DNA from: an uncultured Dehalococcoidales bacterium | Lineage (GTDB): Bacteria > Chloroflexota > Dehalococcoidia > Lucifugimonadales > Lucifugimonadaceae | Reading direction: 5' to 3' | Length of the DNA: 24,570 nt | NCBI GenBank assembly: GCA_964440895.1 | Contig: CAYTXB010000001.1 | Location: 1-24,570, forward strand | Shown: one piece after another, positions 1 to 24,570 of the stretch | Layout: the number at the start of each line of letters is the position of its first letter | Position numbering within the stretch: position 1 is the first letter of the stretch | Position numbers and translations under genes: made by a program | Notes under the pieces: model-generated | Told to the model about the DNA's origin: nothing | The model's input: only the letters and a program-made list of their open reading frames with translations | Database searches by the model: none

Positions 1-780
1 CTTCATATCATCTCTATTAATTACTAAATCTATAAATCCTCTCTTCAAGAAGTCTTCAGAAGTATACTGATCTTTTGTTTCATTTGAATTTTTATTTTTT
101 AATTTTCTATATGAAGAATATCCAATTCTAGCCCCAGGCTCACCAATTATAATGTCAGAAAGCGTAGCGAAGCTAGACATTGCTTGACCAGTTGAAGGAT
201 TACAAAGTATTGAAATCATCGGGATATTGGAATTTCTCAGTAAGTTTGCAGCAGAAACAGTTTTTGACATTTGCATTAATGAGATCACTCCTTCTTGAAT
301 TCTGCTTCCGCCACTATTAATTATTGTAATGACTGGGAATTGTTTTTTTGCTGCCAGCTCATATGATAGAGCAATTTTTTCTCCAACAATTAAACCCATA
401 CTTCCGCCGAGAAATCCAAAATCCAAAGCAATTATTACTATTTGCTTTCCATTAACTTTAGCTGTACCAGTTATTACTGCTTCATTTAATCCGGTTCTAA
501 ATTGATCAGATTTAATTTTTTCATCATAATTTTCTAATTCTTCTTGTGCTATTTGTTCAAAACTAGATGTTAAATTTTTATTGATTTCCTTGAATGATCC
601 AGAATCAATTATTAATTCAATTCTTTCTTTGGCAGAAATGTGAAAATGGAAATTACAATCAGGCTCAGAACATATCTTATAATTTTTAAATTTTGAAGAT
701 TTTTCAATATCTTTGTTGCAAGCAAAACATATTTTATCTTTTTCTTCAGAGTCAAAAATAGTCTCTTCAAAGTTATACAT
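1..780 (-). CDS. accD: Acetyl-CoA carboxylase carboxyltransferase beta subunit; 3' end runs off the window (260 codons visible)
   Basis: Not in the ORF track; translated by hand from ATG at 780-778, open to position 1. MYNFEE...CFAC-x15-CSEPDC zinc ribbon, ISAKERIELIIDSGSF, DFGFLGGSMG, VGEKI, SGGSRIQEG, SLMQMSKT, GEPGARIG, GFIDLVI are all AccD-type motifs. Confidence 0.93.
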   Translation of the reverse strand, partial: MYNFEETIFDSEEKDKICFACNKDIEKSSKFKNYKICSEPDCNFHFHISAKERIELIIDSGSFKEINKNLTSSFEQIAQEELENYDEKIKSDQFRTGLNEAVITGTAKVNGKQIVIIALDFGFLGGSMGLIVGEKIALSYELAAKKQFPVITIINSGGSRIQEGVISLMQMSKTVSAANLLRNSNIPMISILCNPSTGQAMSSFATLSDIIIGEPGARIGYSSYRKLKNKNSNETKDQYTSEDFLKRGFIDLVINRDDMK

Positions 781-2912
781 TATAGTACCTCTCTCGGTTT
801 ACCTGAATCTCCAGGGCCGACAACTCCTTGATCTTCAAGTTCATCCATTAATCTTGCAGCTCTTGGATAACCAATCCTTAATCTTCTTTGAAGGTATGAA
901 GTGGATAATGTTTTTTGCCCTCTTGCTAAATTTTGTGCTTGTAATATTAAGTCATCATCTGAATCTATTTCAATATTATCGTCTGATATTTGATCAATTA
1001 TTGTATCTAAATCAATTTTTTTTATAGGATTATTAATTTGATGATTCCTCCAATGAGATACGACTTTCTCAATTTCATCATCTGAAATTAAAATTCCTTG
1101 AGCTCTTCTTGGTAATGGATTGTCAATAGGTACAAATAACATATCACCTTTACCAAGAAGTTTTTCTGCTCCTGGTGAATCTATTATAGTTCTAGAGTCA
1201 ATTTGAGAAGTAACGGAAAAAGAAATTCTGCTAGGAAAATTTGCTTTTATTAGCCCAGTGACAACATCAACAGATGGCCTTTGAGTGGCAACTATAAGGT
1301 GTATTCCTGTTGCTCTTCCTAATTGAGCTAACCTTACAAGGAGTTTTTCAACTTCATTTGAGGAATTTAACATCAGATCAGCTAGTTCATCCACAATTAT
1401 GACTATATATGGCATTTTTACTCTGTTTTTACTTTTACTTTTTTGGTTGTAAGTAGAAATATTTTTTGAGTTGTCTAATTCTAGTTGCTTAAACCTAAAA
1501 GTCATTTCTTCAACCATAAGTTTCAATGCTTTTATAGCATCTGAAGGCTCTACAATTGGTTCGGTTAGCAAATGAGGGATTCCGCTATAAGGCGTTAATT
1601 CTACTCTTTTTGGGTCTACCATAACGAATCTAATTTCATCAGGATTCATTTTCATTAAAAATCCAGTAATTATAGAGTTTATGCACACACTCTTTCCTGA
1701 ACCAGTTGCTCCTGCAACTAATAAATGAGGAAGCTTTGTTAGATCGCAATACAATGGAGAGTTATCACTTCCAGTACCAATAGCTATTGGTAAAGCAAGA
1801 TCTTTCAAGATTTCATTTTTGTCAGTAATTAGCTCCTTTAAACCAACTACAGTTGTTTTTTTATTTGGAACCTCAATGCCTACAAGTGATTCTCCAGGCA
1901 TAGGGGATTGAAATCTTATGTTTTGATTTGCAAGCGCCAATGCAAGATCTTTTTCTCTTGCTAAAATATGATCAACTCTAACTCTTTTCGAATTACCGAA
2001 ACCTGGAGTTAATCCATACATAGTTACAGAAGGTCCTGATTTTACTTGGTCAACTGAAACTTCAATTCCATGTTCACTTAAAGTTTTTTCAATAAGTTCT
2101 TTTTTTTCATTTATATCATTTGGGTCAATTTTTTCACTTTTAATATCCTGTAGTAAATCTTCATAAGGGAGGTCCCATAATTCTATTTGATTATTATTTG
2201 GCGTAAAGGTATGGCTATCTATTGAATCGTTTAAACCTATTTCCTTTTTAATATCTTCACCTATTAATTCATTACCAGATTCAACTCGGTTACTAACTGC
2301 TTCTTCTGTAAAGTCTTCTTTATTGTCTATATTTTCTACAATTAACTTGTTTTCAGATTTCTTATCCTTATATTTGCTAATTAAATTAGAAATTAGGATA
2401 AATAATTGTCTAGTTTTATTAATTATTTTTTTGGGAAAAAATATAAAAACTAATAAAAAATTTATAAAGAAGAATCTGATGATTCCTAATGCATAGTTAA
2501 GTTGCGAAGGATTAAATCTGTCCCATTCAGATGGAAATTTTATTAGATACTCTCCAAGTAATCCTCCATAAGAAAATTTAAAAATTCCTTCATAATTATA
2601 ATTAAAAAATGATGCCAAAGAGGAAATTTGAACTATTAAAATTAATGGAAAAATAAATATAAAAATAATATTTTTCTTATTCTTAAAATCTAATGAAATA
2701 TAATAAATTACAATTAGAACTCCAAGAATCCATGTTAAAAATAATAAAGTTGATAGGCCAAAAAAATTAATTAAAAATGGTTGATAAAAAAAATTAAGTA
2801 TGCTTCCTTTAAGAAAATATAATTGCGTGCACGAAATAATTAATAAAATTAGAAATGATATAGAGAATAGTAAATGTTTATTATTCTCCTTAAATTCATA
2901 AAACCTTTGCAT
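780..2912 (-). CDS. ftsK: DNA translocase FtsK/SpoIIIE (N-terminal TM segments, motor domain, gamma domain)
   Basis: Hydrophobic N-terminal ~170 aa; PHLLVAGATGSGKS Walker A; MVDPKRVEL; IVIIVDELADLM Walker B; LAQLGRATGIHLIVATQRPSVDVVTGLIKANFPSRISF; GAEKLLGKGDML; C-terminal STSYLQRRLRIGYPRAARLMDELE gamma domain. Confidence 0.97.
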   Translation of the reverse strand: MQRFYEFKENNKHLLFSISFLILLIISCTQLYFLKGSILNFFYQPFLINFFGLSTLLFLTWILGVLIVIYYISLDFKNKKNIIFIFIFPLILIVQISSLASFFNYNYEGIFKFSYGGLLGEYLIKFPSEWDRFNPSQLNYALGIIRFFFINFLLVFIFFPKKIINKTRQLFILISNLISKYKDKKSENKLIVENIDNKEDFTEEAVSNRVESGNELIGEDIKKEIGLNDSIDSHTFTPNNNQIELWDLPYEDLLQDIKSEKIDPNDINEKKELIEKTLSEHGIEVSVDQVKSGPSVTMYGLTPGFGNSKRVRVDHILAREKDLALALANQNIRFQSPMPGESLVGIEVPNKKTTVVGLKELITDKNEILKDLALPIAIGTGSDNSPLYCDLTKLPHLLVAGATGSGKSVCINSIITGFLMKMNPDEIRFVMVDPKRVELTPYSGIPHLLTEPIVEPSDAIKALKLMVEEMTFRFKQLELDNSKNISTYNQKSKSKNRVKMPYIVIIVDELADLMLNSSNEVEKLLVRLAQLGRATGIHLIVATQRPSVDVVTGLIKANFPSRISFSVTSQIDSRTIIDSPGAEKLLGKGDMLFVPIDNPLPRRAQGILISDDEIEKVVSHWRNHQINNPIKKIDLDTIIDQISDDNIEIDSDDDLILQAQNLARGQKTLSTSYLQRRLRIGYPRAARLMDELEDQGVVGPGDSGKPREVL

Positions 2913-2942
2913 CTTTACTTAACCAAACTACTTAATACAATA

Positions 2943-2971
2943 ACTGTAAGTAAAAATATTTTATAAATCAA
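2943..2971 (-). promoter_or_regulatory. Candidate sigma70-type promoter for ftsK-accD
   Basis: On the minus strand, TTGATT (2971-2966), a 17-nt spacer and TACAGT (2948-2943) lie ~30 nt upstream of the ftsK ATG. The AT-rich context makes chance matches likely. Confidence 0.35.
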
Positions 2972-3008
2972 TTAGAAAAGATTCATAAAAATTTGAAAAT
3001 TAATTAAA

Positions 3009-3266
3009 TTAGTCTGAAATACCTTTGTCATCAAGGAACTTCAATGCATCAGCAACAGTTATAATTCCTTCTGCCTCTTCATCTGAAATTTCTAAATCAT
3101 TTCCGTCGGATGAAAATTCACTTTCCATTGCCATTATCATTTCAACTACATCAAGTGAATCAGCATCAAGGTCGTCAATGAACGATGAATCTGGTTTTAT
3201 ATCATCGACACTAACAGAAAGCGATTCAGCTATAATTTCGTATAATCTTTCTTCTACAGTTGCCAT
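3009..3266 (-). CDS. acpP: Acyl carrier protein
   Basis: 85 aa, acidic; FIDDLDADSLDVVEMIMAMESEF with the DSL phosphopantetheine Ser; ISDEEAEGIITVADA; located in the fab cluster. Confidence 0.96.
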   Translation of the reverse strand: MATVEERLYEIIAESLSVSVDDIKPDSSFIDDLDADSLDVVEMIMAMESEFSSDGNDLEISDEEAEGIITVADALKFLDDKGISD

Positions 3267-3279
3267 AATTATCCTACCT

Positions 3280-3792
3280 TCATTTAGTTTTATAATATAT
3301 TTTATTTATATTTTTTATCAAGGTTTTTAGTACACCTTTAATAAATTTATTTGAGTTATCTGAACCGAAAAGATAACCTAAATTTTCAAAATCTTCAACT
3401 AGTTCAGCAAATTTATCATTTTTTTTGGCCTTTTTAACTTCCCAGAAAGCTAATCTAAGTAAACTTTTGTCTATTATTGATAATTGATTTACGGGATATT
3501 CTTCAGCAAAATTCTGAATCGATAAATCTAAATCATCTCTTTGTGAATAAATTTCAAAACTTAACTTTTCTGAATCTTCTGCATCTTTTTTTGATAATTT
3601 ACTTAATTCAAAAATATCAGAATGAGAATTTTTTTCTAAGACCCCATTATTGATATCAATTAAATACAATAATTGTAAAATTTGCTTTCTAATTAGTTGT
3701 TTTTTATTTAAATCAAGGTCTATTGTGTATTCTTCTAATAATTCGCTATTTTCTAAGGCCAGCTTATCTTGATGACTAGAAATTTCAGGCAT
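3280..3792 (-). CDS. nusB: Transcription antitermination factor NusB (divergent)
   Basis: QILQLLY, QLSIIDKSLLRLAFWE and FGSDNSNKFIKGVL resemble NusB motifs. I prefer the start at ATG 3792, 7 nt after the fabD stop, over the track start at 3828, which overlaps fabD. Confidence 0.8.
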   Translation of the reverse strand: MPEISSHQDKLALENSELLEEYTIDLDLNKKQLIRKQILQLLYLIDINNGVLEKNSHSDIFELSKLSKKDAEDSEKLSFEIYSQRDDLDLSIQNFAEEYPVNQLSIIDKSLLRLAFWEVKKAKKNDKFAELVEDFENLGYLFGSDNSNKFIKGVLKTLIKNINKIYYKTK

Positions 3793-3799
3793 AAGATAT

Positions 3800-4720
3800 T
3801 TATGACTGTATTGACTCATATGAATCAATGTTTAAAGTTGAGCTATTACTATCTATTCTTTTAATTAAACCTGTCAAAACCTTGCCCGGGCCAAATTCTA
3901 TATATTCATTAAGGCCATTAGAACTCATATACTTTATAGTGTCGTTCCATTGAACACATGACATAAGTTGTTCAATAAGTTCATTCTTTATTTGAGTAGC
4001 ATTTTCAAGTGGTTTGGCATTCACATTTCCTATTAGAGGAATGTCTGGGTCGTTAAATTTTAATGATTCAATGAAATCTAGCAAACTGTCTCTAGCTGGC
4101 TCCATTAAAATTGAGTGAAATGCACCTCCGACACTTAACTTAATAGCTTTTTTTGCTCCTCTTGCCTTAGCTAGGTCAACTGCTATTGCTAAAGAATCGT
4201 TATCTCCACTTATTATAACTTGCTGAGAACTATTAACATTTGATGGGTATGCTCCAGCTTCTCTGCATACTTCTTCAACTACATCAATTTCCATACCAAT
4301 AATTGCAACCATTCCTCCAGGATTTTTATCGCAAGCAATTTGCATTAATCTGCCTCTTTCCGAGACAAGCCTAATTGTGTCAGAAATTGATAATGCATTT
4401 GCAGCAGATAATGATGTATATTCGCCTAAACTATGACCAGCAGTCACACTTGGTTTAAAATTTTTATATTTTTCGTTAAAAACTGAGAAACATGCAAGAG
4501 ATGTTGCAGTTATCGCAGGTTGAGCATTTTCAGTTTTGTTTAAAGTTTCTTGGGAACCTGAAAAAATAATGTCAGTTAGTTTCCTGCCAAGTGTATCATC
4601 AACTTCATCAAAAATGTCTTTGGCAATTGATGATTTTTCATATAGATCAGAGCCCATTCCAATAACTTGTGAGCCTTGACCAGGAAATACAACAGCAGTT
4701 TCTTTTGAAATATCAATCAT
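3800..4720 (-). CDS. fabD: Malonyl-CoA:ACP transacylase
   Basis: VFPGQGSQ, TENAQPAI, AGHSLGEY (catalytic Ser), RGRLMQ, QQVIISG, LSVGGAFHS, EFGPGKVLTGLIKRI. Confidence 0.97.
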   Translation of the reverse strand: MIDISKETAVVFPGQGSQVIGMGSDLYEKSSIAKDIFDEVDDTLGRKLTDIIFSGSQETLNKTENAQPAITATSLACFSVFNEKYKNFKPSVTAGHSLGEYTSLSAANALSISDTIRLVSERGRLMQIACDKNPGGMVAIIGMEIDVVEEVCREAGAYPSNVNSSQQVIISGDNDSLAIAVDLAKARGAKKAIKLSVGGAFHSILMEPARDSLLDFIESLKFNDPDIPLIGNVNAKPLENATQIKNELIEQLMSCVQWNDTIKYMSSNGLNEYIEFGPGKVLTGLIKRIDSNSSTLNIDSYESIQS

Positions 4721-4729
4721 TTTACCTTC

Positions 4730-4954
4730 TTACTTAGTTATGAAATCGTTAATCTTTTTTTCCATTACTGGAGGGTCAACGTAATAATTATCTTTATAAA
4801 TACCGCATTTAGGGCATGCGTGATGAGGTTTCATCAAATTATGGGGCCCAGGGCATGCAGAACATCTTACTAATTGGATTCTGCTCTTTCCCATATGAGC
4901 TCTAGCTCTTCTAGTTCTTGATCTAGAATGCTTTTTTTTAGGTAGTGGTGCCAT
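4730..4954 (-). CDS. rpmF: 50S ribosomal protein L32 (zinc-binding C+ form)
   Basis: MAPLPKKKHSRSRTRRARAH basic N-terminus; CSAC...PHHACPKCGIY; upstream of the fab genes as in many bacteria. Confidence 0.93.
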   Translation of the reverse strand: MAPLPKKKHSRSRTRRARAHMGKSRIQLVRCSACPGPHNLMKPHHACPKCGIYKDNYYVDPPVMEKKINDFITK

Positions 4955-5092
4955 TTACTTTCTCAACTTATTACTTTTAATAAGTGAATTTTACATGTAA
5001 TCAAAATATTTTCAATAAGTTTAAAGCTATTAATTTACCAAATTGATTGATATGGGGGAGAAAAATAAAATATTCACAAGGATTTTATTGTT

Positions 5093-5581
5093 TTGGAAAG
5101 AATTATAGGAATTGATATTGGGCTTAGAAATACCGGTTACGGAATTATAGATTTTGATCAAAAAAGTGAAAAAATTGTCGAGGGCGGTGTTATAAAAACT
5201 GATTCTAAGGAAAATCTAGATGAAAGGCTCTTAACAATTTTTAATGACCTAGATTTTATTTATAAGAAATATTCTCCTATGTATTCTTCAATGGAAGATC
5301 TTCACAGTAGGTATAGAAACTTAAAAACAGCTATTATTATGGGTCATGCTCGAGGTGTTGCATGCGCTGTGTCAGCTTTAAATAATGTCCCAGTATACCA
5401 TTATCAGCCTACTCAAATAAAAAATATTATTACAGGTTCTGGAAGGGCAGATAAGAATCAAATGATAAAAACTGTAGCAAATAGATTAGATTCGCCCGCA
5501 ATAACCAATGAGCATGTAGCAGATGCATTCGCCACTTCTATTTGCCATTGGGTTATGTTTAGTTCAATTAAAAAAGTATAA
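5093..5581 (+). CDS. ruvC: Holliday junction resolvase RuvC
   Basis: TTG start; RIIGIDIGLRNTGYG, SMED, GHARG, IKNIITGSGRADKNQM, HVADAFATSICH; first gene of ruvCAB. Confidence 0.95.
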   Translation: MERIIGIDIGLRNTGYGIIDFDQKSEKIVEGGVIKTDSKENLDERLLTIFNDLDFIYKKYSPMYSSMEDLHSRYRNLKTAIIMGHARGVACAVSALNNVPVYHYQPTQIKNIITGSGRADKNQMIKTVANRLDSPAITNEHVADAFATSICHWVMFSSIKKV

Positions 5582-5590
5582 AATATAATT

Positions 5591-6214
5591 ATGATTAGTT
5601 TTTTAACTGGTGAAATTAGAAATATATTTCCTGAAAAATCTATAGTTGAAATCAATGTTTCAGGTGTAGGTTATGAAGTATCACTTCCAACATTTGTTAT
5701 GGATGAAGTTATAAATAGTGGCAAAAAAAATGGTGAAAAAATCAATTTAGAGATTTATTATCATTCTACTGAAAGGTCCCCAAAACCATTGCTAGTTGGA
5801 TTTAATAACCAGTTAGAAAAATTATTTTTTGAAAAAATAATTCAGGTTGAAGGCGTTGGGCCTCTTAAAGCAGTTTCAGCGCTAATTTTTCCAGTAGCAA
5901 TTGTTTCTCAAGCTATTGAAGATGAAGATATTTCAATTCTAAATCAAATGCCAGGAATTGGTGCAAGGGCTGCACAGAAAATGATTGCTACATTGAAAGG
6001 TAAGCTCATTGATATAATTTCCGATTCACGTTCATCATTGAATGCTACAGATTCAAACAAAAATGCCCTTAGGGATGACATTGTAGAAATATTAGTGGGC
6101 TTAGGTTTCAAAGAGTCAGATGCTATCATAAAAATTAATGAAGTTATTTCTGAAAAACCAGAACTCAAAGACAATCTTGAAGAAATTATTAGAGAAATTT
6201 TTAAATCCAAATAG
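5591..6214 (+). CDS. ruvA: Holliday junction DNA-binding protein RuvA
   Basis: MISFLTGEI, VSGVGYEV, helix-hairpin-helix motifs VEGVGPLKA and MPGIGARAAQKM, C-terminal LVGLGFKESDA; between ruvC and ruvB. Confidence 0.93.
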   Translation: MISFLTGEIRNIFPEKSIVEINVSGVGYEVSLPTFVMDEVINSGKKNGEKINLEIYYHSTERSPKPLLVGFNNQLEKLFFEKIIQVEGVGPLKAVSALIFPVAIVSQAIEDEDISILNQMPGIGARAAQKMIATLKGKLIDIISDSRSSLNATDSNKNALRDDIVEILVGLGFKESDAIIKINEVISEKPELKDNLEEIIREIFKSK

Positions 6215-6216
6215 AT

Positions 6217-7272
6217 ATGCCAATTGAAGAAATAATTAATAGTAACTCAAATGAAAATAATAAAGTTGTTGAAAGTGCCGAGAAAAATGATTATATAAAT
6301 GATCTGAGGCCAAAAATACTTAAAGAATATGTTGGCCAAGACGATGTAGTAAACAGCCTTAAGACGGCAATTAAAGCTTCTGAAGCAAGAAAAGAGCCTA
6401 TGGAGCATGTATTGTTTCACGGTCCTCCAGGCCTAGGTAAAACCACTTTGGCTCATGTCATTGCAAAAGAAAAAAAATCTAATTTAGTTGTAACTTCTGG
6501 GCCTAGTTTGGAAAAGCCAGCAGATATTGTAGGTTTATTATCAAACTTATCTGAAGGAGATGTTCTTTTTATAGATGAAATTCATAGAATATCCAAAGGG
6601 GTTGAAGAGTATTTTTATTCTGCAATGGAAGATTTTAAAGTTGATTTCATAACCGGTTCTGGTACTTTCGCTAAAACGCTCACCTTTCCATTAAACAAAT
6701 TTACTTTAGTTGGTGCTACTACCAGAGTTGGCATGCTTTCATCACCTTTAAGAGATAGGTTTGGATTAACTTATCATCTGGATTTTTATGATATTACAGA
6801 TTTATCAACAATAGTTAAAAGATCCTCAAATATCTTAAAAGTTAAAATTGATGACACTGCTACAAAAGAAATAGCAATAAGGTCAAGAGGTACGCCTAGA
6901 ATTGCAAATAGATTATTAAGAAGGGTAAGAGATTATCATCAAGTAAACTCAGACATTAAAATTATTGATGGTAATTTAGCTTCTGAAGCAATGGAACTAG
7001 AAGGTGTAGATTATAAAGGTCTTGATAGGCTAGATAGGCAATATTTAATAACATTATCTAAAAATTACAATGGGGGTCCAGCTGGAATTGAAGCTTTAGC
7101 TGCAACTTTAAATGAAGAATCACAAACTTTAATGGATGTGGTTGAGCCCTATCTATTAAAAATTGGCTTTATAATCAGGACTCCATCTGGAAGAAAAGTT
7201 ACTATTGATGGATTGAAATATGCTGGCATTGAAGTCAGAAAAAAAGACGAAAATCAGAAAAGAATGTTTTAA
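6217..7272 (+). CDS. ruvB: Holliday junction branch-migration ATPase RuvB
   Basis: LRPKILKEYVGQ, HVLFHGPPGLGKTTLA, LFIDEIHR, FTLVGATTR, PLRDRFG, SRGTPRIANRLLRRVRD, GFIIRTPSGR. Confidence 0.98.
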   Translation: MPIEEIINSNSNENNKVVESAEKNDYINDLRPKILKEYVGQDDVVNSLKTAIKASEARKEPMEHVLFHGPPGLGKTTLAHVIAKEKKSNLVVTSGPSLEKPADIVGLLSNLSEGDVLFIDEIHRISKGVEEYFYSAMEDFKVDFITGSGTFAKTLTFPLNKFTLVGATTRVGMLSSPLRDRFGLTYHLDFYDITDLSTIVKRSSNILKVKIDDTATKEIAIRSRGTPRIANRLLRRVRDYHQVNSDIKIIDGNLASEAMELEGVDYKGLDRLDRQYLITLSKNYNGGPAGIEALAATLNEESQTLMDVVEPYLLKIGFIIRTPSGRKVTIDGLKYAGIEVRKKDENQKRMF

Positions 7273-9077
7273 TTTAAATCATCAAATGATGATTCGTTGT
7301 TGCTCCACAATTTCCAGTATAAATTTTTATTAGATAATAATTGGTCATGATTTCCAATTTCAACAATTTCACCTTTGTTTAAAACAATTATTTTATCGGC
7401 ATTTTTAATTGTTGATAATCTGTGCGCAATGATAATCCCGGTTCTATTTTCTAAAACTTTATTAAGTGCGTTTTGAATTTGTCTTTCGGTATAACTGTCT
7501 ATATACGATGTAGCTTCATCAAGGATAAATATCTTTGTATTCAATAATAATGCTCTAGCAAAACTTAATAGTTGTCTTTGTCCAACTGATATATTTGCGC
7601 CTGATTCTTCAAGTACAGTGTCATATCCATTTGGCAAAGTCATAACGAATTCATGAGATCCTACAATTTTAGAAGCTTCAATTACCTCTTCTCTTGATGC
7701 TTGAGCTTTATATTTAATATTATCTTCAACTGTTCCAGAAAAAATAATAGGATCTTGAAGTACCATACTTATATTATTACTCAGTGAGCTTTGGGTAACT
7801 TCTTGGATATTCTGTCCATCAATTTTTATATTTCCATTTTTTATTTCATAAAATCTATGTATTAGGCTAGCTATACTTGTTTTTCCAGATCCAGTTGGCC
7901 CAACCAAACCAACAGTCTCATTCTCTTTTATTGAAAAATTTAAATTTTTGAGAACAGGCTCATTAAAATTGTATTCAAAATTTACGTTTTGAAATTCTAT
8001 ATTTCCCTTTTCAACATTTATATCTTTGGCGTCTTTAATATCTTTAATATCTATTTCAATATCTAGTAATTCAAAAATTCTATGCCCAGATGCCATAGCT
8101 CTTTGTAATGTGCTGTAGTGCATTGTAAGTGCTCTTATTGGGTCAAAAAATCTTTGTACATAAAGCAAGAAAGCTATCATTACTCCTATTTCAACTGAGC
8201 CACCTGAAACCAAATAGCCGCCCATTACCACAATCAAGGACATTGTTGCACCTACAAGCAATTCAACTGGAGGGTGTATTCCTGCACCAAATTTAGCAGC
8301 ATTATTACTATCTTTAAAATTAGTATTTACTTCACCTTCAAATCTTTTCTGATTAATATCTTCTCTGATCATATTTTGGGTTACTCTAACACCATTTACA
8401 TGTTCATTTAAAACACCATTTACAATAGAAGAAGAAGATCTAGCCTTGAGAAAAGCTTTTCTTGCTTTGGGGAGCCAAAAGATTCTAAGAGCAAGGAAGA
8501 CCGGCATTATCATAAGTATTCCTAAAGCCATTGACCAATTTAATGAAAATATGATTACTGTAATAATAATAAGAGTTAACAAATCACCAACTGCAAATAC
8601 ACCAGCTTGAAATAATTCTTGAAGTGCACCGACATCTCCAAGGACTCTAGACATAATTGATCCATATTTACTTCTGTCAGCCACTGACATTGACAATTTT
8701 TGTAGGTGCGTAAACATTTTTGATCTTATATCAAACAATATGCTCTCACCTATTTCTCTAATCACTCTTTGTTGAATGTAATTAGAGATAAAATGCATTA
8801 AAGCAAATCCAATCAAAATAATAAATAAGTTATTTAAAAGACTTTCATTGCTATCCGATATGGCATTATCAATTGTAAATTTAACTAAAAGAGGAACTGC
8901 TAAAACAGCCATAGTAAAAGTAACAACAGATATTACTCCAAGAAAAGCCTTTTTTTTGTATGGCTTTATAAAACCAACAAATCTTTTTGCCACTTCACCA
9001 TCATAAGAGGACAGCTGTTCCAGGTCTTCTTCTATAGCATTAGCAATTTTTTTACTTTTTGAAGCTGATGTTGCCAT
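7269..9077 (-). CDS. ABC exporter half-transporter (TMD+NBD), subunit with canonical Walker B Glu and H-loop
   Basis: N-terminal TM helices; GPTGSGKT Walker A; LQDP Q-loop; ISVGQRQ signature; FILDEATS; IAHRLSTI. Confidence 0.95.
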   Translation of the reverse strand: MATSASKSKKIANAIEEDLEQLSSYDGEVAKRFVGFIKPYKKKAFLGVISVVTFTMAVLAVPLLVKFTIDNAISDSNESLLNNLFIILIGFALMHFISNYIQQRVIREIGESILFDIRSKMFTHLQKLSMSVADRSKYGSIMSRVLGDVGALQELFQAGVFAVGDLLTLIIITVIIFSLNWSMALGILMIMPVFLALRIFWLPKARKAFLKARSSSSIVNGVLNEHVNGVRVTQNMIREDINQKRFEGEVNTNFKDSNNAAKFGAGIHPPVELLVGATMSLIVVMGGYLVSGGSVEIGVMIAFLLYVQRFFDPIRALTMHYSTLQRAMASGHRIFELLDIEIDIKDIKDAKDINVEKGNIEFQNVNFEYNFNEPVLKNLNFSIKENETVGLVGPTGSGKTSIASLIHRFYEIKNGNIKIDGQNIQEVTQSSLSNNISMVLQDPIIFSGTVEDNIKYKAQASREEVIEASKIVGSHEFVMTLPNGYDTVLEESGANISVGQRQLLSFARALLLNTKIFILDEATSYIDSYTERQIQNALNKVLENRTGIIIAHRLSTIKNADKIIVLNKGEIVEIGNHDQLLSNKNLYWKLWSNNESSFDDLN

Positions 9078-9078
9078 A

Positions 9079-10884
9079 TTAATTATTTACCTGTGTTTTA
9101 GGGTTTTGTAATTCAAAAATTGTTTTATAAATACCTTCATTTTTTAATAAATCTTCGTGTTTTCCTCTATCAACAATATTGCCTTCATCGAGCACAATTA
9201 TTTCATCTGCATGAGAAATTGTGCTTATTCTTTGTGAAATAATTAAGGTGGATTTATTCTTTTGAAAGCTTATTAATTTCTCTCTTATTTTCTTATCTGT
9301 TCCTGTATCTAAGGCACTAAACGAATCATCAAATATTAAAATATCTGGATTTTTAAACAAATTTCTGGCTATTGCGATTCTTTGTTTTTGGCCACCGGAC
9401 AATGAAACTCCAAATTCTCCAACCATTGTTTCGTATTTTTCTGGTAGCGAATAAATAAAGTCATGAATATCAGCAATTTTCGCAACCTCGATTACCTTAT
9501 CTAAATCAGCACTTGGGTCTGAATATGAAATATTTTCTCTTAATGTATTATTAAAAAGAAAAGTGTGCTGAGATACCAATCCAATTCTTGGCCTAAGGTT
9601 ATTTAAATTTAAAGTTTTTAAAGGAATATTGTTAATTAATATTTGACCTTCTAAAACATCATAAAATCTTGGAATCAAATTAGCTATAGTTGATTTACCT
9701 GAACCTGGCGGCCCAATAATTCCAATTATATTTCCAGGCTTTAAATCTAAATTTATTTTATTTACATCATTCTTTTTAGATTTAAAATAATATTTAAAAC
9801 TTACATTATCAAATTTGATATTATCAATTTTTTTTATGGAATTTGATTTTTTAATTGAATGAATTCTAGGCTTTGAATCAAGGATTTCAAATAATCTTAA
9901 TCCACATGTTATTGCTCTAGCATATGAATTTACCATAAGCCCAACAATTCTAACTGGCCTTTGTAGCATTCCAAGATAAACTAAACATTGTGTTAGCTCC
10001 CCAATTGTCATCTCTCCATCGATTATTTTGTGACCTCCAACCCATATGATAAATGCCCATATCAGTAGAAAAAATAAACCAACAAGACTTGTTCCTGTTG
10101 CATCTACTTTCACGCTGCTCATTGTGTCATTTGTTACTTCTTTGTGGGATGATCTAAATTTTTTGATTTCGTAATCTTCTCCTCCAAATGCTCTTACAAC
10201 CTTAACCCCAATCAAATTTTCTTGAAGATTGGTATTTAGAACAGAAAACTCTTTTTGAATTCTATTCCAAATTTTTCGAAGTCTAAGCCTGCTTATAGTA
10301 GCTATAATTGCAACAGGTATAATAAATCCAAAAGCAATTAGGCCTATTTGTAAATCAGTTCTGAGTAATAAATAAGAACCAAAAAATATCAATGTCATAA
10401 TTTCAAAGGTTCTTAACAAACCTGTTGTGACAAACATTTTAACCCCTTCAATATCTAAAATTCCTCGAGACATCAAATTGCCTGTATGAATTCTATCGTG
10501 ATATTTATAGGTTTGAGATTGAAGTTTATTATGGAAATTATTTCTTAAGTCAGCAGAAATTCCATTTGCAATTTTTTCACCATTATATTGAAGTAAAAAT
10601 GCAAAAAATCCTCTAAGAATACTAACTAAAATTATAAATGAAGCTAAAATCCACAAAATACTAAAATCATTAGAATTTGTACTTATTTTCTCATAAGCCC
10701 TATCTACTGAAGTCCCTAATAAATATGGTAGCCAAAGTTGCGAACCCACTAAACCTGCTACACCAATAAAACCAAATGTAATTAACCTTTTGTACTTAAA
10801 ACACATTTTAAATATTCTTATCAGGACAGTTAGTTCGCCAATATGGCTATTCAAATGTAATGGAGATCTAAATTTTATATTCAC
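9079..10884 (-). CDS. ABC exporter half-transporter (TMD+NBD), subunit with degenerate Walker B and H-loop
   Basis: GTG start; TM helices; GPPGSGKS; LSGGQKQRIAIAR; ILIFDDSFSALD (D in place of E); ISQRIS (Q in place of H). Confidence 0.95.
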   Translation of the reverse strand: MNIKFRSPLHLNSHIGELTVLIRIFKMCFKYKRLITFGFIGVAGLVGSQLWLPYLLGTSVDRAYEKISTNSNDFSILWILASFIILVSILRGFFAFLLQYNGEKIANGISADLRNNFHNKLQSQTYKYHDRIHTGNLMSRGILDIEGVKMFVTTGLLRTFEIMTLIFFGSYLLLRTDLQIGLIAFGFIIPVAIIATISRLRLRKIWNRIQKEFSVLNTNLQENLIGVKVVRAFGGEDYEIKKFRSSHKEVTNDTMSSVKVDATGTSLVGLFFLLIWAFIIWVGGHKIIDGEMTIGELTQCLVYLGMLQRPVRIVGLMVNSYARAITCGLRLFEILDSKPRIHSIKKSNSIKKIDNIKFDNVSFKYYFKSKKNDVNKINLDLKPGNIIGIIGPPGSGKSTIANLIPRFYDVLEGQILINNIPLKTLNLNNLRPRIGLVSQHTFLFNNTLRENISYSDPSADLDKVIEVAKIADIHDFIYSLPEKYETMVGEFGVSLSGGQKQRIAIARNLFKNPDILIFDDSFSALDTGTDKKIREKLISFQKNKSTLIISQRISTISHADEIIVLDEGNIVDRGKHEDLLKNEGIYKTIFELQNPKTQVNN

Positions 10885-10965
10885 TATAAATAACTTAACT
10901 TTATATTTATGAACATTTTATTTAAATTGAAATAGATAAAACAATAATTTAATGGATTGATTTTT

Positions 10966-11388
10966 ATGAAAATCAGAGTAGCTCAAATAAATGATTTGAA
11001 CGAATTAGAAAATATTTCTGAAGAGCAATTTCATTTCGAGAACTTAAGACCAAAATTCAATAATCTCATTTTTAACAATGATTACGTAGTAAAGGTTATT
11101 GAAATTAAAAAAAATATTTTTGGTTTTATGGTACTTAAGCATGTTGACAAGAATGTTATAGATATTTACTCGATGGCAATTAAAAATAAATATCAAAATA
11201 AGGGTTATGGATATAAATTTTTGAAGGATACTGTGAAAAGTTTTTCAAATTATAAAATTACTTTAGAGGTTTCTGAAAATAATTCTGCTAAAAAATTGTA
11301 CTTAAAATGTGGATTTAAAATAGATTCAGTTAGAAAGCAGTATTATCCTGATTCAGATGCGATTTTGATGAGTTATATTAAAGATTAG
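10966..11388 (+). CDS. rimI: GNAT acetyltransferase, RimI-like (ribosomal protein S18 alanine N-acetyltransferase family)
   Basis: YQNKGYG acetyl-CoA motif, ITLEVSENNSAKKLYLKCGF, RKQYYPDSDAILM. ATG 10966 preferred over TTG 10957. The substrate is not provable from sequence. Confidence 0.75.
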   Translation: MKIRVAQINDLNELENISEEQFHFENLRPKFNNLIFNNDYVVKVIEIKKNIFGFMVLKHVDKNVIDIYSMAIKNKYQNKGYGYKFLKDTVKSFSNYKITLEVSENNSAKKLYLKCGFKIDSVRKQYYPDSDAILMSYIKD

Positions 11389-11644
11389 CCCCAGGCTCTG
11401 AAGTATCATAATCATAATCAGCTGCTTCTTTAATATATTCAGTTTCAGATTCAGGTACTTCGTCATCAGGAAATATAGCATCAACAGGGCAAACTGGTTC
11501 ACATGCCGCACAATCTATGCATTCGTCCTGATTAATAAATAAATGCTTATCACCTTTTTTTGAATAGATGCAATCAACAGGGCATACATCAACGCAAGCT
11601 CCGTCAGTCGTGCCAATGCATGATGATGTAATTATAAATGCCAT
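11378..11644 (-). CDS. fdxA: Ferredoxin, probable 7Fe ([3Fe-4S]+[4Fe-4S]) FdxA type
   Basis: C-x7-C-x3-CPVDC first motif (CIGTTDGACVDVCPVDC) and CIDCAACEPVCP second motif; acidic C-terminal tail. Confidence 0.9.
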   Translation of the reverse strand: MAFIITSSCIGTTDGACVDVCPVDCIYSKKGDKHLFINQDECIDCAACEPVCPVDAIFPDDEVPESETEYIKEAADYDYDTSEPGANL

Positions 11645-11653
11645 CAGATTGTC

Positions 11654-12025
11654 TTAACAGCCTCCGCCGCCTGATCCACAAGCACATGTTCCGCCTGAAC
11701 CGCATCCGCCACCGCCAGCACTTGGAATATTAGGGTTTGATATAACAAAGCCAGATCTTTGCATTCCTTCGACATAATCAATATTAGATCCAGAAATAAG
11801 AGGAACACTACCTGAATCTACAATAGCCTTTACTCCATTTGAATTTATAACAGTGTCAGAAGTATTAGCTTCATTTTCTAATCCGAATTCATAACCGGCA
11901 CCACCACTTTCAGACATAGTTAAAGAAATCCTTAAATAGGATTCTTCATTTCCTTGTTCGCCAAGTACTTCGTTAATCTTTGATGCAGCTGCTTCAGTAA
12001 AAGATATTAAATTTTCTGTTGTCAT
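11654..12025 (-). CDS. HesB/IscA/ErpA family (A-type Fe-S carrier) homolog, atypical
   Basis: ISFTEAAASKI, YLRIS, YEFGL, NGVKAIVDSGSVPLISGSNIDYVEG, GFVISNPN fit the HesB fold; C-terminal CAC. Start is ATG 12025 or GTG 12034. Confidence 0.88.
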   Translation of the reverse strand: MTTENLISFTEAAASKINEVLGEQGNEESYLRISLTMSESGGAGYEFGLENEANTSDTVINSNGVKAIVDSGSVPLISGSNIDYVEGMQRSGFVISNPNIPSAGGGGCGSGGTCACGSGGGGC

Positions 12026-12100
12026 TTGTCCCACTTTTCTAAGTTATATATCTATTTTACACAAATATTTAAATAATTGGAGTAATTTTTGATAAATTTT

Positions 12101-12117
12101 TTACAAAAACTTACAAA
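12101..12117 (+). repeat. Direct repeat TTACAAA x2 with 10-bp period in the divergent HesB/Lrp intergenic region
   Basis: TTACAAAAAC TTACAAAC is read directly at 12101-12118. Function unknown. Confidence 0.4.
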
Positions 12118-12140
12118 CGAAAATCGCAATATATGATATT

Positions 12141-12584
12141 ATGCAAAATGAAATTATGGATAAATTAAATAAAAATATAATCGAGATTTTAAAGTCTGAT
12201 GGACGAGTACCAAATGCTGAAATCGCAAGAAACTTAGGCGTCAGTGAAGGAACCGTTAGAAGAAGAATTAAAATTATGATTGAAGAAAAAGTTTTAAATG
12301 TATATGCAATTCCTGACCCAAAAAAAACAGGATATAATGAAGAAGCATTGATCGGTATACAAGTTGATCCAAATAAATTAGATCAGGTTGGTGAATCCAT
12401 TGCAGAACACGAATATGCAACATGGGTATCTAGAACTACTGGCGGTTTTGATATTTTTACATGGGTAACTGTACCTAATAGTAAAGAACTAACAAATTTT
12501 TTAACATATTTTTTAGGAAATCTTGAAGGAGTAAATAAAACTGAAACATTCATTAGTTTAGATGTTTTAAAGAGAGGATTATAA
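12141..12584 (+). CDS. Lrp/AsnC family transcriptional regulator
   Basis: MDKLNKNIIEILKSDGRVPNAEIARNLGVSEGTVRRRI HTH; C-terminal RAM domain (RTTGGFDI, GVNKTETFISL). Start may be ATG 12156. Confidence 0.93.
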   Translation: MQNEIMDKLNKNIIEILKSDGRVPNAEIARNLGVSEGTVRRRIKIMIEEKVLNVYAIPDPKKTGYNEEALIGIQVDPNKLDQVGESIAEHEYATWVSRTTGGFDIFTWVTVPNSKELTNFLTYFLGNLEGVNKTETFISLDVLKRGL

Positions 12585-13226
12585 ATGGTAACTTACAAAA
12601 AATATTCTAAAACGAAAGACAAGACTTTTTCAATTAAAAACTTATTCAATAGCGAAGATGCATTAATTGATCAATTTGTTAAATCAAATACTATCTTTAA
12701 TGCAACATTTCTAGTAGCTTTCTTTATTTTATTCCAATATTTATTGTCTCAAATAAGATTTTTCTTACCTGATAATCCAGTTCCAATAACGATGCAAACT
12801 TTTGGAATACTAATACTTGGTGGGGTTTATGGCCCAAGATTAACAATAATTTCTGTTCTTTCATATATGATAATTGGGATAGTAGGAGTGCCTGTTTTTC
12901 AAGGGAATAATGGAGGTATTGAATATTTCTTTGGTGTTACTGGGGGATATTTAATCGGGTTTATTTTTGCTTCTACAATTATTTCAGTTCTTTCAAATAA
13001 CGGATTAAAAAAAGGTTTATCAATATGGGCAATGATTATAGGAAACATATCAATATATGTTGTAGCCATAATATGGTTATCGATTTATGATTTTGGATGG
13101 CCAGAAAAAGGCAACTTATTTTCTCAAGCGGTCTACCCTTTTCTTATAGGAGATTTTATTAAATTAGTATTGGCTTCTTTATCAGTTAATATTCTCTGGA
13201 AACTATCAAAAAATTTAAAAAAATAG
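12585..13226 (+). CDS. bioY: Biotin transporter S component BioY
   Basis: PVPITMQTF, GIVGVPVF, GVTGGYLIGF, VYPFLIGDFIK; multi-TM protein. Confidence 0.92.
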   Translation: MVTYKKYSKTKDKTFSIKNLFNSEDALIDQFVKSNTIFNATFLVAFFILFQYLLSQIRFFLPDNPVPITMQTFGILILGGVYGPRLTIISVLSYMIIGIVGVPVFQGNNGGIEYFFGVTGGYLIGFIFASTIISVLSNNGLKKGLSIWAMIIGNISIYVVAIIWLSIYDFGWPEKGNLFSQAVYPFLIGDFIKLVLASLSVNILWKLSKNLKK

Positions 13227-13230
13227 GGAG
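13225..13230 (+). promoter_or_regulatory. Shine-Dalgarno site for aspS, overlapping the bioY stop codon
   Basis: AGGGAG lies 5 nt upstream of TTG 13236. Confidence 0.6.
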
Positions 13231-13235
13231 TAATA

Positions 13236-15026
13236 TTGTATAAAGACCGGGGCTGTGGGCAAGTAAATTTAGATAACGTTGACCAAATAATCAATGTAGC
13301 TGGCTGGGTTGATTCATGGAGAGATCATGGCTCATTACTATTCCTTGATCTCAGAGATAGTACTGGAACAATACAAGTTGTTTTTGATAAAAGCATAAAT
13401 AATGAAAATCATGAAATAGCTTCTTCAATTAGAAATGAATGGGTGATAAAGGTTAAAGGTATTGTAAAAAAAAGAATTGATGGTGCGGAAAATCCAAATA
13501 TACCTACGGGATTCATAGAGATTAGTGCTGATGAATTAACAGTTTTGAACCCATCAAAAACACCTCCATTTGAAGTAAATAATAAAAATATAGACGAAAC
13601 TACTCGGTTGAGGTACAGATACCTTGATCTTCGTTCAGATAAAATGCAAAATAATTTAAGATTAAGGCATGAATTAATTCTAGAGATTTGCAATTTTTTA
13701 AATAATAAAAGCTTTGTCCAGATTGAAACACCAATTTTAATTAAAAGTACGCCTGAGGGTGCTAGAGATTACGTAGTTCCAAGTAGAGTTCATCCCGGTG
13801 AATATTATGCCTTGCCTCAATCACCTCAACAAATGAAGCAAATGTTGATGGTCTCAGGATTTGAAAGATATTTTCAGATTGCTAAATGTTTTAGAGACGA
13901 AGACTTAAGGGCTGACAGGCAGCCTGAGCATACACAGCTTGATTTTGAGATGAGCTTTGTTCACCAAGAAGATGTACTATCGAATTGTGAAGATTTATAT
14001 TCACACTTAGCTGACAAATTTCAAAGCAAAAATATTGAAACACCTTTCCCTAGGATTAAGTATGAAGATGCTATTAATACTTATGGTACTGACAAGCCTG
14101 ATACTAGATTCGATTTGAATATTAAAATATTAGATAAAGAACTCTCAGAAACTGAATTTAATGTTTTTAATAACTCATTAAAAGATGGAGGAACTATAAG
14201 AGGGCTATCTGTCCCAAAAAATGAATCCATGACAAGAAAATTTTATGACAAATTAAATGAATTCGTTAGATCTATTGGCGGCGACGGAATTATACCTATA
14301 TCAATTGATAAAGAACTTTCTGGAATTGAATTTGAAGATATTAAAAGTCCAATAAGTAAATTTTTAAGTGTAGAACATGTTAAAAAAATATTTAATATTT
14401 TTAACTCAGATTCAGATGACGTTATATTAATTTGTGCAGGCAAAAAAAATATTGTTTTGGATTGCCTAGGCCAAGTACGAAATAAGTTGGCTAAAGATTT
14501 TGAATTAATTGATGACGAAAAATTAAATTTTTTGTTTGTAACTGACTTTCCATTATTTGAAAAAGATTTGGAATCTGGCAATTGGACAGCTATGCATCAT
14601 GTTTTTTCTTCTCCAAATGATGAAACAATTAAGTACCTTGATAGTGACCCAAGTAAAGTTATTGGAAACCTTTTCGACTTGGTATGTAATGGTGTTGAAC
14701 TTGGTTCTGGCAGTATCAGAATTCATGATAAAAAAACTCAGGAAAAAGTATTTTCTATTATTGGCTATAAAGATGATCAGATCCAAGATAGATTTGGACC
14801 ACTGCTAGAATCATTTGACTATGGCGCTCCTCCTCATGGAGGGATGGGGTTAGGCATTGATAGGTTAGTGGCAACATTTCTTAAAGAAAATTCTATAAGA
14901 GATGTAATTTCTTTTCCCAAAACACAGAGTGCTTCAGATTTATTATGGGGAGCACCTTCATTGATTGATGAAGATCAAAAAAAAGAACTTAGTATTAAAA
15001 ATATTGAAGAAGAAGGTAAAAATTGA
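13236..15026 (+). CDS. aspS: Aspartate-tRNA ligase, probably non-discriminating (Asp/Asn)
   Basis: RDHG, LDLRD, RLRYRYLDLR, STPEGARDY, ALPQSPQ, RYFQIAKCFRDEDLRADRQPE, GSIRIH, YGAPPHGG, GIDRL, FPKT; H31 and G83 present. Confidence 0.97.
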   Translation: MYKDRGCGQVNLDNVDQIINVAGWVDSWRDHGSLLFLDLRDSTGTIQVVFDKSINNENHEIASSIRNEWVIKVKGIVKKRIDGAENPNIPTGFIEISADELTVLNPSKTPPFEVNNKNIDETTRLRYRYLDLRSDKMQNNLRLRHELILEICNFLNNKSFVQIETPILIKSTPEGARDYVVPSRVHPGEYYALPQSPQQMKQMLMVSGFERYFQIAKCFRDEDLRADRQPEHTQLDFEMSFVHQEDVLSNCEDLYSHLADKFQSKNIETPFPRIKYEDAINTYGTDKPDTRFDLNIKILDKELSETEFNVFNNSLKDGGTIRGLSVPKNESMTRKFYDKLNEFVRSIGGDGIIPISIDKELSGIEFEDIKSPISKFLSVEHVKKIFNIFNSDSDDVILICAGKKNIVLDCLGQVRNKLAKDFELIDDEKLNFLFVTDFPLFEKDLESGNWTAMHHVFSSPNDETIKYLDSDPSKVIGNLFDLVCNGVELGSGSIRIHDKKTQEKVFSIIGYKDDQIQDRFGPLLESFDYGAPPHGGMGLGIDRLVATFLKENSIRDVISFPKTQSASDLLWGAPSLIDEDQKKELSIKNIEEEGKN

Positions 15027-16291
15027 AAATTGATAAAAGTAAAGTTGAAAATCAACAAATAACTCTTACTTTACATGTGGAAGAAAGTGAAATTGAGAAA
15101 TATTTAAACAGAGCTGCTCAAAAATTAAGTAATCAGTTAAAGATACCGGGTTTTAGAAAAGGGAAAGCTCCAAAATCAATAGTTGAAAAAATTGTAGGTA
15201 AAGAAGGTCTTATTGAAGAGTCGTTGCAATTCTCAGTTCCAGACTTAGTAAATAATGCTATTGAAAAAGAGGAGCTGGAAGTATTTGCAACTCCAAAAAT
15301 TTCAGTTTTGGATTTAGTACCTAAATTAAAATTAGAAGCTAAAGTCGCTCTAAAGCCAAATGCTAATTTAGGAAAAATTGATTCTATAAAATTAGAAATA
15401 AAAGAAGAAAAAGTAGGTGCAAAAGAAGTAAATAATGTTATCGAACAATCCAGAAATCAGCATGCTACTTGGGTGCCAGTAAAGAGAAAATCTAAAATGA
15501 GCGATTTGCTGTCTTTAGATTTTAAGTGTGAATCCAATGATGAGGTCATTATGGATCATAAATCAATTGAAATAATACTTGAAAATCAATATGAAGATAA
15601 TTTAAAAATGCCTGGACTAATGAAAAAACTTTGCGGATTAGCAGAAGATGGAAGTAAAAAATTTAAGCTAGACCTCCCCGATGATTTTTTTAATGAAAAA
15701 TTTCAAAATAGTACTGCAAAATTTGAAATTAAAATTGTTTCTGTTAAAGAAAAAAATCTTCCAGAAGTAGATGATAATTTTGCTAAATTAATGGATCCGT
15801 CAATTGAAAATATTAAAGATTTAAAAAAACAAATTAAAAAGAATCTAGAGTTAAGCTCAAAAAATAAATATGATCAAGATTTATGGGATAGCTTTATTGA
15901 AGACTCGATAAATATATCTAAATTTACTATACCTGAAATAATGCTAGAGCAGGAAACAGAAAATTTAATTAAGCAGCAGAAGGAAATGATAGAAAATCAA
16001 AAAATTGAATTTGATACTTACTTGGATGGCATTAAAAAGAGTGAGGAAGAATTTGAAAGTGAACTAGCTTCGTCTGCTGATTTAAGGCTAAAGAGAGCAA
16101 TAATTGTTGAAGAAATTATAACGCATTATGAAGTAGAAATTGATGATAAAATTATTAATGATGAATTAAAAAAGTTTAAAGAATTACAAAAAAATACTAA
16201 TTATTCTGATGACAGTATTAAAGAAGAAATTAAGTATCAGAAGAAAAGAGATGAAATAATAAAAATTATTAAATTAAATAACATAAAATAG
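15023..16291 (+). CDS. tig: Trigger factor
   Basis: IPGFRKGKAP ribosome-binding signature, FKBP-like middle domain, LPEVDDNFAK; TTG start overlaps the aspS TGA; lies upstream of clpP. Confidence 0.93.
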   Translation: MKIDKSKVENQQITLTLHVEESEIEKYLNRAAQKLSNQLKIPGFRKGKAPKSIVEKIVGKEGLIEESLQFSVPDLVNNAIEKEELEVFATPKISVLDLVPKLKLEAKVALKPNANLGKIDSIKLEIKEEKVGAKEVNNVIEQSRNQHATWVPVKRKSKMSDLLSLDFKCESNDEVIMDHKSIEIILENQYEDNLKMPGLMKKLCGLAEDGSKKFKLDLPDDFFNEKFQNSTAKFEIKIVSVKEKNLPEVDDNFAKLMDPSIENIKDLKKQIKKNLELSSKNKYDQDLWDSFIEDSINISKFTIPEIMLEQETENLIKQQKEMIENQKIEFDTYLDGIKKSEEEFESELASSADLRLKRAIIVEEIITHYEVEIDDKIINDELKKFKELQKNTNYSDDSIKEEIKYQKKRDEIIKIIKLNNIK

Positions 16292-16297
16292 TCATAG

Positions 16298-16324
16298 TTG
16301 ACATAGAGTGTATCAAGTTATAAT
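16298..16324 (+). promoter_or_regulatory. Candidate clpP promoter (TTGACA-15 nt-TATAAT) overlapped by inverted repeats
   Basis: Perfect TTGACA at 16298-16303 and TATAAT at 16319-16324 in the 68-nt tig-clpP gap. The spacer is only 15 nt. Confidence 0.55.
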
Positions 16325-16359
16325 ATACACATCGATATAGTTATTTACGAAAGGAACCA

Positions 16360-16962
16360 ATGAATTTACCTTCAAATATAATACCAACAGTTTTTGAATC
16401 AGGTGCAAGAGGTGAGAGAGCTTTAGATATATACTCTCTTCTTTTAAAAGAAAGGATAATTTTTCTTGGAACACCAATTAACGACCAAATTGCAAATTTG
16501 GTCGTTGCCCAATTGCTGTATTTAGCCAGAGAAGATGCTGACAAGGATATAAGTTTATACATTAATTCACCTGGAGGCATGGTTTATGCAGGTATGGCTA
16601 TATATGACACAATGCAGCATATTCCTTGTGATGTATCAACAATTTCGGTGGGTCTATGTGCAAGTTTTGGTACTGTCCTTTTAACTGCTGGAGCTAATGG
16701 AAAAAGATTTGCTTTGCCAAATTCAACTGTTCACATGCACCAGCCATTAAGTGGTGCACAAGGACAAGCTTCAGATATTGAGATCGCCGCAAAAGAAGTT
16801 TTAAGGCTAAAAGATCAGCTAACTAAGATTATTGCTAAACATACAGGTCAGAAAGAATCAAAAGTCACAAAAGACTCCGATAGAGATATATGGATGAATG
16901 CCACACAAGCTAAGGAGTATGGATTAATTGATGGGATACTTGAATATCCAGAATCAAAGTAA
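16360..16962 (+). CDS. clpP: ATP-dependent Clp protease proteolytic subunit
   Basis: [26 protein letters not shown] (Ser), HMHQP (His), DSDRD (Asp), AKEYGLID; SD-like AAAGGA at 16350-16355. Confidence 0.98.
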
Positions 16963-16973
16963 ATCAGACTAAT

Positions 16974-17177
16974 TTAAAATTCTTTATTTTCTAACTCTTT
17001 CTTAAGTTCAGTAATTTCTAATTCTGTTTCTTCAAGCAGTTGATTGCATTCTTTAGCTAGCTTTATGCCTTCTTTATATAGAATCTTTGATTGATCTAAG
17101 GTCAATTCTTCTTCTTCTAATCTTCTAACTGCCTTTTCTAGTTCTTTTAATTTGTCTTCAAATGAATTATCAACCAT
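16974..17177 (-). CDS. xseB: Exodeoxyribonuclease VII small subunit
   Basis: SFEDKLKELEKAVRRLE...LDQSKILYKEGIKLAKECNQLLEETE; directly downstream of xseA. Confidence 0.92.
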   Translation of the reverse strand: MVDNSFEDKLKELEKAVRRLEEEELTLDQSKILYKEGIKLAKECNQLLEETELEITELKKELENKEF

Positions 17178-18383
17178 TTATTCTCCTTTATCATTTTTTA
17201 CTTTAATTGCTTCTGCTTCAAGAGTCTCATTAGAATTTGAAATCAATATGTGGTCACCTTTATTAATATTTTTAAAATCTTTAATAATTGATTTATCAGA
17301 TTTTAACTGAGTTAAAAAAAATCCCTTTTCAAATACTTTATCAATATTTAAGTGGCTGAGGCTATTTTCAAGATTCAATAAAGTAAATTTAATTTCTTTA
17401 ATTTTTACATCTAAAGTAAGGTTTAAATTATCTTTAAGTGAGCTTATTTTAAGATTATTTATAGAAGTTTCTATTTTAAAATTTAAAATTCTATCCATAG
17501 ATAAAAAAAATCTATTTTTTAAATTTTCAACTTTTCCATTAAAAGATAGATTGAGTTCTCTTAGTTTTAAATTTATTGATTCTTTTAAAGAAGCAATGTC
17601 AGGTGAAATTATTTCAGCTGCAGCTGATGGAGTAGGGGCTCTTAAATCAGATACTAAATCTGAAATAGTAAAATCAGTTTCATGTCCAACAGCAGAAATT
17701 ATAGGTATTCTACTTTTAAATATTTCCCTAGCAACTATTTCTTCATTAAATGGCCACAAGTCTTCTATGGATCCCCCACCCCTTGCAAGGATAATTACGT
17801 CAATATTATCTAATTTATTCATTAATGAAATTGACTCTACAATTGAACTAGATGCATTTTCACCTTGAACTCTAGTGTCAGATATAATTAATTTTAAATT
17901 TGGATATCTTCTTTGAATGACATTAATAATATCTTGCAAAACAGACCCGGTTTTAGAAGTAACAATTCCAACTGTTTTAGGCATTTTAGGTATATCTCTT
18001 TTTCTTGATTCATCAAATAATCCTTGTGCTTCAAGTTCTGCTTTTAATTTTTCAAATTTTTGTTGAAGCGACCCTTCCCCCTGAACTTTCACACTATCAG
18101 CAATAAATTGAATTTCTCCCCTAGGCTGATAAATTGACATTTTTCCTTCTGCAATTACCTCATTTCCATCCTTTAAATTTTCTTGGCCAGCCCCTCCTCG
18201 AAAAAGTACACACCTTATTAAAGATTCATCATCTTTTATAGCAAAATAATGATGACCACTTGGAGGCGAGCTATGATTTGATATTTCACCTGTAAGCTGG
18301 AAAGAATTTAGATATTTATCTTGATTTAGTTTTTTATGAATATACTTTGTTAATTCGCTAGGAGTAAATGTTATTTCAGTCAA
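17178..18383 (-). CDS. xseA: Exodeoxyribonuclease VII large subunit
   Basis: TTG start; GEISN, SGHHYFAIKD, GLFDESRKR, VGIVTSKTGSVLQDI, VQGENA, ARGGGSIEDLWPFNEE, ISAVGHETDFTISDLVSDLRAPTPSAAAE. Confidence 0.97.
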   Translation of the reverse strand: MTEITFTPSELTKYIHKKLNQDKYLNSFQLTGEISNHSSPPSGHHYFAIKDDESLIRCVLFRGGAGQENLKDGNEVIAEGKMSIYQPRGEIQFIADSVKVQGEGSLQQKFEKLKAELEAQGLFDESRKRDIPKMPKTVGIVTSKTGSVLQDIINVIQRRYPNLKLIISDTRVQGENASSSIVESISLMNKLDNIDVIILARGGGSIEDLWPFNEEIVAREIFKSRIPIISAVGHETDFTISDLVSDLRAPTPSAAAEIISPDIASLKESINLKLRELNLSFNGKVENLKNRFFLSMDRILNFKIETSINNLKISSLKDNLNLTLDVKIKEIKFTLLNLENSLSHLNIDKVFEKGFFLTQLKSDKSIIKDFKNINKGDHILISNSNETLEAEAIKVKNDKGE

Positions 18384-18384
18384 T

Positions 18385-18951
18385 TTAATTATTTACTCTT
18401 TCAATATATTCTCGAGTTCTTGTATCGACTTTAATTTTATCTCCAGTATTTATAAAAAGTGGAACTTGAACTTTTAAATTTGTTGATAAAGTTGCTTCCT
18501 TGGTTACATTAGTAGCAGTGTCACCCTTTACAGCCTCGATAGACGACTTTACTTCAAGTATTACCGAAGATGGTAATTCTATATTTATTGGTTTATTTTC
18601 ATATATTAAGAATTCAACATATTGACCTTCTTCAATAAATTCAAGTGTGTCTCCTAAAAAATCCATGGTGAGGTTTATTTGGTCATAAGTTGTTGTGTCC
18701 ATAAAAGTAGCTTCTTTATCGTCGCCATACAGAAATTGAAATTGCTGCTTTTCTGTTCTTGCAAGTGTCAAAGGCCTGTTGCCTTGAACCTTTTTTTCCA
18801 TAATATTTCCATTTTTAATATTTTTTACTCTTAATGTTAAGGTTGGAGGAGCTTTTGGTGGTTTTCTGTGCTGCCATTCTACAACTTGATATAACTCATC
18901 ATCAATAATGAGAGTCATATTTTTCTTTAATTCACTTGAACTAATTGTCAT
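18385..18951 (-). CDS. efp: Translation elongation factor P with atypical loop (HRKPPKAPP)
   Basis: 188 aa; QFLYGD, FMDTTTYDQI, IELPSSVILEV, KGDTATNVTKEATLST, VQVPLFINTGDKIKVDTRTREYIER; directly downstream of the Xaa-Pro peptidase. Confidence 0.95.
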   Translation of the reverse strand: MTISSSELKKNMTLIIDDELYQVVEWQHRKPPKAPPTLTLRVKNIKNGNIMEKKVQGNRPLTLARTEKQQFQFLYGDDKEATFMDTTTYDQINLTMDFLGDTLEFIEEGQYVEFLIYENKPINIELPSSVILEVKSSIEAVKGDTATNVTKEATLSTNLKVQVPLFINTGDKIKVDTRTREYIERVNN

Positions 18952-20018
18952 TAGTAACTTTCCTTTTCTGCATGACTAAGTAATTTATTTCCATTATCTG
19001 TCATCAAAACCATATCTTCAATTCTGATTCCCCCCCAGCCATCAATGTAAATACCTGGTTCAATTGTATAAATCATTCCAGTCATAATCTTATTTTTACT
19101 ATTCGGACCGATTCCAGGATTTTCATGTATTTCAAGTCCTACTCCATGCCCTAAGCTGTGACCAAAATATTCTCCAAAATTTTCTTTTGATATTATGTCT
19201 CTTGAAATTTTATCAATCTCTTCTCCTGTCATTTCTTCGCGGGCTGTTTCGATAGCAATAAGCTGTGACCTTAAAACAATATTATAGATTTTCTTAAATT
19301 TATCATCTGGATTTCCTATAAAAATAGTTCTAGTTAAATCACTACAGTATCCTTTATATTTTGCCCCCATATCAATTGTTATAGCTTCATTTAATTTAAC
19401 TTTTTTATCAGTAGGTGAGTGGTGGGGTTTTGAACCATTTAGGCCTGAAGCTACTATAGTATCGAAAGATAAAGACTCTGCTCCTAAATCTCTCATCTTT
19501 TTTTCTATTTCCCATGCTATCTCTTTTTCAGTCATTCCTTCAGATATTTTTTTACTTACTGAATTAAATGCATTGTCACTAATTGAAATAGTTTCTTCAA
19601 TAATTTTTACTTCTGATTGGGATTTAATGACTCTTTCTTTAGTTATTTCATTAGAAAAATCTTTCCAGTCAAGTTTATCTTCAGACCTTTGTTTTAATTG
19701 ATTTAGCATATTTACAGACATATCATTTCCTTCGAAACCAATTAACTTGGATCCAATTTGTTTAGTAGAATTTACTAACCAATTGTCACCAGATTTTAGT
19801 TGGTAGATTTCATAATCTGGGCTCTCTTCTTGTGCCCTTACTGTATATCTAGAATCTGTAATTATTATTGATTTATTGTCATTAATTAATAAAAAAGCAA
19901 ATGTTCCGGTAAACCCTGAATAATACCTGATATTATCTTTGCTAGAAATAAATATAGTGTCTATATCAGTTTCAGATAAAGACTTTCTTAAATTATTTAT
20001 TCTTTTACTATATTCCAT
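18951..20018 (-). CDS. pepP: Xaa-Pro aminopeptidase/dipeptidase (M24B family)
   Basis: NIRYYSGFTG, TDSRY, DMGAKYKGYCSDLTRT, GHSLGHGVGLEIHE, TIEPGIY, GGIRIEDMV; metal ligands D, D, H, E, E are intact. Confidence 0.94.
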   Translation of the reverse strand: MEYSKRINNLRKSLSETDIDTIFISSKDNIRYYSGFTGTFAFLLINDNKSIIITDSRYTVRAQEESPDYEIYQLKSGDNWLVNSTKQIGSKLIGFEGNDMSVNMLNQLKQRSEDKLDWKDFSNEITKERVIKSQSEVKIIEETISISDNAFNSVSKKISEGMTEKEIAWEIEKKMRDLGAESLSFDTIVASGLNGSKPHHSPTDKKVKLNEAITIDMGAKYKGYCSDLTRTIFIGNPDDKFKKIYNIVLRSQLIAIETAREEMTGEEIDKISRDIISKENFGEYFGHSLGHGVGLEIHENPGIGPNSKNKIMTGMIYTIEPGIYIDGWGGIRIEDMVLMTDNGNKLLSHAEKESY

Positions 20019-20027
20019 AACTAATCA

Positions 20028-20468
20028 TTATTTTTTATAGATTTCTTCAAGAGCAAGCTCATAACCTTTTATGCCTTTTCCAGCAATCTGAGAAGTGCAA
20101 TAGTTTGGAAATATTGAGTTTCTTCTAAACTCTTCTCTTTCATGTATATTTGAAATGTGAACTTCTATGCAGTTTAATTTAGAGTCAATAAGAGCATCTA
20201 GCAATGAAAATCCAACAGTTGTTAGTCCTCCTGGATTTATAATAATAGCATGAGAATCTTTTGAATTGGATTGAATAAAATCAATTAAATCTCCTTCATG
20301 ATTAGATTGGAAAGATTTAATAACAAACTTGTCACCTAAATTATTTTTTTTAAGATTGTTAACAAGCATTTCTTCTACATCACCTAATGTTTTATTTCCA
20401 TATATTTCTGTATCTCTTTTTCCAAGCAAGTTAAGATTTGGCCCATTAATTAATAAAATATTTTTCAT
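20028..20468 (-). CDS. aroQ: Type II 3-dehydroquinate dehydratase
   Basis: INGPNLNLLGKRDTEIYG, FQSNHEGDLID, INPGG, EVHISNIHEREEFR, GKGIKGYELAL. Confidence 0.96.
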   Translation of the reverse strand: MKNILLINGPNLNLLGKRDTEIYGNKTLGDVEEMLVNNLKKNNLGDKFVIKSFQSNHEGDLIDFIQSNSKDSHAIIINPGGLTTVGFSLLDALIDSKLNCIEVHISNIHEREEFRRNSIFPNYCTSQIAGKGIKGYELALEEIYKK

Positions 20469-20483
20469 GATTAAAATAATAAT

Positions 20484-21434
20484 CTAATTTTTAACTTTTG
20501 AGAATGATCTTGGGTGGGCATTATTATAAATATTTTTTAATGTATTAGATGAAATGTGAGTATAAATCTTTGTTGTTTCAGCAGATGAATGCCCTAATAG
20601 CTGTTGAATAACCTTAATATCTGCACCTCCTTCAAGTAGATGGGTAGCAAAACTGTGCCTAAGGGTATGTGTTGAATATTTCGAATTTATTCCAGAAAAA
20701 TTTAAGTATTTCTTTAATATTCTTTGAATTGATCTTGTTGAAAGTTGACCCTGAAACCGATTTTGAAATAAATAATTAGAATTATTAGTAATCAATTTTC
20801 TATCTTTTTTAAGGTAATCAATTAACTTTTCTTTTGATTTTTTATTAAATACAACGATTCTTTCTTTGTTTCCTTTTCCTAAAACATTAATTTCGGATCT
20901 ATCAAAATTTATTTGACCCATTTTTATAGACGATACTTCACTTACCCTTAATCCAGTCGAATAGATTAATTCTATTAATGCGTTATCTCTCAAGTTTTTT
21001 TTACTACTATTCTCAACATGTTCGATTAGCTGATTTATTTCTTTCTTGCTCATAACTTTCGGAAGTGTTTTTGATTTTTTTGGAATACTTATAAGTTCGG
21101 AATAATTATCCTTTATAAAATTAAATTTTTCTAAAAATGTTATGTAACTTTTTATTGCAGTAATTTTTCTTGAAATGCTAGCACTTTTAAAATTTTTTTC
21201 TATAATATGGGACAACATTTTTCTTATATGATTCGGTTCAATAGATTTTGTTGGGGACAAGTTATTTAGCTTCAAATACTCAAAATATTCAATTAAGTCT
21301 CTAAAATAATTTTTTATTGTATTTTCAGACAAAGATTTTGAATTTAGGTAATTTAAATATTGCTCTAAAATAATTTTTATTTTTTTATCATTAAAGATAT
21401 TTAGAATTTTTAATGGAATTAAATTTTTTTTCAT
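20484..21434 (-). CDS. xerC: Tyrosine recombinase XerC/XerD
   Basis: LRDNALIELIYSTGLRVSE, GKGNKER, HTLRHSFATHLLEGGAD, IQQLLGHSS, TTKIYTH (R-K-H-R-H-Y catalytic set); SAM-like N-terminal domain. xerC rather than xerD is inferred only from the topA adjacency. Confidence 0.88.
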   Translation of the reverse strand: MKKNLIPLKILNIFNDKKIKIILEQYLNYLNSKSLSENTIKNYFRDLIEYFEYLKLNNLSPTKSIEPNHIRKMLSHIIEKNFKSASISRKITAIKSYITFLEKFNFIKDNYSELISIPKKSKTLPKVMSKKEINQLIEHVENSSKKNLRDNALIELIYSTGLRVSEVSSIKMGQINFDRSEINVLGKGNKERIVVFNKKSKEKLIDYLKKDRKLITNNSNYLFQNRFQGQLSTRSIQRILKKYLNFSGINSKYSTHTLRHSFATHLLEGGADIKVIQQLLGHSSAETTKIYTHISSNTLKNIYNNAHPRSFSKVKN

Positions 21435-21500
21435 ATCAGTAAATACTCTAATTAATTTATTAAGTAATTACTATTAATAGATAGATAATTTTTTTTAATT

Positions 21501-23636
21501 TTATGAGAAAAATTTGTCGGGGGCTTGGGCCATAGCTTCTTTAAGATCATTTAATGCTTTCTCTCTCTTTCTTCCTTTTCCAGCCCATGCATCAATATTT
21601 CCCAATATAGAAATTTCTTTATCATTATTAGGGCAAGCTAAAAAATATTTTCCATCCTTTTTTCTTCTAACTGCCCGCATCAAATAATCCCCATTGTTTT
21701 TATCAGTTTCCCTTATAATTTCTTCTTTTGTTGCAACTAAAAGCGGAGGGTCATTTTCAGTAAACTCTTCTCCAGTCCTGATGTTAATAGCAGGATTTTT
21801 CTTAGAGCATAGAATGGTTGTAGGGATGAGATTATAAGGCGACATTTCTCCAGAAGTAACTAAAAAATCTTTTAATATTTCTGAGTCATATGGGTTCCAG
21901 TCGTCTTCATTAGATTTTTTTACCATTTTTTCAACTGGATCAAGTAAGGATTTATAGAAATCTTCTGTAAATTTTCTCCTATCTAGGCCTCCATTTGAAA
22001 TTTTATCTAAATCATCTTCCATCCTCTTGGTAAAATCATAATTCATGAAGTTGTCTTTAAAAAAATAACTTAATGATTTAGAAATTGCATAACCTAACGG
22101 AGATCCCCAAACAGCTCTATTTATGTTGAAAACATATGTTCTATTAGTTATCAAGCTAATTGTTGATGCATAAGTACTTGGCCTACCAATTCCTATTTCC
22201 TCCATTTTCTTAATTAATGAAGCTTGACTGTATCTTCCAGGGCCTCTAGTAAATTTTTGCTCCTTTTCTATTTCTCCAAGATCTACAACTTGATTTTCAG
22301 ATAATTCGGGCAGTTCAGCATATTTTTCATTAGATTTAATTAATTTTTTAAAACCATCAAAGACTAATTTATCTGCCTCCGATTTAAATTTATATCCGTC
22401 TTCTCCAGGCGATGTAGAAGTTATAATGGTAGTTTTTTCAGTTAAGCTATTTGTCATCTGGCTTGCAACTGTTCTGTTCCATATAAGCTCATAAAGTTTA
22501 AATTGATAGTCATTAAGAGAATTTTTAATAGACTCAGGTGTTCTTGATATCATAGTAGGCCTAATAGCTTCATGTGCTTCTTGGGCATTAGCTACCTTTG
22601 CAGCAAATTTTCTTGTCTCAAAATATTTTTCACCATAAGAATTTAATATTTGTTTTTCTATAGCTTTCATTGCCTCATTAGATAAAATAGGCGAATCTGT
22701 TCTCATGTAGGTTATCAATCCTTCTTGGCCATCAATTCCTTCAAATAGTTCTTGTGCATTTCTCATAGTGTTTGAAGGGCTCATACCTAATCTATTTGAT
22801 GCGTCTTGCTGCAAACTACTTGTTGTATAAGGAGCAGAGGGTTTCGCCTCTCTTTTAGATACTTTTATCGATTCGATACTAAATTTGCTAGCCATGATTT
22901 CTTCTTCTATATTATTTGCCTCTTCTAAATTTTTAATATTAAATTCCTTTGTTGGCTTATTAGGTAATTTGAATAACTGAGAATTATACTTTTTGGAATT
23001 CAATGAAAACTCCGCATTTATATTCCAAAATTCTTCAGGAATAAACGCCTTTATCTCATCTTCTCTGTCTGTAACTAAATTTAAAGTTGGCGATTGAACC
23101 CTTCCAGCTGAAAGTGGTGCCAATCTAAGAAAAGAATTTAATTTTTTGCTGACTATAAAACCTGCAATCCTATCTAAAACTCTTCTTGCAATAAATGCAT
23201 CTACCATGGGCATATTTATTTCGCCTGCATCATCCATAGATTGCTTAACTGCAGTTTCAGTCACTTCATGAAAAGTAGCTCTTTTTATTTTTTTTTCCGA
23301 AATACCACTTTCTAATAATATTTGTTGAACATGATATCCAATCCCTTCACCTTCTCGATCTGGGTCAGTGGCTATAAATATTTGATCTGCCTTTTTAGAT
23401 TCTTTTTTTATTCCATCAATTATTTTTGCAGACCCATAAACAGTTTTCCAGTCAGGGTCAAAATTATTATCAACACCTTGCACAGGCCACCCATCTTTTC
23501 TTTGTTCAGCTGTGAGCCATTTATCATTAAGTTCTAAAAAATGTCCCTTGGTAGAAAGTACTTTTGTGTTACTAAGAATCTTTGTTAATGTTTTAGCCTT
23601 TGTAGGGGACTCGACAATTACTAAATTTTTACTCAA
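21501..23636 (-). CDS. topA: DNA topoisomerase I (type IA)
   Basis: TTG start; LVIVESPTKAKT, ATDPDREGE Toprim, RRVLDR, SAGRVQS, LITYMRTDS (catalytic Tyr), AQEAHEAIRPT, LYELIW, GIGRPSTYA. Confidence 0.97.
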   Translation of the reverse strand: MSKNLVIVESPTKAKTLTKILSNTKVLSTKGHFLELNDKWLTAEQRKDGWPVQGVDNNFDPDWKTVYGSAKIIDGIKKESKKADQIFIATDPDREGEGIGYHVQQILLESGISEKKIKRATFHEVTETAVKQSMDDAGEINMPMVDAFIARRVLDRIAGFIVSKKLNSFLRLAPLSAGRVQSPTLNLVTDREDEIKAFIPEEFWNINAEFSLNSKKYNSQLFKLPNKPTKEFNIKNLEEANNIEEEIMASKFSIESIKVSKREAKPSAPYTTSSLQQDASNRLGMSPSNTMRNAQELFEGIDGQEGLITYMRTDSPILSNEAMKAIEKQILNSYGEKYFETRKFAAKVANAQEAHEAIRPTMISRTPESIKNSLNDYQFKLYELIWNRTVASQMTNSLTEKTTIITSTSPGEDGYKFKSEADKLVFDGFKKLIKSNEKYAELPELSENQVVDLGEIEKEQKFTRGPGRYSQASLIKKMEEIGIGRPSTYASTISLITNRTYVFNINRAVWGSPLGYAISKSLSYFFKDNFMNYDFTKRMEDDLDKISNGGLDRRKFTEDFYKSLLDPVEKMVKKSNEDDWNPYDSEILKDFLVTSGEMSPYNLIPTTILCSKKNPAINIRTGEEFTENDPPLLVATKEEIIRETDKNNGDYLMRAVRRKKDGKYFLACPNNDKEISILGNIDAWAGKGRKREKALNDLKEAMAQAPDKFFS

Positions 23637-23641
23637 TTTTT

Positions 23642-23647
23642 CTCCTT
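23642..23647 (-). promoter_or_regulatory. Shine-Dalgarno site for topA
   Basis: AAGGAG on the minus strand lies 5 nt upstream of TTG 23636. Confidence 0.7.
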
Positions 23648-23690
23648 ATTTAACATTTCCAGTCAAATTTAAATCATTTTTTAATAAATT

Positions 23691-23713
23691 GTCATACTCC
23701 TTTAGGAGTTGAC
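23691..23713. terminator. Stem-loop between tRNA-Ser and topA (possible terminator or processing hairpin)
   Basis: GTCA(T)ACTCC-TTTA-GGAGTTGAC forms a 9-bp stem with a 1-nt bulge and a 4-nt loop. There is no clear U-tract on the minus (tRNA sense) strand. Confidence 0.4.
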
Positions 23714-23780
23714 TATTATTAGTTAAGAGGCATCCAAAAAAAGAATTTACACTAATATTAATTTTAAATCCATATTATTT

Positions 23781-23873
23781 TGGCGGAGAGAGGGGGATTC
23801 GAACCCCCGGTTCCAATATTATTGGAACACGAGCTTTCCAGGCCCGCCTATTAAACCGCTCTAGCATCTCTCC
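23781..23873 (-). tRNA. tRNA-Ser, anticodon GGA, class II long variable arm, CCA encoded
   Basis: Reverse complement: GGAGAGA acceptor pairing with TCTCTCC, G73, CCA; anticodon stem CGGGC/GCTCG with loop CT-GGA-AA (anticodon at 23839-23837); variable arm GTTCCAAT-AAT-ATTGGAAC; T arm GGGGG-TTCGAAT-CCCCC. Confidence 0.98.
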
Positions 23874-23928
23874 TTAAAAAATTTTATTAGTTTATAAAAA
23901 ATGTTATTCTACCTCTCTAAATAAATTT

Positions 23929-24570
23929 ATGAATAAATTAGAAGAAGAAAAATTTAAATCTGCTGGCATAAATATTATTGATCCAGCCACAACATTTATT
24001 GATTCTACAGTAAAATTTGTTGGCAGTGGTATTACAATAAATCCTAACACTCACCTCAAAGGTGATACTAAAATTAATTCAAATTGTAATATTGGGCCTA
24101 ACAGTTTTTTGCATGATGCAGTTATAAATAAAAATTCTAAAGTTATTTTTTCTTTCATAGAAAATAGCTTAGTAGGTGAAAATTGTGAAATTGGTCCATA
24201 TTCAAGGATAAGAAATAAATCATCTTTAGAAAACAATGTGGTTGTTGGGAATTTTGCCGAAATTAAAAATAGTTCGATTGGTAAAAATTCAAAAATTAAT
24301 CATTATTGCTATATTGGTGATGCAGTTATTGGTTCTGAAGTAAATATTGGGGCGGGAGTTGTTACTTGTAATTACAATGGCAAAATAAAATCTTCAACTC
24401 AAATCGGTGATAATTGTTTTATAGGCTCTTCAACAATGCTTATAGCTCCACTAAAAATAGGTAATGATTCTATAACTGGTGCAGGTTCTGTTGTAACTAA
24501 AGATATTGGCAGTTTTGTTACTGTAGTTGGCAATCCAGCAAAAATATTGGATAATTCTAAAAATCAATGA
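23929..24570 (+). CDS. glmU: Stand-alone GlmU C-terminal domain (glucosamine-1-phosphate N-acetyltransferase-like, left-handed beta-helix)
   Basis: 213 aa ending in TGA at 24568-24570; GINIIDPATTFID, IGPYSRIR, GNFAEIKNS, INHYCYIGDA, NIGAGVVTCNYNG, FIGSSTMLIAP, GAGSVVTKD. No nucleotidyltransferase domain. Confidence 0.88.
   Translation: MNKLEEEKFKSAGINIIDPATTFIDSTVKFVGSGITINPNTHLKGDTKINSNCNIGPNSFLHDAVINKNSKVIFSFIENSLVGENCEIGPYSRIRNKSSLENNVVVGNFAEIKNSSIGKNSKINHYCYIGDAVIGSEVNIGAGVVTCNYNGKIKSSTQIGDNCFIGSSTMLIAPLKIGNDSITGAGSVVTKDIGSFVTVVGNPAKILDNSKNQ

What the first reader, a model, noticed from the sequence alone, without database searches (positions are those of the whole stretch)
11654..12025. 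A-type Fe-S carrier homolog lacking the first conserved Cys but carrying a duplicated Gly/Cys tail with four Cys
IscA/ErpA/SufA proteins use one Cys in GGCSG plus a C-terminal CxC. Here that loop reads ESGGAGY, with no Cys and no in-frame TGA. All four Cys lie in the last 16 residues as C-X5-C-X-C-X6-C (GGGGCGSGGTCACGSGGGGC, with Cys as the final residue). GGGGC and CGSGG each occur twice, suggesting a short duplication. The flexible tail could supply a full ligand set for a cluster or another metal, which would be a different coordination mode (inference).
Basis: partly seen in the sequence, partly recalled or inferred. Interest (0 to 1): 0.6.

Follow-up and report, generated by a model that had tools for sequence, protein, structure and literature searches.

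The report
Iron-sulfur carrier with all-cysteine tail
This small gene of an uncultured marine Chloroflexota (SAR202-type) bacterium encodes a second, divergent copy of a known iron-sulfur cluster carrier. The copy has lost one of the three classical cysteines and instead keeps four cysteines in a floppy glycine-rich tail. The same design, always next to a ferredoxin gene, is conserved across its whole bacterial order and has not been described in the papers searched.

Summary
The minus-strand ORF at 11654-12025 encodes a 123-aa Fe-S_biosyn/HesB-IscA protein (Pfam 46.8 bits, TIGR00049 79.6 bits, both above cut-off). It has no Cys in the GGCSG-equivalent loop. Its four Cys (108, 114, 116, 123) all lie in a tail that AlphaFold2 predicts to be disordered.

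It is neither an error nor a one-off:
- 365 species genomes encode relatives, and the best 80 are all Chloroflexota/Dehalococcoidia/SAR202.
- None of those 80 has a core Cys, and 76 of 80 have at least 4 tail Cys. The commonest tail is CxC-GGGG-CxC.
- C114-x-C116 aligns with the canonical CxC, so only Cys1 was lost and flanking Cys were added.
- The protein is a paralogue. The same genome and five closed relatives also carry a canonical three-Cys carrier, which sits next to a YgfZ/IBA57-like gene.
- The variant is followed by a 7Fe-type ferredoxin in 71 of 77 informative loci and faces a divergent Lrp gene in 77 of 80.
- Marine metatranscriptome contigs cover the gene, and two of them span the junction with the ferredoxin gene.

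The best reading is a specialised Fe-S carrier that ligates its cluster through the tail and works with the ferredoxin. This is inferred, not shown. I rate it a new variant of a known kind, of moderate interest.

The parts
11654..12025 (-). CDS of the variant A-type-carrier paralogue (123 aa; stop codon 11654-11656)
   Evidence: Translation. Pfam PF01521 46.8 bits against cut-off 26.3, and TIGR00049 79.6 against 58.8. The AF2 core has pLDDT 80-90 and the best Foldseek matches are IscA/SufA structures.
11891..11914 (-). Loop SESGGAGY (residues 38-45), the position of canonical Cys1 (GGCSG); it contains no Cys
   Evidence: Alignments to IscA, ErpA-like and SufA structures and to the genome's own canonical copy. 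The loop varies across the clade (S/N/D/H/Q/G/M at the Cys1 position) but always keeps GG-x-x-Y/H.
11657..11716 (-). Gly/Cys tail, residues 104-123 (GGGGCGSGGTCACGSGGGGC)
   Evidence: pLDDT below 50, i.e. predicted disordered. 65% G+C in a 30% G+C window. Relatives have tails of 15-91 aa with 3-10 Cys.
11678..11686 (-). C114-A-C116, the retained canonical CxC (Cys2/Cys3)
   Evidence: Aligns with CGC of the canonical paralogue. C114 is invariant and C116 is conserved in at least 90% of 24 clade members.
11702..11704 (-). Extra Cys108
   Evidence: An upstream extra Cys or a second CxC is present in relatives.
11657..11659 (-). Extra Cys123 (last residue)
   Evidence: Invariant column in alignment A2. 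It is not always the terminal residue in relatives.
11378..11644 (-). Downstream 88-aa FdxA-like ferredoxin; its start lies 9 nt after the carrier's stop
   Evidence: Pfam Fer4 hits. The best NCBIfam hit is FdxA_Actino at 96 bits, below its cut-off of 125. The Cys pattern C9-X7-C17-X3-C21P...C42-X2-C45-X2-C48-X3-C52P is that of 7Fe ferredoxins (read from the sequence). Found downstream of the variant in 71 of 77 informative related loci. RNA-library contigs bridge the junction.
12026..12140 (.). Intergenic region shared with the divergent Lrp gene (probable promoters)
   Evidence: Position only. The divergent arrangement is conserved. Promoters were not tested.
12141..12584 (+). Divergently transcribed Lrp/AsnC-family regulator, a conserved neighbour
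   Evidence: Pfam HTH_AsnC-type and AsnC_trans_reg. Upstream and divergent in 77 of 80 related loci.

Best explanation
The gene encodes a specialised paralogue of the A-type Fe-S cluster carriers (HesB/IscA/ErpA family). The usual beta-sandwich core is kept, but the cluster-binding cysteines have moved entirely into a flexible Gly-rich C-terminal tail. The canonical CxC (C114, C116) is retained, Cys1 in the core loop is lost, and two flanking Cys (C108, C123) replace it. Each protomer therefore offers four thiolates instead of three. I infer that the tail holds a [2Fe-2S] or [4Fe-4S] cluster received from the SUF machinery. I also infer that the protein works with the co-transcribed 7Fe ferredoxin, either loading that ferredoxin's clusters or drawing electrons from it for reductive cluster coupling. 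The canonical carrier elsewhere in the genome, next to a YgfZ/IBA57-like gene, would do the general job. Shown here: family membership by profile and fold, loss of Cys1, clade-wide conservation of at least 4 tail Cys, paralogy, conserved synteny with the ferredoxin, and presence in RNA libraries. Inferred: metal or cluster binding, the ligand set, and the ferredoxin partnership.
For: - Profile and fold: PF01521 and TIGR00049 score above their cut-offs. The AF2 core matches IscA 1r94/1s98, SufA 2d2a and [2Fe-2S]-IscA 1x0g.
- Cys1 is absent, and the CxC aligns with the canonical CGC.
- Conservation: the best 80 of 365 related species loci lack any core Cys, 76 of 80 have at least 4 tail Cys, and the modal tail is CAC-GGGG-CGC. 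C114 and the last Cys are invariant in A2.
- Order-wide spread: 73 of 81 evenly sampled genomes of the window's order have a match of at least 105 bits that includes the tail, and most of them also have a second match of about 65-80 bits typical of a canonical carrier.
- Paralogy: the own genome and five closed chromosomes each have one canonical GGGCSG...CGCGxSF copy plus the variant.
- The canonical copy is followed by a GCV_T-fold (YgfZ/IBA57-like) gene in the own genome and in 4 of 5 closed genomes.
- The variant is followed by the ferredoxin in 71 of 77 informative loci, down to 46% identity.
- SufB and SufD are present in the genome.
- In a set that is biased towards Gly/Cys tails, all 39 Cys1-less relatives have at least 3 tail Cys, so the total of at least 3 Cys is preserved.
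- Metatranscriptome contigs from four studies cover the gene, and two of them bridge the carrier-ferredoxin junction.
- Precedents: ATCs use three Cys ligands and can hold both cluster types (PMC8593673). A hesB-fdxH gene neighbourhood exists in cyanobacteria (PMC6428710).
Against: - There is no biochemical evidence of any kind.
- The tail is predicted disordered, so no geometry can be modelled.
- Tail length and Cys number vary widely (3-10), which is unusual for a defined cluster site.
- Some lineages have His-rich tails and lack the ferredoxin neighbour, which fits generic metal binding equally well.
- Known ATC-like proteins that lost Cys ligands (the NfuA N-domain and DsrR) do not bind clusters.
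- RNA-library contigs can contain DNA and do not prove a single transcript.
- The Cys1 status of the 73 order-level matches was not checked one by one.
Confidence: 0.5

Rival explanations
1. The protein is a metal chaperone or buffer. The Gly/Cys (and, in some relatives, His) tail would act like a metallothionein or like the metal-binding tails of HypB, SlyD or UreE. It would bind mononuclear Fe(II), Zn, Ni or Cu rather than an Fe-S cluster, and the IscA-like core would serve only as a docking module.
For: Repeated CxC motifs in a disordered tail with very plastic length. His-rich expansions occur in some relatives, for example L017, L031 and P0212. Those long-tail forms lack the ferredoxin neighbour. 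IscA has been proposed as an iron donor (my own knowledge, not checked here).
Against: The canonical CxC position is strictly kept. No metalloenzyme-maturation or metal-transport genes lie in the conserved neighbourhood. The marine clade that holds the window has no His in its tail. The conserved partner is an Fe-S protein.
Confidence: 0.2
2. The protein is a degenerate A-type domain that binds no cluster. Like the N-domain of NfuA or like DsrR, it would act as a targeting or regulatory adaptor, here for the ferredoxin or for the canonical carrier.
For: Loss of a ligand Cys is exactly what defines the degenerate NfuA domain, which binds no cluster but targets apo-proteins (PMC8593673). DsrR (2k4z) is among the structural matches. 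A canonical carrier coexists in the genome.
Against: Unlike NfuA-N and DsrR, this clade keeps CxC and adds Cys. At least 4 Cys are conserved in 76 of 80 loci in a genome with 0.63% Cys, which indicates selection on the thiols. NfuA models score only about 24 bits against cut-offs of about 268. No fusion partner was seen in the searched length range of 67-216 aa.
Confidence: 0.15
3. The protein is a thiol-based relay. The multi-Cys tail would carry persulfide sulfur or act as a redox (disulfide) buffer for the ferredoxin or the SUF pathway.
For: Many closely spaced thiols on a flexible arm. This is speculative.
Against: No cysteine desulfurase, SufE/SufU or TusA-like gene is a conserved neighbour. 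There is no precedent in the IscA fold.
Confidence: 0.05
4. The Gly/Cys tail is a ribosomal-peptide (thiazole/oxazole, microcin B17-like) precursor core fused to a leader-like domain.
For: Only the Gly/Cys/Ser-rich composition of the tail.
Against: The 24.6-kb window holds no cyclodehydratase, YcaO or dehydrogenase genes, only housekeeping genes. The neighbourhood lrp / carrier / fdxA is conserved across an entire order. The core is a well-folded IscA domain.
Confidence: 0.01

Closest known systems
Canonical A-type carriers (IscA, SufA, ErpA, HesB; Pfam PF01521, NCBIfam TIGR00049)
   Same: Same profile family and the same fold. The FxxxNPN motif is kept, as is a CxC that aligns with Cys2/Cys3. 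The protein is small and stand-alone, in a genome with a SUF system.
   Different: No Cys1 in the GGCSG loop. The CxC lies 14 residues after NPN instead of 3-4, inside a poly-Gly stretch. There are two extra Cys, the CGCGxSF ending is missing, and RSGFVISNPN is a clade signature. The protein coexists with a genuine canonical copy.
Degenerate A-type domain of NfuA
   Same: An IscA-like fold that has lost a cluster-ligating Cys (PMC8593673).
   Different: In NfuA the domain is fused to an Nfu domain that carries the cluster. Here the protein stands alone and keeps or gains four Cys. NfuA models score far below their cut-offs.
DsrR of Allochromatium vinosum (PDB 2k4z)
   Same: An IscA-like fold and a structural match.
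   Different: [quoted passage not shown] 2010 as cited in PMC11406059. From my own knowledge, DsrR lacks the Cys ligands. Its gene lies in a dsr sulfur-oxidation cluster. The window protein keeps CxC plus extra Cys and sits next to a ferredoxin.
Extended-tail, Cys1-containing carriers of other Chloroflexota
   Same: They are the nearest relatives on the tree. They carry a C-terminal extension with additional Cys, and often a terminal CxC(G)H.
   Different: They keep Cys1 and the CGCGxSF motif, their linker is not poly-Gly, and they have no lrp/fdxA synteny.
Cyanobacterial hesB next to fdxH
   Same: An A-type carrier gene adjacent to a ferredoxin gene; the hesA-hesB-fdxH fragment is described in PMC6428710.
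   Different: That pair lies in a nif cluster, and from my own knowledge it involves a [2Fe-2S] plant-type ferredoxin and a canonical three-Cys HesB. Here the ferredoxin is 7Fe-type, the context is housekeeping, and Cys1 is absent.

Membership tests
HesB/IscA (Fe-S_biosyn) homology family | Profile match above the curated cut-off | tested here: met
   PF01521 46.8 bits (cut-off 26.3); TIGR00049 79.6 bits (cut-off 58.8).
HesB/IscA (Fe-S_biosyn) homology family | IscA-type alpha/beta sandwich fold | tested here: met
   AF2 core pLDDT 80-90. Foldseek matches 1r94, 1s98, 2d2a and 1x0g at E 2e-8 to 1e-5, with target-normalised TM-scores 0.70-0.85.
Canonical A-type carrier (three-Cys ATC in the sense of Vinella 2009 and PMC8593673) | Cys1 in the GGCSG loop | tested here: not met
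   The loop is SESGGAGY. No Cys is present in any alignment, and none is present in the core of the 80 relatives.
Canonical A-type carrier (three-Cys ATC in the sense of Vinella 2009 and PMC8593673) | C-terminal CxC (Cys2, Cys3) | tested here: met
   C114-A-C116 aligns with CGC of the canonical paralogue and is conserved. The spacing from NPN is 14 residues rather than 3-4, so the classical HesB signature, as I recall it, would not match.
Canonical A-type carrier (three-Cys ATC in the sense of Vinella 2009 and PMC8593673) | Binds and transfers [2Fe-2S]/[4Fe-4S] clusters | not testable with these tools
   Needs reconstitution and spectroscopy.
ErpA / IscA / SufA equivalogs | NCBIfam equivalog score above cut-off | tested here: not met
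   ErpA 78 against 117, SufA 65 against 136, IscA 54 against 151.
NfuA (degenerate ATC fused to Nfu) | C-terminal Nfu domain and an NfuA profile match | tested here: not met
   The protein is 123 aa with no Nfu domain. TIGR03341 scores 24.9 against a cut-off of 269.
DsrR-like Cys-less IscA homologues | Absence of all three ligand Cys | tested here: not met
   Four Cys are present, including the canonical CxC.
HesB-like selenoproteins (TIGR01911 / NF038090) | Profile above cut-off, or an in-frame TGA at a ligand position | tested here: not met
   18 bits against 66 and 38.8 against 85. There is no in-frame stop.
7Fe ferredoxin FdxA (the neighbouring gene) | FdxA equivalog score and the 7Fe Cys pattern | tested here: inconclusive
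   FdxA_Actino scores 96.2 against a cut-off of 125, and FdxA_fam 55.9 against 65. The Cys pattern C-X7-C-X3-CP ... C-X2-C-X2-C-X3-CP fits a 7Fe ferredoxin (read from the sequence).

The most novel reading that the evidence does not exclude
This would be an order-wide class of Fe-S carrier in which one protomer ligates a cluster with four thiolates, all supplied by an intrinsically disordered Gly/Cys tail (CxC plus two flanking Cys, or CxC-G4-CxC). The core loop would contribute no ligand. The protein would have evolved as a dedicated maturation or electron partner of a 7Fe ferredoxin. That coordination mode and client specificity are not known for A-type carriers.
Probability: 0.3. Interest if true: 0.65.

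Novelty: new variant of a known kind. Interest (0 to 1): 0.5.

Why it matters
Which residues ligate clusters in A-type carriers, and whether these proteins carry [2Fe-2S], [4Fe-4S] or iron, is still debated. This clade is a natural experiment. Hundreds of species have kept the fold and the CxC for a long time but dropped Cys1 and moved the remaining ligands onto a flexible tail, while a canonical copy remains in the same cell. Characterising it would show whether Cys1 is dispensable when a fourth thiolate is available. It would also show whether carrier paralogues are dedicated to particular clients, here a 7Fe ferredoxin. Finally, it would show how abundant ocean and soil Chloroflexota (SAR202 and relatives) organise Fe-S delivery. 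If the tail binds another metal instead, the protein would be a new use of the IscA scaffold.

Tried and rejected
Gene context was obtained instead from the search for related loci, the genome search and the fetch from genomes.
- Tandem Repeats Finder found no DNA-level repeat in the tail, so a recent duplication in this gene is not shown.
- The independent-pairs test of 'Cys1 loss goes with at least 4 tail Cys' was unpowered: only one pair lay on supported branches. The sequence set is also biased, because the query's own Gly/Cys tail favours such hits.
- The 100-column tree is poorly resolved. Cys1 loss needs up to 9 changes on it, but supported branches force only 1. No claim is made about the number or order of losses.
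- E-value alone does not separate Cys1-less from Cys1-containing relatives across the phylum. G200/L113, for example, has Cys1 at E 5e-35. The phylum tally of 243/301 therefore counts carriers in general, not the variant.
- The selenoprotein reading was rejected: no in-frame stop, and the models score below cut-off.
- The RiPP-precursor reading was rejected on gene context.
- In lineages without the ferredoxin neighbour, the downstream genes were uninformative: an EamA transporter, an enoyl-CoA hydratase and unassigned ORFs.
- The ESM Atlas gave only family-level confirmation.
- Two literature searches returned nothing: SAR202 with Fe-S assembly, and A-type carrier with 7Fe ferredoxin. Two phylogenomic papers on A-type carriers (PMC2682760, PMC7144353) do not mention this variant in the passages found.
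- Parts of the stretch without RNA-contig cover (11300-11507 and 12021-12169) are not interpreted.

Full report
**1. What is in the sequence**

The minus-strand ORF at 11654-12025 translates to a 123-aa protein. A GTG nine bases upstream could also start it, but homologues begin MTTEN..., which favours the ATG at 12025.

Cysteine occurs only at residues 108, 114, 116 and 123, giving C-X5-C-X-C-X6-C, and the last residue is Cys.

The other 24 genes of the window contain 0.63% Cys and 5.9% Gly. Four Cys in 16 residues therefore has a chance probability of about 3e-6. The tail-coding DNA is 65% G+C in a 30% G+C window.

The sequence itself is sound:
- Identical proteins are on record from dozens of contigs.
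- Contigs from two independent metatranscriptomes match 11652-11971, which includes the loop, without a single difference.

**2. What family it belongs to**

- Pfam Fe-S_biosyn scores 46.8 bits (cut-off 26.3).
- NCBIfam TIGR00049, 'iron-sulfur cluster assembly accessory protein', scores 79.6 bits (cut-off 58.8).
- The specific ErpA, IscA, SufA, NfuA and seleno-HesB models all fall below their cut-offs.
- An AlphaFold2 model built on 24 clade members has a confident core (pLDDT 80-90) and a disordered tail (residues 104-123, pLDDT below 50).
- The best Foldseek matches are E. coli IscA (1r94, 1s98), SufA (2d2a), the [2Fe-2S]-bound IscA of T. elongatus (1x0g), an ErpA-like NMR structure, and DsrR.

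In pairwise HMMER alignments to these structures, and in a MAFFT alignment with the genome's own canonical copy, the canonical GGCSG loop lies opposite SESGGAGY. No alignment places a Cys there.

C114-A-C116 aligns with the canonical CGC. The protein has therefore lost Cys1, kept Cys2 and Cys3, and gained two flanking Cys. The CxC lies 14 residues after the NPN motif instead of 3-4.

**3. It is a clade character, not an oddity**

A word-indexed search found 283 relatives. Thirty-five that I read, at 41-90% identity, all lack Cys1. They all keep (Q/E/M)RSGFVISNPN, and they all end in a Gly/Cys tail; their total lengths are 116-173 aa.

A scan of one genome per prokaryotic species found 365 genomes encoding a relative. 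The best 80 are all MAGs labelled Chloroflexota, Dehalococcoidia or SAR202. In those 80 loci:
- The core has no Cys wherever the start codon is called sensibly.
- The tail is 15-91 residues long with 3-10 Cys.
- 76 loci have at least 4 Cys, two have 3, and two are truncated or could not be parsed.
- The commonest tail is FAGG-CAC-GGGG-CGC-GG, that is CxC-G4-CxC.

In the 24-sequence alignment, C114 and the last Cys are invariant and C116 is conserved in at least 90%.

I also sampled 81 genomes evenly from the window's taxonomic order, covering 67 genera. Of these, 73 have a match of at least 105 bits that includes the tail. Most also have a second match of 63-83 bits that stops before the tail. 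I did not inspect the Cys1 loop in each of those 73.

**4. It is a paralogue beside a canonical carrier**

The window's genome is a 626-kb assembly, 65% complete. It has a second Fe-S_biosyn gene on another contig with GGGCSG and CGCGTSF, a textbook three-Cys carrier. It also has SufB and SufD.

Five closed chromosomes of relatives each have exactly two family members: one canonical (GGGCSG...CGCGDSF) and one variant (no Cys1, CAC-GGGG-CGC).

On a tree of 121 sequences, which is weakly resolved at 100 columns:
- The canonical copies of this group form a supported clade (SH-aLRT 97) far from the variant.
- The variant clade (SH-aLRT 91) sits among Chloroflexota carriers that keep Cys1 but already carry a C-terminal extension with extra Cys.

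Such extended-tail, Cys1-containing forms (...CGCGxSF(R/K/Q)TA...C(G)C(G)H) are what most other Chloroflexota have. A plausible order of events is that extra tail Cys came first and Cys1 was lost afterwards. The tree is unrooted and too weak to show this.

In the set analysed, which is biased towards Gly/Cys tails, all 39 Cys1-less sequences have at least 3 tail Cys (median 4). Cys1-containing sequences have a median of 3 and a minimum of 2. The phylogenetically independent test was unpowered.

**5. Gene context**

In the window, the variant's stop codon is followed 9 nt later by an 88-aa ferredoxin gene at 11378-11644. Its Cys pattern (C-X7-C-X3-CP ... C-X2-C-X2-C-X3-CP) is that of 7Fe [3Fe-4S][4Fe-4S] ferredoxins. 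Its best NCBIfam hit is actinobacterial FdxA, below the cut-off.

Upstream and divergent lies an Lrp/AsnC regulator followed by bioY and aspS.

Across the 80 related loci:
- The ferredoxin follows the variant in 71 of the 77 loci that extend far enough.
- The divergent Lrp gene is present in 77 of 80.
- This holds down to 46% protein identity.

The exceptions without a ferredoxin are mostly forms with long, partly His-rich tails. Their downstream genes are unrelated.

Cys1-containing relatives in other Chloroflexota classes do not share this synteny.

By contrast, the canonical copy is followed by a GCV_T-fold gene in the own genome and in 4 of 5 closed genomes. YgfZ and IBA57, the known partners of A-type carriers, have this fold (my own knowledge). 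The two paralogues thus have different, conserved partners, which argues for a division of labour.

The rest of the window is housekeeping: ftsK, nusB, fabD, acpP, ruvCAB, an ABC exporter pair, rimI-like GNAT, tig, clpP, xseA, efp, aroQ, xerC/D-like and topA. There are no peptide-modification genes.

**6. Expression**

Contigs assembled from marine metatranscriptome libraries of four different studies lie on the gene at 95-100% identity. Two of them (11508-12020 and 11554-11898) span the junction between the carrier and the ferredoxin.

This shows the locus is present in RNA libraries and is consistent with co-transcription. Contigs cannot exclude DNA carry-over or prove a single transcript.

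**7. How it most likely works**

A-type carriers are thought to hold [2Fe-2S] or [4Fe-4S] clusters through three Cys, which are C37, C101 and C103 in 1x0g. They can convert 2x[2Fe-2S] to [4Fe-4S] by two-electron reductive coupling (PMC8593673).

Four facts bear on the mechanism here:
- The CxC is kept.
- The total Cys count is never below three.
- At least four tail Cys are conserved in a genome that uses very little Cys.
- The conserved partner is an Fe-S protein.

I therefore favour, at confidence about 0.5, a cluster carrier whose ligands all come from the flexible tail, acting with the 7Fe ferredoxin as either client or reductant. An A-type carrier gene next to a ferredoxin gene has a precedent in cyanobacterial hesA-hesB-fdxH (PMC6428710).

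The rivals are:
- A metallothionein-like metal chaperone (0.2). It is favoured by the plasticity of the tail and by the His-rich variants.
- A non-binding adaptor like the NfuA N-domain or DsrR (0.15). It is disfavoured because those proteins lost their Cys rather than gaining more.
- A thiol relay (0.05).
- A RiPP precursor (0.01), rejected on gene context.

**8. Novelty**

Databases label these proteins simply 'HesB/IscA family' or 'iron-sulfur cluster assembly accessory protein'. Two phylogenomic studies of A-type carriers treat the three Cys as universally conserved and do not mention such a clade in the passages retrieved (PMC2682760, PMC7144353). Targeted literature searches found nothing.

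I classify it as a new variant of a known kind. It is a genuine, conserved and expressed paralogue with an altered ligand layout and a conserved ferredoxin partner. Its chemistry is untested.

**9. Caveats**

- The phylum-level tally (243 of 301 genomes) includes five unpublished genomes: G232, G178, G150, G277 and G043. No specific claim rests on any of them, and the tally counts carriers in general, not the variant.
The synteny and RNA-contig results here agree with it.

Noticed in passing
L095-L113 (loci from other Chloroflexota genomes; e.g. L098 1986-2462, L100 1979-2401): Most other Chloroflexota carry a Cys1-containing A-type carrier with a C-terminal extension after CGCGxSF. The extension ends in one or two further Cys and often a His (e.g. 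...SF(R/K/Q)TA..G....C(G)C(G)H). A fourth or fifth potential ligand therefore seems to be a phylum-wide trait that has not been described in the papers searched.
   Followed up: partly
L001 1477-2084 (own genome, contig C33) and L083, L085-L087: The canonical three-Cys carrier is immediately followed, and in the own genome overlapped, by a GCV_T-fold gene (PF01571, 44 bits). This is the fold of YgfZ/IBA57. The pairing recurs in 4 of 5 closed relatives' genomes.
   Followed up: partly
L032 5001-5579; L027 2680-3189; L017 5001-5504; protein P0127: Some relatives have tails of 66-91 residues built from acidic/Gly/Cys units of about 30 aa that are repeated two or three times, or they have His-rich stretches (GHAHGEDDGHGHE). 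Several of these lack the downstream ferredoxin.
   Followed up: partly
window 11657-11725: The tail-coding DNA is 65% G+C in a 30% G+C genome. Seven of its 13 Gly codons are GGC, interleaved with GGT and GGA, and no DNA repeat is detectable. This may limit replication slippage, but that was not tested.
   Followed up: no
window 12141-15026 and 80 related loci: The run lrp - bioY - aspS, divergent from the carrier gene, is conserved across the order (lrp in 77 of 80 loci, aspS in most; bioY is missing in some lineages). The Lrp-family regulator is thus a candidate regulator of either arm.
   Followed up: partly
window 11378-11388: The ferredoxin gene and the convergent GNAT (rimI-like) gene overlap by 11 nt at their 3' ends, which leaves no room for a terminator. 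Another first-reader note also recorded this.
   Followed up: no
The genome search, 'same class' genomes (families f3, f5, f6 and others): Many small genomes of the same class (1.0-2.4 Mb, 96-100% complete; several are single contigs of 1.4-1.9 Mb) gave no match at all to the carrier model at E<=1e-8. Some lineages of the class therefore appear to lack A-type carriers entirely among the genomes searched.
   Followed up: no

Follow-up and report, generated by a model that had tools for sequence, protein, structure and literature searches.

The tip loop of elongation factor P (EF-P) nearly always reads G-K-G or G-R-G. The window analysed here, a stretch of 24,570 nucleotides of DNA from an uncultured Dehalococcoidales bacterium, contains an efp gene whose translated tip keeps the lysine but lacks both glycines and is rich in prolines. 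This raises the question of whether such a protein is the main EF-P of its bacterium and, if so, whether its tip lysine is presented unmodified or serves as the substrate of a modifying enzyme. The hairpin concerned is the part of EF-P that, according to reviews, reaches the CCA end of the P-site tRNA.

The efp gene and the register of its tip loop

Pfam domain searches, HMM scores and structure modelling were combined with the list of open reading frames for the identification of the gene at 18385..18951 (minus strand), which runs from an ATG start to a TAA stop and encodes a protein of 188 amino acids. Three EF-P domains were found, all on the minus strand: Domain I (KOW-like, EFP_N, PF08207, E = 1.8e-12) covers residues 4-55 (18787..18942), Domain II (OB, EFP, PF01132, E = 1.4e-15) residues 70-122 (18586..18744) and Domain III (Elong-fact-P_C, PF09285, E = 5.8e-24) residues 130-185 (18397..18564). 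The last of these carries the K-G143-D-T145 loop and K151; in an alignment of 53 diverse EF-Ps, G143 and K151 were invariant and T145 nearly so. With 203.5 bits the protein passed the cutoff of the NCBIfam efp equivalog TIGR00038 (185.8 bits), and its NF001810 score also exceeded the cutoff. An AF2 model built on the 53-sequence alignment reached a mean pLDDT of 91 (about 92 over residues 31-40), and Foldseek aligned it to solved EF-P structures with TM values of 0.82-0.89, against 0.60-0.61 for EfpL. The protein thus shows the features of the EF-P family, i.e. three domains (KOW-like, OB and OB), a length of about 185 amino acids, a score above the curated cutoff and a seven-residue beta3-omega-beta4 loop with a central Lys or Arg, here K33. 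An a/eIF5A could be excluded by the presence of three domains, by the IF-5A model (25 vs 138 bits), by TM values of about 0.5 to eIF5A structures and by the lack of a DHS gene nearby. The Pfam domains, the TIGR00038 score and the fold of the model bear out the EF-P assignment made in the original prediction.

The neighbouring genes lie on the minus strand as well, in the order topA, xerC/D, aroQ, pepP, efp, xseA, xseB. The stop codon of pepP (18951..20018; Xaa-Pro aminopeptidase, M24; Pfam Creatinase_N and Peptidase_M24) shares 1 nt with the start of efp (TAATG), and aroQ (20028..20468), encoding a type II 3-dehydroquinase, was identified by DHquinase_II. On the other side, xseA (17178..18383; exonuclease VII large subunit, Exonuc_VII_L) has a TTG start 1 nt past the efp stop, and xseB (16974..17177; small subunit, Exonuc_VII_S) is the end gene of the co-oriented block.

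The codon of efp residue n starts at 18951-3(n-1) and spans to two bases lower on the minus strand. Translation of the open reading frame accordingly gave H28 R29 K30 P31 P32 K33 A34 P35 P36 T37 for 18870..18841, and the K33 codon AAA at 18853..18855, the residues and codon position first reported for this gene. HMMER alignments to the EF-Ps of C. thermocellum (PDB 1YBY), S. aureus (6RJI, 6RK3) and C. glutamicum (6S8Z) passed through the loop with no gap, with HRKPPKAPPTLTL opposite HVKPGKG[AP]AFVRT. Because this ungapped alignment sets K33 opposite the tip lysine of the solved EF-Ps, K33 is the canonical tip residue, equivalent to K34 of E. coli and to K32 of the Firmicute and Actinobacterial proteins. 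The beta3-omega-beta4 loop K30-P31-P32-K33-A34-P35-P36 (18844..18864, minus strand) aligned to KPGKG[AP]A, and DSSP on the AF2 model placed strands at residues 19-29 and 37-44, with residues 30-36 non-strand and K33 central. A two-residue insertion in the loop relative to E. coli EF-P had also been considered; it was ruled out by the HMMER alignments and the AF2 model, which give the canonical length. Compared with the canonical loop, Gly is replaced by Pro at -1 and by Ala at +1, and prolines stand at +2 and +3, so that the loop is free of glycine. P35 (+2) lines up with the proline that closes the actinobacterial PGKGP motif, and P36 comes in addition.

Conservation and distribution of the loop

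A protein homology search in a collection of 5.8 billion proteins gave 120 best matches, and P0001-P0079 were inspected for the loop. All 71 loop-covering matches among these carried W-Q-H-R-[K/Q/N]-[P/A]-P-K-A-P-P-T-L-T-L, with Q27 or R29 singly replaced in a few of them. Their identity to the window protein ranged from 98% down to about 46%, and those with a name were Dehalococcoidia or Chloroflexota MAG proteins. The constancy of the motif in this set is not circular, since the set was chosen by whole-protein similarity.

The distribution of the loop at the DNA level was obtained by scanning a degenerate pattern for W-[Q/H]-H-x3-P-K-A-P-P-T-L-T-L over 185,579 species, one genome each. In the window the pattern matched at 18833-18876 only and was expected 0.00 times in window shuffles; pattern match and family alignment together define a subfamily signature, W26-Q-H-R-K-P-P-K-A-P-P-T-L-T-L40 (18832..18876, minus strand), which comprises the end of strand beta3, the loop and the start of strand beta4. 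The genomes of 117 species were matched, and 116 of the 117 stretches lay within an EF-P open reading frame. Mapping the taxonomy of the loop had been proposed along with the original prediction, and among the informative titles of these 117 genomes it was confined to Chloroflexota: all of them read Chloroflexota, Dehalococcoidia, Dehalococcoidales, SAR202, TMED70 or UBA-numbered Dehalococcoidia MAG/SAG, and one further title reads only 'uncultured bacterium'. The matched genomes included some 30 near-complete chromosomes (2.2-3.5 Mb) and no isolates. The closest species genome was the SAR202 single-cell genome AG-893-A15, with 77% nucleotide identity and collinearity over 13.5-21.5 kb, and the exact window protein was present in at least 200 assembly blocks, Tara Oceans samples included.

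Among the 116 species loci the loop read RQAPKAPP in 95, RKPPKAPP in 16, RKAPKAPP in two and had other forms in three. The K-P-P-K-A-P-P of the window is therefore a minority form, which comes mostly from low-GC genomes (about 31% GC). The earlier description of the loop as having four prolines in six residues applies to this RKPPKAPP sub-branch but not to the family consensus, which has three, and the invariant core of the loop family is P-K-A-P-P, followed by T-L-T-L.

The comparison was extended to 155 distinct family sequences, part of which had been picked by a pattern fixing positions 26-28 and 32-40, tip Lys included; in this set W26, H28 and positions 32-40 were without variation, Q27 was present in 154 sequences and R29 in 152. 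The tip was Lys in all 155 sequences of this partly motif-selected set and never Arg. The loop was the most conserved EF-P segment, with the lowest entropy of all nine-residue windows across the 155 sequences. Beyond the N-terminal region the family diverges widely: over residues 47-188, identity within it went down to 35%, which does not exceed the identity to EF-Ps with other loops (mean 44%, maximum 59%). With P32-L40 invariant against this 35%, the hairpin has stayed fixed as the rest of the protein drifted. It was identical across family genomes with GC contents of 0.27-0.67, and the loop proline codons are retained in the window genome at 30% GC. Judged by this conservation, the hairpin is under strong selection. 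In an unrooted neighbour-joining tree (Kimura distances, residues 47-188) the exact bipartition of the PKAPP proteins was found in 36 of 100 bootstraps, and a clean clade was not recovered; midpoint and outgroup rooting of the tree were uninformative.

State of the tip lysine

The PGKGP subfamily, found in Actinobacteria, Bacteroidota and others, consists of unmodified EF-Ps, in which prolines beside the tip are held to confer stiffness on the loop, so that modification is unnecessary. The window protein would act as an ordinary EF-P which differs at the hairpin tip; by analogy, the glycine-free P-K-A-P-P loop would be at least as constrained as the PGKGP loop and, being stiff, would present K33 unmodified. 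With due caution we favour this reading, in which the PKAPP loop may represent a second, independent design of built-in rigidity. The rigidity is read from the composition of the loop and the confident AF2 model, and the analogy for the unmodified state extends to one shared proline, because the loop is not PGKGP. The PGKGP protein of C. glutamicum resembles the window protein in its three domains, seven-residue loop, Lys tip, prolines flanking the tip and +2 proline (P35 corresponds to C. glutamicum P34), with a Foldseek TM of 0.82 and no known modifier gene found nearby. However, the corresponding residues are P-P-K-A-P in the window and A-P-K-A-P in the family consensus, so the signature P-G-K-G-P is absent and both glycines are replaced (P32, A34). 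The family further differs in having mostly Ala at -2, an extra proline at +3, T-L-T-L in place of F-V-R-T on beta4, and an occurrence in Chloroflexota only. In E. coli, PGKGP EF-Ps do not function without a positive charge at position 50 (bioRxiv 10.1101/2023.09.18.558224); M51 is the window residue that aligns there.

It is possible, though clearly less probable, that K33 carries a modification, installed by a known enzyme whose gene lies at a distance from efp or by one so far not connected with EF-P, with W-Q-H-R-x-x-P-K-A-P-P-T-L-T-L as the recognition surface of that enzyme. The conservation of 15 contiguous residues on both hairpin strands would fit such a surface, and a Lys-specific modification would also be expected to keep the tip Lys invariant, with no Arg in its place; however, the unmodified canonical PGKGP EF-Ps likewise retain an invariant Lys. 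About half of genomes, according to reviews, have EF-Ps of unknown modification type.

The genes in reach of efp offer little to such a modification. Besides the block described above, the window encodes (open reading frames of at least 90 amino acids, plus xseB) ftsK, nusB, fabD, ruvCAB, two ABC exporters, GNAT, an Fe-S assembly protein, lrp, bioY, aspS, tig, clpP and a hexapeptide transferase. EpmA (a tRNA-synt_2-only protein), EpmB (lysine aminomutase), EarP and deoxyhypusine synthase were not found in the 24.5-kb window, nor was a linked YmfI-like reductase, and the sole tRNA-synt_2 protein of the window is a full-length AspRS. In the relatives examined, known modifier genes were absent from the 10 kb on each side of efp. 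Horizontally transferred modifiers usually share one operon with efp, so that their absence from the neighbourhood counts moderately against the known modifications. A short-chain dehydrogenase/reductase (SDR) neighbour was looked at as a ymfI-like candidate; it occurred in 16 of the 117 loci, on the opposite strand, and was dismissed as rare, SDRs being ubiquitous.

A single neighbour outside the housekeeping genes is conserved. A Formyl_trans_N protein of 250-266 amino acids, related to PurN (68 bits vs the PurN cutoff of 150) and keeping the motifs N-x-H-P-A-L-P and D-x-G-P with the catalytic N-x-H and D-x-G-P residues, is encoded co-oriented after xseB in 47 of the 48 Q-A-type (Q-A-P-K-A-P-P) loci with enough downstream sequence. 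This association would suit a modifying enzyme, but the gene follows xseB in only two of the five K-P-type loci of the window's sub-branch. The window lacks it and has the clpP-tig-aspS-bioY block in inverted orientation relative to xseB. It is also located directly after efp in Gln-tip loci, whose EF-P has no lysine to modify, and near purM/purH in locus L118. On account of these last two observations the formyltransferase is read as a PurN variant, and as an EF-P modifier it is a long-shot candidate. The more specific proposal that K33 carries a fourth kind of bacterial EF-P modification, with an enzyme that reads the hairpin and a glycine-free loop that would be a recognition element and not a substitute for modification, is unlikely.

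The modified EF-P types also differ from the window protein in the loop itself. Firmicute-type EF-P (KPGKGAA) is 5-aminopentanolylated via YmfI/GsaB/YnbB. Proteins of this type (1YBY, 6RJI and 6RK3) were the best solved-structure matches of the window EF-P (E = 8.5e-40 to 3.2e-36). They aligned with it from end to end without a gap and have the register Q-H-x-K-P-x-K in common, but they read G-K-G-A-A where the window has P-K-A-P-P, and no ymfI-like gene is linked to the window efp. The beta-lysylated EF-P of the EpmA/EpmB type (KPGKGQA, E. coli) shares the Lys tip and the fold (TM 0.83 to 6ENJ); its loop sequence is different, and neither the window nor its flanks contained a single-domain tRNA-synt_2 or lysine aminomutase gene. 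This type was acquired horizontally by Dehalococcoidaceae, which belong to the same phylum as the window. The EarP (rhamnosyl-arginine) type is excluded by the Lys, not Arg, at the tip of the 155 family sequences.

Genomic slot, main-gene status and novelty

Returning to the reading of an ordinary, unmodified EF-P, its place in the genome was compared between loci. Clustering of open reading frames in the 117 loci gave as co-oriented neighbours pepP in 92, aroQ in 89, xerC in 89, xseA in 93 and topA in 64, and 20-kb views from three lineages showed the same efp neighbourhood, so that the family synteny can be written as dprA-topA-xerC-aroQ-pepP-efp-xseAB. Elsewhere in the Chloroflexota, the efp gene of this slot (aroQ-pepP-efp or aroQ-efp-xseAB) encodes a K-M-G-R-G-S-A (Arg) or K-M-Q-Q-Q-A-P (Gln) tip. 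Since one conserved locus holds them all, the PKAPP genes and the Arg- and Gln-tip efp genes are taken as orthologues and not as paralogues. The conserved aroQ-pepP-efp-xseA-xseB slot likewise indicates that the main EF-P is most likely encoded by the PKAPP gene, which would then be no additional paralogue. The aroQ-pepP-efp context, on which the same conclusion had been based beforehand, was confirmed by Pfam and is kept throughout the family as well as in other Chloroflexota. With high confidence, the window protein can be regarded as the functional main EF-P of a marine Dehalococcoidia bacterium that is related to SAR202 and low in GC, and it is probably the sole EF-P of its genome.

It is very unlikely that the gene encodes a specialised second EF-P with an EfpL-like function, next to a canonical PGKG efp elsewhere as the main copy. 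According to the literature, about 11% of genomes carry a pair of efp genes, whose tips usually differ. However, besides filling the primary slot, the window protein passed the EF-P equivalog model and failed both EfpL models (NF003392, 121 vs a cutoff of 216 bits; TIGR02178, 107 vs a cutoff of 264 bits). EfpL/YeiP is also a three-domain EF-P paralogue, and it works unmodified through an altered loop architecture, but its loop is extended (more than seven residues) with an Arg tip, compared with the seven residues and Lys tip of the window protein. The distinction from the EfpL/YeiP type that was drawn at the outset therefore stands on both model scores and loop length. No PGKG match labelled Dehalococcoidia or Chloroflexota was among the best 120 homology matches, and one motif locus was found per assembly, with the exception of MAG B89T3L11. 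There, a Q-A-type and a K-P-type copy lie on two short contigs, which could speak for two efp genes in one genome; both copies, 63% identical, belong to the PKAPP family, which fits contamination better than a pair of a canonical and a special EF-P, and the pair is most simply explained by bin contamination.

The least credible explanation is a tip that has degenerated, or is under relaxed constraint, in a streamlined genome with few prolines and hardly any need for EF-P. In its favour, the window has a GC content of about 30%, and the 7,152 residues of its 22 proteins include nine Pro-Pro motifs but not a single PPP. Against it, no segment of the protein is more conserved than the loop, which is identical in relatives of up to 67% GC, and degeneration would yield variable loops, not an invariant one.

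Tips of other kinds occur in the same neighbourhood, aroQ-(pepP)-efp(-xseA), in other Chloroflexota, i.e. KMGRGSA (Arg), KMQQQAP (Gln) and, in Chloroflexus, APGNWRA (Asn). The tip residue and its flanks are unlike those of the PKAPP family, and the Gln-tip EF-P has the A-P-T-L-T-L half of the hairpin in common with it. To our knowledge, these Arg-, Gln- and Asn-tip types are likewise uncharacterised. A Herpetosiphon Arg-type EF-P is among those that have been tested (PMC12931083). A single conserved slot in Chloroflexota genomes thus accommodates an unusual diversity of EF-P tips, with Lys, Arg, Gln or Asn.

A full-text literature search found no paper pairing PKAPP with EF-P, and on the EF-P loops of Dehalococcoidia or SAR202 it turned up nothing beyond the EpmAB-type transfer to Dehalococcoidaceae. 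In the portion of the Sieber et al. 2024 loop table that was available (5,448 EF-Ps, RefSeq complete genomes), Lys-tip loops are all x-P-G-K-G-x-x and PKAPP, PPKA, APKA, PKAP, PKAA and PGKA do not occur, which is a weak negative. A phmmer search over 1.84 billion cluster representatives returned 6,899 EF-P-like proteins. The best 150 of these 6,899 showed dozens of loop types (PGKG, MGRG, PGNWR, TAQRR, MQQRA, RPRLA and more), and every non-family Lys-tip representative among these 150 kept G-K-G. Among the best 150 of the 6,899 representatives, the PKAPP family is unique in keeping Lys while losing both Gly. The surprise is tempered by the fact that non-canonical EF-P tips are common and mostly unstudied. 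The suggestion that this loop type had no prior characterisation is in line with these searches, which place it as a conserved, lineage-wide class unmentioned in the literature covered. As far as can be judged from the sequences, the PKAPP loop defines an uncharacterised, strongly conserved, lineage-wide EF-P subfamily with a presumably ordinary function.

The family can be seen as a natural experiment, in which the tip Lys was retained, both Gly are gone and prolines were added, and which is fixed in over 100 species belonging to an uncultured ocean lineage of global abundance. Should the protein prove active in unmodified form, it would be a second EF-P design free of post-translational modification, useful for engineering the expression of polyproline proteins, and would allow a test of the rigid-loop hypothesis that does not depend on PGKGP. 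Should its lysine carry a modification, the loop would point to a new modification pathway. The family bears on the question in the field of how the 'unknown-type' EF-Ps work.

Two of the nine Pro-Pro motifs of the proline-poor window proteome are located in the tip of EF-P itself (K-P-P-K and A-P-P-T). Because of these two motifs, the synthesis of the window EF-P may itself depend on EF-P.

Possible coupling of efp to its neighbours, and proline content

In the window, the stop codon of pepP and the start codon of efp (18385-18951, minus strand) overlap by one base in TAATG at 18949-18953, and the efp stop codon TAA is followed one base on by the TTG start codon of xseA (18383-18387). This overlap and the one-base spacing suggest that pepP, efp, xseA and xseB form a tightly coupled operon. 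Among the 7,152 residues of the 22 annotated window proteins, only nine Pro-Pro motifs and no PPP were found. Two of the nine are located in the tip of EF-P itself (KPPK and APPT, 18841-18870), so that synthesis of EF-P may itself be EF-P-dependent.

A PurN-like formyltransferase near efp

A divergent PurN-like formyltransferase of 250-266 aa, scoring 68 bits to TIGR00639 against a cutoff of 150 and retaining the catalytic motifs N-x-H and D-x-G-P, is encoded in PKAPP-family relatives (L118:12100-12861; L128:12304-13047) and in a Gln-tip locus (L121:6647-7393). This gene and efp are conserved, co-oriented neighbours in 47 of 48 loci that have the Q-A-P-K-A-P-P loop and enough sequence downstream, and in the Gln-tip loci it lies immediately 3' of efp. 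In a GC-rich relative (L128:12304-18327), the gene order is xseB, formyltransferase, fer4, Fe-S, bioY, aspS, tig and clpP. The corresponding region of the window (12141-17177) differs in that the bioY-aspS-tig-clpP block is inverted, which places clpP next to xseB, an lrp gene is present and the formyltransferase is absent; it is encoded nowhere in the window and is missing from the window's lineage.

Tip types in orthologous efp positions

In another lineage, the orthologous efp in the aroQ-pepP slot (L120/L121:6001-6558; proteins P0080 and P0081) has the loop K-M-Q-Q-Q-A-P-T-L-T-L, with Gln rather than Lys or Arg as the tip residue; the A-P-T-L-T-L half is shared with the PKAPP family. The top homology matches also included an Arg-tip EF-P (P0082; L122/L123:6001-6558) with the loop K-M-G-R-G-S-A-Q. 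Its gene occupies an aroQ-efp-xseAB slot without pepP, is overlapped by aroQ and is preceded by the entire shikimate operon.

Doubtful sequences and remaining window features

One cluster representative of the PKAPP family (P0219) carries Gln in place of the tip Lys (Q-A-P-Q-A-P-P); its C-terminal half contains a frameshift and it is probably a low-quality sequence. MAG B89T3L11 contains two PKAPP efp copies, one Q-A-type and one K-P-type, which are 63% identical and lie on two short contigs (L063:595-1326 and L089:1069-1629); the pair reflects contamination of the bin or else a genuine but rare duplication. In L120 (4600-5844), aroQ and pepP were called as a single fused gene of 414 aa, whereas in the near-identical assembly L121 (4316-5844) they were called as two overlapping genes, likely an assembly or frameshift difference. 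In the window, the antisense ORFs within clpP (79 aa, 16341-16580, minus strand) and xseA (105 aa, 17551-17868, plus strand) are most likely spurious. A tRNA-Ser gene with anticodon GGA (23781-23873, minus strand) has topA on one side and, on the other, the gene for a hexapeptide-repeat transferase, which runs past the window end.
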